A DNA stretch of 26,655 nt from an archaeon (lineage in GTDB: Archaea > Undinarchaeota > Undinarchaeia > Undinarchaeales > Naiadarchaeaceae). Shown one piece after another: positions 1-26,655 of this stretch. A model generated the notes under the pieces. That model had not been told where the DNA came from. It did not search any database and worked only from the letters and a program-made list of their open reading frames with translations. The translations under genes and the position numbers were made by a program. The DNA is taken from assembly GCA_037442905.1 (NCBI GenBank), contig JBBIPJ010000001.1, forward strand, positions 1-26,655, in the 5' to 3' direction. Positions within the stretch are counted from its first letter, which is position 1. Every line of letters starts with the position of its first letter.

Positions 1-37
1 AGCTCTTGACACGAGTTCGAATCTCGTTCTCGGCCCC
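1..37 (+). tRNA. 3' half of a tRNA, probably tRNA-His (truncated by the window edge)
   Basis: T-arm ACGAG-TTCGAAT-CTCGT (11-27), then acceptor 3' strand TCTCGGC (28-34) and discriminator C35. C73 is characteristic of tRNA-His, and hisS follows 20 bp later. The anticodon is outside the window, and CCA is not fully encoded (CCT). Confidence 0.75.
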
Positions 38-57
38 TTCATCCCAGAGGTACAAAA

Positions 58-1332
58 ATGAAAAATATCCCGCGTGGTGTCCGCGATTTTCCACCAGAGG
101 AAATGCGCAAAAGAAATTTTGTTCTGGATAAAATTGCGCAAATTTACAGGAGCTATGGCTATCAGCAATTAGAAACCCCTGCTTTTGAATTTCTGGATAT
201 TTTAACTGCAAAAAAAGCAGGCGGGGAATCAATTAACAAGGAAATTTTCAAGTTTGAGGACCTTGGAGGAAGATGGCTTGGATTGAGATTTGATTTAACA
301 GTTCCAGTTGCAAGATTTATAGCACAAAATCCTAATTTACCAAAACCTTTTAAGCGTTTTCAAATAGGAAGAGTTTGGAGATATGAGGAGCCGCAGGCTG
401 GAAGGTTTAGAGAATTTTGGCAGGCTGATGTTGATGTTTTTGGAAGCACAAATGTTGAATCTGATTTGGATGCCTTAAGCGCATGCATTGCTGCTCTAAA
501 AGAGCTTGGTTTTAAAGATCTAATTGTAAAAATAAATTCAAGAAAACTTTTGGAAGAAATTGCTTCCACAGCTGGTATAAAAAGAGAGTTTATAACAGAA
601 TTTTTCAGGATAATTGACAAACTTGAGAAAATTGGAGAGAAAGGAGTTAAGCAGGAATTAAAAGAGAAAAAATTCCCTGTTTCAGAGAATTTGTTTAAAT
701 TAATTTTACTTGAGGGCGCGCCTGAGAAAATTTTAGCAAGTGTTAAGAAAGAAATTAAGGACAAAAAACCAGCCGAGGAGCTGGAAGAGTTTTTCAAATT
801 GGCAAAAAGTTTCGGAATTTCTGAATATCTTAAACTTTCACTCTCTCTGGCGCGCGGCTTGGACTATTATACAGGAATTGTTTTTGAAATTAAAATAAAG
901 GGAATAGAAAAATTTGGCTCAGTTGCAGGCGGAGGGAGGTATGATAATTTAATTTCTTTATACGGAAAAGAAAGCGTGCCTGCTGTTGGAATCTCAATGG
1001 GAGTTGAGAGAATTTTGGAAATAATGGAAGAGAAAAAAATGTTTCCTGATTTTTCTGGAGAGCCAAAAGTTTTAGTTGCTCCAATTGGAGATACTCTTGA
1101 AAAGGCAATTGAACTCTGCCAAAAGCTAAGAGCTAATAGCATTTCAGTTGATATTGATTTAATGCGCAGGAATATTGGAAAATTAATGAACTATGCAAAT
1201 TCTATGAAAATCCCCTATGTTGTTGTAATTGGGGAAATAGAGGTAAAGGAGAATAAATTTACTTTAAGGGATATGAAAACAGGGAAACAGGAAATGGTTT
1301 CAGAAAAGGATTTGCTTAAAAAGTTATCTTAG
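58..1332 (+). CDS. hisS: Histidyl-tRNA synthetase
   Basis: PRGVRDF, LRFDLTVPVARF, RYEEPQAGRFREFWQADVD, ARGLDYYTG, GGGRYD, and a C-terminal anticodon-binding domain. Confidence 0.97.
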   Translation: MKNIPRGVRDFPPEEMRKRNFVLDKIAQIYRSYGYQQLETPAFEFLDILTAKKAGGESINKEIFKFEDLGGRWLGLRFDLTVPVARFIAQNPNLPKPFKRFQIGRVWRYEEPQAGRFREFWQADVDVFGSTNVESDLDALSACIAALKELGFKDLIVKINSRKLLEEIASTAGIKREFITEFFRIIDKLEKIGEKGVKQELKEKKFPVSENLFKLILLEGAPEKILASVKKEIKDKKPAEELEEFFKLAKSFGISEYLKLSLSLARGLDYYTGIVFEIKIKGIEKFGSVAGGGRYDNLISLYGKESVPAVGISMGVERILEIMEEKKMFPDFSGEPKVLVAPIGDTLEKAIELCQKLRANSISVDIDLMRRNIGKLMNYANSMKIPYVVVIGEIEVKENKFTLRDMKTGKQEMVSEKDLLKKLS

Positions 1333-1390
1333 CCTCCCGCAATCAACCCCCTTATCGCATCATATACTTCAGCGCCCTTTTCATTAGTTC
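1329..1390 (-). pseudogene. Frameshifted remnant of the 3' end of the PINA ATPase gene
   Basis: 1322-1385 aligns with 2401-2466 (about 49/66 nt by hand). The minus strand reads ELMKRALKY, then a 1-nt deletion, then DAIRGLIAGG*, versus EQIRRALRYNDAIRGVISGNSG* at the PINA C-terminus. Confidence 0.75.
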
Positions 1391-1402
1391 ACATCATATA
1401 GA

Positions 1403-1447
1403 CGAAAAGTTTATATAGTATGAACGCTATGTTCACGTAACATGAAC
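1403..1447 (+). promoter_or_regulatory. BRE/TATA promoter of the MNT-HEPN pair with a putative operator
   Basis: CGAAAAG-TTTATATA (1403-1417) lies about 25 nt before ATG 1442, consistent with a leaderless mRNA. Inverted repeat TGAAC-N5-GTTCA at 1421-1435, with a further TGAAC at 1443-1447. Confidence 0.6.
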
Positions 1448-1983
1448 TTGCAAGAACTTTTTTCAACAAAAGAGCGGGAGTTGATAATAAATTATTTATT
1501 GGATAACCCAAATGTAGAAATAAATATGTATCAAATTGCAAAAAAACTAAAAATCAGCCGCAGCCAAGTCCATAAATATGTTTCAATTCTACGCCGTGAA
1601 AATATTGTAAAAGGAAAAAAATTTCTGAACATGCCCTTAATAAACTCTTTGCGCCTAACTAGAAATTTGAATAAGATTAATGAATTTAATATAGTTAAAA
1701 TTTTGCAAAAATATTTCCCAAGAGCAGAAGGCATAGGAATTTACGGCAGCTGGGCAAAAGGCACAAATGATGAGAGCGCTGATTTAGATTTTTGGATTAA
1801 AATGCAAAATCTCCAAAAGATATTGAAATTGCAAAAGCGCGCCGCGAGATTGAGCAAAAAATTGGCAAGCCAGTTGATATAACAATTTTAACCCCTGAAA
1901 GAATAAAAAATTTGCGCGAAAAAAATGATTCTTTTTATTTTTCTTTATACCATGGAATTATCTTATGTGGTGAGGGCTTATGA
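1442..1983 (+). pseudogene. wHTH + minimal nucleotidyltransferase (MNT) antitoxin with a 1-nt frameshift
   Basis: N-terminal wHTH (INMYQIAKKLKISRSQVHKYV) and GSx10DxD motif (GSWAKGTNDESADLD). Adding one A to the run at 1799-1802 restores NAKSPKDIEIAKARREIEQKIGKPVDITILTPERI...GIILCGEGL*, whose TGA (1981-1983) overlaps the HEPN ATG. Confidence 0.85.
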
Positions 1984-2402
1984 TATCTTACGAGGAATGC
2001 GTTAATCAGGGTTTGCTTAGAAAAATAGCACCTTCAATTACGCAGGCAAGAGAACAATTAGAAAAAGCAAAAATACTTTTAGAAGAGGCACAAGATTCCT
2101 TCGATATGGAAAATTACAACTCTGCGGTTATGGCTGGTTACGCAGCAATGTTTGATTCTGCAAGGGCAATTTTATTTAAGGATGGTTATAGAGAAAAAAG
2201 CCATGCGTGTGTTGCGAGATATTTAGAAGTAAATTATGCAAATAAAATTGATTCAGAAATAATTAATTTGCTTGACCAATATAGAGAGCAGAGGCACAAA
2301 GTTATGTATGCTGTTGATTTTTACCCAACTGAAGAAGAAACTAAAAATCTACTTGATTTTGCAGACAAATTTATTAAAAAGGCTGAAGAAATTTTAAAAT
2401 AG
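1980..2402 (+). CDS. HEPN domain protein (UPF0332/COG1895 type), partner of the MNT
   Basis: 140 aa helical protein with AGYAAMFDSARAILFKDGYREKSH and YREQRHKVMY (R-x4-Y variant), directly downstream of the MNT. Confidence 0.88.
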   Translation: MISYEECVNQGLLRKIAPSITQAREQLEKAKILLEEAQDSFDMENYNSAVMAGYAAMFDSARAILFKDGYREKSHACVARYLEVNYANKIDSEIINLLDQYREQRHKVMYAVDFYPTEEETKNLLDFADKFIKKAEEILK

Positions 2403-3998
2403 TTATCCTGAATTCCCGCTTATTACTCCTCTTATAGCATCATTATATCTCAGCGCCCTTCTAATTTGCTCCCCATATTTTCCTTTCAGTTTAACACGAA
2501 CCGCGGCCTCTTTTCCAAGTTTAGTTTTAAACAGGAAATTTTTTCCTGCATAAACTTTAATATCTTTATTTGCAGCAGCTTCTCCAAAATCCAAAATATA
2601 TTCTGTTTTTGCATGCGCTAAAGTTGCAATAACTTCTTTCGGCGCTTCCCCCACTTTCATTATAACAGTTTCCTCTCCATAGGTATACATCTCATACTCA
2701 ACTCTGTTGGTTTCAAAATCTCTTACCTCAACAACAGGCCTTGCTAAATCTGATTCAAACATTCCTGCAGGAACTTTTACAGTTAATTTTGTATCGTATA
2801 CTTTTTTAATTTCCGCATCCTTGATGTAAATTACTGTGTCAACTATCAGCGGAATCTGTCCTAATTCTAAACGAATAACCATTCTCTGCAGCGCATCAAT
2901 TGGGGCAGAAGCATGAGTAACTCCAACCATTCCAACTCCTGCTAAACGCATATCTGCAAAAATTTGGAAGTCCTGCGTTTTTCTTACCTCATCATAAAAA
3001 GTGTAATCAGGGCGCACAAGCAAAAGCACATCAGCTGTTTTTGCCATCTGTCCTTCTAAAGGAGCATACTGAGTTATTTCAGGCTGTACCTGCAAATCTC
3101 TCGGGCTTTCCATAGTTTTTACAATTGATTTTTTCTCTTTTACAAAAAATTCTGCAAGCGCTGCTGCAAAACTTGATTTCCCAGCGCCTGGCGGGCCGCA
3201 AATCAGCACGCCTTCTGCTTTTTCTTTCAATCTTCTCAGTAATTTATCAGATAATTTATAAGATTCAAGTGAAACCTTTGCAATTGGACGAACTGCTGTT
3301 ACTTCCAGTCCATCAGAAAACGGCGGCTCTGCAACTGCAATCCTGAAATCTCCCATCTGCACGACTGTTGCGCCTTTCATTGAAATTTCAATTGCCTGAT
3401 TTTCCCTTCCATAATCAATTACTTCCTTTACAATTTCGCTTAACTCCTGCTCGTTCATTTTTTCTTTTCCTAATTCAACAAGCCTTACATTTCCTGGCCT
3501 GCCCTTTTTTGCAACAGGAACAGTATTTACTTTTAAATGAACGCTCATAGTTTCCTTGTCAAAAAATTCCTGTATGCGCGGCTTTTCGCGAATTTTTTTC
3601 TCAATATACCTGCAGTTAATTCCTCTTGCTAAAGCAACTTTATACTGAATGTAATCAGCAGTTAAAAGAGTTGCATTTAATTTTGCAGCTGTATTTCTGA
3701 TTAAAGCATCTATTACTCCAAATTGTGCAGCTTTTATCTCCTCAACTGTGGGAAGCCCTCCATAAAAAGTTAATTTTATCTTTCCTTCTTTCTCAACCTC
3801 TTTTAATTTTGCAATTTCATCCAATCCTTCAAATCCAATCGCTCTTCCTTTGTTTGCCTGATTCTCCAATTCAGAAAGAACAACTTCCAAAATTATAATC
3901 TCTCCGCTGAGTTCTCCAGATTCAATCAGTTTTGAAACCTTAGCTCCAATAAGGACTGAGGTATCCGGAACAGTTCTCTCATTCAATTTAGTTTCCAT
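2403..3998 (-). CDS. PIN domain + PilT-family ATPase (PINA, COG1855 type)
   Basis: N-terminal PIN (VPDTSVLI...ELENQAN...DALI...LLTAD), Walker A GPPGAGKS, KTMESPRDL, LLVRPDYTFYDEVR, DMRLAGVGMVGVTHA. Confidence 0.92.
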   Translation of the reverse strand: METKLNERTVPDTSVLIGAKVSKLIESGELSGEIIILEVVLSELENQANKGRAIGFEGLDEIAKLKEVEKEGKIKLTFYGGLPTVEEIKAAQFGVIDALIRNTAAKLNATLLTADYIQYKVALARGINCRYIEKKIREKPRIQEFFDKETMSVHLKVNTVPVAKKGRPGNVRLVELGKEKMNEQELSEIVKEVIDYGRENQAIEISMKGATVVQMGDFRIAVAEPPFSDGLEVTAVRPIAKVSLESYKLSDKLLRRLKEKAEGVLICGPPGAGKSSFAAALAEFFVKEKKSIVKTMESPRDLQVQPEITQYAPLEGQMAKTADVLLLVRPDYTFYDEVRKTQDFQIFADMRLAGVGMVGVTHASAPIDALQRMVIRLELGQIPLIVDTVIYIKDAEIKKVYDTKLTVKVPAGMFESDLARPVVEVRDFETNRVEYEMYTYGEETVIMKVGEAPKEVIATLAHAKTEYILDFGEAAANKDIKVYAGKNFLFKTKLGKEAAVRVKLKGKYGEQIRRALRYNDAIRGVISGNSG

Positions 3999-4127
3999 AG
4001 TATTTCATTAATTTTTCAGAAATAGGGGACTTATTTCTTGATTTTTGTTCATACTATACTCTCTAAACCCTTATTTAAGCTTTGCTGAATGAAGAAATTT
4101 ATTAACTTAGGACGCATACACATATTC

Positions 4128-4610
4128 ATGTTCACAAAACCGAAATTCCAGTACATAAGCAAAGACCAGAAAGAAAGAGTGGTAGCAGCTTTTTTCAAGG
4201 CAAAATTTCCAGGATATCAAGTTAAGAGCGGAGTTGATGTGCATGTTCCTGCAGGCTATACAGTCAGGGTTGCCGCGCAATTAAAAGCAGAGGTTGAGGG
4301 CGAAACAATAAAGAAAATTTTTGTTGTTCTTGAGGAATTCAACACTTACATAAGCAAGGTTGATATTGATACAATTATTGAATATGCAGAGCAGCTGCAT
4401 CAGGCAGGAGTTTTCTCTCCGACAAGGGATGAGTTCTGGCTTGTCACAAACCAAAAATGGACTTATGAGGCTTATGTTTATGCAAAGGGAAAAATTGTTC
4501 TCATGGATACTGATACTTTAATTGAAGGGATGAATAAAATTCTCAGCAAAGAAAGCAAAAAATCCAATGATTTGAGAAAAGCCCTAGAACGAATAGGGCT
4601 TTCTGTCTAA
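4128..4610 (+). CDS. Mrr/restriction-endonuclease-fold protein with an apparently degenerate active site
   Basis: ERVVAAFF...GYQV...FWLVTNQKWTYEAYVYAKGKIVLMDTDTLIE resembles the Mrr_cat pattern, but the D and E/QxK positions read TVRVAA and VVLEE. Start 4128 is preferred because TTTATTAA lies at 4098-4105. Confidence 0.5.
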   Translation: MFTKPKFQYISKDQKERVVAAFFKAKFPGYQVKSGVDVHVPAGYTVRVAAQLKAEVEGETIKKIFVVLEEFNTYISKVDIDTIIEYAEQLHQAGVFSPTRDEFWLVTNQKWTYEAYVYAKGKIVLMDTDTLIEGMNKILSKESKKSNDLRKALERIGLSV

Positions 4611-4621
4611 AGTGATAAAAC

Positions 4622-5119
4622 ATGGTGCACGAATTCATACTTCCAAGCAGCATATTTTTGATAATTGTTGTTGCAATGTATGTCTATTCAATTTACAGAA
4701 ATCTTGGAAAAACAGAATCGGCAGCTCTTTATGTTTTTAACAATATTTTTGACATAATTGTAATTTTAGTTGGAATAACAGGAATTATGGCATTCGTTGA
4801 AGTTGTTATCCCTACAGGATTTTTTGCGCACGCATTTGATAATTTTTACAAATTGATTTTAACAGCAGTTGGAGGTACTGTTTTGGGCTCGCTAACATCC
4901 GGACCGCCAATCTTAAGCTATCCAATTGCAAATGCAATGCTTGATGAGGGAATTGCTCTTGGAACTATAGGGGCTTTTATTTCAGCATGGAGTCTAATGG
5001 ACCCGATTTCACTGCCGGTTGAAATAAGATTCTTAGGAAAGAAATTTGCATTCTGGCGTTTTTTTATGTCATTTATTGTTGCATCAATAGTTGGAATTAC
5101 AATGGCAATACTGCTATGA
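4622..5119 (+). CDS. Predicted permease subunit (DUF318/ArsP-like)
   Basis: Hydrophobic helices; LGSLTSGPPILSYPIANAMLDEG...AFISAWSLMDPISLPVEIRFLG. Confidence 0.75.
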   Translation: MVHEFILPSSIFLIIVVAMYVYSIYRNLGKTESAALYVFNNIFDIIVILVGITGIMAFVEVVIPTGFFAHAFDNFYKLILTAVGGTVLGSLTSGPPILSYPIANAMLDEGIALGTIGAFISAWSLMDPISLPVEIRFLGKKFAFWRFFMSFIVASIVGITMAILL

Positions 5120-5646
5120 GCATAAAAGATTACATGGATCATGTGCGCATACACACAATTTCATTAGCGCTTGCAATAGTTTCAATAATTTTATATGCAG
5201 TAGTTCTTGCATTAAAGCCAGAATTATTTGCACAAAGCCTTTCAAAATGGGGGCAGTTCTTTATGTTTTTCCTGCCTTTTGTTGTTGCAATTATAGGCGT
5301 GCTTGGACTTTTGGATGCTTATCTGCCGGAAGAAGTTGTTTCAAAATATCTGGGAGATAAAAGAAAAGTTCATGGTTATGTGTTTGCACTTGCATTTGGA
5401 ACTGTTGTCTCTGCTTCGCAATATGCAATCTTCCCAACAATAAAATTTTTGCGCAAAAAAGGCGCTCGAACTGCTATTCTGGCAACTTTTATGATGAGCT
5501 GGAGCGGAATTTCTCTTCCATTAATTCCGCTTGAGCTTAAAATTTTTGGGCTGAAATTTGTTATTTTAAGAATAACAATAATCGCAATAGCTGCGCTTGT
5601 TTTTGGATTTATAACAGGCTTGCGAGAAATTCACATGGAGCACTAG
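5116..5646 (+). CDS. Predicted permease subunit (DUF318/ArsP-like), paralogous partner
   Basis: Hydrophobic; ALAFGTVVSASQYAIFP...ATFMMSWSGISLPLIPLELKIFG; ATGA overlap with the previous gene. Confidence 0.75.
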   Translation: MSIKDYMDHVRIHTISLALAIVSIILYAVVLALKPELFAQSLSKWGQFFMFFLPFVVAIIGVLGLLDAYLPEEVVSKYLGDKRKVHGYVFALAFGTVVSASQYAIFPTIKFLRKKGARTAILATFMMSWSGISLPLIPLELKIFGLKFVILRITIIAIAALVFGFITGLREIHMEH

Positions 5647-6074
5647 GCCCCAAAAGTTGCGCCGCCCGGCGGTTTGAGTTGTAAAAGTATGTCTGAAAAT
5701 TCCGGGCTGTGCGCTATTAAATCCGTTGCTGTAACTATTCCCACTAATCTCCCTTTTTTATCAATAACAGGGAGTTTTTTAATTTTGTTCACCCTCATCA
5801 GAGTAGCTGCATCATCAATGCTTGCATCTGGAAAAACAGTTATCAAAGGCCTGCTCATGATTGTCTGAACTTTTGTTTTTTCAAGATCTCTTTCTTCTGC
5901 AACAGCCTTATAGAGAATATCAGCGTCAGTAACAATTCCAATTGCCTCGTTTCCCTCAACAACCACAAGGCACCCTATTCGGAACTTTTTCATTTTTTTC
6001 AGCGCATCCAGTATGGATGCCTTTTCGCCGATTCCCTTAACATCTTTGGACATTACATCAGCGACAGTTGGCAT
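5643..6074 (-). CDS. CBS-domain pair protein
   Basis: Two CBS repeats (VADVMSKDV...IGCLVVV...GIVTDADIL; IMSRPLITV...IKKLPVI...GIVTATDL). Confidence 0.93.
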   Translation of the reverse strand: MPTVADVMSKDVKGIGEKASILDALKKMKKFRIGCLVVVEGNEAIGIVTDADILYKAVAEERDLEKTKVQTIMSRPLITVFPDASIDDAATLMRVNKIKKLPVIDKKGRLVGIVTATDLIAHSPEFSDILLQLKPPGGATFGA

Positions 6075-6126
6075 AGCGAGTATTATTAGGATAAAGCACT
6101 TATATATTAAATTCTAAACTCTTTCT

Positions 6127-6966
6127 ATGAAAGCAGGTGAATCGCTGAGAGAAGGATTTAGACTTTATTCTGATAATCCAATTCTGATTCTCCCCTATTT
6201 TTTGTTTGGGGTGTTTTCCTTATTTTTGTACAATTTTTCAATCAACTTTCTGCGAGAAAGTTTTTCAATATTCAAAATAACGAGCCCGTTTCAAATTTTA
6301 TTATTCCAGAAAGAGTTTGCCAGTGCATTAAGCGCGATTATTTTAAGAAATGTTTTCTTTTTTATCCTAGTTGCGATAATTTACGCCCTCGTGGACTCTT
6401 TTGTCAAGGCTTATACAATCGGTTTGTCAGAAAAAATCTCAAGGAGCGGTTCTGCAAGGCTGAAAGACGGCATAGCCGCAACTTCAAGAACACTGCAAAT
6501 ATTCGGCAAAAACATAATTTTAATCTTGCTTTTGCTTTTTGGCATTGGGTTGCTGCTTTTGACAACAGCAATTCTGCTTGCGCAGTTTGCACTGCTCGCT
6601 TTTATTCCTGCTACAATAATTTACACTTTCATTGTTTATTCAGTTTCTTTCTTCGCTAGTCAATCAATTGTTGTCGAGAAAAAAGGCCCGTGGGGAGGGC
6701 TTGTTTCAAGCTATACTTTTATTAAAAGAAACATGGAGGATGTTGCAAAATTAATTTTGTTTATAATTTTTGTTTATGTTGCTTTTCATGTGATAAAATT
6801 GGCAAGTTTGAGATTGTTTGGGCATTTTTTTACAGGCGCAACAATGCGATTAATCTCAATTGCAGAAAATCTTTTGCTCGGCTATATTATAATGCGCCCT
6901 TATTTTGTGATTCTTAAAACACTTTATTTTGTAAAAAACATGCCTAAAAATAATTTAAAGCGATGA
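6127..6966 (+). CDS. Hypothetical multi-pass membrane protein
   Basis: 279 aa with about 6 hydrophobic segments and a repeated 'SL/GL..S/GF.....N' pattern (ESLREGFRLYSDN; GGLVSSYTFIKRN). Confidence 0.7.
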   Translation: MKAGESLREGFRLYSDNPILILPYFLFGVFSLFLYNFSINFLRESFSIFKITSPFQILLFQKEFASALSAIILRNVFFFILVAIIYALVDSFVKAYTIGLSEKISRSGSARLKDGIAATSRTLQIFGKNIILILLLLFGIGLLLLTTAILLAQFALLAFIPATIIYTFIVYSVSFFASQSIVVEKKGPWGGLVSSYTFIKRNMEDVAKLILFIIFVYVAFHVIKLASLRLFGHFFTGATMRLISIAENLLLGYIIMRPYFVILKTLYFVKNMPKNNLKR

Positions 6967-6969
6967 GCA

Positions 6970-7034
6970 ATGCTCTACGCTTTGCTTCGAGCATCTCTCG
7001 CTTCGCTCGAGATGGGCAGTGGGCTCACAGCCCA
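6970..7034. repeat. Cluster of REP-like hairpins
   Basis: ATGCTC/GAGCAT (6970-6994), CATCTC-TCGCTTCGCTC-GAGATG (6992-7014), TGGGCT-CAC-AGCCCA (7020-7034). Confidence 0.7.
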
Positions 7035-7073
7035 AAGCCAAAACTTATTAATTACTTCAAAGAACCATCTAAT

Positions 7074-7133
7074 GCGATGATGTCCTCATTTGTCTCGAGC
7101 TTTTGCGATGAGATGAGATGGGCGGACTGAGCA
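7074..7133 (+). ncRNA. Candidate C/D-box guide sRNA (predicted target 16S rRNA C1402, E. coli numbering)
   Basis: C-like box (GCGATGA 7074-7080 or ATGATGT 7077-7083), D'-like TCGA 7095-7098, C'-like GATGA motifs 7107-7116, D box CTGA 7127-7130. TATA-like TTATTAAT at 7045-7052 and a T-run after 7135. Guide GATGGGCGGA is complementary to the conserved 16S sequence CCGCCCGUC. Confidence 0.6.
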
Positions 7134-7155
7134 ACTTTTCTGCGGAATTTTTGAA

Positions 7156-7218
7156 AGCTTGCGGCTAGCAGCTTGTAGCTTGCAGCCATATTACTGCGAC
7201 CGCTAGCTGAAAGCTAAT
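7156..7218. repeat. Degenerate 7-bp periodic array
   Basis: In-phase units agcttgc ggctagc agcttgt agcttgc agccata ttactgc gaccgct agctgaa agctaat. Confidence 0.65.
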
Positions 7219-7891
7219 CATTCGGTCGCGGCGCATATTCAGAGTCAAAATTTCCATAAGTCAAAAGTTTTACTTCCTTTTCCTTTACGAATTTCCTGAC
7301 AAATTTATCCAGATTTTTTATATCCGGCGCGCCGTAATAAATTTCTTTCCTGTCATTTTCCGGAAAATGGCTAAGGGAGCTCTCGTACAAAATCTTTCCA
7401 AGTCCGCGGCTGCGCAAATTTTTCGCAATCCAGATTATTCTTAAGCTCAGCTTGCGCTCTTTTTCTCCTTTAACGCGGATGCGGACATAGCAGGCATATC
7501 CGGTTAATTTTTCTTTGTACAAAAGAAGGAACATATGATGTTCTAAATGCGGTTCAAATAAAGGAATGTCAAATCTATATGTTGGCTCGGAATAATTCTG
7601 GTCAAACATTACAGCGTAGGCAATGTTTTCAGCAGCCTGCCTTTCTTTATCAGAGGAATCATTTGTTACAAGTGCAATTTTTATCCCATTTTGCTCATCA
7701 TTATAAATCAAATGCGCAAATTTTGTATCACAAATTTTCTGATGGCGATCGCGCAGCTTAAAATCTTTAAAATTTTTGAAACATTTGTCACAGGCAAAAT
7801 ATAGAATAGGAGAATCTGCTATTTCCTCTGAATCAGAATTAAACATTCCGCGGGTTTTTCCTTTAAGTTCTTTTGGAGTAAATAAGGCCAT
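7214..7891 (-). CDS. C2HC zinc finger + acetyltransferase (GNAT-fold) protein
   Basis: CDKC-x12-H-x3-C (aa 34-54) and acetyl-CoA-binding motif A, IIWIAKNLRSRGLGKILYE. Confidence 0.75.
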   Translation of the reverse strand: MALFTPKELKGKTRGMFNSDSEEIADSPILYFACDKCFKNFKDFKLRDRHQKICDTKFAHLIYNDEQNGIKIALVTNDSSDKERQAAENIAYAVMFDQNYSEPTYRFDIPLFEPHLEHHMFLLLYKEKLTGYACYVRIRVKGEKERKLSLRIIWIAKNLRSRGLGKILYESSLSHFPENDRKEIYYGAPDIKNLDKFVRKFVKEKEVKLLTYGNFDSEYAPRPND

Positions 7892-7899
7892 AAATAGAA

Positions 7900-8955
7900 T
7901 TACTCAGGAAACATGTTTGGAAACATTACAACTTTCCCGCATCTTCCCTCTTTCATCACTTGAATTGCCTTTTCAAATTCATCCAGTTTGAATTTATGAG
8001 TAACAATTGGAGAAATATCAAATTTTTTATCTGCAAAAAGTTTTTTCATTAAATTCCAAGTGCGCGGAATTTCGCGGCCATAAATTGCTCGGATTGTGAT
8101 ATCTTTCAGAACAACATCCCTGCTCCACATTAAGCATACTTGTTGCGGCGGCAATCCAAGAAGTGTTGCCTGACCGCCAGGCTTTAAAACTTTCAACCCT
8201 TGCTCAATTGCTGTCTGGCTTCCTGCCATTTCATAAAAAACATCAACCCCTTCACTATTTGTTTCCTCTTTTATTCTTTCAATAACATCTTCCACATGGC
8301 GGTTAACAATAACATGTGCGCCGACTTTTTTTCCAAGTTCCATGTGTTCAACAGTTCCGCTAATAGCAATGATTTTTTTTGCACCCCAATGCCTTGCAAC
8401 TGCAATTGCAAACAATCCTGTTGGCCCAAGACCGAAAACAGCAATTGTTTTTCCTTTCACAGGGCCTGCTGAAACTGTGTAAACACTATTGCCTAGAGAT
8501 TCATGTAGAGTTGCTATCTGCGGAGGCAATTTTGGAGAAACTTTAAATAAAACATGCTCAGGGACAACAATATGTTCAGCATAACTCCCATTGATATCAA
8601 TTCCAACTGCTTTTATGTTTAAGCAAGTGTGCGGCCTTCCGGCTTTGCACTGAGAACATTGACCGCAATAAATATGGCTTTCATTCGCAACTGTATCTCC
8701 AACTTTTAATTTTTTAACTCCTTGCCCTATTTTTTCTACAACTCCTGTAAACTCGTGCCCAATAATTCTGGGCGGTTTAATTCGTGTGTCCCACGGAGTG
8801 TCATTATTGTAGATGTGAACATCAGTTCCGCAAACAGAACAAGCCTTAACTTTAACCAAGACTTCCCCTTTTCCAGGATTCGGAATCGGAGCATTAATTA
8901 ATTCAAATCCAGGCGAATTTTTTGTCTTTGCAACAGCCTGCATTTTTTCTGGCAT
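7900..8955 (-). CDS. tdh: L-threonine 3-dehydrogenase
   Basis: CGTDVHIY, GHEFTG, ESHIYCGQCSQCKAGRPHTC, GLGPTG; adjacent to kbl. Confidence 0.92.
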   Translation of the reverse strand: MPEKMQAVAKTKNSPGFELINAPIPNPGKGEVLVKVKACSVCGTDVHIYNNDTPWDTRIKPPRIIGHEFTGVVEKIGQGVKKLKVGDTVANESHIYCGQCSQCKAGRPHTCLNIKAVGIDINGSYAEHIVVPEHVLFKVSPKLPPQIATLHESLGNSVYTVSAGPVKGKTIAVFGLGPTGLFAIAVARHWGAKKIIAISGTVEHMELGKKVGAHVIVNRHVEDVIERIKEETNSEGVDVFYEMAGSQTAIEQGLKVLKPGGQATLLGLPPQQVCLMWSRDVVLKDITIRAIYGREIPRTWNLMKKLFADKKFDISPIVTHKFKLDEFEKAIQVMKEGRCGKVVMFPNMFPE

Positions 8956-10140
8956 CTAAATCACATTTAATTTTTTTCCTATCTTTTCAAATTTAGAAAT
9001 CGCCTCATTTAAAATTTCCTTGTTGTGTGCAGCAGTCGGCATTGTTCTTATGCGTGCTTTTCCCTGTGCAACCATTGGGTAGAAAATCGGAATTGTAAAA
9101 ACTCCCTCATGCATTAGCTCAGCGGCAAAATCCTGCGCTGTTTTGCTCTCTCCCAGCATAATCGGAGTTATGGGAGTTTCAGAAACTCCTATATCAAAGC
9201 CCAACTTTTTCAATGCTTTTTTATAATAGCGCGTATTTCTCCAGAGTTTCTTGACAATTTGTGGTTTTTCCATCAAAAGTTCAATTGCAGCAGTGCAGGC
9301 AGCAACTGTTGCTGGCGGCGCGCTCCCGCTTAAGAGCCAACTACGTGATTTGTTCAGAGCCCATTCGCGCAAATATTTATTTCCTGCAACATAACCCCCA
9401 ACAACTCCAAAGGCTTTTGAAAAAGTTCCCATTTCAATATCAATTTTTCCTTCCAAACCAAAATGATTTACAGCTCCTCTTCCGCCCTCTCCCAAAACTC
9501 CTTCTCCGTGTGCATCATCAACATAAGTAATTGCTCCAAAGTGTTTTGCAAGCTTTGAAATCTCAGGAAGCGGTGCTATATCCCCATCCATTGAGAAAAC
9601 TCCGTCAGTAATTATTAAAATTCTCCTGTATTTTCCATGCGCTTCTTCTAACAATTTCTTTAGCTCATCAGTATTTTTGTGCGGGAAAACTTTTCTTTCT
9701 GCTTTTGTCAATCTAACTCCATCAATTATGCTCCCGTGATTTAACTCATCGCTAATTATTAAATCCCCTTCTCCAACAAGCTGTGCAAGAACACCAGCAT
9801 TTGCAGCATATCCTGTCTGGAAATAAAGAGCTGATTCACGATGTTTAAATTCTGCAATTTTTTCTTCAAGCCTGTTGTGCAAATCCATTGTTCCTGCAAT
9901 TGCTCTTACAGAACCACTGCCTGCGCCGTATTTTTTGGTTGCAGCAATTGCAGCCCTTTTTAATTTTGGATGGTTTGATAATCCAAGATAGTTGTTTGAG
10001 CATAACACAATTACTTCTTTTCCATCAACAATTGCTCTTGGAGTAGACGGGCCTTGCAGTTCTCTAATCTTCCAGTCTAAATTTTTTGCCCTAAGCTCAT
10101 CCACCTCTGTCTTAAAAAATGCAGTTGGATCGTTTTCCAT
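8956..10140 (-). CDS. kbl: Glycine C-acetyltransferase (2-amino-3-ketobutyrate CoA ligase)
   Basis: SNNYLGL, GSGSVRAIAGT, DELNHGSIIDG, DGVFSMDGD, DDAHGEG, GTFSKAFG. ATG 10140 is preceded by GGGAG, and pairing with tdh favours Kbl over BioF. Confidence 0.9.
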   Translation of the reverse strand: MENDPTAFFKTEVDELRAKNLDWKIRELQGPSTPRAIVDGKEVIVLCSNNYLGLSNHPKLKRAAIAATKKYGAGSGSVRAIAGTMDLHNRLEEKIAEFKHRESALYFQTGYAANAGVLAQLVGEGDLIISDELNHGSIIDGVRLTKAERKVFPHKNTDELKKLLEEAHGKYRRILIITDGVFSMDGDIAPLPEISKLAKHFGAITYVDDAHGEGVLGEGGRGAVNHFGLEGKIDIEMGTFSKAFGVVGGYVAGNKYLREWALNKSRSWLLSGSAPPATVAACTAAIELLMEKPQIVKKLWRNTRYYKKALKKLGFDIGVSETPITPIMLGESKTAQDFAAELMHEGVFTIPIFYPMVAQGKARIRTMPTAAHNKEILNEAISKFEKIGKKLNVI

Positions 10141-10175
10141 TACTCCCACTAATTCCCTAGAATTTAGTCTTCAGA

Positions 10176-10183
10176 TTTATAAA
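10176..10183. promoter_or_regulatory. Palindromic TATA box between divergent kbl and MVD genes
   Basis: TTTATAAA lies 25 nt from ATG 10208 (+) and 36 nt from ATG 10140 (-). Confidence 0.55.
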
Positions 10184-10207
10184 GCTTGTGTCACTATGAC
10201 TATTATT

Positions 10208-11221
10208 ATGGCTCTAATTACTTCAGAGTCTCACCCAAACATAGCTCTTGTTAAGTATTGGGGGCAGAGAAACTCAGATTTGTATTTGCCTTACAATTCA
10301 AGCATTTCAATTACTCTGAATTCTAAATTATGGACGCGAACTTCTGTTTCTACATCAAAAGAATTGAAAAAAGACGAAGTTTATTTGAATAAAAAGAAAT
10401 TAAGCGGCGCAAAATTAAAGCGCGCATTAAGGCAACTGAATTATTTGCGCAAAAGTAATTTTATTTCTAAAAAAACAAAAGTAAAAATTACTTCAATAAA
10501 CAATTTTCCAACAGGAACTGGAATTGCTTCCTCCGCTTCTGGATTTTCTGCACTGGCATTTGCACTGAATAAACTGTTTAAATTAAATCTAAGCAAAAAA
10601 GAGCTTTCAGTTTTAGCAAGAATAGGAAGCGGCAGCGCGGCGCGTTCAGTTTGCGGAGGATTTGTTCTCTGGCAAAAAGGGGAATTAAAAAGCGGAGAAG
10701 ATTCCTTTGCCGTGCAAGTTAAAAAAGAAAATTTCTGGGCAGAGTTAAGGGATTTAATTGTGATTGCTGAAACAAAGGAGAAAAAAGTTAATTCTATAGA
10801 GGGAATGCAGCGCTGCGTGAAAACAAGCCCGAGCTTTATGCATAGAATTCAGGAAGCGGAGTATAGAGTTGAAAAAATTAAGCGCGCAATTCTGAAAAAA
10901 GATTTTGAAACTCTAGCAATTGAAACAATGCATGATTCTGATAGAATGCACAGCCTGATTGCAGAAGCAACTCCAAAATTTTCTTACTTAAATTCTGTCT
11001 CAAAAAATATAATTAACTCCGTGCGCGCGTTTAACTCAGACGGAATTAAAGCTGCCTATACCTTTGATGCAGGCCCGAATGCACATGTTTTAACCCTGAA
11101 AAAAAATGTAAGTGAATTAAAACAAAATTTGCTTAAAATAAAAGGTGTTAAGGAAATTATTGAGGCAAAAGTCGGGGGCGGGCCAAAGATTATTAAGAAA
11201 GAAGCGCCCATTTCCAAATAG
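10208..11221 (+). CDS. mvaD: Mevalonate (di)phosphate decarboxylase family; probably phosphomevalonate decarboxylase
   Basis: HPNIALVKYWG...PYNSSISITL, FPTGTGIASSASG, GSGSAARS, YTFDAGPN. The start is trimmed from the ORF-track 9992 on the basis of family length and TATA position. Confidence 0.9.
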   Translation: MALITSESHPNIALVKYWGQRNSDLYLPYNSSISITLNSKLWTRTSVSTSKELKKDEVYLNKKKLSGAKLKRALRQLNYLRKSNFISKKTKVKITSINNFPTGTGIASSASGFSALAFALNKLFKLNLSKKELSVLARIGSGSAARSVCGGFVLWQKGELKSGEDSFAVQVKKENFWAELRDLIVIAETKEKKVNSIEGMQRCVKTSPSFMHRIQEAEYRVEKIKRAILKKDFETLAIETMHDSDRMHSLIAEATPKFSYLNSVSKNIINSVRAFNSDGIKAAYTFDAGPNAHVLTLKKNVSELKQNLLKIKGVKEIIEAKVGGGPKIIKKEAPISK

Positions 11222-11259
11222 TTTAAATATTTATAAATGGAACTTACATGCTCACTAGG

Positions 11260-11420
11260 GAGAATGCTTCGTAAGTAAACTTACTCGCACACAAAGGAAT
11301 AAAATTCCTTCACAAAGGGTAGCTTCAATTGGTCAAGTACTTCACTTGATAAGCAACTACCCTTTGTGTTTGCGCACACGAAACCGGAGGTTTCGTGTTG
11401 TCTCTCACTTCGTTCGAGAT
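11260..11420. repeat. Cluster of REP-like hairpins including a 58-bp palindromic element
   Basis: Nested hairpin 11260-11289; AAGGAAT-AAA-ATTCCTT; CACAAAGGGTAG...CTACCCTTTGTG (11311-11368); ACACGAAACC-GGA-GGTTTCGTGT (11376-11398); TCTC-TCACTTCGTTC-GAGA (11401-11419). Confidence 0.8.
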
Positions 11421-12351
11421 GACAAATCCAATAACAGCATCCGCTCCGGCCAAACTCATTTTGTTTGGGGAGCACATTGTTGTCTATGGAGAGCCTGCAA
11501 TAGCAACTGCTCTTGATAAGCGAGCATATGTAACAGCAATCACTCTAGATGAGAAAAAAATTGTTGTGCGCTCAAAAAATTTGGGAAACGAGATTGAAGC
11601 CTCTTTTAAGGAGCAAACAAAAGATCCTGTAGTAAGAGCTGCTCAAGTTGCACTTGAAAAAACAAAGGCAAACAAAGGAGTTCAAGTAGAAATAAATTCC
11701 GAGATTCCTGTTTCTGTTGGTTTGGGGAGCAGTGCATCAGTTTCAGTTGCAACAGCAGCTGCTATCTTAAAACTTTTTTCTGAAAAAGAGCCATCAAAAT
11801 TTGAAATTATGGCAGTGGCCCATGAGGCTGAAAAAATTGCTCATGGAAATCCAAGCGGAATTGATACTGCAATTACAACCTTTGGCGGCACAATATTTTT
11901 TAAAAAAGGCGAGATTGAAAGCTTGGGCGCTCCCCAAATGGAAATAGTAGTTGGAAATACAAAAGTTCCAAGAAACACAAAAGAAATTGTTGAAAATGTA
12001 AAAAAAATTATTGAAGACCCGCGAGTTGCTTACAATCTTTTTACAATAAGCTCAATAGTTAGAAGAGCGCGCGAAGCCTTATTGCGCTCAAATCTTACAG
12101 AAATCGGGCATTTGATGAATAAAAACCAAGAGTTTTTAAGGGCGCTTGGAGTAAGCTCTGTAGAATTGGAGCAATTAATCCAGGTTGCACAGCAGGCAGG
12201 TGCATACGGAGCTAAATTAACAGGTGCTGGCGGTGGAGGATGCATGATAGCTTTGACAGACAGTCCTGAAAAAATTCAGGATGTTCTAAATAAAAGGGGG
12301 GCAGAGGCATTTGTTGTAAAAACAAATCAGGCTGGAGTAAGATATGAGTAA
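11419..12351 (+). CDS. mvk: Mevalonate kinase
   Basis: SAPAKLILFGEHIVVYG, IPVSVGLGSSAS, HGNPSGID, GAKLTGAGGGG. Confidence 0.95.
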   Translation: MTNPITASAPAKLILFGEHIVVYGEPAIATALDKRAYVTAITLDEKKIVVRSKNLGNEIEASFKEQTKDPVVRAAQVALEKTKANKGVQVEINSEIPVSVGLGSSASVSVATAAAILKLFSEKEPSKFEIMAVAHEAEKIAHGNPSGIDTAITTFGGTIFFKKGEIESLGAPQMEIVVGNTKVPRNTKEIVENVKKIIEDPRVAYNLFTISSIVRRAREALLRSNLTEIGHLMNKNQEFLRALGVSSVELEQLIQVAQQAGAYGAKLTGAGGGGCMIALTDSPEKIQDVLNKRGAEAFVVKTNQAGVRYE

Positions 12352-13132
12352 AAAAAGAAAACCTTTAATCTTTGTAAAATTGGGCGGAGCTGCAATTACA
12401 TTTAAGGATTTTCCTAAAAAAGCAAATGATTCTGTAATAGATAGTTGCGCTCAGCAGATTGCAAACCTAAAAGATGAATATAGATTTTTAATCGGCCATG
12501 GAGGAGGCGGATTTGCTCATCCAATTGCTGCAAAATACAAAATTCATGAGGGTTTAAAAATTTGTGGCGCAGAAGGAATGGCTGAAACACACCGCGCTGT
12601 TCGCGAGCTGAATAGCATTGTTGTAAATTATTTAATGGATCGCGGAATTCCAGCATTTTCTACTTATGCGTCCAGCTGTGTTCTTTCAAATGGTGGAAAA
12701 ATTAAGGAATTTTACACAAAGCCAATAAAAGAATTGCTTGCAAATGAAGTAGTTCCAGTTATTGGAGGGGATGTTGTTCCTGATATTAAAAAAGGATGTT
12801 CAATTGCTTCCACAGAAATGATTTTTTCCACTCTAATTAATGAAATGAAGCCAAAAAGAATTATTGTTGGAACAGATGTTGACGGAGTTTACATCACAGA
12901 AGGCGGCGATGAAAAGGTTGTGCCTGAAATAAATAGAAAAAATTTTAAGAAAGTCTATGAATCAATCGGGAGCTCCAAATATACAGATGTTACAGGAGGA
13001 ATGAAACACAAAGTTGAGGAACTCTATGCAATCTCTAGAAAAGGAATCCAAATCCAAATAATAAATCTTCTAAAGGAGGAGAATTTAAGCCGCGCAATTC
13101 AAGGAGAGCGCGTTGGAACTTTAGTAAAGTAA
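12344..13132 (+). CDS. ipk: Isopentenyl phosphate kinase
   Basis: Amino-acid-kinase fold: VKLGGAAITFK, GHGGGGFAH (signature His), TDVDGVY, DVTGGMKHK. Confidence 0.93.
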   Translation: MSKKRKPLIFVKLGGAAITFKDFPKKANDSVIDSCAQQIANLKDEYRFLIGHGGGGFAHPIAAKYKIHEGLKICGAEGMAETHRAVRELNSIVVNYLMDRGIPAFSTYASSCVLSNGGKIKEFYTKPIKELLANEVVPVIGGDVVPDIKKGCSIASTEMIFSTLINEMKPKRIIVGTDVDGVYITEGGDEKVVPEINRKNFKKVYESIGSSKYTDVTGGMKHKVEELYAISRKGIQIQIINLLKEENLSRAIQGERVGTLVK

Positions 13133-14191
13133 ATGACTCCGGGAACATCTGACAGGAAATTGGAACACATAAAAATTGTTAGCAGGAAAAATGTTCAAGC
13201 TAAGCAAAAAACAAACTGGCTTGAGTATGTTGATTTAGTCCATAATTCAGTTCCGGAATTAAACAAAAAGGATATTAATTTGTCTGTAAAATTTTTGGGG
13301 CACAAATTGGATTACCCAATTTTAATAAGTGGAATGACAGGCGGGCATTCTGTTGCGCAAAAAATTAACGAAACGCTTGCGCGCGCAGCAGAAAAGGCAA
13401 ATGTTGCAATGGGGGTTGGCTCGCAAAGAGCAATGCTGGAAAATCCCAAGCTTGCTTACACCTATCAAGTCCGCGAATATGCACCATCAATTTTTCTTAT
13501 TGGCAATTTGGGGATTCCTCAGCTTGAAAAATACAAAACAAAAGGCGTTTTGAAAGCTGCAAAATCAATTGGGGCGAATGCTTTTGCAGTTCACTTAAAC
13601 AATTTGCAGGAAGTTGTGCAAAGAGAAGGGGATGTTAATGCAAAAAACTACTTTAAACACTTGAAAAAAATTTGTTCATCTGTTAAAATCCCGATTATCG
13701 CAAAGGAAACAGGAGCAGGAATTTCAAGAGAAGCTGCAAAATTATTAATTAAGGCAGGAGTCTCTGCAATAGATGTTGGCGGTGCAGGAGGAACCTCCTG
13801 GGGCGCTGTTGAAATTCTTCGCGGCAGAGCAAGCAAATCAAGTTCTATTGCCTTCTGGGATTGGGGAATCCCGACAGCAGCAAGTATTTTGGAAGTAAGA
13901 AGTGTTTCTGAAAAAATCCCGTTAATTGCTTCCGGTGGTTTAAGAAACGGATTAGAAGCAGCAAAATGCATAGCTCTTGGCGCTGATTTAGTTGGAATGG
14001 CATATCCATTTTTCAAAGCTGCTGAAAAAGGAACCTCTGAGGTAATAAAAACAATAGAAGAAATCGGAGAGGGAATTAGAAATGCTATGTTTTTAGTCAG
14101 CGCACGAAACATAAACGAGTTAAAAAATTCAAAATTTATAATCCAAGATAATTTATTGGATTGGGCTTTGTGGAGGGGATTGGGAAAGTAA
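13133..14191 (+). CDS. fni: Type 2 isopentenyl-diphosphate isomerase
   Basis: RKLEHI, ISGMTGG, GVGSQRA, HLNNLQEVVQREGD, KETGAG, GGAGGTSW, ASGGLRNG. Confidence 0.96.
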   Translation: MTPGTSDRKLEHIKIVSRKNVQAKQKTNWLEYVDLVHNSVPELNKKDINLSVKFLGHKLDYPILISGMTGGHSVAQKINETLARAAEKANVAMGVGSQRAMLENPKLAYTYQVREYAPSIFLIGNLGIPQLEKYKTKGVLKAAKSIGANAFAVHLNNLQEVVQREGDVNAKNYFKHLKKICSSVKIPIIAKETGAGISREAAKLLIKAGVSAIDVGGAGGTSWGAVEILRGRASKSSSIAFWDWGIPTAASILEVRSVSEKIPLIASGGLRNGLEAAKCIALGADLVGMAYPFFKAAEKGTSEVIKTIEEIGEGIRNAMFLVSARNINELKNSKFIIQDNLLDWALWRGLGK

Positions 14192-14194
14192 TTT

Positions 14195-15061
14195 ATGGGT
14201 ATAAAAAAAATTTCTTTATCTGAAAAATTGAAAATTTTAATTGAAATAAGCCGCCCTGTAAACATTTTAATGGTTATTTTTGGAATTATTATTACACTTG
14301 TTGCCGGGCTTGAAAGTATCCCACCTTTAGGGCTTTTGCTTCCAGCGGTTATCGCTGCTGCGTCAATCGCAGCTGCCGGAAATGCTATAAACGATTACTA
14401 TGACATTCAAATCGATCGAATTAATCGCCCTGAGCGCCCATTGCCTTCTGGAAAAATAACACAGCGCGGAATCTGGGGATATGCTATTTTTTTGTTCGCA
14501 ACTGGAATAATTGTTTCTATATTGCTGACACTTGCAAACTTTGTTCTTGCTTTTGTAAATTCTGTTCTTCTAGGAATTTATGCCTATAGATTAAAGCGAA
14601 GCGGATTTTTTGGAGATATTGTAATAAGTTATTTAGTGGCATCTGTCTTTATTTTCGCGGCGCTTGCAATCCATTCTCTGAAAATAGGATTTATTCTTGC
14701 AGTAGCAGCATTTTTCACAAATTCTGCGCGCGAAGTTCTGAAAGATTTGGAAGATATAAAAGGGGATAAACTCTTTGGAGCAAGAACTTTGCCACTTTTA
14801 ATTGGAAGAAAAAAATCAATCATAATTGTCAGCTCTTTTTTAATAGTTTCAATTTTAGTTAGCCCACTTCCATTTACGCTTGGAATTTTAAAATGGCCAT
14901 ATCTTGCTGTTGCAGCTCTCGCTGATTTTATTTTTCTTGACATAATTTATCTGCTCAATAAAAAAACTGACAAAAAAACTATTGCGCTGAATCAGAGGCT
15001 GATAAAATTTGCTGCCCTGACCGGCTTGCTCGCCTTTTTGGCTGGTGTGCTTCCTGTCTGA
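14195..15061 (+). CDS. Digeranylgeranylglyceryl phosphate synthase (UbiA family)
   Basis: NAINDYYDIQIDRINRPERPLPSG, AREVLKDLEDIKGD, multi-pass membrane protein, lipid-cluster context. Confidence 0.88.
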   Translation: MGIKKISLSEKLKILIEISRPVNILMVIFGIIITLVAGLESIPPLGLLLPAVIAAASIAAAGNAINDYYDIQIDRINRPERPLPSGKITQRGIWGYAIFLFATGIIVSILLTLANFVLAFVNSVLLGIYAYRLKRSGFFGDIVISYLVASVFIFAALAIHSLKIGFILAVAAFFTNSAREVLKDLEDIKGDKLFGARTLPLLIGRKKSIIIVSSFLIVSILVSPLPFTLGILKWPYLAVAALADFIFLDIIYLLNKKTDKKTIALNQRLIKFAALTGLLAFLAGVLPV

Positions 15062-15070
15062 GCATAAAAC

Positions 15071-15078
15071 TTTATAAG
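15071..15078 (+). promoter_or_regulatory. TATA box upstream of the duplicated egsA start
   Basis: AAAAC-TTTATAAG just after the DGGGP synthase stop. Confidence 0.5.
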
Positions 15079-15105
15079 AGGCTTGCACAGATACTTTCTG
15101 CTTTC

Positions 15106-15331
15106 AATAGGCCTAGAAAAATGACTGCAAGAAAAATTGAATCCCCACAGCCGACGACATGAACGTTTATCCGACTTTGAATCGGCTGGCGCTTCGGACT
15201 ACATCACAAAGGGTAGGTTTATTAGCTAACCACTTTGATAGCTATCCAGCCTACCCTTTGTGTAGGGGCATTCTCGCTGCGCTCGAAGCCCCTAAATAGG
15301 CATAGAAAAATGACTGCAAGAAAAATTGAAT
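15106..15331 (+). repeat. 37-bp direct repeat (15106-15142 and 15295-15331) flanking a 152-bp hairpin cassette
   Basis: AATAGGC(C/A)TAGAAAAATGACTGCAAGAAAAATTGAAT, 36/37 identical. It contains the egsA start and first 7 codons; the first copy gives the mini-ORF MTARKIESPQPTT* (15121-15162). Confidence 0.92.
15143..15294. mobile_element. Putative non-autonomous hairpin cassette (REP/MITE-like)
   Basis: CAGCCGA/TCGGCTG stem (15147-15188), 58-bp palindrome (15205-15262), GTAGGGGC...GCCCCTA hairpin (15262-15294), flanked by the 37-bp duplication. Confidence 0.55.
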
Positions 15332-16356
15332 TTCCAAGAATAGTAATTGTTGGCAGCGGAGCCACTGAGCAGATTGTTGAAGTAGTTGATGAAATAAGCC
15401 CTGGAAAAAATGCCTTAATTACCTCAGGCCCGCAAACCATGCAAATAGCTGGAAATAAAGTAAAGAAATTGCTTGAAAAATCTGGGTACAAAGTTTTCCA
15501 CCAGCGTTCCGAGGTTGCGGATGAAAAAACAATTTCTGCAGCCCAGAATCAGATAAAGCAGCACAAAATTAACATTGCTCTTGGAGTTGGGGGTGGAACA
15601 AGTATTGATGTTGCAAAGCTCTCCTCGTCTAGAGAAAATGTTCCATTCATTTCTGTTCCAACAGCTGCTTCGCATGATGGAATTTCCAGCCCAATTGCAT
15701 CAATAAAGCAGGATGGAAGTTTTAAAAGCTATCCTGCAACTGCGCCAATTGCAATTGTTGCAGATGTCTCAATAATTAAAACAGCTCCAAGAAAAATGTT
15801 AGCAGCTGGATGTGGAGATTTGCTTGCAAATTATACTGCAGTTGAGGATTGGAGACTTGCACACAAGTTAAGAGGGGAATATTTCGGAGAATATGCAGCC
15901 GCTCTTTCAATTATGAGCGCAAAAATGATTCTGGATAATTATGAAATTTTAAAAAATCCAAATGAGGAATCCATTAAATTAGTTGTTGAAGCATTGATTA
16001 GTTCAGGAGCAGCTATGTGCATTACAGGAAACTCTCGCCCGTGCAGCGGGGCAGAGCATATGTTTTCTCATGCTCTTGATAAATTGACTCCGAATCATGG
16101 ATTGCATGGAGAGCAATGTGGAATTGGAACAGTTATGATGGCATATTTGCATAAATTAGACTGGGAAAAATTCCGCGATGCTTTAAAAGCTGTTGGCGCC
16201 CCAACTAATGCTTCTGAATTAGGAATTGATTCAGAATTAATAATAAAAGCACTTACAATAGCGCACACAATCAGGGATAGGTATACAATTTTAGGAACAA
16301 ACGGATTGAGCGAAGAGGCAGCAAGAGATTTGGCAAGGAAAACAGGGGTTATATAA
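15310..16356 (+). CDS. egsA: Glycerol-1-phosphate dehydrogenase [NAD(P)+]
   Basis: GVGGGTSIDVAK, SVPTAASHDGISSP, AGCGDLLAN, SRPCSGAEHMFSHALD, LHGEQCG. Confidence 0.96.
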   Translation: MTARKIEFPRIVIVGSGATEQIVEVVDEISPGKNALITSGPQTMQIAGNKVKKLLEKSGYKVFHQRSEVADEKTISAAQNQIKQHKINIALGVGGGTSIDVAKLSSSRENVPFISVPTAASHDGISSPIASIKQDGSFKSYPATAPIAIVADVSIIKTAPRKMLAAGCGDLLANYTAVEDWRLAHKLRGEYFGEYAAALSIMSAKMILDNYEILKNPNEESIKLVVEALISSGAAMCITGNSRPCSGAEHMFSHALDKLTPNHGLHGEQCGIGTVMMAYLHKLDWEKFRDALKAVGAPTNASELGIDSELIIKALTIAHTIRDRYTILGTNGLSEEAARDLARKTGVI

Positions 16357-16424
16357 AATCTAGTTTTTGCGATGCTTGAAAACTATTTAAATGCCTTCTT
16401 ATAGAATAGCTTCTTGGGAGTGGC

Positions 16425-17159
16425 ATGGGAAAAGTTAAAAATAATCTCTATGAAAAACTGAAGCATGAGAAGCTTCACTTCAGTTTATTTGATCCTGAAA
16501 AATTAACTCCTGAAAAAGCAGCTGATTTTGCGGAAAAAGTTACAGAGTTCGGAAGCGATGCTATTATGATAGGAGGCTCAACAGCGCAAAATGTTGATTT
16601 AGTCACAAAAGCAATCCGCGAATCAACTAAACTTCCAATAATTTTGTTTCCGAATTCAGCTAACGGTTTAAGCAAATATGCTGATGCTGTATTTTTTATG
16701 TCTCTCTTAAATTCTAACAAGCGAGAATTTTTAGTTGGGGAACAGGTAAAAGGAGCTCCAATAATTTTTGAGCATGGAATTGAGCCAATTCCGATGGGAT
16801 ACATAGTGATTAATACTGGAGAGCCAACAGCAGTTGAAAAAATTGCACAAATACAAAGATTGACGAAAGAGGAAATTGTAAATTACGCGCTTGCAGCAGA
16901 ATATTTTGGAATGGATTTGGTTTATTTGGAAGCAGGCTCAGGAGCTACCCGCTCAGTTTCTGAGGATATTATTGAAGCGGTTAAACAGAAATTAAAAATA
17001 CCTTTAATTGTGGGCGGCGGAATTAACGGACCTGTAACTGCTCTTCGAAAGTTAGATGCAGGCGCAGACATAATTGTAACAGGAACTGTTATTGAGCGCG
17101 CATATGGGAAAGTTGCTGAAATTATTGATGCGGTAAAGAAATATAAACCCACTAAATAA
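16425..17159 (+). CDS. Geranylgeranylglyceryl phosphate synthase (GGGPS/PcrB family)
   Basis: HFSLFDPEK, DAIMIGGS, LPIILFP, FFMSLLNS, VYLEAGSGA, LIVGGGI. Confidence 0.94.
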   Translation: MGKVKNNLYEKLKHEKLHFSLFDPEKLTPEKAADFAEKVTEFGSDAIMIGGSTAQNVDLVTKAIRESTKLPIILFPNSANGLSKYADAVFFMSLLNSNKREFLVGEQVKGAPIIFEHGIEPIPMGYIVINTGEPTAVEKIAQIQRLTKEEIVNYALAAEYFGMDLVYLEAGSGATRSVSEDIIEAVKQKLKIPLIVGGGINGPVTALRKLDAGADIIVTGTVIERAYGKVAEIIDAVKKYKPTK

Positions 17160-17172
17160 GTTTCCTGGTTCT

Positions 17173-17856
17173 ATGAAACTTGGCGCACTTTTTTCAGGCG
17201 GAAAGGACAGCACATTTGCTCTATACTGGGCGATAAAAAACAATCACTCGATAGAATGTTTGATTTCTCTCAAAGCAGCGCGCACAGATTCTTATATGTT
17301 TCAGGTTGCGAATATTGAACTAACAAAATTAAGCGCTCAGGCTTTAGGATTGCCAATTATTTTTGAAAAAACCTCCGGAATTAAAGAAAAAGAATTGGAT
17401 GATTTAAAACGCGCAATTTTGCGCGCAAAAAAAGAATTTGGAATCGAAGGAGTAACTGCAGGCGCGCTTGCTTCTAATTATCAAAAGGAAAGGGTTGAAA
17501 AAATTTGCAAAGAACTTGGGCTGAAAGTTTTCGCACCCTATTGGCAATACAACCAGGAAAAATATCTGCGCGAAATTTTGGAAGCAGGATTTGAAATAAT
17601 TTTTACAAGAGTTGCTGCACTTGGGTTTACTGAAAAATGGCTTGGAAGAAAATTGGATGAAAAAGCAATTGAGGATTTAAAAAAATTAAATCAAAAATAT
17701 CACGTTCACTTAGGAGGAGAGGGCGGCGAATTTGAGACTTTAGTTCTGGAGGGGCCGATTTTTAAAAAGCGGATAGAAATTTTAGAGGCTGAAAAAGTTT
17801 TTCATGCGAATGAGGGGGAGCTTTTAATTAAAAGTGCTGTGCTTGTTGAAAAATAA
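17173..17856 (+). CDS. dph6: Diphthine--ammonia ligase
   Basis: LFSGGKDS PP-loop, SYMFQ, GALASNYQKERVE, HLGGEGGEFET. Confidence 0.9.
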   Translation: MKLGALFSGGKDSTFALYWAIKNNHSIECLISLKAARTDSYMFQVANIELTKLSAQALGLPIIFEKTSGIKEKELDDLKRAILRAKKEFGIEGVTAGALASNYQKERVEKICKELGLKVFAPYWQYNQEKYLREILEAGFEIIFTRVAALGFTEKWLGRKLDEKAIEDLKKLNQKYHVHLGGEGGEFETLVLEGPIFKKRIEILEAEKVFHANEGELLIKSAVLVEK

Positions 17857-18075
17857 TTACTCTTGCTTTTCAAAGCTAATACTTTTTACTCTCCCATTTT
17901 CTAATTCAAATTTTGCTAAAATTCTGTCGGTTAAGTTTTGTTTAGGGCTAAAAGTTTTTGAACATTTTCCACAATCCAAATCTGACTCAAGTTCGACAGC
18001 ATACCAACTTGATTCAGCAAAATAATTTTTACAATAAGGGCATTTTACAATTGCAATATCAAGATTGGCTTCCAT
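17857..18075 (-). CDS. Small zinc-ribbon protein
   Basis: 72 aa with CPYC and CGKC; its start abuts the stop of the upstream ORF. Confidence 0.7.
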   Translation of the reverse strand: MEANLDIAIVKCPYCKNYFAESSWYAVELESDLDCGKCSKTFSPKQNLTDRILAKFELENGRVKSISFEKQE

Positions 18076-18578
18076 TATTCTAATATTTCTCTTCTTCTTT
18101 CAGCATATGCTACGCTTAATTCCCTATAAAGAGCATCGGCTCTTCTTGCGATGCTCAAGAATTTATCTTTTAGTACCTCGTTTTGCATCATTTCAGCTAT
18201 TATATAATGTGTGCATCTGCATTCATCATGTATTTCTAATAATCTCTCAACCAACAGCATAAAAAAGTTTAAAACTCTGATTATTGCTTTGCTGTCCTCT
18301 GGCATTTCAAATCTCCTTAGCGGATCTTTTAGCTCATTTTTCCAATTTGCCATAAAAGTAAGATAGAGATCGTATATTCTTGCTTCTAATTCCATTACTC
18401 TTCTGATTTCTCTAGCTCTCTCTTCAGCAGGCTGTTCCCTCAAAAATTCGCGAATCTCAAACGGAATATACCACAAGCTAGTTTTGTGCACACTCAATTC
18501 CACTTCCAAGGGACTAGTGCCCTGCTTTAATATATCCAAATCAGCCCATAATTCTTCTAATTTCTTTTTCTTTGGCAT
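18075..18578 (-). CDS. Hypothetical helical protein
   Basis: 167 aa ORF with protein-like composition, coupled to the zinc-ribbon gene; no motif recognised. Confidence 0.65.
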   Translation of the reverse strand: MPKKKKLEELWADLDILKQGTSPLEVELSVHKTSLWYIPFEIREFLREQPAEERAREIRRVMELEARIYDLYLTFMANWKNELKDPLRRFEMPEDSKAIIRVLNFFMLLVERLLEIHDECRCTHYIIAEMMQNEVLKDKFLSIARRADALYRELSVAYAERRREILE

Positions 18579-18636
18579 ATACTGTAATTTGTTGTTTAGT
18601 AAATATATATGTCTGTGGTTTTAAGAAAAAATAATT

Positions 18637-18656
18637 AAATAGTAGATATACTATTT
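18637..18656. promoter_or_regulatory. Inverted repeat, possible operator between divergent orphan genes
   Basis: AAATAGTA-GATA-TACTATTT, ending 2 nt before ATG 18659. Confidence 0.35.
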
Positions 18657-18658
18657 TT

Positions 18659-19162
18659 ATGCAAATGCCTATCAAAATTAAATATAATAAGAGCAATTTA
18701 AAAACAATTTTGCATTCAAATAACCGTGTAACAGAACTGCCAGCAAACCCAGATTCTTTCTTAAAAGAGTTTTTAGAAAAAGTTAGCAGAGGCGAGTATG
18801 TTGAAGCAGTGAACATGTTTTTTGAACTCAGGCTTGCGCAATTCGCAAAAATTTTTAAAGAGCTGAACACTAAAAAACCTGAAATTGGCAGAATTTATCA
18901 GGAAATGGCCATTATACGCGGAACAATGCTTATTGACAGGTTAAAGTCACTGATGACTAAAAACTGGGATGCTGAATCTACTGCAAATTACAGAAATTTT
19001 ATCCGTGCCTATAATGAATTTAAGGAAGCTGAAAATAAAGAGGACCGCAGGGCGGCAATTCATGGCTTTATCAGCCCAGTCTCATGGTTTATTGGGCGAA
19101 TTATAAAAGAGAAAAAGCAAATTCCAGAACACGAATTTACAATTGAGATAGAAGAAGACTGA
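18659..19162 (+). CDS. Hypothetical protein
   Basis: 167 aa helical ORF; no motif recognised. Confidence 0.65.
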   Translation: MQMPIKIKYNKSNLKTILHSNNRVTELPANPDSFLKEFLEKVSRGEYVEAVNMFFELRLAQFAKIFKELNTKKPEIGRIYQEMAIIRGTMLIDRLKSLMTKNWDAESTANYRNFIRAYNEFKEAENKEDRRAAIHGFISPVSWFIGRIIKEKKQIPEHEFTIEIEED

Positions 19163-19169
19163 GGTTTGC

Positions 19170-19463
19170 ATGGGAATCGGAGAAAAAGAAAGGCAGTTAA
19201 GGGAAATGAAAGATGCTGTATTTGATAGTTGTTCTAGTTGTAGAAATTTTAATAATGCTGAAAAAACACGGAAAATATTAAATCGCATAAAAGATTTTTA
19301 CGATGACTATCGCAGGGCAGGTATATTTCCAGAAACAAAAAAGTCTTGGGAAAAGAGGTATGATGAACTAATAAACCTTTGTATTGAGTGCACTAAAAAA
19401 ATACATAATCGCGAGTACTGCAATACAAGCGAGAACGCGATTAAATTAAGAGCAAATATCTAA
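19170..19463 (+). CDS. Hypothetical protein with two CxxC motifs
   Basis: 97 aa with CSSC and CIEC; GAGGT upstream of the start. Confidence 0.6.
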   Translation: MGIGEKERQLREMKDAVFDSCSSCRNFNNAEKTRKILNRIKDFYDDYRRAGIFPETKKSWEKRYDELINLCIECTKKIHNREYCNTSENAIKLRANI

Positions 19464-20143
19464 AACCCAATTCTTGTCCCCTTAAACTCCTGTCTGTTTA
19501 AAAACTTCTCAATATTCCCTAAATTCTTCCCGTTCACAACTGCAACTCTAATTCTTTCATTAGCTATCATTCCAGCACTCACATAATCCATAATTGCCGG
19601 CTGGTTTGCTTTATGCGTTTTATCTGCATATTTTCGCAAATCATCAAAACTCATCTCTTTTATTGGCTTTGCATTTTTGCTTTTTTTAGGATCTCTATCA
19701 TAAACATAATCAACATCTGTTCCCTTTATCACATAATCCGCATTCCAGACTTTTGCAATCTCAACTGCAACAGCATCTGTTCTCTGTTTTGGGCGGAATC
19801 CGCCGCAAACAATAATTTTTTGCGGATATTTAAGGGTTAAATCTAAAAATTCAACTTCTGAGCGAGGAATCACAGGGCATGCGGAATTTTCAAGGGCTGC
19901 AATTAAAAGCGCAGCATTCAATCTTGAGGCATAAATCCCCAACAAATCCAGAAAATCTTCGTCTTTTGTAATTTTTCTTCCGATTTTATCAATCTCTCTT
20001 GAGAGCGCCCCCCCGCCAATTACAACTGCAATCTCGTGTTTTTTTGCCCATTCAATTAGATGAACAGCTAATTTTTTTACAAAATTCAAATCAACCTGTT
20101 TGGGCATAAATATTGAGCCGCCTATTTTCAAAACGATCTTCAT
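19460..20143 (-). CDS. pyrH: Uridylate kinase
   Basis: VLKIGGS, VVIGGGALSR, GGFRPKQRTDAVA, TDVDYVYDRDPKK. The alternative start is 20149. Confidence 0.94.
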   Translation of the reverse strand: MKIVLKIGGSIFMPKQVDLNFVKKLAVHLIEWAKKHEIAVVIGGGALSREIDKIGRKITKDEDFLDLLGIYASRLNAALLIAALENSACPVIPRSEVEFLDLTLKYPQKIIVCGGFRPKQRTDAVAVEIAKVWNADYVIKGTDVDYVYDRDPKKSKNAKPIKEMSFDDLRKYADKTHKANQPAIMDYVSAGMIANERIRVAVVNGKNLGNIEKFLNRQEFKGTRIGF

Positions 20144-20155
20144 GAGCATTAGCGA

Positions 20156-20194
20156 ATGAAGATGCGAGGAAGTTTACTTCCGAAGCATTTTCAT
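20156..20194. repeat. Nested REP-like hairpin
   Basis: ATGAAGATGC-GA-GGAAGT-TT-ACTTCC-GAA-GCATTTTCAT; 27/30 identical to the reverse complement of 11260-11289. Confidence 0.75.
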
Positions 20195-20227
20195 GGCAAT
20201 TAGATAAGAACAAAACTCTTTTAATAG

Positions 20228-20494
20228 TTATCTTCGCGTAAATCTTCTTATTGGTCTTCTCTTTACCTCAGGTGCAGCCTTGTAAATAGGCTTGTGAGTG
20301 GGGCGTACAGCCCTAACTAAATATCCTGCAACTTTATTTCTGATTTTTTTGCTTGGAGAAGCAAGCACCCCAGAATTAATTAGCTCCTGCAAAACTTTTT
20401 TGTTATGCTCAAAGTCCTCTTTAAGGCGCTCTCTGTATTTTTGCAAGAGCTCTTCCCCTGTCCTTTTTATGAATCCTGGTTTAATTCTTCCCAT
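20228..20494 (-). CDS. rps17e: 30S ribosomal protein S17e
   Basis: MGRIKPGFIKR...DFEHNKKVL...SKKIRNKVAGY. Confidence 0.95.
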   Translation of the reverse strand: MGRIKPGFIKRTGEELLQKYRERLKEDFEHNKKVLQELINSGVLASPSKKIRNKVAGYLVRAVRPTHKPIYKAAPEVKRRPIRRFTRR

Positions 20495-20638
20495 ATTAGT
20501 GGCGGTTTAATTGAACCAATCGGTTTATAAGGATTTGGAGCTACATATAACTCTTCAAGGCTGGCAAAAACAAAAGTAGAAATTAAAGGGGTTCTAGGAT
20601 AAAATTCAAGGATGAACCCCCTGATAAGTGCCAGCTGG

Positions 20639-20696
20639 CACAATGTGAAGGTTTGTTAGCTAACCAATTGGATAGCAATGCAGCCTTCACATTGTG
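20639..20696. repeat. 58-bp palindromic element, third copy
   Basis: CACAATGTGAAGG...CCTTCACATTGTG; 47/58 identical to 15205-15262. Confidence 0.85.
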
Positions 20697-20726
20697 ATTA
20701 TACCTCGCTTAAGCGGAGGTCAGCTG

Positions 20727-21773
20727 ATGAAAGCCCATCTAGCTATTTGTCCCATAGGCGTTTTTGTCTGTGATGACACTGGAAAATTAATAGACAAGGA
20801 ACTTTTTGAAAGGAATAGTGAGCATGCTGCGCGCAGGATTTTGCAATTGCGAGATGGAAAAATCATTCCTGAATTAAAAGTTTTATATGAACGGATTAGA
20901 AAAAAATATGATGAAATTACCCTAGAGCATGAAAATAATTTTGGTTTAAGTATTGAAACTTCAATTCCAAATTTATGCGGAAAAGTTTTGCGCGCGCAAA
21001 TTAAGGATTTAGCTGCAGAATTTGGATTTCATCCGATTGAACATTTTGTTTATAATTTGGGAATTGCTTTAACAGAAGAAACCCTGCAGGTTGAACTTTC
21101 AAAGCCTGACAAAAGAATTATTCAAGTGATTGGTGCGCTTGAGGAGCTGGATAAGAATACAAATGTTCTTTCAGAGAGGTTAAGAGAGTGGTATCTAATT
21201 TTTCACCCAGAATTAATTAGTCAGATTGAGAAACATGAAACTTTTGCGCGCCTGATTGCAAAGGGAAAAGTGGATAAAAAAGATTCAATCGGCGCAAGTT
21301 TTAATGAAACCGATTTAAAAACCTTAAGATTTTTTGCAGAAAACATTTCTGACTCTTTTTCATTGCGCAGTGTTTTGGAAAATTATCTGGATAATTTAAT
21401 GAAAGAGCATTTTCCAAATTTGCGCACAGTTGCAACTCCGCTGATAGGAGCAAAATTAATTGCAATTGCAGGCGATTCAACAAGATTGGCAAGAATGCCC
21501 TCTTCTACAATTCAAGTTTTAGGAGCTGAAAAATCTTTGTTCAGGCATTTGAAAACAGGCTCAAAGCCGCCGAAGTATGGAGTTATATTAAAACACACAT
21601 TTTTGCAGAGCGCGCCCCAAAGGTTGCGCGGAAAAGTTGCGCGCGCGCTTGCGGCAAAAATTTCGCTTGCAATTAAAACAGATTTGTATTCAAAAGAATT
21701 TGTTGGGGATAAATTGAGAAAGGATTTAGAAAGTAAAATTGCAAAAATAAAGGGTGGTGGGAAGAAAAAATGA
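20727..21773 (+). CDS. nop5: C/D box RNP protein Nop5 (Nop56/58)
   Basis: LSERLREWY, PNLRTV...IGAKLIAIAG, STIQVLGAEKSLFRHL...PPKYGVI, RGKVARALAAKISLA; GGAGGT RBS at 20715-20720. Confidence 0.95.
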   Translation: MKAHLAICPIGVFVCDDTGKLIDKELFERNSEHAARRILQLRDGKIIPELKVLYERIRKKYDEITLEHENNFGLSIETSIPNLCGKVLRAQIKDLAAEFGFHPIEHFVYNLGIALTEETLQVELSKPDKRIIQVIGALEELDKNTNVLSERLREWYLIFHPELISQIEKHETFARLIAKGKVDKKDSIGASFNETDLKTLRFFAENISDSFSLRSVLENYLDNLMKEHFPNLRTVATPLIGAKLIAIAGDSTRLARMPSSTIQVLGAEKSLFRHLKTGSKPPKYGVILKHTFLQSAPQRLRGKVARALAAKISLAIKTDLYSKEFVGDKLRKDLESKIAKIKGGGKKK

Positions 21774-22324
21774 AAATGAAGAAGATTTTAAAAGTAAAAA
21801 GTAAAAAAGATATCGAAAAGCAAATCAAAGAATTAAGAAATCGAGGTAAAAAACTTGCTGAAATTTCAAAAATAACTGGAAAAAGTATTCATTATGTTTA
21901 TTCGAGACTAAATCCCAAATATAGACTGGGGCGATTAGAAATACATTACATTAATGAAAAGGTTATCCCCACACTTAAAAGAATGGGGTTTAAAGATATT
22001 TATATCCCAGATGATCCAAGACAAAATAGAAAAAAGAAGTTTTGGGCTGATATTGTTGCAAAAAAAGGTAAGACATTTCATATTTTTGAAGTCAAACATA
22101 GGCCACAGAGATCTTTGTTTTGTTTTGCGGTAGGGGAAATTATCCTAAATAGATGCGTGAATAATAAGATAAATGGTAAGAAAAAATACCATATTGTTCT
22201 ACCCCATCCCACCTCTTATATTGATGTTTTCACCAAAAAAGTAGAATGGGCGAGTATGAAAAATTTCAAAGAAGAAGCAAAATTCCTAAAAAAGAATTAT
22301 GGCGTAGATGTTATTTTCATTTGA
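21770..22324 (+). CDS. HTH + PD-(D/E)xK nuclease-like protein inserted between nop5 and flpA
   Basis: N-terminal HTH (GKKLAEISKITGKSIHYVYSRL), then E...LKRMGF...ADIVAKKGKTFHIFEVK. The alternative start is 21776. Confidence 0.7.
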   Translation: MKMKKILKVKSKKDIEKQIKELRNRGKKLAEISKITGKSIHYVYSRLNPKYRLGRLEIHYINEKVIPTLKRMGFKDIYIPDDPRQNRKKKFWADIVAKKGKTFHIFEVKHRPQRSLFCFAVGEIILNRCVNNKINGKKKYHIVLPHPTSYIDVFTKKVEWASMKNFKEEAKFLKKNYGVDVIFI

Positions 22325-22327
22325 AAA

Positions 22328-22984
22328 ATGAAGAACTTTTCTAATATTCAGCAATTCGGCCGCGATTTCGGGACTTTGAATCTTAATCCCGGGAAGAAGG
22401 TTTATGGAGAGCGTTTAGTCCAGCATTCTGGAAAAGAGTATAGAATCTGGGACATTTACAGGAGCAAAATTGCTGCTGCGATTTATCAGGGATTGCAGAA
22501 TTTTCCATTTAAGGAAAATACAAAAATTCTTTATCTCGGCGCAGGAAATGGGACAACAGTTTCGCATTTCTCGGATGTCTGCACTAATGGGCAGATTTTC
22601 TCTGTTGAATTCTCAGCGCGCGCAATGACAGATTTATTTTTGCTTTCAAAACAGCGTGAAAATATTATTCCTTTATTAGCAGATGCAAACAAGCCACAGG
22701 ATTATCTTTCTATTGTGCCGGAAGTGGATGTAATTTATCAGGATATTGCGCAGAGAGATCAGGTTGATATTTTAAATAAAAATGTGGATATTTTTTTGAA
22801 AGACAAAGGATATATTTTTTTAATGGTAAAGGCGCGCTCAATTGATGTTGCAATGGAGCCGAAAAATGTTTTCAAGGTTGTGTATGCGCAGTTGCAGAAC
22901 AAATACAAAATTCTTGAGCAGCTACGGCTGGATCCATATGAAAAGGACCATATGTGCATTGTGGCACAAAAACTTAATAAATAA
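22328..22984 (+). CDS. flpA: Fibrillarin-like rRNA/tRNA 2'-O-methyltransferase
   Basis: VYGERL...YRIWDIYRSKIAA, LYLGAGNGTTVSHFSD, SVEFS, DVIYQDIAQRDQ, LDPYEKDH. Confidence 0.96.
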   Translation: MKNFSNIQQFGRDFGTLNLNPGKKVYGERLVQHSGKEYRIWDIYRSKIAAAIYQGLQNFPFKENTKILYLGAGNGTTVSHFSDVCTNGQIFSVEFSARAMTDLFLLSKQRENIIPLLADANKPQDYLSIVPEVDVIYQDIAQRDQVDILNKNVDIFLKDKGYIFLMVKARSIDVAMEPKNVFKVVYAQLQNKYKILEQLRLDPYEKDHMCIVAQKLNK

Positions 22985-23002
22985 TATGAACAGTTATGGA
23001 TT

Positions 23003-23121
23003 GTGAGTGGTGGGTGGTGAGTAAATAGTGGATGGTAGCGGGTGGCGAGTAGCGGGACACGAGACAACGGGCATGAGACAAGTGCCGAGTCCCGAGTCCC
23101 TAATCCCGTATCTCGATACTG
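23003..23121. repeat. Degenerate 7-bp periodic array (17 in-phase units)
   Basis: gtgagtg gtgggtg gtgagta ... gcgggac acgagac ... gagtccc gagtccc taatccc gtatctc gatactg; G-rich half followed by a C-rich half. Confidence 0.8.
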
Positions 23122-23139
23122 ACAAATTTCAAAGAAAAA

Positions 23140-24063
23140 ATGTTGCGCGAAGAATTAATGCAAAAAACAATTTCAGCACTGCAGGAAGCAGGCTTTGAGA
23201 TAGCAAAGCAACTATCGCCGAGCTGCTTTGACATTCTTGCACGCCGAGCTGATAAAATTTTGCTTATTAAGGTTTTGACAAATGTTGATTCTTTTTACGA
23301 GGAGCAGGCAGCTGATTTGAAAAGAGTAGGAGATGTTTTAGTGGCAACAGCTTTCATAGTCGGCGTTTTCATAAAAAGCGAATACATGCGCTCCAAAACA
23401 ATTTACGAAAGATACGGAGTGATGGCAATAAATTTTGAAACATTTGAGCAATCAATTTTGGAAAGAAAGCTTCCTGTTGTTTATGCAAAAAAGGGCGGAT
23501 TTTACGCGAACATAAATCCGGAATTTTTAAAACAAATCCGCGAAAGAAATAAATTATCAATAGGAGCTCTTGCTCGCGAAGCAGGAATAAGTAAAAAGGC
23601 ATTGCAGAATTATGAGCGCGGGCAGGGAGCTGAAATTGGAAATATTTTAAGACTGCAGAGTGCGCTTGGCGATTTAGAATTAAACACAATAAATATTTTC
23701 CAATTTAAAGCTGTGCCTGTTAAGGAGGAGCAAAGACAGGCAGGAATTGAGCGCGATGTTTCAAAAAGACTTGGAAAAATTGGGTTTAGAACAACAGCAG
23801 TCCAGCGCGCATCTTTCAGGATAATCGGGAAACACAGGGATGATATTTTACTAACAGGATTGAGAAAACAGCCTCTTGAGAAAAAAGCCCATGATATTCA
23901 CGATACTGCAGAAACTCTTGGGCAGCACGGGATGTTTGTTTTTGAGCATGCAAGAAAAAAAGTTGTTGCAGGAGTTCCTGTTATAGAAAAAGGGGAATTA
24001 GAGGAAGTAGTAAGCTCAAGGGCGCTTTTGAAATTGCTAAAAGAGCTAACAGAGGAACATTAG
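23140..24063 (+). CDS. Archaeal HTH transcriptional regulator (COG1395 type)
   Basis: SCFDILARR...LLIKVLTNVDS, PVVYAKKGGFYANI, Cro/C1-like HTH (LSIGALAREAGISKKALQNYERG). Confidence 0.85.
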   Translation: MLREELMQKTISALQEAGFEIAKQLSPSCFDILARRADKILLIKVLTNVDSFYEEQAADLKRVGDVLVATAFIVGVFIKSEYMRSKTIYERYGVMAINFETFEQSILERKLPVVYAKKGGFYANINPEFLKQIRERNKLSIGALAREAGISKKALQNYERGQGAEIGNILRLQSALGDLELNTINIFQFKAVPVKEEQRQAGIERDVSKRLGKIGFRTTAVQRASFRIIGKHRDDILLTGLRKQPLEKKAHDIHDTAETLGQHGMFVFEHARKKVVAGVPVIEKGELEEVVSSRALLKLLKELTEEH

Positions 24064-24064
24064 A

Positions 24065-24718
24065 ATGAGAGAAGGGCTGAAAATTTTAAAATATAAAAAA
24101 CGGGTTGAATTAAAAAGCGGGCACGATACTTTTTCAGTTTATGACCCTGCAAAAATTTTTGTAAATGGCTATTGGGATTATATGGGAGTTTTTCCCGAGT
24201 TAAATAATGCAAAAAATATTTTGCTGCTTGGAATTGGCTGCGGCACTATATCAAGAATAATTTTAAATTTTTTTCCAGATGTAAAAATTGATGGAGTGGA
24301 TAATGATTCTGATATTATAGAAACAGCCAAGAAATATTTCGCGCTTGAAAAACAAAATGTAAATGTTTTTATAAAAGATGCTCAGGAATTTCTGGAAAAT
24401 TCTAAAAGCAACTATGACTTGATTTTGCTTGATACTTTTGTGGAGCTTGATATCCCAATGCATTTAACTACTGATAGCTTTTTTAAAATGGTGAAATCCC
24501 ACTTAATTGAAAAAGGAATTTTTTGCATAAATGTTGCAAAAAGCGAGTTCGCAGAAGAAGTTGCAGCATCGCTTGCTGAAGTTTTTCAGAATGTTTATCT
24601 GCTAACAGCTTTTAACACATTGAATACGGAAATTGTTGCGTCTGATTCTGAGCTGGATTTTGAGAGGCTAAAAAAATTTTCAGGGCTGGGGGAGTTTGAG
24701 GCGAAAAAATTGATATAG
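24065..24718 (+). CDS. Spermidine-synthase-like class I SAM-dependent methyltransferase
   Basis: ILLLGIGCGT, DGVDND, DAQEFL, YDLILLDTF, GIFCIN. Confidence 0.75.
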   Translation: MREGLKILKYKKRVELKSGHDTFSVYDPAKIFVNGYWDYMGVFPELNNAKNILLLGIGCGTISRIILNFFPDVKIDGVDNDSDIIETAKKYFALEKQNVNVFIKDAQEFLENSKSNYDLILLDTFVELDIPMHLTTDSFFKMVKSHLIEKGIFCINVAKSEFAEEVAASLAEVFQNVYLLTAFNTLNTEIVASDSELDFERLKKFSGLGEFEAKKLI

Positions 24719-24719
24719 T

Positions 24720-24731
24720 AAACCTTATATA
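24720..24731 (+). promoter_or_regulatory. Putative BRE/TATA promoter of the thermosome gene
   Basis: AAACCTTATATA immediately after the methyltransferase stop; AAGGAG RBS at 24853-24858. Confidence 0.5.
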
Positions 24732-24766
24732 GTACCTCTAGCAGATTAAATTCCACTTCTAATAAA

Positions 24767-24838
24767 TTAAGTAGCGAGTATCGAGATTCGAGAAAAGAGT
24801 CCCGCATCCCCAGTCCCTAATCCCCAATCCCCCAACCA
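24767..24838. repeat. Degenerate 7-bp periodic array in the thermosome leader
   Basis: gcgagta tcgagat tcgagaa aa gagtccc gcatccc cagtccc taatccc caatccc. Confidence 0.8.
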
Positions 24839-24863
24839 TATTCACAAATTTCAAGGAGATAAA

Positions 24864-26543
24864 ATGGTAAATTACGGAGGCGATGCAAGAATGGCACAAT
24901 TGGGAGGACAGCCAATTTTAATTCTATCCGAGGGTTCAAGGAGAACTACAGGCAGAGATGCTCAGCGAATGAACATAACAGCAGGAAGAGTTGTTGCCGA
25001 GTCTGTAAGAACAACTTTGGGCCCTAAAGGAATGGATAAGATGCTTGTTGATAATCTTGGAGATGTTGTTATTACAAATGATGGTGCTACAATTTTAGGC
25101 GAAATGGATATACAGCATCCAGCAGCTAAAATGCTTGTTGAGGTTTCAAAGGCGCAGGAAGATGAGGTTGGAGATGGAACAACAACAGCAGTTGTAATTG
25201 CTGGCGAACTTTTAAAGCGCGCAGAGGATCTTTTAGATCAGGAAATTCATCCAACAGTTATTGTTCGCGGCTATAAATTGGGAAATGAAAAAGCCCAGGA
25301 AGTTTTGTCAAAAATTGGAGAAAATGTTTCTTCTGATGACAGAAAAACTTTAGAAAAAATTGCAATAACCGCAATGACAGGAAAATCTGCTGAAAGGGCG
25401 CGCGAACCCTTAGCAAGATTGGCTGTTGATGCTGTTTTAAGAGTTGCGGATAAAGTTGATGGAAAATTAAAAATTGACAAAGATAATGTTAAGGTTGAGA
25501 AAAAACAGGGCGGTTCAACAGATGATTCTGAATTAATTCTTGGAGTTATAATTGATAAGGAAAGGGTACACTCAGGAATGGCAGAGCAAGTGAAGAATGC
25601 AAAAATCGCACTTTTAGACGCTGCAATTGAAATAAAAGAAACAGAAACAGATGCTGAAATCCAGATTACAGACCCCAAAAAACTCAAAGACTTTTTAGAC
25701 CAAGAAGAGAAAATGCTAAAGGACATGGTTGAAAAAGTAAAAAAGAGCGGAGCTAATGTTTTGTTCTGCCAGAAAGGAATTGATGATGTTGCTCAACATT
25801 ATTTGGCAAAAGCCGGAGTTTTTGCAGTTCGCAGAGTAAAAAAGAGTGACATGGAAAAACTTGCGAGAGCAACTAATGCAAGAATCGTATCAAGCCTTGA
25901 GGATTTATCAGAGAAGGATTTGGGGCATGCAGGAAATGTTGAAGAGAGAAAAATCGCAGGTGAAAAAATGGTTTTTGTAACAGACTGCAAAAATCCAAAA
26001 GCTGTTTCAATTTTAATCCGCGGAGGGACAGAGCATGTTGTTGATGAGGTTAACAGAGCATTGGACGATGCAATTGGAGGAGTTGCGGCTGCTCTTGAAG
26101 TTGGAAAAATTGTTGCAGGCGGAGGTGCAGTTGAGATGGAAGTTGCAAAGTACATAAGAGATTATGCACAGCAGGTTGGCGGAAGAGAGCAGCTTGCTTT
26201 GAGCGCTTTTGCAGATGCAATTGAAAGCATTCCAAGAGCATTGGCAGAAAATGCCGGATTAGATCCAATTGATATTTTAGTTAATTTGCGCTCTGCTCAT
26301 GAAAAATCTGGAAATAAGTGGGTTGGAATAGATGTATTTGATGGAAAAACAAAGAACATGTATGAGTTTGGAGTTATTGAGCCTTTGAAAATTAAAACAC
26401 AGGCAATTAAGTCTGCCTCGGAAGCCGCAGAAATGATTTTGCGCATAGATGATGTTATTTCTGCAAAATCTACAGGCGGGGGTGCTCCTGGAGGCGCTCC
26501 TGGAGGAATGCCTGGCGGAGAGGAAGGCGGGGAATACGAATAA
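24864..26543 (+). CDS. ths: Thermosome (group II chaperonin) subunit
   Basis: [57 protein letters not shown], Gly-rich tail. Confidence 0.97.
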
Positions 26544-26566
26544 AGGCGCTGTGAAATCAAATTAAG

Positions 26567-26655
26567 TTTGTAGTAAGTAGTTTGTGGTGCGTTATGCGTA
26601 ATGCGTGGTGCGTAAAAAATGGTTATGGGTTATGGGTAATGAGTTATGAGTTCGG
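26567..26655. repeat. Degenerate 7-bp periodic array (runs off the window)
   Basis: tttgtag taagtag tttgtgg tgcgtta tgcgtaa tgcgtgg tgcgtaa ... tgggtta tgggtaa tgagtta tgagttc. Confidence 0.75.

Follow-up and report, generated by a model that had tools for sequence, protein, structure and literature searches.

A two-gene MNT-HEPN operon has probably entered the junction between hisS and the gene for a PINA-type ATPase by a recombinase-free insertion that left a long duplication of its target. The locus lies in the window, by which we mean the whole stretch of 26,655 nucleotides analysed here (contig JBBIPJ010000001.1), and its host is a Naiadarchaeum-like archaeon of the Undinarchaeota, a member of the DPANN archaea with a tiny genome (assembly of 783 kb). 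The entry of toxin-antitoxin operons that lack mobility genes into chromosomes is poorly understood. A recombinase-free route with long target duplication was known before for restriction-modification genes in bacteria only; here the cargo is a toxin-antitoxin pair and the host an archaeon. Together with a count over the cassette family, in which about one cassette in seven is bracketed by direct repeats and none of the controls is, the locus suggests that such a route also moves toxin-antitoxin cassettes, including in the DPANN archaea.

The hisS gene (58-1332, plus strand) encodes a histidyl-tRNA synthetase of 424 amino acids that matches the Pfam profiles tRNA-synt_His (2.5e-52) and HGTP_anticodon (8e-20), and its relatives at 86-87% identity are annotated as histidine--tRNA ligase. 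Convergent with it is the gene for a PIN-domain ATPase of the PINA type (2403-3998, minus strand; 531 amino acids; Pfam PIN, 2e-10, and T2SSE), which scores 697 bits against the NCBIfam profile for the PRK13764 ATPase (NF010335; cut-off 340) and 451 bits against the PINA equivalog profile NF053733, below the cut-off of 800. Between the two genes lie an orphan copy of the PINA 3' end (1322-1387, minus strand) and the cassette, which consists of a promoter with operators (1388-1441), a gene for an HTH-fused minimal nucleotidyltransferase (MNT; 1442-1983) and a gene for a HEPN-domain protein of 140 amino acids (1980-2402), all on the plus strand. The start of the HEPN gene overlaps the end of the MNT gene (ATGA), the HEPN stop codon TAG (2400-2402) abuts the stop codon of PINA, and the hisS stop codon TAG (1330-1332) overlaps that of the orphan tail, a TAA that is the complement of 1329-1331. 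Scans of the region for tRNAs and Rfam families returned nothing relevant.

The preliminary description of this DNA had matched positions 1322-1385 with 2401-2466, and this repeat is real. In a global alignment 49 of the 66 columns are identical, and the score of 60 lies far above those of 5,000 shuffles (mean -0.9, standard deviation 6.6, maximum 29). The repeat pair scored 43 in local alignment; the best score anywhere else in the window was 25, and 2,000 shuffles reached at most 32. The last 78 nt of PINA, set against all downstream sequence, gave z = 14.6, with z values of about 9-14 across the tests. The limits first given for the repeat are also the better boundaries, since the similarity at 1388-1399 is better read as the left operator of the cassette. 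On the minus strand, the live copy (2403-2468) encodes QIRRALRYNDAIRGVISGNSG followed by the stop codon, and the orphan reads MKRALKY and DAIRGLIAGG in two frames with a 1-nt deletion between them, as had been described, along with other indels. The repeat is thus the coding end of PINA, with no tRNA or Rfam match, and no further copy of either arm was found in the 783-kb assembly. Logan contigs of the likely source run, which come from another assembler, span both junctions without differences (900-1506 and 2119-3000), and the run that contains the locus, like two further runs from the same study, showed no empty-site allele in its reads and contigs. As the two copies are only 74% identical, the insertion is old, and its junctions may have been reshaped.

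It had also been proposed that the MNT-HEPN cassette is foreign DNA that entered at the 3' end of PINA, and that relatives might preserve the empty site. Both expectations were borne out: in G002, L036 and G011, hisS converges directly on a single PINA tail that overlaps or abuts the hisS stop codon, and the orphan copy occupies the place that the PINA end has in these genomes. The three relatives belong to other genera (PINA 71-82% identical) and are not sister strains. Closer relatives show other states, so that the pre-insertion state in this lineage is deduced from the position of the orphan. In G001, a member of the same genus, a proline dehydrogenase gene is found at the hisS/PINA junction, in L034 a radical-SAM gene lies downstream of PINA, and in L035 and L212 the whole his operon lies between hisS and PINA. 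A search for a PINA-tail relic after hisS in L212 and L213, which keep the his operon, yielded nothing convincing.

The insert extends from about 1388 to 2402 (about 1015 nt) and holds the promoter/operator region, the HTH-MNT gene and the HEPN gene only; its Pfam domains are HTH/NTase and HEPN, and no recombinase domain was found in or beside it. Its GC content is 31-33%, compared with 37% for the genome. The left end carries a TTCAC half-site (1388-1392), a TATA box TTTATATA (1410-1417) that is 25 nt from the MNT start codon, and a palindrome TGAAC-N5-GTTCA (1421-1435). This layout is conserved upstream of homologous MNT genes that sit in unrelated flanks (L037, L045, L046, L049, L121, L124, L126 and L127), and because the upstream conservation ends at TTCAC, the left edge of the cassette was extended to 1388. 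The same two-gene unit is present in unrelated flanks in L039, and also in L037, where the related cassette is 75% identical at the nucleotide level and the BLAST homology corresponds to positions 1402-2401 of the window. At the right junction (2394-2402), the cassette end TTAAAATAG shows microhomology to the hisS end, TTAAAA-AG (1316-1323), and the alignment of the two junctions runs through this stretch. The native cassette end in the unrelated context of L037 is TTAAAATAA.

Type VII HepT-MntA and the abundant archaeal MNT-HEPN pairs are two-gene toxin-antitoxin modules that are highly mobile and patchily distributed. The cassette resembles them in that an MNT gene of the Pol-beta fold is followed by an overlapping HEPN gene, and in being mobile and patchy, whereas its HEPN domain belongs to PF05168 (2.7e-17, 63 bits) rather than to DUF86/HepT, its MNT protein has an N-terminal winged-helix domain and its MNT copy is frameshifted. 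The frameshift is a 1-nt deletion after about 1802, recognized by alignment to L037, which breaks the gene into pieces at 1442-1882 and 1813-1983; it is read from one assembly, since the Logan contigs do not cover 1772-2118. Intact relatives have about 180 amino acids, and an ORF of 160-199 amino acids is found at the MNT position in 134 of 160 homologous loci. The MNT gene matches the Pfam profiles HTH_11, NTP_transf_2 and Polbeta, the last with 24.7 bits, just under the cut-off of 26.9, and the NCBIfam MntA profile NF047752 (cut-off 60) gives 19 bits for the MNT of the window and 24 bits for its intact homolog in L037. In the HEPN protein, the invariant residues R102, R105, H106 and Y110 form an R-x2-R-H pattern and not a clear Rx4-6H RNase motif. 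The HEPN protein is a putative toxin and the MNT protein a putative antitoxin, which may repress its own promoter through the HTH domain.

Direct repeats also bracket other members of the cassette family. Among homologous cassettes with enough flanking sequence, a direct repeat with a score of at least 40 between the 250-nt flanks was found around 15 of 109, but around none of 253 shifted pseudo-cassettes (Fisher p = 7e-9), and in the inverted orientation 2 of 110 exceeded the 99th percentile. The bracketing repeats are 21-122 nt long and consist of local sequence, they are mutually unrelated except for one pair (L142/L147), and several are near-perfect (80/81, 29/30 and 21/21). The borders recur as well: 0-4 nt separate the end of the left copy from the TTCAC box in L046, L127 and the present window, the right copy starts -9 to +22 nt from the HEPN stop codon in eight loci, and the right junctions of the present window, L046, L073 and L115 have overlaps of 6-9 nt. 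An overlap of 6 nt may arise by chance in AT-rich DNA. The relatives in which an empty site for the near-perfect bracket of L046 was sought are only 67-68% identical, and their left flank is not syntenic. A genome-wide scan of the host genome (G000) for local direct repeats returned 44 pairs, and those sampled flank either housekeeping genes, such as those for EF-1alpha, eIF2alpha and tRNA-intron endonuclease, or genes that match no Pfam profile. Such pairs are more likely to be dispersed repeat elements than insertions, and we therefore make no claim that insertions are common in this genome.

As to how the cassette was joined to the chromosome, we infer the following mechanism. A self-contained MNT-HEPN operon, reaching from the operators and TATA box to the HEPN stop codon, would have been inserted where the stop codons of hisS and PINA overlap, and about 65 nt of the target would have been duplicated, so that neither gene was truncated. 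PINA would have kept one copy of its end, and the other would have been left beside hisS, where it would since have decayed through a frameshift and indels. The joining was most likely illegitimate and guided by microhomology, without a site-specific recombinase. It could have taken place by a template switch during replication or repair, in which synthesis returned to the chromosome about 65-75 nt behind where it had left, or by illegitimate recombination in which DNA from a relative was anchored by homology. A long duplication lets foreign DNA enter the junction of two overlapping essential genes with neither of them damaged, and the common cassette edges and junction overlaps provide concrete handles for experiments.

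Insertion with long target duplication was reportedly described for restriction-modification gene complexes by Nobusato et al. in 2000 (Gene 259:99). Such insertions have been defined by a repeat of more than 30 bp, an insert of less than 20 kb, the lack of any other mobile element and the presence of the repeat once at a site without the insert, and no archaeal case survived the screen in which these rules were applied (Furuta, Abe & Kobayashi 2010; PMC2853133). In the window the copies are 64 and 66 nt long, the insert of about 1015 nt has no transposase or integrase, and the repeat has a single counterpart where the site is unoccupied, in G002, L036 and G011, all of other genera. The cargo comprises MNT and HEPN and no restriction-modification genes, so that the locus is a variant of this kind of insertion outside the published set. 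[quoted passage not shown] The present case differs in its cargo, in its DPANN host, in that the empty site is found in other genera only, and in the age of the repeats, which are 74% identical here and mostly more than 90% identical in the published cases.

We also considered the possibility that the live PINA end was imported. DNA from a related archaeon with the cassette after its own PINA gene may have entered by a homologous crossover in PINA and an illegitimate joining at the other end, which would make the live tail the donor's and leave the orphan as the native end. Such an import would be one form of recombinase-free entry and comes closest to the "replacement end" of the preliminary description; we regard it as a real but lesser possibility. 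The orphan core is nearer to the genus relatives (37 of 41 positions identical to the tail of L034) than is the live tail (35 of 42), it carries the genus state at five differing sites, and its replacements are conservative and found in natural alleles, such as RALKY in G002. However, polarising the tail differences with the relatives assigns about five derived changes to each copy and does not decide which tail is native. The last 55 codons of PINA lean toward L036-like states (A/B 21:22, versus 210:98 in the body of the gene; p = 0.016 when G001 serves as near relative), but this triplet test for an imported 3' segment fails in the other eight of nine combinations, and breakpoint scans place mosaic boundaries in PINA elsewhere, at codons ~180 and ~374.

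Third codon positions bear on the same question. The differences in the DAIRG block do fall there, as had been noted (GCG/GCT, AGG/AGA and GGG/GGA). In the family member L146, a clearly codon-aware bracket of 122 nt has 19 differences, 13 of them at third positions, and no indels, from which it follows that a route by way of divergence while coding exists, and pooled over four loci third positions account for 32 of 50 bracket differences. In the window, however, they hold 10 of the 18 substitutions between the two tails, an excess that is not significant, and synonymous drift of the live copy gives the same pattern. Moreover, no donor with the cassette adjacent to PINA was found, and the near-perfect repeats in the family need no diverged donor. 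We consider it about equally probable that the live PINA end was brought in with the cassette and that both copies were identical at birth.

Homology-facilitated illegitimate recombination has reportedly been described by de Vries and Wackernagel in 2002 and by Prudhomme et al. in 2002. A homology-anchored mechanism is documented in bacteria; for Rhs loci and for T6SS, in its effector-immunity arrays, an outcome that leaves orphan gene ends has been put forward (Kirchberger et al. 2017; PMC5361080). The T6SS, Rhs and CDI orphan modules are like the present locus in that the module is anchored in a conserved gene, the old end decays beyond the module and the junctions have short microhomologies. 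In those systems, however, the displaced end is that of the toxin gene itself, whose variable tip is replaced, whereas the gene targeted at the present locus encodes a housekeeping ATPase that has no relation to the cargo, and a donor origin of the live end is only a possibility.

The order of events could also be reversed, such that a local tandem duplication of the hisS/PINA junction in the ancestor of the genus came first and different cargo arrived between the copies, or was swapped there, afterwards. A "chance insertion between repeated sequences" is among the listed classes (Furuta et al., PMC2853133), and G001 has a 25-nt PINA-tail relic directly after hisS (position-specific p about 0.001; best match the L034 tail), with the proline dehydrogenase gene, instead of the cassette, separating this relic from the live tail. 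However, this relic is not specially like the orphan of G000 (score 21, versus 31 to L034), the cassette in G000 fills the whole space between the copies, and members of this cassette family have like brackets at unrelated sites, which argues that duplication accompanies insertion. We find duplication before insertion improbable and continue to favor an insertion that itself duplicated the target.

The preliminary description had interpreted the locus as an attL/attR-like scar of an integrative element whose integrase is gone. On this reading the PINA tails are attL and attR, and deletion removed the integrase with all other parts of the element except the addictive toxin-antitoxin pair. Elements that integrate at the 3' end of a gene and bring a replacement end with them represent a classical architecture (class b, PMC2853133), toxin-antitoxin pairs resist loss, and L142 and L147 are bracketed by a duplicated part of a tRNA gene, which is a typical att target. 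As in att duplication by integrases, a gene 3' end is repeated on both sides of the foreign DNA and the gene is intact; unlike in such elements, the insert is only 1 kb long and there is no recombinase in or beside it, the only Phage_integrase (PF00589) match of the assembly being on contig C59. Since both copies abut the cassette within a few bases, two deletions would have to end exactly at the att borders. Related elements should also share an att core, but apart from the L142/L147 pair the brackets of at least 13 independent family members are unrelated and of variable length, and in a non-exhaustive search no PINA tail turned up at any of the 160 homologous loci. We judge the interpretation very unlikely and prefer recombinase-free insertion. 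It is most improbable that the operon moves autonomously as a unit with defined ends, from the TTCAC operator to the HEPN stop codon, whose own products would promote insertion through the HTH domain on the end operator and the Pol-beta-type nucleotidyltransferase on the DNA ends, a view on which only the cassette edges shared to within a few bases by independent insertions and the short junction overlaps bear and which, if true, would imply a recombinase-free mode of transposition that leaves long and variable target duplications.

The HEPN protein has 456 relatives at E<=1e-10, and the closest of these (P0002) is 81% identical. Its neighborhood consists of a gene for 367 amino acids, MNT, HEPN, a gene for 155 amino acids and a convergent stub of 35 amino acids, and the search with hisS did not return the 367-amino-acid neighbor. 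A second HEPN gene of the host genome, whose product is 41% identical, is located at the end of contig C112.

The duplication of the 3' end of PINA, which encodes a PIN-domain ATPase of the PINA type, next to hisS is confirmed. The hisS gene (58-1332, plus strand) at the left end of the window and PINA (2403-3998, minus strand) are convergent and lie about 1070 nt apart. The gap contains a 64-nt orphan copy similar to the PINA end (1322 to 1385 or 1387, read on the minus strand), a short promoter region, a gene for a minimal nucleotidyltransferase fused to an HTH domain (MNT, the putative antitoxin; 1442-1983) and a HEPN gene (the putative toxin; 1980-2402), which overlaps the end of MNT and has a stop codon that directly adjoins the stop codon of PINA. 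The stop codon of the orphan (the complement of 1329-1331) overlaps that of hisS (1330-1332). The alignment of the two copies has 49 identical columns out of 66 and a score of 60, to be compared with a mean of -0.9, a standard deviation of 6.6 and a maximum of 29 for shuffled sequences (n=5000). Furthermore, the orphan site was recovered with z = 14.6 when the PINA tail was compared to everything downstream of PINA, and no further sequence resembling either copy was identified in the window or in the 783-kb assembly. As first described, the orphan reads ..KRALKY on the minus strand, followed by a 1-nt deletion and then DAIRGLIAGG*, and the live gene ends in ..IRRALRYNDAIRGVISGNSG*. An assembly chimera is unlikely, because independently assembled contigs, obtained with another assembler from what is likely the source run, span both junctions (900-1506 and 2119-3000) without any difference.

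We searched 40 related genomes as well as public assemblies with PINA, hisS and HEPN. The names under which close homologs are recorded place the host with Naiadarchaeum-like members of the Undinarchaeota. The order of hisS, the convergent PINA and a gene for 173 amino acids is conserved across this order of archaea. The preliminary description had proposed that an empty site should be sought in relatives, and such a site is present in G002 from the same family, in L036 and in G011, with PINA identities to the window of 82%, 80% and 71%, respectively. Here, hisS and PINA converge directly, with overlapping or touching ends and one PINA tail, and the orphan in the window is located exactly at the position of this single tail, overlapping the hisS stop codon. 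Other relatives differ in what lies at the junction, with a proline dehydrogenase gene in G001 from the same genus, two small ORFs in G004 and a racemase gene in G010. A radical-SAM gene follows PINA in L034, and a whole histidine biosynthesis operon is kept between hisS and PINA in L212, L213, L035 and G003. In G001, a 25-nt relic of the PINA tail is located directly after hisS, at the predicted spot; it is the best match within 1.5 kb (position-specific p about 0.001) and is most similar to the tail in L034. In the G001 locus (L002), these features are located at 462-545 and 477-1493, and the relic, read in antisense, contains the annotated start codon of the proline dehydrogenase ORF along with its first six codons.

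The histidine operon (hisG, D, B, HAD phosphatase, H, A, F and IE) is complete and occurs in some close and some distant relatives (L212, 6276-11275; L213; L035, 2365-3913; L007 of G003, 196-1499). Given these relatives, the direct convergence of hisS and PINA in other members implies the loss (or gain) of an operon of roughly 6 kb. The PINA proteins of this order are about 530 amino acids long and have no match to the KH domain (PF00013); the homologs in methanogens, Aenigmatarchaeota and others are 600-650 amino acids long and contain this domain.

The same two-gene unit was identified in a locus with unrelated flanks (L037) at 75% nucleotide identity, with the BLAST homology extending over positions 1402-2401 of the window, and the match to another locus (L039) likewise begins at 1402. 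Across a dozen homologs, the 75-nt region preceding MNT has a common promoter architecture, in which a TTCAC-N7-GTGAAC palindrome is followed by a TATA box and then by a second palindrome immediately ahead of the ATG, with conservation ending at TTCAC. In the window, the TTCAC half-site is located at 1388-1392, the TATA box at 1410-1417 and the second palindrome, TGAAC-N5-GTTCA, at 1421-1435. Because these elements begin with TTCAC at 1388, we delimit the cassette to about 1388-2402, and position 1385, as given in the preliminary description, is the better choice for the right border of the orphan. The architecture is kept across distant hosts (1388-1441 in the window; L037, L045, L046, L049, L121, L124, L126 and L127) and the palindrome half-sites covary between loci (C/T with G/A); the HTH domain of MNT is likely to use the palindromes as operators.

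The GC content of the cassette is 31-33%, as compared to 37% for the genome, and no recombinase domain was identified inside it in a domain search. Relative to L037, the MNT gene is short of one base after about position 1802 (site 1799-1815), which yields two ORFs (1442-1882 and 1813-1983), and HEPN is intact. An intact MNT ORF of 160-199 amino acids is present in about 84% of the homologous loci. The frameshift lies outside the region covered by the independent contigs, and could represent a real pseudogene or an error in an assembly of 3-4x.

Direct repeats that bracket the cassette were also identified elsewhere in the family. From collections of genomes and metagenomes, we retrieved 160 loci with HEPN relatives, identified the MNT ORF upstream of each HEPN gene and compared the 250-nt flank to the left of MNT with the 250-nt flank to the right of HEPN by alignment. 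With the window excluded, 20 of the 109 loci with enough flank were above the 99th percentile of the between-locus null, and 15 of the 109 had a score of at least 40. The null threshold was exceeded by 2 of 110 in the inverted-orientation control, and a score of 40 or more was reached by none of 253 pseudo-cassettes displaced by either 1.6 or 2.2 kb (Fisher p = 7e-9). The repeats range from 21 to 122 nt in length and from 74% to 100% in identity, and their sequences are unrelated between loci, except for the related pair L142 and L147. The two cassettes of this pair are bracketed by copies of the 5' portion of a tRNA gene (GTTAGCTCAATAGGTAGAGCAGCGGACTCTTAA; 2168-2200/3596-3628 in L142 and 367-443/1794-1870 in L147). 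Either a genuine att site of the integrase type or a target duplication within a tRNA gene could account for this bracket.

A gap of 0-4 nt separates the end of the left copy from the TTCAC box in L046 (81 nt, 80/81 identical), L127 and the window. In eight loci, the start of the right copy falls in the interval from 9 nt upstream to 22 nt downstream of the end of the HEPN stop codon. The right copy and the last 6-9 nt of HEPN overlap in L046, L073, L115 and the window. The overlap in the window, TTAAAA(T)AG, is the native end of the cassette (the end in L037 is TTAAAATAA). It is matched by the final codons of hisS (TTAAAAAG) as well, and looks like microhomology at an illegitimate joint.

The preliminary description interpreted the two copies as the att borders of a decayed integrative element that had lost its integrase. 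Such an element is not needed to explain the locus and is a poor fit to it. The two-gene unit is directly adjoined by both repeats, and two later deletions would therefore have had to end exactly at the att borders. Furthermore, the related cassettes have no att sequence in common, and the assembly contains a single Phage_integrase match, on a different contig. For these reasons, we favor the hypothesis that the cassette was inserted without a recombinase and joined at microhomologies, in which case the long duplication would have let foreign DNA into the junction of two overlapping essential genes. The earlier interpretation is partly supported. Insertion with long target duplication has been defined by a repeat of over 30 bp, an insert of less than 20 kb, the absence of other mobile elements and a single copy of the repeat in a genome without the insert (PMC2853133), and the window locus falls within this operational definition. 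However, the published cases concern bacterial restriction-modification genes, with no archaeal case surviving that screen (PMC2853133), whereas the cargo here is a toxin-antitoxin pair and the host is an archaeon. The entry of genes by a route free of recombinases is under-described, and our findings add to it an old, diverged archaeal case and family-level numbers.

Within the hypothesis of a recombinase-free insertion, we consider two models to have roughly even odds: either the live PINA end was imported with the donor DNA and the orphan is native, or the copies were identical at birth. The differences at third codon positions, previously taken to show that the orphan diverged while coding, from which a replacement of the live end was inferred, are indeed present, but they do not suffice because synonymous drift of the live copy yields the same picture. 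Import is favored by the 10 of 18 substitutions at third positions, against a rough, uncomputed estimate of about 44% if the orphan had drifted neutrally, and by the orphan having kept the state of the genus relatives at five sites. Likewise, the orphan core is identical to L034 at 37/41 positions versus 35/42 for the live tail, and one of nine triplet tests (p = 0.016) shows a leaning of the last 55 codons of PINA to states like those of L036.

Additional indications come from the family. The 122-nt bracket in L146 (1523-1644 and 2891-3012) is a mosaic, in which the last 45 nt of the copies are identical and 19 differences are found in the first 77 nt. Of these differences, 13 fall on third positions in codons of the upstream gene, and there are no indels; the copies look like two alleles of one gene end. 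Pooled over four loci, 32 of 50 bracket differences are at third positions. Based on L146 and the pooled shares, this cassette family does seem to undergo homology-anchored import from a diverged relative, and an import of this type that leaves orphan arrays has been proposed for T6SS and Rhs (PMC5361080). On the other hand, derived changes are about equally numerous on the orphan and the live copy, breakpoint scans placed the mosaic boundaries in PINA elsewhere, and several family members have near-perfect brackets.

The start of the contig (1-40), 20 nt upstream of hisS, resembles the T-arm and 3' acceptor part of a tRNA (GAGTTCGAATCTC..), but this truncated piece was not called by ARAGORN or Rfam. 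A second HEPN gene, 41% identical to that in the window, is located at the end of a 2.7-kb contig in the same assembly (C112, 1806-2228, minus strand), with its MNT partner cut off. The 783-kb assembly also contains at least 44 local direct-repeat pairs of 25-214 nt at distances of 100-4000 nt, for example at 2053-2118/4472-4537 in contig C68 and 3289-3336/5799-5846 in contig C44. The sampled pairs mostly bracket housekeeping genes, such as those for EF-1alpha, eIF2alpha and the tRNA-intron endonuclease, and this sample does not bear out a high frequency of target-duplicating insertions in the genome. The local pairs probably belong to dispersed families of intergenic repeats.

Follow-up and report, generated by a model that had tools for sequence, protein, structure and literature searches.

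A candidate stand-alone box C/D sRNA gene in Naiadarchaeum (Undinarchaeota), predicted to guide 2'-O-methylation of 16S rRNA C1402

Does a short gap between two convergent genes of an undinarchaeal genome hold the gene for a box C/D guide sRNA and, if so, which nucleotide would that RNA select for methylation? The gap lies in the window, by which we mean the whole stretch of 26,655 nucleotides that was analysed (positions 1-26,655 of contig JBBIPJ010000001.1, assembly GCA_037442905.1). The assembly of the source genome (labelled G000) comprises 783 kb in 138 contigs, with 37% GC and 78.6% completeness, and the sequencing runs that match the locus are DNA runs of a subsurface metagenome. We consider it highly probable that positions 7073-7133 of the forward strand are an independently transcribed archaeal box C/D sRNA gene of ~60 nt and a predicted guide for Cm1402. 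Most likely, the sRNA directs ribose methylation of the decoding-site nucleotide C1402 of 16S rRNA.

Anatomy of the candidate gene and its match to 16S rRNA

The unit is present in a single copy in G000. It sits between convergent genes at 6127-6966 (forward strand, DUF7847) and 7214-7891 (reverse strand, GNAT). No frame of at least 80 codons covers it, making the locus an ORF-free gap, and ARAGORN found no tRNA in the window. Its parts, all on the forward strand, are as follows.

7045-7052, forward: TATA-like promoter box TTATTAAT; its start lies 28 nt before that of the terminal stem
7073-7075, forward: 5' half of the terminal stem, UGC, pairing with GCA at 7131-7133 in kink-turn register
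7076, forward: G, the spacer nucleotide of the kink-turn loop, a single nucleotide before box C
7077-7083, forward: box C, AUGAUGU (6/7 against RUGAUGA, with GA at positions 3-4 kept; same in G001, a relative of the same genus)
7084-7094, forward: D' guide region CCUCAUUUGUC, 11 nt, for which no target was found in the searches described below
7095-7098, forward: box D', UCGA, degenerate (2/4 against CUGA, GA kept; same in G001)
7099-7109, forward: D'-C' loop, from the alignment of G000 with G001
7105-7111, forward: alternative box C', GCGAUGA, overlapping the main C' and arising from a 5-nt GAUGA repeat that is absent in G001
7110-7116, forward: box C', GAGAUGA (6/7 against RUGAUGA)
7117-7126, forward: D guide (DNA GATGGGCGGA, RNA GAUGGGCGGA), 10 nt, of which positions 2-10 pair with 16S rRNA
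7127-7130, forward: box D, CUGA (CTGA), perfect consensus
7131-7133, forward: 3' half of the terminal stem, GCA, forming a 3-bp stem with UGC
7136-7139, forward: T-run TTTT (UUUU), probably an archaeal terminator signal and also seen after the unit in most relatives

The defining elements of an archaeal C/D sRNA are present: a box C and a box D, both with the GA dinucleotides of the kink-turn, and internal D' and C' boxes for a kink-loop, the D' box being degenerate yet retaining its GA. The spacers (11 nt from C to D', 10 nt from C' to D) are at the short end of the range of 10-12 nt that has been described for archaeal C/D guides (PMC7994747). Because G000 has one extra GAUGA unit relative to G001, three C' registers are possible, with spacers to box D of 10 nt (GAGAUGA), 12 nt (AUGAGAU, a poor box) and 15 nt (GCGAUGA). 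Tran et al., in 2005, reportedly found 12 nt to be the experimentally preferred spacing, and the copy with 10 nt may therefore work with lower efficiency.

The unit is also predicted to fold on itself, the D' region pairing with the C'/D-guide region (MFE -20 kcal/mol, z = -2.1), and this fold would compete with target binding. Relatives have weaker versions of the same pairing, and we therefore read the fold as a by-product of the guide sequences. The sequence-only reading had placed a TATA-like box, C, D' (TCGA), C' and D boxes and a T-run at this locus and had warned of a nested hairpin. All of these are where it put them, the hairpin included, with boxes C and C' better assigned to AUGAUGU at 7077-7083 and GAGAUGA at 7110-7116.

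The same reading had proposed a 9-bp pairing, with one G.U, between the D guide and 16S rRNA, and the organism's own 16S rRNA pairs in just this way. The partial 16S gene of G000 (the 3' part, on the minus strand of contig C22) reads ACACCGCCCGUCAAAU, and positions 2-10 of the D guide form 9 contiguous base pairs with C1399-C1407, eight of them Watson-Crick and one a G.U pair at G1405. G7122, the fifth guide nucleotide upstream of box D, is opposite C1402, as the N+5 rule for the modified nucleotide would have it. On the minus strand of C22, C1402 is at position 7714. The E. coli numbering of CCGCCCGUC used here is one that we take to be established. The same numbering has been applied to archaea (PMC5389701). 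Methylation of the site is known elsewhere: Cm1402 was measured in Nanoarchaeum equitans, where its guide was not found (Seistrup et al. 2017; PMC5389701), and a 2024 review lists the site as methylated in plants, human, yeast, an alga, archaea (Cm1369) and bacteria (PMC11542601). A 9-bp match is expected by chance at an estimated rate of roughly 0.4 per guide against about 4.5 kb of rRNA and is thus not rare alone, so that the weight of the argument is carried by conservation and not by the match.

Conservation of the unit and variation of its partner guide

Conservation of the full unit is the main evidence for a gene. When the intergenic region was compared with relatives by BLAST, only the unit (7072-7132) matched in G001 (87% identity, E = 3e-15), which is evidently Ca. 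Naiadarchaeum limnaeum (record DVAB01000023.1). Beyond the unit, the matches were to dispersed repeats only, and the flanks did not align with those of the G001 locus. The neighbouring genes differ between the two genomes: in G001 the unit comes directly after the DUF7847 homologue, overlaps its stop codon and is followed by a 203-aa ORF that is absent in G000. Both genomes keep box C, box D, the entire D guide, the terminal stem and the distance to the TATA-like box. The stem of G001 is UGC/GCG, a change from U-A to U.G that preserves pairing. Its TATA-like box (TTTATATT) is 28 nt upstream, as in G000, in a region that aligns with the G000 upstream region, and its register is GCGAUGA-GAUGGGCGGA-CUGA, with a spacer of 10 nt.

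The conservation extends to the phylum. Ten of the 17 Undinarchaeota genomes contain a single copy of the pattern of guide plus D box, GAYGGGCGGNCTGA, and none contains its reversed control; all ten loci have full C/D architecture. A sequence profile built from these ten loci (profile A1/R1, with G000 included) gave one strong match (E <= 8e-8) in 15 of the 17 genomes; G000 itself, which is a training sequence, scored 46 bits (E = 2.8e-12). We define the family by a single-copy match to this profile in which a D guide of the form xxGAYGGGCGR adjoins the D box, and the G000 locus fits this definition. Five of the matched genomes are outside the training set. Three of the five (G004, G007 and G010) have CAGA as box D, a fourth (G003) has GGGCGA in place of GGGCGG, and the fifth (G014) reads GUGACGGGCGAA. 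Among the 17 genomes, the C1402 guide was not found in G002 (84% complete) and G013; the sole profile match in G013 is an sRNA with a 23S guide and a different D guide. The three loci with a CAGA box D (L082 in G007, L085 in G004 and L087 in G010) belong to one genus, and this copy is otherwise canonical and conserved.

The 13 members outside Naiadarchaeum have 12-nt spacers on both sides and a D' box of CUGA or CCGA, and in 12 of them the C' box is within one mismatch of RUGAUGA (that of G011 is degenerate). Terminal stems of 3-6 bp with compensatory changes are found in about 11-12 of the 13 (UGUCG/CGGCA, UGUCG/CGACA, GUC/GAC, AGUGUA/UACACU and UGCC/GGCA are the covarying versions). Adjoining box D is a nucleotide that need not pair, and it varies between A, U and G; the pairing positions are nearly fixed. 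In most of the 15 members the stem is preceded by a TATA-like 8-mer that starts 25-30 nt before it, several of these being weak matches, which supports the earlier claim that the gene stands alone. Boxes and guide have turned out to be conserved in relatives, where the sequence-only reading would have been vulnerable. Of all family members, the Naiadarchaeum copy departs most from the canonical form, with UCGA as D' box, 11 nt between C and D' and 10 nt between C' and D.

The D' guide is a different matter. The best candidates for CCUCAUUUGUC in rRNA are duplexes of 8-9 bp with the N+5 position at the helix edge (e.g., 23S GAAUAAUGAGGA). The 11 tRNAs returned by ARAGORN contain no match of 8 bp or more, the rRNA operon spacers offered at best a single 9-bp duplex that includes two G.U pairs, which is at chance level, and the genome as a whole gave 211 matches, against 130-337 for shuffled guides. 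These searches of rRNA, tRNA and genome agree with the sequence-only reading, which could assign no target to this guide. Relatives carry CCGACAUCGAU at the D' guide position, aimed at A2503 of 23S rRNA: nine other members have a D' guide, CCGACAUCGA(U/G), that forms 10 Watson-Crick base pairs with 23S UUCGAUGUCGG and puts A2503 at N+5. In G015 and G016 the D' guide pairs over 10-11 bp with 16S CUUAAAGGAAUU instead. Compared by eye, the Naiadarchaeum D' guide looks like a decayed A2503 guide, and this is probably its origin. Between G000 and G001 the D' half hardly differs, in keeping with a structural role that has been retained.

The idea that loss of the guide was tied to a change of 23S rRNA at A2503 is not supported at the level of the genus, since the 23S rRNA of G000 keeps the A (its own 23S fragment, in the first 30 nt of contig C53, minus strand, is CCGAUGUCGG). 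A relocated A2503 guide was sought in G000, and no copy with box context was found. The 23S rRNA of G001 (C34:2631-2643, locus L069) reads UUCGCUGUCGG, with C at the near-universal A2503, which could be real or an assembly error; eight other Undinarchaeota and G000 have A at 2503.

The ancestral partner of the C1402 guide appears to be a D' guide against the 23S peptidyl-transferase-centre strand CGAUGUCGG. Loci with the dual guide are L028-L030, L033-L035, L082, L085, L087 and L088 in Undinarchaeota and L052-L061 in another, unrelated archaeal family. The N+5 position is A2503 in Undinarchaeota and appears shifted by one nucleotide, to U2504, in L052-L061. This combination suggests an old dual guide linking the decoding centre with the peptidyl-transferase centre. 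A second canonical C/D sRNA, L090 of the distant Undinarchaeota genome G013 (C52:5740-5790), combines an A2503 guide, UCCGACAUCGAA, with a different D guide, GUCUUAUCGAUG, so the A2503 and C1402 guides are not always linked.

Protein machinery, known guides and alternative explanations

L7Ae, Nop5 and fibrillarin are all encoded in G000. L7Ae is on contig C79. The genes for the other two, nop5 and flpA, had been recognized in the window from its letters, and Pfam confirms both.

20694-21773, forward: nop5, C/D RNP scaffold protein (Pfam Nop, 9.4e-51; Nop5_56-rel_N_Arc)
22328-22984, forward: fibrillarin gene (flpA), 2'-O-methyltransferase (Pfam Fibrillarin, 5.5e-82)

These two genes are usually adjacent; here a 184-aa ORF with no Pfam match (21770-22324) lies between them.

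The way in which archaeal C/D RNPs work is established, and it indicates how the RNA might act. L7Ae would bind the terminal C/D kink-turn and the internal C'/D' kink-loop, and a Nop5 dimer would bridge both L7Ae sites and position fibrillarin. The 10-nt D guide would base-pair with nascent 16S rRNA at C1399-C1407, and fibrillarin would methylate the 2'-OH opposite the fifth guide position, that is, of C1402, part of the P site of the decoding centre. The D' half would probably be only the second protein-binding site, its guide having lost the ancestral 23S target. In bacteria the same 2'-O-methylation of the same universally conserved nucleotide is made by RsmI, which together with RsmH produces m4Cm1402 (PMC11542601). 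RsmI and RsmH are stand-alone, protein-only enzymes, unlike a guide RNP. The sequence-only reading had raised the question of rsmI, and no RsmI homologue was found in the G000 assembly (78.6% complete); for RsmH there was only a sub-threshold match, to a generic methyltransferase. Both absences are provisional because the assembly is incomplete.

Guides for C1402 have been published from other archaea, and the gene in the window is an ordinary member of a known RNA class. IHOsR11 of Ignicoccus hospitalis, MKAsR114 of Methanopyrus kandleri and Sac-sR122 of Sulfolobus acidocaldarius are archaeal box C/D sRNAs detected by RNA-seq (Dennis et al. 2015; PMC4644070, Additional file 1), and Iho sR11 has been named as a possible Cm1402 guide in Ignicoccus (Seistrup et al. 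2017; PMC5389701). Like the RNA of the window, all three have the guide core GAUGGGCGG one nucleotide before a D-type box, which puts C1402 at N+5. In these three, however, the C1402 guide is in the D' position (before CUGA, CCGA or UUGA), whereas it is the D guide in the window; their spacers are 12 nt rather than 10 nt; and the partner guides differ. The partner guide of MKAsR114 (AUCCUUUAAGUG) is similar to the D' guide found in G015 and G016 and does not resemble the one in the window. A literature search found no paper linking Undinarchaeota with C/D sRNAs.

The GAYGGGCGGNCTGA pattern is also found more widely. In 401 archaeal genomes it gave about 92 matches in 80 genomes, against about 22 for the reversed control, and of 30 loci inspected 25 had C/D architecture and 5 were in apparent coding sequence. 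One of these loci, L036, has the same D guide and D box (...UUGAUGGGCGGA CUGA) and scores 45.8 bits with the Rfam model sR2 (RF01139), above the gathering threshold of 42 bits. Neither the window nor the genome has any match to that model; a target is shared with sR2 via L036, and family membership of the window's RNA is not demonstrable. Against all of Rfam, the window has no family at gathering threshold, its best match (sR11, 15.5 bits, E = 2.3) being at chance level, and the snoPyro_CD and sR2 models found no match in the G000 genome.

Eukaryotic snoRNPs, which use Nop56/Nop58 and Snu13, are comparable to the RNA of the window by target position. The guides for the C1402 equivalent are presumably snR70 in yeast and SNORD43 (U43) in human. 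The homologous site is Cm1639 of yeast 18S rRNA, Cm1703 in human and Cm1645 in Arabidopsis, the last having been assigned to a C/D snoRNP with guide AtU43 (PMC11542601). Eukaryotic C'/D' boxes are described as poorly conserved (PMC8413462).

The main reading has its weaknesses: the duplex is of 9 bp with one G.U, the D' box is degenerate and the extra GAUGA blurs the C' register. The strongest competing idea, which we nonetheless consider improbable, is that the locus is a decaying relic, derived from a true C/D sRNA and nonfunctional in Naiadarchaeum. Its boxes and spacers are not of the 12/12, CUGA/CCGA form that the other 13 members share, its D' guide is without a target, the segment between C' and D has undergone repeat slippage between G000 and G001, and the self-fold competes. 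Yet decay would not be expected to spare box C, box D, the D guide, the stem (where the A-to-G change keeps pairing) and the TATA distance while repeats invaded the surroundings and these were rearranged. A guide length of 10-12 nt is, moreover, within the described archaeal range (PMC7994747), and the three RNP proteins have been retained. It is even less likely, to the point of being a very slim prospect, that the unit is a kink-turn element or L7Ae-binding element whose main role is to chaperone rRNA folding or to regulate the upstream DUF7847 gene from its 3' UTR, without C1402 methylation. The overlap of the G001 unit with the stop codon of the upstream ORF would suit such a regulator, L7Ae binding to mRNA kink-turns has been proposed (PMC5539422), and chaperone roles have been proposed for sRNAs (PMC5389701). 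However, the neighbouring gene is not conserved in the family and the guide and its N+5 register are, about 105 nt with the unit's own TATA-like box separate ORF and unit in G000, and fibrillarin has been retained.

That the locus is no RNA gene at all, only a chance arrangement of box-like motifs or part of a 55-codon ORF (6963-7130), is hardly credible. Some genome scans do look as this explanation would have it. A loose scan for four boxes gave 3 matches in the genome and 1-3 in shuffled sequence, which is not significant; the other two matches (C127:942-995 and C31:1314-1365) were rejected, as they are inside long ORFs. A scan for half-sRNAs, which required a box resembling C or C', another resembling D and a match of 9 bp to rRNA, gave 380 matches against 379 and 377 with reversed or sense rRNA, and was abandoned, since counts equal to the controls have no discriminating power. 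When a terminal stem in kink-turn register was added to the four boxes, in contrast, this locus was the only match in 783 kb, with none in five shuffles. An ATG-started frame of 55 aa does span the region, but we rejected it as a gene: it has no Pfam match and is not conserved, most of it being in sequence that is absent from G001. A chance origin is already contradicted by the conservation of the locus in other phyla and in 15 of the 17 Undinarchaeota genomes, and by stems that covary. We thus favor a C/D sRNA gene that guides Cm1402.

Local history and implications

The sRNA gene appears to have kept its promoter through a local rearrangement. A stretch of ~30 nt that in G001 holds the ORF end and the TATA-like box has two counterparts in G000, one at about 6935-6961 and one at about 7033-7063, with an inserted repeat between them; through this duplication, the ORF kept an end and the sRNA kept a promoter. 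The roughly 105 nt between ORF and unit in G000 thus include a dispersed repeat as well as the TATA-like box of the unit. Short dispersed repeats flank the gene at 6971-6994 (extending toward 7015) and 7146-7186; they are present on several other G000 contigs and, in many copies, in G002.

Three insertions, each of roughly 60-105 nt, are found in the 3' half of the G000 16S gene (C22:7609-8515, reverse strand; locus L001) and have no counterpart in the 16S rRNA of G005 and G006; two of the three begin with the same motif of ~45 nt (GGCUUUUUCUUU..AAAAGAAAAACCCUGGAAAAAGAAA). The 23S gene (C22:14-2917, reverse strand), about 4.7 kb from the 16S gene, matches its model in pieces with extra sequence between them. 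The extra sequence in both may be rRNA introns or expansion elements. A multi-copy element with UUUGAAAUUUGUGAAGUUUGUCCAGGUUUUGAGUUUUGGG, preceded by variable GT-rich sequence, is found on contigs C9, C97, C99, C104, C117, C125, C136 and C138, often near contig ends, and probably breaks the assembly.

The sRNA could conceivably be the only C/D guide left in a reduced Naiadarchaeum genome, and effectively a single-guide RNA because the ancestral 23S A2503 guide has decayed; we regard this as rather unlikely. If true, L7Ae, Nop5 and fibrillarin would all be kept for the sake of Cm1402, a single modification that is universally conserved, and the particle would be a natural minimal C/D RNP and a natural test of how a 10-nt spacer and a degenerate D' box still support methylation.

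Knowledge of how C/D RNPs work is unchanged by this finding, and its interest is modest and lies in the degenerate details. It adds an unannotated, well-supported RNA gene to the genomes of Undinarchaeota. It also extends the evidence for C1402 ribose methylation in all three domains, with RsmI in bacteria and C/D guides in the other two. Even DPANN genomes of about 0.8-1 Mb, in which small repeats are reshuffling the DNA around it, have kept the guide. In 15 genomes, the family combines a guide that stays fixed with a partner guide that changes, and it includes variants with a CAGA D box and a 10-nt spacer; it is a compact natural data set on guide evolution.

Follow-up and report, generated by a model that had tools for sequence, protein, structure and literature searches.

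A compact archaeal acetyltransferase with a C2HC zinc finger and a probable distant relationship to the MYST, Eco1/ESCO, and α-TAT enzymes

MYST and Eco1/ESCO acetyltransferases belong to the core enzymes of chromatin and cohesion in eukaryotes, and little is documented about their roots among prokaryotes. The MYST enzymes (KAT6A/MOZ, KAT7/HBO1, KAT8/MOF, Tip60, Esa1, and Sas3; Pfam zf-MYST, PF17772, followed by MOZ_SAS, PF01853) consist of N-terminal strands, a zinc finger, and an acetyl-CoA-binding core, in that order. Their catalytic domain of about 270 residues includes a C-terminal helical extension, and chromo, PHD, and Tudor modules occur as partner domains. Catalysis involves a cysteine on strand β4, located eight residues before motif A (C304 of Esa1), and a glutamate (E338 of Esa1). 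The α-tubulin-type enzymes, α-TAT1/MEC-17 (Acetyltransf_16, PF05301), have no zinc finger, and neither does the type B histone acetyltransferase HAT1, whose N-terminal domain is larger. Archaeal Ard1/SSO0209 and the generic GNATs lack both the finger and the N-terminal strands. The Eco1, ESCO1, and ESCO2 proteins, which acetylate lysines in the head of the cohesin subunit Smc3, combine a finger with a compact GNAT domain, in about 200 residues. The Eco1 finger has been likened to that of the MYST enzymes and enhances activity (PMC5349539). A literature search for a prokaryotic family that joins a MYST- or Eco1-like finger to a GNAT core found only a passing mention, in a survey, of MOZ_SAS acetylases in Lokiarchaeota (10.1101/2021.11.30.470311); subscription journals lay outside the coverage of this search, and a prior description may exist.

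The window analysed here is a whole stretch of 26,655 nucleotides of a Naiadarchaeales genome (phylum Undinarchaeota; contig JBBIPJ010000001.1). On its reverse strand, the open reading frame P0001 (7214..7891; ATG at 7889-7891, stop codon TAG at 7214-7216) encodes a protein of 225 residues, and conservation among its homologs begins at M1. Residues 1-33 (7793..7891, reverse strand) were assigned, from an AF2 model and from fold alignments, to three short β strands (15-17, 23-25, and 30-33) that lie ahead of the finger. Residues 11-30 of the model have a pLDDT of about 94, and the strand region is common to both clades of the family, since the hhalign alignment between them runs from column 10. 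The C2HC zinc finger, C34-x2-C37-x12-H50-x3-C54, occupies residues 34-54 (7730..7792, reverse strand), is of the ββα type, and was assigned from ligand conservation and a sub-threshold match to zf-MYST. The GNAT core follows directly (residues 55-210; 7262..7729, reverse strand) and was identified by Pfam Acetyltransf_1 (E=6e-6; 27 bits against a cut-off of 20.7), by the secondary structure of the model, and by fold matches. Its modelled elements include β1 (70-75), a helix (81-98), strands at 118-125, 128-140, and 146-155, and a helix at 157-174, with further elements beyond. Motif A, R-S-R-G-L-G (Q/R-x-x-G-x-G/A; residues 160-165; 7397..7414, reverse strand), corresponds to the acetyl-CoA pyrophosphate-binding loop; in the family alignment R160 never varies and G163 hardly does, and HMMER aligns the Q-R-K-G-Y-G of KAT6A to this motif. 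All of the motifs listed in a preliminary description of this locus were recovered in the translation, namely the finger (L30-Y-F-A-C34-D-K-C37, x12, H50, x3, C54), the strand motifs I62-Y63, I70-K-I-A-L-V75, and L129-T-G-Y132, the segment I152-IWIAKNLRSRGLGKILYE170 that contains R160-x-x-G163-x-G165, and the C-terminal motifs I184-YYGAPD190 and L194-DKFVRKF201.

The family to which this protein belongs was found to be rare, with 14 hits among 1.84 billion representative proteins, and was represented by an alignment of 16 members. These derive from Naiadarchaeales, from one Chloroflexi MAG, and from archaeal contigs that resemble mobile elements. Alignment of the clade of P0001 with the distant clade by hhalign covered 200 columns (probability 99.4%, E=3.3e-21), and on this evidence the family is genuine, with homology over its full length. 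A word-indexed search with a wide alignment yielded no new members, and no relative was found with a four-sequence alignment in GTDB genome contigs or IMG/VR. A search of longer proteins likewise gave none at E <= 0.01, which is weak evidence only, and fused forms may exist.

None of the four putative metal ligands, C34, C37, H50, and C54, varies among the 16 aligned members, even in those with only 19-27% identity to the P0001 protein, indicating that the finger is not a chance pattern. As in the MYST enzymes, the C-x2-C-x12-H-x3-C finger stands directly before the catalytic core, and HMMER aligns its ligands to those of the KAT6A finger. The zf-MYST model matched the P0001 protein at 12.6-14 bits, below its cut-off of 28.8 (E=0.11; residues 23-54 on profile positions 25-55 of 55; the 14-bit match spans 7730-7825 in the genome search), and matched half of the 16 members, with a best E-value of 1.5e-4 and a highest score of 21.8 bits. 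The preliminary description had also stated that ordinary prokaryotic GNATs lack such a finger. This holds for the generic GNATs compared here, but not for prokaryotes at large, given that the ESM Atlas lists bacterial clusters with the ESCO finger model, and given the MOZ_SAS acetylases of Lokiarchaeota (10.1101/2021.11.30.470311).

Searches of the PDB with the family profile revealed MYST domains as the best matches, led by KAT6A (E=2.4e-8, 36.8 bits; profile positions 35-175 on chain residues 30-159) and followed by KAT7 (1.8e-5), KAT8, Tip60, and SAS3. Each of these matches is a single alignment, which runs from the finger through motif A. KAT6A was again the top match of a profile built from the distant clade only (3.1e-6), and was matched by a smaller profile at 8.4e-4 over positions 30-173, while a profile of close homologs reached MYST only at E=0.13, and single-sequence searches with P0001 and P0011 gave nothing informative. 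ESCO chains were absent from all of the PDB profile searches at the E-values listed, and HAT1 gave no sequence signal in any search. Of the Pfam models, MOZ_SAS found no match in the genome that carries P0001 (cut-off 32.2 bits) and weakly matched two of the 16 members, with a family best of 18.9 bits in P0013 and with profile matches that end at position 109 of 180. Neither ESCO model, zf-C2H2_3 (PF13878) or Acetyltransf_13 (PF13880), matched the P0001 protein, and the latter weakly touched two of the 16 members (E=0.011-0.02). Acetyltransf_16 did not match the P0001 protein either. Member P0013 is above the α-TAT Pfam cut-off (35.5 bits), with α-TAT1 chains at 4.9e-6 in the PDB.

An AF2 model of the protein, a prediction built on 22 sequences only, reached a pLDDT of 83.4 and a pTM of 0.83; an initial run with eight close homologs only had given a pLDDT of 43.7, and no conclusion was drawn from it. 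Foldseek comparison of the model with the PDB returned solely MYST domains and HAT1 among the top 50 matches (best E=1.1e-6, about 200 columns). In VIA-align, the highest Z-scores were obtained for the ESCO proteins, which share the finger and compact GNAT fold (xEco2, Z 14.0; Esco2, Z 13.8, with 169 residues aligned over model residues 6-212; ESCO1, Z 13.2-13.5; overall 143-169 residues, rmsd 3.1-3.9 Å). The MYST domains of MOF, KAT6A, and HBO1 followed at Z 12.0-12.6 (about 175 residues over model residues 10-208, rmsd 3.1-3.9 Å), together with HAT1 (Z 12.1-12.6, 179-185 residues, from model residue 10-12 on) and α-TAT (Z 12.0-12.6, over model residues 33-216). The longest alignments to MYST, HAT1, and Esco2 begin at model residues 6-12, and thus span the N-terminal strands and the finger, whereas generic GNATs reached Z <= 10.5 and aligned with the core only, from model residues 59-71 on. 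For this predicted structure, the lead of the Z-scores of 12-14 over the value of about 10 reached by generic GNATs is a margin and not a gulf. In the ESM Atlas, comparison by shape gave TM-scores of 0.63-0.65 for MYST clusters and 0.59 for ESCO clusters, and comparison by protein language model features returned clusters of both, with those of ESCO among the top neighbours. The MYST/Eco1-type affinity proposed in the preliminary description was thus largely supported, by the profile match to KAT6A, by the composition of the Foldseek list, and by the ranking of ESCO and MYST above generic GNATs in VIA-align; placement among generic GNATs in profile and structure searches, named there as evidence to the contrary, did not occur.

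Despite these likenesses, the P0001 protein is not, as judged from its sequence, a member of the MYST, ESCO, or α-TAT families, because the corresponding Pfam models remain under threshold and the MYST catalytic cysteine and C-terminal extension are missing. In the HMMER alignment to KAT6A, the cysteine column is occupied by Ile152 (Ile or Leu in the clade of P0001) and by Asp in the sister clade. The region of the catalytic glutamate falls outside the aligned stretch, and E183, the closest candidate, lacks conservation across the family. Residues conserved in either the family or the clade that may act as the general base are E83, H118, Y132, E170, and Y185/Y186. The column of the autoacetylated MYST lysine (MOF K274/Esa1 K262, in L-D-H-K-T-L-Y-Y-D) holds Pro103, and P, S, T, or R family-wide, in a loop whose alignment is approximate. 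The protein ends 17 residues past the last MYST-aligned residue (model residue 208 of 225), leaving about 90-100 residues of each MYST chain unmatched, and it carries none of the chromo, PHD, or Tudor partner domains and is prokaryotic. The helix after β1 resembles the Y-C-Q-N-L-C-L-L-A helix of MYST, most clearly in the sister clade (I-C-E-R-I-S-R-I-S). The ESCO proteins, for all their structural similarity, have no sequence-level signal in the P0001 protein; its clade carries a β4 motif, L-R-(I/L)-(I/V)-W, which may echo the ESCO motif R-I-W-V and is given no weight here. The position of the α-TAT catalytic residue, Asp157, is again Ile152 in P0001, and the aspartate is kept in P0013, where it aligns in a (V/I)-(L/I)-D-F-Y-V strand. 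Features of the three lineages are spread over the family members: a MYST-like finger and first helix, an α-TAT-like D-F-Y strand, and an ESCO-like compact fold.

It is unlikely, in our assessment, that the protein is an ordinary prokaryotic GNAT for protein N-termini or a small molecule, with a classical C2H2-like finger gained independently and a MYST and ESCO likeness composed of one generic finger match and one generic GNAT match. Ard1/SSO0209 and generic GNATs indeed have the same motif A and core fold, the MYST catalytic residues are not conserved, and the family-specific Pfam models are under threshold. The family finger also matched classical C2H2 fingers in the PDB profile search (CTCF, ZBTB17, and consensus C2H2). 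When the finger was removed from the profile, the archaeal N-α-acetyltransferase SSO0209 came first in the PDB (7e-6) and KAT6A fell to 3.8e-4; therefore, about one third of the MYST score comes from the finger. A profile of the C-terminal half gave generic matches only, with no ESCO chain at E <= 10. However, KAT6A was still found by the finger-less profile, over a stretch (profile positions 8-116) that is longer than those of generic GNATs and takes in the first helix of the core, whereas the sequence alignments of the generic enzymes are limited to the motif A/B region. Relative to the core, moreover, the finger holds the position that it has in MYST and ESCO, and the best structural matches, which take in the N-terminal strands and the finger, outrank all generic GNATs, with a Foldseek top 50 made up solely of MYST and HAT1.

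The genomic setting of P0001 bears on two further alternatives. It is the last gene of a string on the reverse strand that begins with the glycine C-acetyltransferase gene kbl (8956..10149; NF005394, 485 bits against a cut-off of 460) and continues with a probable L-threonine 3-dehydrogenase gene, tdh (7900..8955; TIGR00692, 385 bits, and NF003808, 375.5 bits, both just below their cut-offs). The gaps are 0 and 8 nt, the latter separating the stop codon of tdh (7900-7902) from the ATG of P0001, and the arrangement is repeated in the contigs of a relative with 80% identity. A metabolic acetyltransferase of threonine catabolism, cotranscribed with kbl-tdh, could draw on the acetyl-CoA from that pathway for the N-acetylation of a by-product, such as the amine from 2-amino-3-ketobutyrate, and the tight packing and its recurrence would suit such a role. 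In relatives at 67-69% identity, however, a 303-residue gene on the opposite strand intervenes between tdh and the acetyltransferase gene, distant members have neither kbl nor tdh nearby, and the nearest folds are all protein acetyltransferases. To our knowledge, small-molecule GNATs do not usually carry a zinc finger, and we regard the metabolic role as very unlikely. The link to tdh drawn in the preliminary description therefore stands as to the 8-nt adjacency on the same strand, and P0001 is probably cotranscribed with kbl-tdh in its own genus; beyond that genus the coupling was not borne out. The only sequencing run found to contain the stretch is a subsurface metagenome, which may be the source of the assembly itself, and no RNA run was listed. 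Origin from a mobile element appears highly improbable: here, the gene would encode an effector or GNAT-type toxin of archaeal plasmids or viruses that acetylates a host factor, and that became secondarily fixed in one Naiadarchaeales genus. The contexts of distant members are unrelated or mobile-element-like, on contigs that carry numerous small open reading frames beside a primase (PriCT_1) or an integrase, and the distribution is very patchy, with only one genus represented among 17 genomes of the phylum. Yet the neighbourhood is a stable housekeeping one across Naiadarchaeales contigs, and no antitoxin-like gene is adjacent in the window. In PADLOC, the P0001 protein had no match and P0017 had one below threshold; PHROGs matched other members, solely to generic acetyltransferases, and BFVD gave generic GNAT matches only.

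In our judgement, P0001 probably encodes a compact zinc-binding protein acetyltransferase, a member of a rare prokaryotic family with distant homology to MYST, Eco1/ESCO, and α-TAT. Its function is most likely that of a zinc-dependent protein lysine acetyltransferase. One Zn2+ ion would be held by C34, C37, H50, and C54 in the ββα finger, and the layout of the model and its fold matches suggest that the finger and the three N-terminal strands pack against the GNAT core. Acetyl-CoA is expected to bind at the β4-α3 loop, R160-x-x-G163-x-G165, because this is the universal GNAT motif. The acetyl acceptor would be the ε-amino group of a lysine in a protein substrate, as all of the top structural neighbours are protein lysine acetyltransferases, and the finger may help to hold the macromolecular substrate, as in MOF and Eco1. 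The genome encodes a histone, at C3:17219-17407, and Alba, at C18:5430-5618, which would be the obvious candidate substrates; neither Sir2 nor HDAC was found in the 79%-complete assembly.

Among DPANN archaea, the P0001 protein is a candidate enzyme for writing protein acetylation marks. As a minimal protein of 225 residues that joins a finger to a GNAT core, it may offer a tractable model for the role of the finger, and the family could serve as an outgroup for rooting the relationship among MYST, ESCO, and α-TAT. A more tentative reading, which we consider rather doubtful, is that the family is a surviving branch of the stock that gave rise to MYST, Eco1/ESCO, and α-TAT, with features of each lineage kept by different members. 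If true, this would connect three families that tend to be considered separately, give them a prokaryotic origin, and place a simple chromatin-type writer in archaea that have histones and Alba.

The open reading frame on the minus strand at positions 7214..7891, the sole ORF at these coordinates, encodes a 225-residue GNAT (P0001), and all of the motifs quoted for it in the preliminary description were found. Its zinc finger reads L30-Y-F-A-C34-D-K-C37, followed by 12 residues, H50, three further residues, and C54. The strands I62-Y63 and I70-K-I-A-L-V75, the L129-T-G-Y132 strand motif, motif A (R160-S-R-G163-L-G165, inside I152...E170), and the C-terminal motif (I184-Y-Y-G-A-P-D190 and L194-D-K-F-V-R-K-F201) follow. 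Acetyltransf_1 exceeded its Pfam threshold (27 bits), and residues 23-54 aligned with the last 31 positions of zf-MYST at a sub-threshold 12.6 bits (14 bits in a whole-genome scan). An 862-residue, eukaryote-like, multi-finger metagenome protein (P0014) contains six C2HC fingers (Y/F-x-C-x2-C-x3-F-x7-R-H-x-K-x-C) that match the P0001-family finger at E=3.5e-6, which shows that the latter belongs to the classical C2H2-like type, ending in Cys.

Seven close homologs share 67-82% identity with P0001, with the four metal ligands invariant; a 69%-identical homolog carries the label Candidatus Naiadarchaeales, an order within the DPANN phylum Undinarchaeota (PMC7414124). A subsurface metagenome was the only sequencing run containing the window stretch. 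Searched exhaustively with a profile, a set of 1.84 billion representative proteins gave just 14 hits at E<=0.001, nine of them distant proteins of 149-232 residues (seven of 192-232) with the finger-plus-GNAT layout. One distant member derives from a Chloroflexi MAG, and others lie on metagenome contigs carrying an archaeal TFB gene, a primase (PriCT_1) with many small ORFs, or integrase, HTH_45, and PIN genes. Among the 17 genomes of the phylum, a full-length member was found only in the window's own genus. In a 16-sequence alignment, C34, C37, H50, C54, S79, and R160 are invariant, and E83, F121, and L168 nearly so. The family tree comprises two clades (UFboot 95): clade A, with the Naiadarchaeales and Chloroflexi sequences, and clade B, with all remaining sequences. 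Profile comparison of the two (hhalign probability 99.4%, E=3.3e-21) shows that they are homologous across 200 columns.

The proposal that P0001 might be a prokaryotic relative of MYST/Eco1-type acetyltransferases was largely supported by both profile and structure searches. MYST proteins gave the best PDB matches to the 16-sequence family profile, led by KAT6A (E=2.4e-8, 36.8 bits) in a single alignment from the finger to motif A (profile 35-175), and followed by KAT7 (1.8e-5), KAT8 (~6e-4), Tip60, and SAS3. KAT6A was also the top match to the clade B profile (3.1e-6), and matched clade A plus the clade B member P0013 at 8.4e-4 (positions 30-173) and the close-homolog profile only at E=0.13. 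With the finger removed, the archaeal N-alpha-acetyltransferase SSO0209 ranked first (7e-6), and KAT6A matched at 3.8e-4 over a longer stretch (8-116) taking in the first helix; a C-terminal-half profile gave generic matches, with no ESCO chain at E<=10. By these PDB searches, the MYST signal is real but rests on the finger and the N-terminal half of the core. P0013 alone matched alpha-TAT1 (4.9e-6) and passed Pfam Acetyltransf_16 (35.5 bits).

A structural model predicted from a shallow alignment was unusable (pLDDT 43.7); that from 22 sequences reached a pLDDT of 83.4 and a pTM of 0.83, with residues 11-90 above 90. The top 50 Foldseek matches in the PDB were exclusively MYST domains and HAT1, the best being MOZ (1.1e-6), with MYST alignments of ~175-210 columns. 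VIA-align, run on 48,161 representative chains and then on Foldseek's best 1000, gave the highest Z scores to ESCO proteins: xEco2 (14.0, model 59-217), Esco2 (13.8, 169 aligned, model 6-212), and ESCO1 (13.2-13.5, model 10-204 and 33-215). MOF, KAT6A, and HBO1 (12.0-12.6, ~175 aligned, model 10-208), alpha-TAT (12.0-12.6, model 33-216), and HAT1 (12.1-12.6, 179-185 aligned, from model 10-12) followed, and generic GNATs scored <=10.5, aligning only from model residues 59-71 onward. By shape, the ESM Atlas returned a Gemmatimonadota hypothetical-protein cluster (TM 0.61/0.74; Acetyltransf_13 in 21% of members), MYST clusters (TM 0.63-0.65), and ESCO clusters (0.59); by language-model features, the neighbours were ESCO and MYST clusters and a bacterial cluster with the ESCO finger model in 48% of members. 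The predicted fold thus places P0001 in the ESCO/MYST/alpha-TAT/HAT1 group, within which structure cannot pick one family because they lie within ~1.5 Z units of one another.

P0001 is not itself a MYST protein, because both MYST Pfam models fall under their cut-offs, the columns of the catalytic Cys and the autoacetylated Lys hold Ile152 and Pro103, respectively, and 225 residues leave no room for the MYST C-terminal extension. Judged by sequence models, it also lies outside ESCO; no ESCO Pfam model matched the ORF, and none of the PDB sequence searches returned an ESCO chain. Nor is it an alpha-TAT. The column eight residues before motif A, occupied by the catalytic Cys in MYST and by Asp157 in alpha-TAT, has Asp in clade B and Ile or Leu in clade A. 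Because clade A lacks Cys or Asp at this column, its members would have to use another catalytic base or a substrate-assisted route.

Upstream of the P0001 gene, on the same strand, lie kbl (glycine C-acetyltransferase, 8956..10149) and tdh (probable threonine dehydrogenase, 7900..8955), whose stop codon is 8 nt from the P0001 ATG. The kbl-tdh-acetyltransferase string recurs on contigs from a relative at 80% identity. In relatives at 67-69% identity, an opposite-strand gene for a Cys-rich, probably secreted 303-residue protein (L016:2823-3734 in one contig) separates tdh from the acetyltransferase. The suggested co-transcription with tdh is plausible in this genome; as a functional link it is not conserved. 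In the 80%-identical relative, a 203-residue ORF (L002:4719-5330) overlaps the acetyltransferase 3′ end. Neither ORF was detected anywhere in the window by tblastn (compared region 6967-7213); small genes around the acetyltransferase come and go among close relatives. The neighbours of distant family members are unrelated. Elsewhere in the window, a minus-strand gene (2403-3998) encodes a 531-residue protein with an N-terminal PIN domain and a T2SSE/STAND-like ATPase, and keeps its relative position in Naiadarchaeales contigs. Divergent from kbl, a plus-strand run (9992-16356) of isoprenoid and archaeal lipid synthesis genes encodes mevalonate diphosphate decarboxylase-like, GHMP kinase, amino-acid-kinase-family (isopentenyl phosphate kinase-like), FMN-dependent dehydrogenase (IDI2-like), UbiA prenyltransferase, and Fe-ADH_2 (glycerol-1-phosphate dehydrogenase-like) proteins, which is notable in a DPANN genome of <1 Mb.

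Searches of the host's incomplete assembly (GCA_037442905.1; 783 kb, 138 contigs, 78.6% complete) turned up genes for a histone (65 bits) and Alba (80 bits), and none for Sir2 or HDAC. On the contig of the Chloroflexi member, P0011 (L020:6001-6648), a Hist_deacetyl gene of the HDAC family (L020:4130-5284) precedes the P0011 gene, two genes upstream of it, with a TPR protein gene in between; in this single instance, the two could form a writer/eraser pair.

Published work likens the Eco1 finger to that of MYST (PMC5349539) and makes mention of MOZ_SAS acetylases in Lokiarchaeota (10.1101/2021.11.30.470311). Annotation of the P0001 family goes no further than "GNAT family N-acetyltransferase" or "hypothetical protein", and no description of the family was found in the literature searched. 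We rate it as a minimal prokaryotic finger-GNAT, between MYST, ESCO, and alpha-TAT. The best-supported assignment of P0001 is a putative zinc-finger-assisted protein lysine acetyltransferase, which would bind zinc through its finger, use acetyl-CoA, and act on lysine.

Follow-up and report, generated by a model that had tools for sequence, protein, structure and literature searches.

The Correia elements of Neisseria are prokaryotic MITEs, and the Rickettsia palindromic elements (RPE), repeats of 100–150 bp in symbionts with reduced genomes, can even sit in frame in intact genes. In bacteria, REPINs are doublets of REP sequences which form hairpins and are mobilised by RAYT tyrosine transposases; these hairpins evolve by compensated changes (PMC3116915). 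MITEs also exist in archaea, and some DPANN genomes contain them at high density (PMC11602168). The Undinarchaeota, for their part, have been described as streamlined, in a founding description that makes no mention of repeats or transposons (PMC7414124), and a survey found them to be without eukaryote-like transposons (PMC13343696).

The repeat considered here was found in a Naiadarchaeum (Undinarchaeota, DPANN) represented by a MAG of 783 kb that is 78 % complete (G000), which was compared with a sister species of the same genus (G001, 98 % complete). The window, i.e., the whole stretch of DNA that was analysed, measures 26,655 nucleotides and contains three copies of a 58-bp palindrome:

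11311..11368, forward strand: copy 1, 58 bp, subtype I, arm CACAAAGGGTAG, 12-bp perfect terminal inverted repeats
15205..15262, forward strand: copy 2, 58 bp, subtype II, arm CACAAAGGGTAGG, 13-bp perfect terminal inverted repeats
20639..20696, forward strand: copy 3, 58 bp, subtype II with the arm variant CACAATGTGAAGG, 13-bp perfect terminal inverted repeats

The arms of all three copies start with CACAA. These palindromes and their arms of 12–13 bp had been described in an earlier note on this DNA, and a recount gave the same result. It likewise confirmed that copies 2 and 3 are identical at 47 of 58 positions, six of the 11 differences forming the compensated stem pairs 6/53, 8/51 and 10/49, and that copy 1 has a 12-nt arm in common with copy 2 around a different interior (34/58 identical, nearly all within the arms). 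Chance alone would produce, at one fixed spacing, about 0.002 perfect 12-nt arm pairs in 26.6 kb (4^-12 per position). Folded as single-stranded DNA, the window copies reach -15 to -16 kcal/mol on both strands, with z values of -4.9 to -6.9. Each of them lies between a TATA box and a start codon, as the note had it, upstream of a GHMP-kinase (mvk-type), an egsA-type and a Nop5 gene, respectively; the three TATA boxes are also kept in the sister species. A sequence identical to copy 3 is found in the same leader context at C49:59-116.

Further copies, which the earlier note had proposed to look for, are plentiful. The genome of G000 harbours about 40 full-length copies in addition to truncated and interrupted ones. 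Their interiors are of four subtypes, and their arms come in no fewer than 14 variants, each perfectly paired. The element is carried by 5 of the 17 Undinarchaeota genomes searched (G000, G001, G005, G008 and G011); the four other carriers have between 2 and about 9 distinct loci each, compared with about 40 in G000. Perfect arms measure 12–14 bp across the family, and the element is 56–59 bp long in three subtypes, 69 bp in the fourth and 57–74 bp in the relatives. Most copies are intergenic, and very often the landing site is the base of a stem in another hairpin repeat; nesting occurs both within one another and within other repeat modules. No conserved target motif was seen in the oriented flanks, and the reading frames of the element are no more open than expected by chance. 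A search of viral contigs with both arms gave 0 matches. In metagenomes, the 14-mer arm occurs in at least 120 stretches; the 80 loci listed among these were all chance occurrences, and none was recognised by the covariance model. Rfam gave no match in the window at the gathering score, and with E <= 10 the mvk and egsA leaders containing copies 1 and 2 gave only chance-level hits (E of at least 0.47, far below gathering). Many assembly contigs end inside these repeats.

The three window copies all reside in larger repeat modules:

11290..11403, forward strand: module B, a two-hairpin repeat interrupted by copy 1
15148..15294, reverse strand: L module hosting copy 2, a reversed, 5'-truncated member of the L repeat family of about 120 nt
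15106..15336, forward strand: 42-bp direct repeat (15106-15147 and 15295-15336), 93 % identical, which brackets a 147-bp insert and duplicates the egsA start
20554..20726, forward strand: L module hosting copy 3, ending in GGAGGT-CAGCTG directly 5' of the nop5 ATG (20727)

Module B consists of AAGGAA..TTCCTT followed by GCGCAC ACGAAACC..GGTTTCGT GTTGTCT. It is uninterrupted on C42, C28 and C8, and its composite with copy 1 is also present on C73 (99 % over 108 bp). Together, the L module and copy 2 account for an insert of 147 bp in the region of the egsA start, which the sister species lacks at its orthologous site; the 42-bp direct repeat belongs to the insertion of the L module rather than to that of the 58-bp element. 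Ten L-module loci gave nothing in Rfam at E <= 1.

Such modules exist with and without the element at one and the same site. The TT on either side of copy 1 (11309-11310 and 11369-11370) is a true 2-bp target duplication, because the unfilled paralogous sites ttccTTtgcgcac on C42, C28 and C8 show exact insertion when aligned with the filled ttccTT[58 bp]TTtgcgcac. The earlier claim that individual copies lack target-site duplications is thus wrong for copy 1. Copy 2 separates two T's of its host module and has duplicated 0-1 bp (unfilled acaTTggg/accTTagg on C80, C10 and C78 vs filled acaT[58 bp]Tagg), and copy 3 has no recognisable target duplication. Elsewhere, the filled and unfilled pair C47/C75 differs by 58 bp plus CT, and an insertion inside a subtype II copy added 57 bp plus CA. 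Altogether, the empty/filled comparisons reveal 2 duplicated bp in three cases, and 1 bp and 0-1 bp in two others. Among 28 distinct contexts, 10 have a 2-bp flanking duplication vs about 2.7 in offset controls, and all subtype I contexts have one. Insertion thus adds the element whole and exactly, usually with a target duplication of 2 bp and at times with one of 0-1 bp.

Orthologous sites give a similar picture. Those of copies 1, 2 and 3 are all empty in G001 and, conversely, two G001 copies correspond to empty sites in G000; the presence/absence comparison suggested in the earlier note thus found 5 of 5 tested sites filled in one species only. The element is gained and lost between species within one genus.

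Could the hairpin lack mobility of its own and merely travel as a passenger when larger cassettes such as the L and B modules are copied or recombined? Several copies do have extended flanks in common (C1:20625-20715 with C49, C1:11296-11403 with C73, and copy 2 with C67), which implies far fewer independent insertions than copies; some copies have also been multiplied passively when a larger carrier module was copied. As a general explanation this is nevertheless extremely improbable, since filled and unfilled versions of one host module differ by exactly the element, whose position within the L module varies from one L copy to another. In addition, the element is found in unique sequence. 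The NAC gene contains one copy in frame (58+2 = 60 nt), which inserts 20 codons into the NAC linker and gives a protein of 134 aa vs 112-114 aa in the sister species; this is the only coding insertion seen.

The earlier note had also considered a recurrent 5'-leader RNA motif. On this account, the palindrome would be a structured cis-regulatory hairpin that selection retains at each gene because it serves the host there, which is consistent with the TATA-to-start-codon placement of all three window copies and with the maintained pairing of the stem. However, the corresponding leaders of the sister species have no hairpin, that of nop5 consisting only of TATA, about 25 nt and the ATG, and Rfam is without a match. 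Moreover, the check for orientation bias turned up copies both ways round, including in spacers between convergent genes, and copies are nested and in one case located in a coding region. Neither does the type of mismatch indicate an RNA: the outer stem contains no G-U/G-T pairs, and in a strand-specific wobble test, with one invariant T-G set aside, no strand is favoured since there are 8 G-T vs 15 A-C. A leader RNA is hence very unlikely.

Pairing of the arms is where the earlier suggestion of selection on structure and length found its firm part. In the outer stem, 99 % of the cells are Watson-Crick paired, and the two arms agree in 285 of 288 cells. Double changes, mostly A-T to T-A swaps, occur at 9 of the 12 stem pairs, one-sided changes occur in 0 sequences, and none of 500 shuffles reached the observed pairing values. 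The tolerated positions 6, 8 and 10 have 2-4 alleles each over at least 14 arm haplotypes. The inner stem, unlike the outer one, decays freely. With 99 % pairing and no one-sided change, the pairing itself must be required, as in bacterial REPINs. Constraint on arm pairing is therefore strongly supported; that on length is weak, in view of the lengths found in the subtypes and in the relatives.

These arms also bear on a more conventional account, in which the element would be an ordinary cut-and-paste MITE. A DDE transposase would read its ends as double-stranded inverted repeats, with no folded intermediate, and arm symmetry would only mean that the copies are young or that their two arms have been homogenised. 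Terminal inverted repeats and a 2-bp duplication do resemble the outcome of a staggered double-strand cut, and none of the tested copies is common to both Naiadarchaeum species, so that all copies may be young. However, if each end were read independently, the arms should frequently disagree at positions 6, 8 and 10, which is at odds with their near-complete agreement over so many haplotypes. The size of the duplication varies, and no rve gene was found in the five carriers and no DDE_Tnp_1 or DDE_3 gene in G000. We consider this account unlikely.

The search for a mobilising enzyme covered several families. Y1_Tnp (PF01797), rve (PF00665) and Resolvase (PF00239) are absent from all five carriers, including the 98%-complete G001, and DDE_Tnp_1 (PF01609) and DDE_3 (PF13358) are absent from the 78%-complete G000, the sole genome searched for these. 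RVT_1 (PF00078) is absent from four of the five carriers, G000 and G001 included, with one match in G011. The carrier genomes contain no longer element with matching termini, the arms occurring only as close pairs 50-74 bp apart. A TnpB/Cas12f-like gene was rejected as a partner because its distribution does not follow that of the element: it is present in G000 and in non-carriers, and missing from G001 and G008. The HTH/nuclease-like ORF at 21770-22324 was also set aside, as a single-copy gene found only in G000 and without a Pfam match. An IS200/IS605-derived (PATE-like) identity was discarded in view of the perfect inverted termini, the duplication and the mismatched distribution of TnpB, and a retro-element because RVT_1 is lacking in G000 and G001 and G-T pairs in the outer stem. 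The CACAATG terminus resembles the Transib/RSS heptamer; a Transib/RSS-type origin is at odds with the length of the duplication and with the survey that saw no eukaryote-like transposons in Undinarchaeota (PMC13343696). The lack of a transposase and of a longer element counts against mobility, as does the non-uniformity of the target duplication (2, 1 or 0 bp), which is unusual for a single dedicated transposase.

Among the described systems, REPINs resemble the element in being short non-coding extragenic palindromes, present in tens of copies, clustered and differing between close relatives, in which a hairpin with conserved end motifs and a free interior is kept by compensatory changes. 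However, none of the five carriers has a RAYT/Y1 gene, the arms form one 13-bp stem instead of two REP palindromes, and the host is an archaeon. In addition, the element makes a short target duplication whereas HUH-type single-strand transposition makes none. With MITEs it shares terminal inverted repeats, a target-site duplication, the lack of coding capacity and a lineage-specific, intergenic distribution near promoters and gene starts. It differs in its size, since 58 bp is at the lower limit, in the failure to find a parent insertion sequence with matching ends, in a duplication of 0-2 bp with no fixed TA, and in arms that vary in compensated pairs, unlike conventional MITE ends. RPEs are likewise palindromic repeats of a reduced-genome symbiont with an in-frame copy in a protein gene, here the 20 codons of the NAC linker; they are longer and unrelated in sequence, and in our case only one coding insertion was seen and the frames are no more open than chance.

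The 58-bp palindrome is thus probably a miniature, non-coding, non-autonomous mobile DNA with a MITE-like anatomy and a REPIN-like hairpin evolution. The mobile hairpin that the earlier note had offered as its other option is supported by the empty orthologous and paralogous sites, the short target duplications, the nesting and the lineage-restricted copy number. The element adds a further case to a type of selfish DNA already known and is not a novel regulatory RNA. That the window copies lie between TATA box and start codon is a side effect: these are the few intergenic sites that a compact genome tolerates, and they already hold the other repeat modules that the element targets. We infer that a trans-acting enzyme moves the element, reading it as a folded hairpin, in single-stranded or cruciform DNA. 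It would need the conserved bases CACAA-G-G-AGG and an intact stem, the identity of positions 6, 8 and 10 being immaterial. Multiplication would be restricted to copies whose two arms still pair, so that double-mutant arms would found new sublineages. The enzyme may be encoded in unassembled DNA, on a virus or plasmid or in the host of the symbiont, or may be an unrecognised protein.

A bolder and rather doubtful reading is that Naiadarchaeum harbours several layers of hairpin elements recognised by their structure (the 58-bp element, B, and the L repeat of about 120 nt), moved by a kind of enzyme new to transposition or supplied from outside. If so, gene starts would be remodelled by these elements: L modules would donate the Shine-Dalgarno sequence and adjoin or supply the start codon of about 10 genes, and the 58-bp element could add 20 codons to a protein.

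For transposon biology, five carriers without a recognisable transposase put the nature of the mover at issue. For annotators, covariation alone is insufficient ground to call such palindromes RNA genes or riboswitches. As to the organism, a genome of 0.8 Mb contains at least one probably active hairpin element, in dozens of copies, and several further repeat families. These repeats break the assembly, lengthen the short leaders of the essential genes mvk, egsA and nop5 to about 200 nt of structured sequence, and have added 20 residues to NAC.

The window's egsA product shares 88 % identity with its counterpart in Candidatus Naiadarchaeum limnaeum, and the organism is therefore a Naiadarchaeum (Undinarchaeota, DPANN). 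Its MAG (G000, with contigs numbered from C1, the window) comprises 783 kb in 138 contigs with 37 % G+C and is 78.6 % complete. The sequence was re-read, and the earlier note's description of three stretches of 58 bp whose ends begin with CACAA is exact:

Copies of the 58-bp element in the window
11311-11368: copy 1, upstream of a mevalonate-kinase-type GHMP kinase gene (mvk)
15205-15262: copy 2, upstream of egsA, a glycerol-1-phosphate-dehydrogenase-type Fe-ADH gene
20639-20696: copy 3, upstream of the Nop5 gene (nop5)

Their terminal inverted repeats are perfect over 12 bp in copy 1 and 13 bp in copies 2 and 3. As had been claimed, copies 2 and 3 are identical at 47 of 58 positions, six of the 11 differences forming the compensated pairs 6/53, 8/51 and 10/49. 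Copy 1 carries the 12-nt arm of copy 2 around an unrelated or very diverged interior. As ssDNA, each copy has a folding energy of about -15 to -16 kcal/mol whichever strand is taken (z = -4.9 to -6.9), and three such palindromes within 26.6 kb cannot be there by chance.

G000 was scanned for short, perfect palindromes and then searched with the arms and with a covariance model, which recovered a family of about 40 full-length copies, at least 10 copies truncated at contig ends and several interrupted by another copy. The arms comprise at least 14 different sequences, all perfectly paired, and the interiors fall into four subtypes:

Subtypes of the element in G000
Subtype I: 58 bp; includes copy 1; 10 near-identical full-length copies oriented, one more found later (C23:2559)
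Subtype II: 58-59 bp; includes copies 2 and 3; 18 copies, more diverged
Subtype III: 56-57 bp; related to subtype I
Subtype IV: 69 bp

These counts are lower bounds because many contigs begin or end within a copy (C14:1-39, C40:1-39, C41:1-55, C49:1-44 and 5562-5599, C71:1-44, C99:1-51, C113:1-72, C130:1-48), and these repeats rank among the main causes of the assembly's fragmentation. The covariance model matched 5 of the 17 Undinarchaeota genomes searched, with about 40 loci in G000, about 4 in its congener G001 (98 % complete) and about 9, 2 and 2 in three carriers from another family of the same order. In 24 archaeal genomes from other phyla no element was found, and the viral contigs searched contained 0 copies. 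In the carrier G011, two copies of opposite orientation lie 12.7 kb apart (C154:7156-7213 and 19954-20011); the flanks of both are reverse complements of each other, which suggests a large inverted duplication.

Stem statistics were computed on 24 copies from three subtypes, with shuffled and slid controls, and for subtype II also alone. Stem cells are Watson-Crick pairs in 99 % of cases, both-sided changes affect 9 of 12 stem pairs while no sequence has a one-sided change, and none of the controls comes near the observed pairing or covariation. The predominant change is a swap of A-T to T-A; G-T is absent from the outer stem and elsewhere shows no excess over A-C on either strand. Arm positions 1-5, 7, 9 and 11-13 (CACAA.G.G.AGG) hardly vary; 6, 8 and 10 vary freely yet stay matched, and decay of the inner stem in subtype II is uncompensated. 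Since arm variants track interior sublineages, the compensated changes go back to a limited number of events (an allele count gives at least about 15), each inherited by several copies. The free positions almost never differ between the two arms of a copy, contrary to an independent reading of each arm as duplex, which argues that multiplication of the element would require intra-strand pairing of its arms, a requirement also proposed for REPINs (PMC3116915).

Mobility of the element is supported by comparison of filled and empty sites. At the egsA, nop5 and mvk loci of G001 the TATA box is the same as in the window and the start codon follows after 25-40 nt; the window's 150-200 bp of hairpin modules are missing from all three. 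Reciprocally, two G001 copies correspond to empty sites in G000, and none of five orthologous sites tested is filled in both species. The module hosting copy 1 reads ttccTTtgcgcac where uninterrupted and ttccTT[58 bp]TTtgcgcac in the window; likewise, C47 and C75 compare as cctaCT[58 bp]CTcgcgg versus cctaCTcgcgg. The site of copy 2, acaT[58 bp]Tagg versus unfilled acaTTggg or accTTagg, implies a duplication of 0 or 1 base. Subtype III is also nested inside subtype II with CA duplicated, and subtype II inside subtype II with one base extra. Of 28 distinct contexts, 10 show a 2-bp duplication in the flanks, versus about 2.7 in offset controls, and all subtype I contexts have it. Inspection of six sites points to a preference for the foot of other hairpins.

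One subtype I copy (C3:11403-11460) lies in frame within a nascent-polypeptide-associated complex gene (C3:11262-11666, minus strand), in the linker joining the NAC and UBA domains. The G000 protein is 134 residues long; that of G001 has 112-114 and, of the other four relatives, three have 115-123. The difference maps to this linker. The DNA reads GGTTC[58 bp]TCGGG, so that 58 + 2 = 60 nt add 20 codons.

The earlier note had offered, beside a mobile hairpin, a recurrent 5'-leader RNA motif. Against the latter, copies point either way and are found in all gene arrangements, convergent-gene spacers included. The window copies do lie between TATA box and start codon, as noted, but this position is no sign of hairpin leader function: it is inherited from larger repeat modules, L and B, which sit there in a genome where non-coding DNA is scarce (coding share about 86 % by a crude ORF count). 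Every window copy is nested in one of these, copy 1 in B and copies 2 and 3 in L:

Host modules in G000
L modules (about 120 nt): window 20554-20726; C5:14049-14169; C45:3608-3728; C40:2588-2708; C74:3468-3588; C110:2586-2713; others
Module B (two hairpins): window 11290-11310 plus 11369-11403; C42:5667-5687; C28:7250-7297; C8:7055-7108; C74:~3345-3400

The L consensus runs AAGGCTGGCA..AAAAGYAGAAAT, a covarying hairpin with TTCGC..GCGAATG, then ATAAGCGCCAGCCGATTATAC .. GGAGGTCGGCTG; covariation affects hairpin P2 and the helix CAGCnn/nnGCTG. L occurs about 30 times in G000 and 8 times in G001; BLAST found none in 19 other genomes, and Rfam gave no match. The L that hosts copy 3 is in forward orientation, and its end, GGAGGT-CAGCTG, is immediately 5' of the nop5 start codon, and in 10 of 34 cases, nop5 included, an ATG opening an ORF of at least 81 aa follows an L-type 3' end after 0-2 nt. 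The alternatives for L are a mobile leader cassette and a new structured RNA. The host of copy 2 is a reversed, 5'-truncated L; together they form a 147-bp insert near egsA, flanked by 42-bp direct repeats (window 15106-15147 and 15295-15336, 93 % identical). The duplicated stretch covers the leader and first codons of egsA; in the sister species it occurs once and the insert is absent. The upstream copy of the repeat would encode a 13-codon uORF.

Module B (AAGGAA..TTCCTT, GCGCAC, ACGAAACC..GGTTTCGT) is a dispersed repeat with covarying stems, also inserted inside L modules (C74, C46). The mvk insert, about 150 bp overall, is flanked by gagaATG ... gagATG. A small hairpin module, ATGCTTCGKAAGTAAACTTMCTCGCA, lies directly at a start codon at both its sites (window 11260-11289 and 20163-20192; inverted, 90 %): the first copy follows the old ATG of mvk, and the second lies upstream of the start codon (ATG) of minus-strand ORF 19460-20149. 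Further palindromic families, GGTTATGGGTTTTGAGTTC.. (50-60 bp, about 15 copies) and CATTTAAT..ATTAAATG (66 bp) among them, are spread over many contigs:

Example loci of other palindromic families in G000
C2:5149-5201
C9:685-739
C59:3308-3369
C6:10569-10634
C26:7165-7230
C2:12194-12257
window 23081-23112
window 24777-24843

The palindromic families also include fold-back arrays of 7-nt units (GCTTGTA/GCTAGTA and CGGGATA types), and arrays of the GCTTGAS type are frequent insertion sites of subtype I copies.

Y1_Tnp, rve and Resolvase were undetectable in all five carrier genomes, as were DDE_Tnp_1 and DDE_3 in G000, the one genome searched for these two; neither G000 nor G001 has a reverse transcriptase. 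We know of no nameable transposase family that fits a variable duplication of 0-2 bp with a preference for hairpin feet. The single TnpB/Cas12f-like gene of G000 (C53:1060-2679, minus strand; 539 aa; PF07282, PF01385 weak) was rejected as mover because its phylum-wide distribution does not track the element; it lies directly downstream of a gene with a C-terminal Cas4/RecB-like cysteine cluster, and the locus may be a small type V CRISPR-Cas or a TnpB locus. A nuclease-like ORF between nop5 and flpA was rejected as partner because it occurs in G000 only.

By anatomy the element is a MITE, but the parent element expected of a MITE is missing; in the four other carriers its arms always occur as close pairs, none terminating a long element. 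Its mode of hairpin evolution resembles that of REPINs, from which it differs in that no RAYT was found and a target duplication is present, and the in-frame coding copy recalls the Rickettsia palindromic elements. MITEs are dense in some DPANN genomes (PMC11602168), and the founding description of the Undinarchaeota mentions neither repeats nor transposons (PMC7414124). With such anatomy and REPIN-like evolution, and MITE-dense DPANN genomes being known, the 58-bp element is classed as a new example within a known kind of repeat. No mobilising enzyme was recognised among the families searched, and the element is of note for its effect on gene starts in a minimal genome.

Follow-up and report, generated by a model that had tools for sequence, protein, structure and literature searches.

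Insertion with long, variable target duplication was described by Nobusato et al. (2000) and extended by Furuta, Abe and Kobayashi (2010; PMC2853133). In the part of the latter report that concerns us here, the inserts are kilobase-sized restriction-modification genes of bacteria that are mostly naturally competent, and no archaeal case passed the screen; the inserts have no mobility gene, the repeats overlap gene ends, and an amplify-and-release cycle was proposed. Abundant short palindromic units arranged in mosaic intergenic cassettes are known as REP, BIME and REPIN sequences, with their RAYT (Y1) transposases (PMC2817692; PMC3184786), and MITE-like repeats such as Correia/NEMIS, ERIC, BOX and the Rickettsia palindromic elements have been reviewed (PMC3184786; PMC10969869). 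Target duplication mediated by Cas1 has been described for casposons (PMC4046053). Finally, homology-facilitated illegitimate recombination (PMC3240628) and merodiploid formation during transformation (PMC3784515) have been documented in bacteria, under laboratory conditions only.

The locus compared here with these systems is the start of gene egsA in the genome under study (G000), that of a tiny DPANN archaeon, within a window of 26,655 nt, which is the whole stretch of DNA that was analysed. The gene order UbiA-egsA is kept in all relatives examined, and the locus contains the following features.

14195..15061, + strand: UbiA-family prenyltransferase gene (DGGGP synthase-like; Pfam UbiA, 9.2e-41), upstream neighbour of egsA, with its stop codon at 15059-15061
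15071..15078, + strand: TATA-like box TTTATAAG, 3′ of the UbiA stop codon, presumed from its sequence to be the egsA promoter
15106..15142, + strand: repeat copy A, with a 12-nt element tail (15106-15117, assigned from the family alignment), a 3-nt leader, and the ATG and 7 1/3 egsA codons
15121..15162, + strand: uORF of 13 codons (MTARKIESPQPTT, then stop), read from the sequence; ATG at 15121, TGA at 15160-15162
15143..15204, + strand: 5′ part of element E, with hairpin 1 (CAGCCG...CGGCTG) and linker GGCGCTTCGGACTACAT
15205..15262, + strand: nested 58-bp palindromic repeat, lying without duplication between ...GGACTACAT and TAGGGGC...
15263..15306, + strand: 3′ part of element E, with hairpin 2 (TAGGGGC...GCCCCTA, 15263-15294) and conserved tail AATAGGCATAGA (15295-15306)
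15295..15331, + strand: repeat copy B, with the element tail, the leader and the start of the intact egsA
15310..16356, + strand: egsA (glycerol-1-phosphate dehydrogenase), intact, 348 aa (Pfam Fe-ADH_2, 2.4e-36)

The initial annotation had reported that the egsA leader and first seven codons occur twice around a 152-nt cassette, and both the coordinates and a repeat check agree: the two 37-nt copies (15106-15142 and 15295-15331, spacing 189) match at 36 positions, differ at 15113/15302 and are separated by 152 nt. Allowing up to three mismatches, the 37-mer has no further occurrence in the window (0 expected from 100 shuffles), and it was not found elsewhere in the 783-kb genome. The annotation was also right that the first copy yields a 13-codon uORF downstream of the TATA-like box, and that the second starts the intact gene. 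The authentic egsA initiation region opens the uORF, whose end falls in the loop of hairpin 1, and egsA aligns over its full length with its orthologue in the closest relative, G001, a member of the same genus (88 % aa identity); an exact-protein look-up of egsA returned no matching record. The non-coding insertion sits after codon 7 of egsA, and the repeat leaves the gene with a complete start. The 152-nt insert folds into three hairpins, and the RNA fold of 15090-15340 reaches −70.4 kcal/mol (z = −3.9). A transcript from the TATA box at 15071 would be expected to contain a translated 13-codon uORF, ca. 150 nt of hairpins and then the real start. The ORF finder had stretched egsA to a TTG within the cassette, and duplicated gene starts such as this one call for caution in start-codon annotation.

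A mis-join through the repeated modules could also have made the apparent duplication. Depth is low, the metagenome-assembled genome consists of 138 contigs, many of them ending in hairpin repeats, and the available support comes from contigs, none of which covers the left junction. One sequencing run contains 99 % of the sampled 31-mers, at a depth of ca. 4-6x, and is probably the source sample. Among its contigs there was no match over 14300-15142, and no empty-site joint was seen; however, one separately built contig matches 15284-15532 without difference (11 nt of cassette, copy B and egsA), and thus covers the right junction, including the base that distinguishes copy B. The longest exact stretch common to copies A and B is 29 nt, shorter than k = 31. 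Both junction sequences must be present in the reads. In addition, the same architecture was independently assembled in L100, a distant lineage from another sample, which counts against an artefact, and clean empty sites exist at a dozen analogous loci. We therefore regard a mis-assembled duplication as very improbable, although the interior of the cassette, built as it is of modules repeated across the genome, could be mis-resolved. Hairpin repeats also explain the poor assembly of such genomes, in which many contigs end in them.

Comparison with relatives identified the allele lacking the insert. In G001 the site is empty and single-copy, with flanks collinear on both sides (79-81 % identity) and a counterpart of the TATA-like box, CTTTATAAAT, at the same position; it is also empty in four to five further lineages (P0002, P0004, P0006, P0007 and P0008). 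The search for empty-site alleles proposed in the initial annotation was thus answered in G001 and at least four other lineages, and its view of the cassette as an insertion whose duplication preserves egsA holds relative to the closest relative. The two G001 flank alignments overlap at the repeat: ca. 29 nt of it (AATA, the leader and the first codons) are present in the empty site, and 8 extra bases, part of the element tail, are missing from it.

The insert is composite, a two-hairpin element of ca. 110 nt, designated E, split by the 58-bp palindrome. Copies of E with 85-94 % identity occur in G000 (contigs C10, C80, C78 and C41) and G001 (contigs C25, C44, C41 and C7). The element is genus-wide, its copies abut tRNA genes, and its architecture is the reverse complement of that of the abundant S family, to which it is linked by a copy in contig C53; its two ends (CCCCACAGCCG... 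and ...AAATAGGCCTAG) lack inverted-repeat symmetry. In an alignment of nine copies of E the stem of hairpin 2 covaries (GGGGC/GCCCC, GGGAC/GTCCC, GGCAC/GTGCC, GGGAT/ATCCC), and in the consensus fold the tail pairs with GGACTA. The palindrome is missing from the L100 element and from all other copies of E, and its own family, with compensatory stem changes, is found at 20639-20696, at 11311-11368 and in many contigs; it entered E later, cleanly and without duplication. Searches against Rfam gave no match at gathering score, and relaxed E-values gave only meaningless miRNA and ribozyme matches. The possibility that E is an H/ACA or C/D-box sRNA was dropped on visual inspection, the boxes being misplaced. 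A search for the uORF-element junction pattern in genome and metagenome contigs returned only chance matches of ca. 20 nt in bacteria.

The first 12 nt of the 37-nt repeat (AATAGGCCTAGA) are the conserved 3′ tail of E, present in nine of the nine aligned family copies, and only the remaining 25 nt come from the egsA leader and initial codons. Twelve of the 37 nt can thus not have arisen by simple duplication of the target. This bears on the explanation offered initially, a recent one-step insertion that copied its target, by which the whole 152-bp cassette would have entered at a 37-nt staggered break or by template switching, with fill-in leaving a genuine target-site duplication of 37 bp. 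Near-identical repeats (36/37), the empty site in G001, the make-up of the cassette from dispersed repeats and the existence of other young cassettes with exact repeats of 20-66 bp are all as this explanation predicts. On the other hand, those 12 nt belong to the element and are not native to the empty site, the palindrome arrived separately, so that the cassette is no single unit, and the same junctions, with diverged repeats, occur in a distant lineage. Insertion itself stands, but a pure 37-bp target does not, and a single event of this type seems unlikely. Likewise, the qualifier "recent" suits the near-identical repeats and the nested palindrome, but does not clearly suit the arrangement of E within egsA, which recurs with the same junctions in L100, a lineage of the other egsA clade.

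In L100, whose egsA product is 78 % identical, E lies at the same egsA junctions (left, GAAT/CCCCAC; right, tail AAATAGGCC before the leader), lacks the 58-bp palindrome and is flanked by diverged repeats. In the egsA tree the two filled lineages belong to separate clades and each has empty sisters; a single origin of the insertion would need at least four precise losses. No L100-like tract was found in egsA or UbiA of G000, where identity to G001 was the highest in every 120-nt window; any transfer would therefore have involved a small unit only. The E copy at egsA is more similar to other E copies from its own genus (90-94 %) than to the one in L100, a pattern that independent insertion and concerted evolution would fit equally well.

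The L100 counterpart of the uORF (MIPRKIESPQPH, then stop) has 12 codons, compared with 13 in G000, and the uORF is present in the two filled lineages and absent from six other relatives examined. A leader with a uORF and hairpins might be a selected regulatory device of egsA, acting by translation-coupled attenuation or control of reinitiation and exapted from a repeat element, which would be compatible with any of the other readings. The similar length of the uORF in both lineages, the persistence of the arrangement in two clades, the position of the uORF stop codon within hairpin 1 and the identity of the peptide RKIESPQP despite three synonymous differences would all be in keeping with such a role. 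Nevertheless, the leader is missing in five of the seven relatives examined, and a sixth has a different element in the same place; SPQP is encoded by the conserved stem of the element, and RKIE could persist by conversion from the main copy. Single-sequence folds showed no alternative pairing, and the same architecture is found at many unrelated genes. A selected device is, on balance, an improbable reading of these sequences.

The arrangement at egsA has many parallels in the genome. Repeats of this kind make up 298 regions, or 3.4 % of G000, and a comparison of indels with G001 identified 50 sites filled in G000 and empty in G001, and 10 with the reverse pattern. The initial annotation had considered the egsA locus as the best evidence that the hairpin modules move; these presence/absence differences, together with the clean nested palindrome, are stronger. 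About 15 of the insertions are flanked by repeats of 10-66 bp that overlap start or stop codons, with lengths of 37, 36, 31, 30, 29, 27, 26, 20, 17 and 10 bp, the longest reaching 63-66 bp; in the S/E superfamily, duplications measure 0-2, 5-6, 10, 20, 27, 29, 30, 31, 36 and 37 bp. Other cassettes with long flanking duplications, for which the annotation had suggested a search, thus exist, and at 9-10 of these loci the site is cleanly empty in G001 (including C19, C84, C2, C14, C72, C60, C4 and C3). The inserts, of 39-250 nt, are devoid of ORFs, however small; repeats from different loci are unrelated in sequence and have no common core, and the duplicated targets include tRNA 3′ ends (contig C38). 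Tandem arrays of gene start plus cassette were found in contigs C111, C102, C86 and C14. The window also contains the following cassettes.

20538..20726, + strand: S-family cassette with a 58-bp palindrome in the nop5 leader; its end (...GATTATACC...GGAGGTCAGCTG) abuts the ATG at 20727, and G001 has only 22 nt here
11267..11418, + strand: cassette immediately following a start codon whose ATG is duplicated (3 nt; 11264-11266 and 11419-11421); the site is empty in G001

We considered whether the S-family end (TATA-like GATTATACC, GGAGGT) acts as a mobile promoter or ribosome-binding module, but it abuts a start codon in only ca. 4-5 of ca. 22 copies. Programmed ribosome hopping between the repeats was also rejected, since it leaves duplicated stop-codon ends unexplained.

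Where older repeat copies have diverged, the codon differences between them are ca. 28 synonymous versus 8 non-synonymous. This bias could partly reflect contigs that pass from one species to a related one at a cassette common to both. At the loci with diverged repeats there was no sign of chimerism, the left and right flanks being equally similar to G001 (75-84 %; genome mean, 78 %), although equal identities would also be compatible with a source species equally distant from G001.

Mobility genes were searched for in G000 (79 % complete), G001 (98 % complete) and G002. No match was found in any of the three to Y1/RAYT transposases (PF01797), to DDE_Tnp_1 (PF01609; the search covered this DDE family alone) or to reverse transcriptases (PF00078). 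The only tyrosine recombinase match was a 108-aa fragment in contig C59 of G000, with none in G001. A Cas1 gene is present in G000 (C53:3566-4570, − strand, 293 bits), beside a 539-aa Cas12-like gene and an adjacent 100-aa Cas2 candidate in a type V CRISPR-Cas locus, and had no match in G001 or G002; a simple spaced-repeat scan found no CRISPR array in G000 or G001.

These data raise the possibility that an enzyme acting in trans integrates the hairpin elements through strand transfers tens of bases apart, either this Cas1 (with Cas2), off-target or in the manner of a casposase, or a tyrosine recombinase. Cas1 occurs in G000 and not in G001 or G002, and G000 has five times more lineage-specific insertions; many repeats measure 26-37 bp, lengths that are usual among CRISPR repeats. 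That two lineages have identical junctions would be in line with a site preference, and E copies abut tRNA genes, whose 3′ ends are favoured by casposons and integrases. Conversely, repeat lengths within one family run continuously from 0 to 66 bp, with no fixed ruler, and the repeats have no common core; structured inserts of 39-250 nt are unlike prespacers, the scan revealed no array, and the sole integrase match is a fragment. Cas1, moreover, cannot account for the ortholog-like divergence of the repeat copies. We consider integration by such an enzyme quite unlikely, more so than either the single insertion or the regulatory leader.

The reading that best fits all these observations is insertion with long, variable target duplication, here of tiny non-coding elements in an archaeon and probably by recombination; we would give it an even chance of being correct. 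Short hairpin elements, mainly of the S/E superfamily, lie at gene boundaries between direct repeats of 0-66 bp that copy start or stop regions, with both neighbours intact, and the egsA locus is one case of a genome-wide process. This process would be recombinational and not driven by a transposase, and selection would remove every event that fails to rebuild the gene end; no intermediate of such a route was seen. At egsA, the order gene start-E-gene start may be older than its near-identical repeats suggest, or may have been re-acquired. The G000 copies could have been made alike later by a tandem duplication from which the first element body was then deleted between two AATA, or by break repair templated by copy B, and either route would explain the presence of the element tail in copy A.

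Element E and the adjoining gene-start copy may behave as a block, subject to tandem amplification, to deletion between repeats and to re-entry by homologous pairing of the gene-start copy. As a tentative generalization, about which we have more doubts than confidence, the hairpin elements of DPANN archaea might travel as a block with the copy of a neighbouring gene terminus, being released or amplified through the flanking repeats and re-entering empty alleles of the same or other species by homologous pairing of that copy and without any element-encoded enzyme. If true, this would explain why the egsA junctions are identical in two distant lineages and why the distribution is patchy, as well as the tandem arrays and the ortholog-like repeat copies. 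Few known genomes are as small and gene-dense as these; even so, dispersed hairpin repeats occupy 3.4 % of this one, with dozens of lineage-specific insertions exactly at gene boundaries and even within an essential lipid gene. Long, variable duplications that rebuild gene ends would allow non-coding DNA, new 5′ leaders and uORFs to accumulate without killing the host.

Among the known systems, the REP and REPIN sequences resemble solely the nested 58-bp palindrome, which entered without target duplication and whose family maintains paired stems through compensatory changes; in contrast with them, no Y1 transposase was found in G000, G001 or G002, and we know of no reports of REPs with long flanking duplications or inside coding starts. 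MITE-like repeats are small, non-autonomous and structured; they lie beside or within genes, with which they are co-transcribed, and some are modular. E and S are likewise small, non-autonomous, structured and situated beside or inside genes; however, MITEs end in terminal inverted repeats and duplicate a short target stretch of constant length, whereas the E/S ends are dissimilar and the duplications variable. Rickettsia palindromic elements are read through in frame, unlike the element in egsA, inside which translation from the first copy stops.

Elements bounded by attL and attR also duplicate a gene terminus and leave the gene whole, the element-borne copy may differ as an orthologue would, and tRNA 3′ ends are used, as in C38. 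The inserts differ from elements of tyrosine recombinases in their size (40-250 nt), in having no integrase and no shared core, and in that the genome holds only a fragment of such an enzyme. Cas1 integration likewise gives a duplication of tens of bases through two spaced strand transfers, and Cas1 is present in G000 and not in G001 or G002; but in Cas1 systems, both CRISPR repeats and casposons, the length of the duplication is fixed, while here it ranges over 0-66 bp.

Homology-facilitated illegitimate recombination and merodiploid formation (PMC3240628; PMC3784515) need no recombinase from the insert, and a homologous anchor plus an illegitimate joint adds foreign DNA and duplicates recipient sequence. 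The resemblance of the repeat copies to orthologues could be due to either route, because both would yield such copies; in the archaea analysed here, unlike in those laboratory systems, the pathway is suggested by sequence patterns. The closest parallel is with the restriction-modification inserts (PMC2853133). There are differences: the cargo here consists of non-coding hairpins of 40-250 nt, at dozens of loci in an archaeon, and the repeats, centred on start and stop codons, go down to 0-10 bp. As in that system, however, the insert is absent in a relative, the repeats differ in length from locus to locus and often overlap gene ends, and the insert has no mobility gene. In that system the two flanking repeats, longer than 30 bp, both match one copy in the empty genome; at egsA the flank alignments overlap on G001, but only ca. 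29 of the 37 nt have a counterpart there. Going by these accounts, such duplications have so far been known only for bacterial restriction-modification genes, and the many young events described here, with matching empty sites in a sister genome, make the mechanism testable.

The gene egsA, encoding glycerol-1-phosphate dehydrogenase, belongs to a lipid cluster (FMN-dependent isomerase-like gene, UbiA, egsA, PcrB) and starts within a direct repeat that encloses an insert:

15071-15078: TATA-like sequence TTTATAAG
15106-15142 (copy A) and 15295-15331 (copy B): direct repeat, 37 nt, one mismatch, 189 nt start to start
15121 (ATG) to 15160-15162 (TGA): short upstream ORF (uORF) of 13 codons, opening in copy A
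15143-15204 and 15263-15306: two parts of one ~110-nt element, designated E
15205-15262: nested palindrome of 58 bp, a separate repeat of a higher-copy family
15310 (ATG, in copy B): intact egsA, 348 aa (Fe-ADH_2, 2.4e-36)

This confirms the repeat around a cassette that had been described at the start of egsA. Allowing up to three mismatches, the 37-mer matched the window only at 15106 and 15295, with no matches in 100 shuffles, and it did not occur again elsewhere in the 783-kb genome. The 152 nt between the copies are predicted to fold into three strong hairpins, and their G+C content (~0.46-0.47 in 200-nt windows) exceeds that of the surrounding genes (mostly 0.32-0.44). A mechanical ORF list starts egsA too early, at TTG 15235 within the cassette; judging by comparison with relatives, the true start is ATG 15310. 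Transcription would be expected to start ~25 nt past the TATA box, giving a transcript in which the hairpins separate the uORF, with its genuine initiation region, from a second initiation region identical to the first.

The host is a small DPANN archaeon (genome G000; 783 kb, 138 contigs, 37% G+C, 79% complete), whose order-level relatives carry the NCBI label Undinarchaeales. Nearly all (99%) of the sampled 31-mers from the stretch occur in one public run only, of low depth and searched as contigs, which is probably the source sample. A separately built contig matches 15284-15532 exactly, including the joint between cassette and copy B and the base specific to copy B, with nothing aligned to its left; the contigs of this run, which matched only that right-hand side, contained no empty-allele joint. 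This match is weak evidence against an assembly artefact. A stronger argument is that L100, a contig from a distant lineage and another sample, was assembled with the identical architecture, and a dozen analogous loci in G000 match clean empty sites in the sister genome. We thus consider it most improbable that the egsA structure arose during assembly.

Element E consists of hairpin 1 (CAGCCG...CGGCTG), the linker GGCGCTTCGGACTACAT, hairpin 2 (TAGGGGC...GCCCCTA) and the tail AAATAGGCCTAG. We aligned nine copies (that at egsA, four others in G000, three in G001, the closest relative and of the same genus, and one in L100), and its blocks are common to all nine; hairpin 2 has a covarying stem, and the consensus fold pairs the tail with the linker. 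In this sequence form, E turned up in no other genus across the 13 genomes searched within the order. E is the reverse-orientation relative of the much more abundant family S (GGCACCTCAGGG..., hairpin, ...GCGCCAGCTGATCATACCTC, hairpin, CGGCTG), a link seen directly in a copy on contig C53. In L100 and all other E copies, ...GGACTACAT runs straight into hairpin 2, whose start is G-rich (TAGGGGC in L100 and TGGGGGC or similar in the rest). Since these copies are uninterrupted there, the 58-bp palindrome entered E cleanly, without duplication and in this lineage only. Several E copies adjoin tRNA genes: on C10 of G000 an E element starts 1-2 nt past the 3′ end of tRNA-Ser(TGA), and the arrangement is the same on C25 of G001. 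This tRNA (C10:4970-5232) is predicted to have a 129-nt intron holding dispersed-repeat sequence. Self-comparison of G000 yielded 298 repeat-covered regions, amounting to 26.7 kb (3.4% of its sequence), and many of these regions are at contig ends.

The initial annotation predicted empty sites in relatives, and the nearest ones do have them. In G001 (egsA 88% identical in amino acids and 81% in nucleotides, collinear with the window on both flanks) the TATA box is followed by ...TTTTAATA, AAAATG and the gene, with the repeated segment in single copy and no insert, and the overlap of the two flank alignments equals the repeat length. The spacer between UbiA and egsA is also short (21-72 nt) in relatives P0002, P0004, P0006, P0007 and P0008. 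In the P0003 lineage (L098:832-1000, egsA 84% aa) the leader is occupied by another kind of element, TAGC-rich heptamers in a palindromic array, so that the spacer was filled independently in three lineages or more.

The insertion had been read as recent and made in one step, with a 37-bp target duplication rebuilding egsA. The site is indeed filled here and empty nearby, but the repeat contains part of the element, and L100 has the same junctions. The repeat opens with 12 nt (AATAGGCCTAGA) that are the tail of E itself; in copy B they are the plain end of E, and in copy A they precede the leader, where G001 has AATA only, the extra bases being GGCCTAGA. A staggered target cut could not have copied any of the incoming element as well, so there must have been a further step. 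The unit of E plus gene start may have duplicated in tandem, the first element body then being deleted between two AATA, or a break in copy A may have been repaired by copying from copy B. Tandem units of a cassette with a gene start or end, in two to three copies, occur at C111:1745-2071 (142-bp unit, 117/117 identical), C102:2627-3000, C86:1115-1481 (with a run of N inside the array) and C14:4579-5337.

In L100 (egsA 78% aa, 69% nt) E lies at both same junctions (GAAT|CCCCAC; tail before the leader), with a uORF of 12 codons (MIPRKIESPQPH*) and diverged repeats, ~16/22 identical in their coding part. In the egsA tree the window pairs with the empty G001-like sequence (95/92), and L100 falls in the other clade, beside the empty P0006 and P0008; no L100-like tract was found within egsA or UbiA of G000. 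Three histories may be envisaged: a single old origin, after which the element was lost precisely between its repeats four times or more and E and the repeats evolved in concert; re-entry of a small block of E plus gene start by homologous pairing; or two site-specific insertions. Other E copies from this genus share 90-94% identity with the one at egsA, whose loops are unalignable with those of the L100 E; this pattern fits the first and third histories equally.

All 52 contigs of G001 were compared with G000 by chained alignments, counting indels of 25-700 nt. Fifty sites were filled in G000 and empty in G001, 10 were the reverse, and 70 held different material in both. The majority of the G000-specific inserts are dispersed-repeat cassettes. 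Duplicated lengths, estimated from flank-alignment overlap at the empty site, were:

0-5 nt: about thirty events
6-20 nt: 6, 8, 10, 11, 13, 13, 14, 17, 20
27-54 nt: 27, 30, 30, 33, 36, 36, 44, 54 (the two largest are tandem arrays)

A search for close direct repeats in G000 alone recovered the same loci plus more, so that other cassettes do have the long flanking duplications whose presence was to be checked:

C27, 26/26: start codon and 8 codons, layout as at egsA
C17, 62/63: leader and 16 codons
C38:2049-2219, 66/66: tRNA 3′ end and downstream sequence, bracketing a single 39-nt hairpin
C14, 30/31
C19, 20/20

Clean single-copy sites were read in G001 for C19, C84, C2, C14, C72, C60, C4 and C3. 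Insertions at gene boundaries with duplications of variable length are a genome-wide class. Nearly all duplicated segments include a start codon, the others a stop codon overlapping either the next promoter or the end of a convergent gene, and in most start-type events the joint beside the working gene copy lies at 0 to about -10 of the ATG. Long repeats accompany mainly the S/E superfamily, and the heptamer-array family and 58-bp palindromes show 0-5 bp. The S end motif occurs in about 20 copies in G000 and once in G001, so S expanded after the two split. The G001 counterpart of the C27 gene (C37:30806-30867) has a different insert of ~60 nt, a small hairpin between promoter and ATG; thus, one leader received different elements in two species.

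Arrays of heptamers between TTGAAATTTGTG and CACAAATTTCAA make up the highest-copy repeat family of G000, with up to about 46 self-matches; they lie on many contigs (e.g., C20:1444-1540, C31:5454-5596, C62:3680-3825) and usually stop a few bases short of a start codon, with a flanking overlap of 0-5 bp. Within the window, an S-type cassette and a 58-bp palindrome fill the nop5 leader (20538-20726; 22 nt in G001), the cassette ending with TATA-like GATTATACC ~30 nt and GGAGGT 6 nt upstream of the nop5 ATG. At 11264-11421, empty in G001, a 152-nt cassette directly follows a start codon, with the ATG alone duplicated, and comes between a GGGAG motif resembling a ribosome-binding site and the working ATG (11419). 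Larger G000-specific insertions lie at 17834-19168 (about 1.3 kb, three small ORFs), 21768-22336 (569 nt, between nop5 and the fibrillarin gene) and 24074-24859 (786 nt, upstream of the thermosome gene), where G001 has 51-68 nt.

Diverged repeat copies differ mostly at synonymous sites: about 28 synonymous versus 8 non-synonymous codon differences over seven loci, including C102, whose gene-start copies, compared by eye, showed synonymous differences only. Gene 3′ ends are duplicated at C72:2378-2614 and at C67:1126-1260; the copies differ at 11/36 bases, almost all synonymously, and their peptides are identical or nearly so. The peptide AGKKSRGLRK-stop is read from both C72 copies across eight synonymous codon differences. 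In-place decay of a redundant copy would be expected to give the reverse ratio, and these ends look like orthologue fragments by their sequence. The distance between two copies is about the same as that of either one to the G001 orthologue, though S is younger than the split, so that the second copy resembles a gene end derived from a different lineage. Recombination with foreign alleles, through one homologous anchor and one illegitimate joint, could produce this pattern, as could integration of a released block of cassette and gene end, or some kind of selection on both copies. Contigs may also switch between related species within a shared cassette, although flank identity to G001, equal left and right, lends this no support.

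Searches of G000, G001 and the further genome G002 detected neither a Y1 (IS200/RAYT) transposase nor a reverse transcriptase or DDE_Tnp_1, and a tyrosine-recombinase fragment of 108 aa is present in G000 only. Contig C53 of G000 carries a type V-like CRISPR-Cas operon (117-4570, minus strand):

3566-4570, minus strand: Cas1
1060-2679, minus strand: Cas12/TnpB-like protein, 539 aa
minus strand: two small ORFs of 100 and 193 aa, and an ORF of 224 aa

A simple scan found no CRISPR array, and Cas1 was not found in G001 or G002. Integration of DNA by Cas1 duplicates tens of bases and the burst of insertions is confined to the Cas1-bearing genome, but the duplication lengths form a continuum instead of one fixed ruler length, and Cas1 is an unlikely, minor candidate for the insertions. 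Insertion would instead be recombinational, without an element-specific transposase. With almost no spare intergenic DNA, selection would retain only events that leave the ends of both neighbours complete. The flanking repeats may allow the block of element plus gene terminus to multiply, be lost and be acquired again, and the present 36/37 identity at egsA would for this reason be secondary.

The egsA insert lacks the terminal inverted repeats and fixed short duplication of a MITE. A REP/RAYT system was rejected, since the searches of G000, G001 and G002 gave no Y1 transposase, although the nested 58-bp palindrome behaves like a REP; an att duplication was rejected because no core is common to the repeats and the 108-aa fragment is the only trace of an integrase. 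Of the initial reading, the observation and the filled/empty difference hold, but a simple, fresh one-step duplication is not supported. The closest described phenomenon is the 'insertion with long and variable target duplication' of restriction-modification genes, found by comparing genomes of Helicobacter, Haemophilus, Neisseria and other bacteria, with repeats of 46 to about 420 bp, often overlapping gene ends, no mobility gene nearby and a proposed cycle of amplification through the repeats followed by release; no archaeal case passed that screen (PMC2853133). The egsA case has the same defining comparative signature and is a real, fairly unusual member of an apparently undescribed archaeal variant of this known kind of insertion. 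It differs from the restriction-modification cases in its tiny non-coding hairpin cargo, its archaeal host, the number of events and their concentration at start codons.
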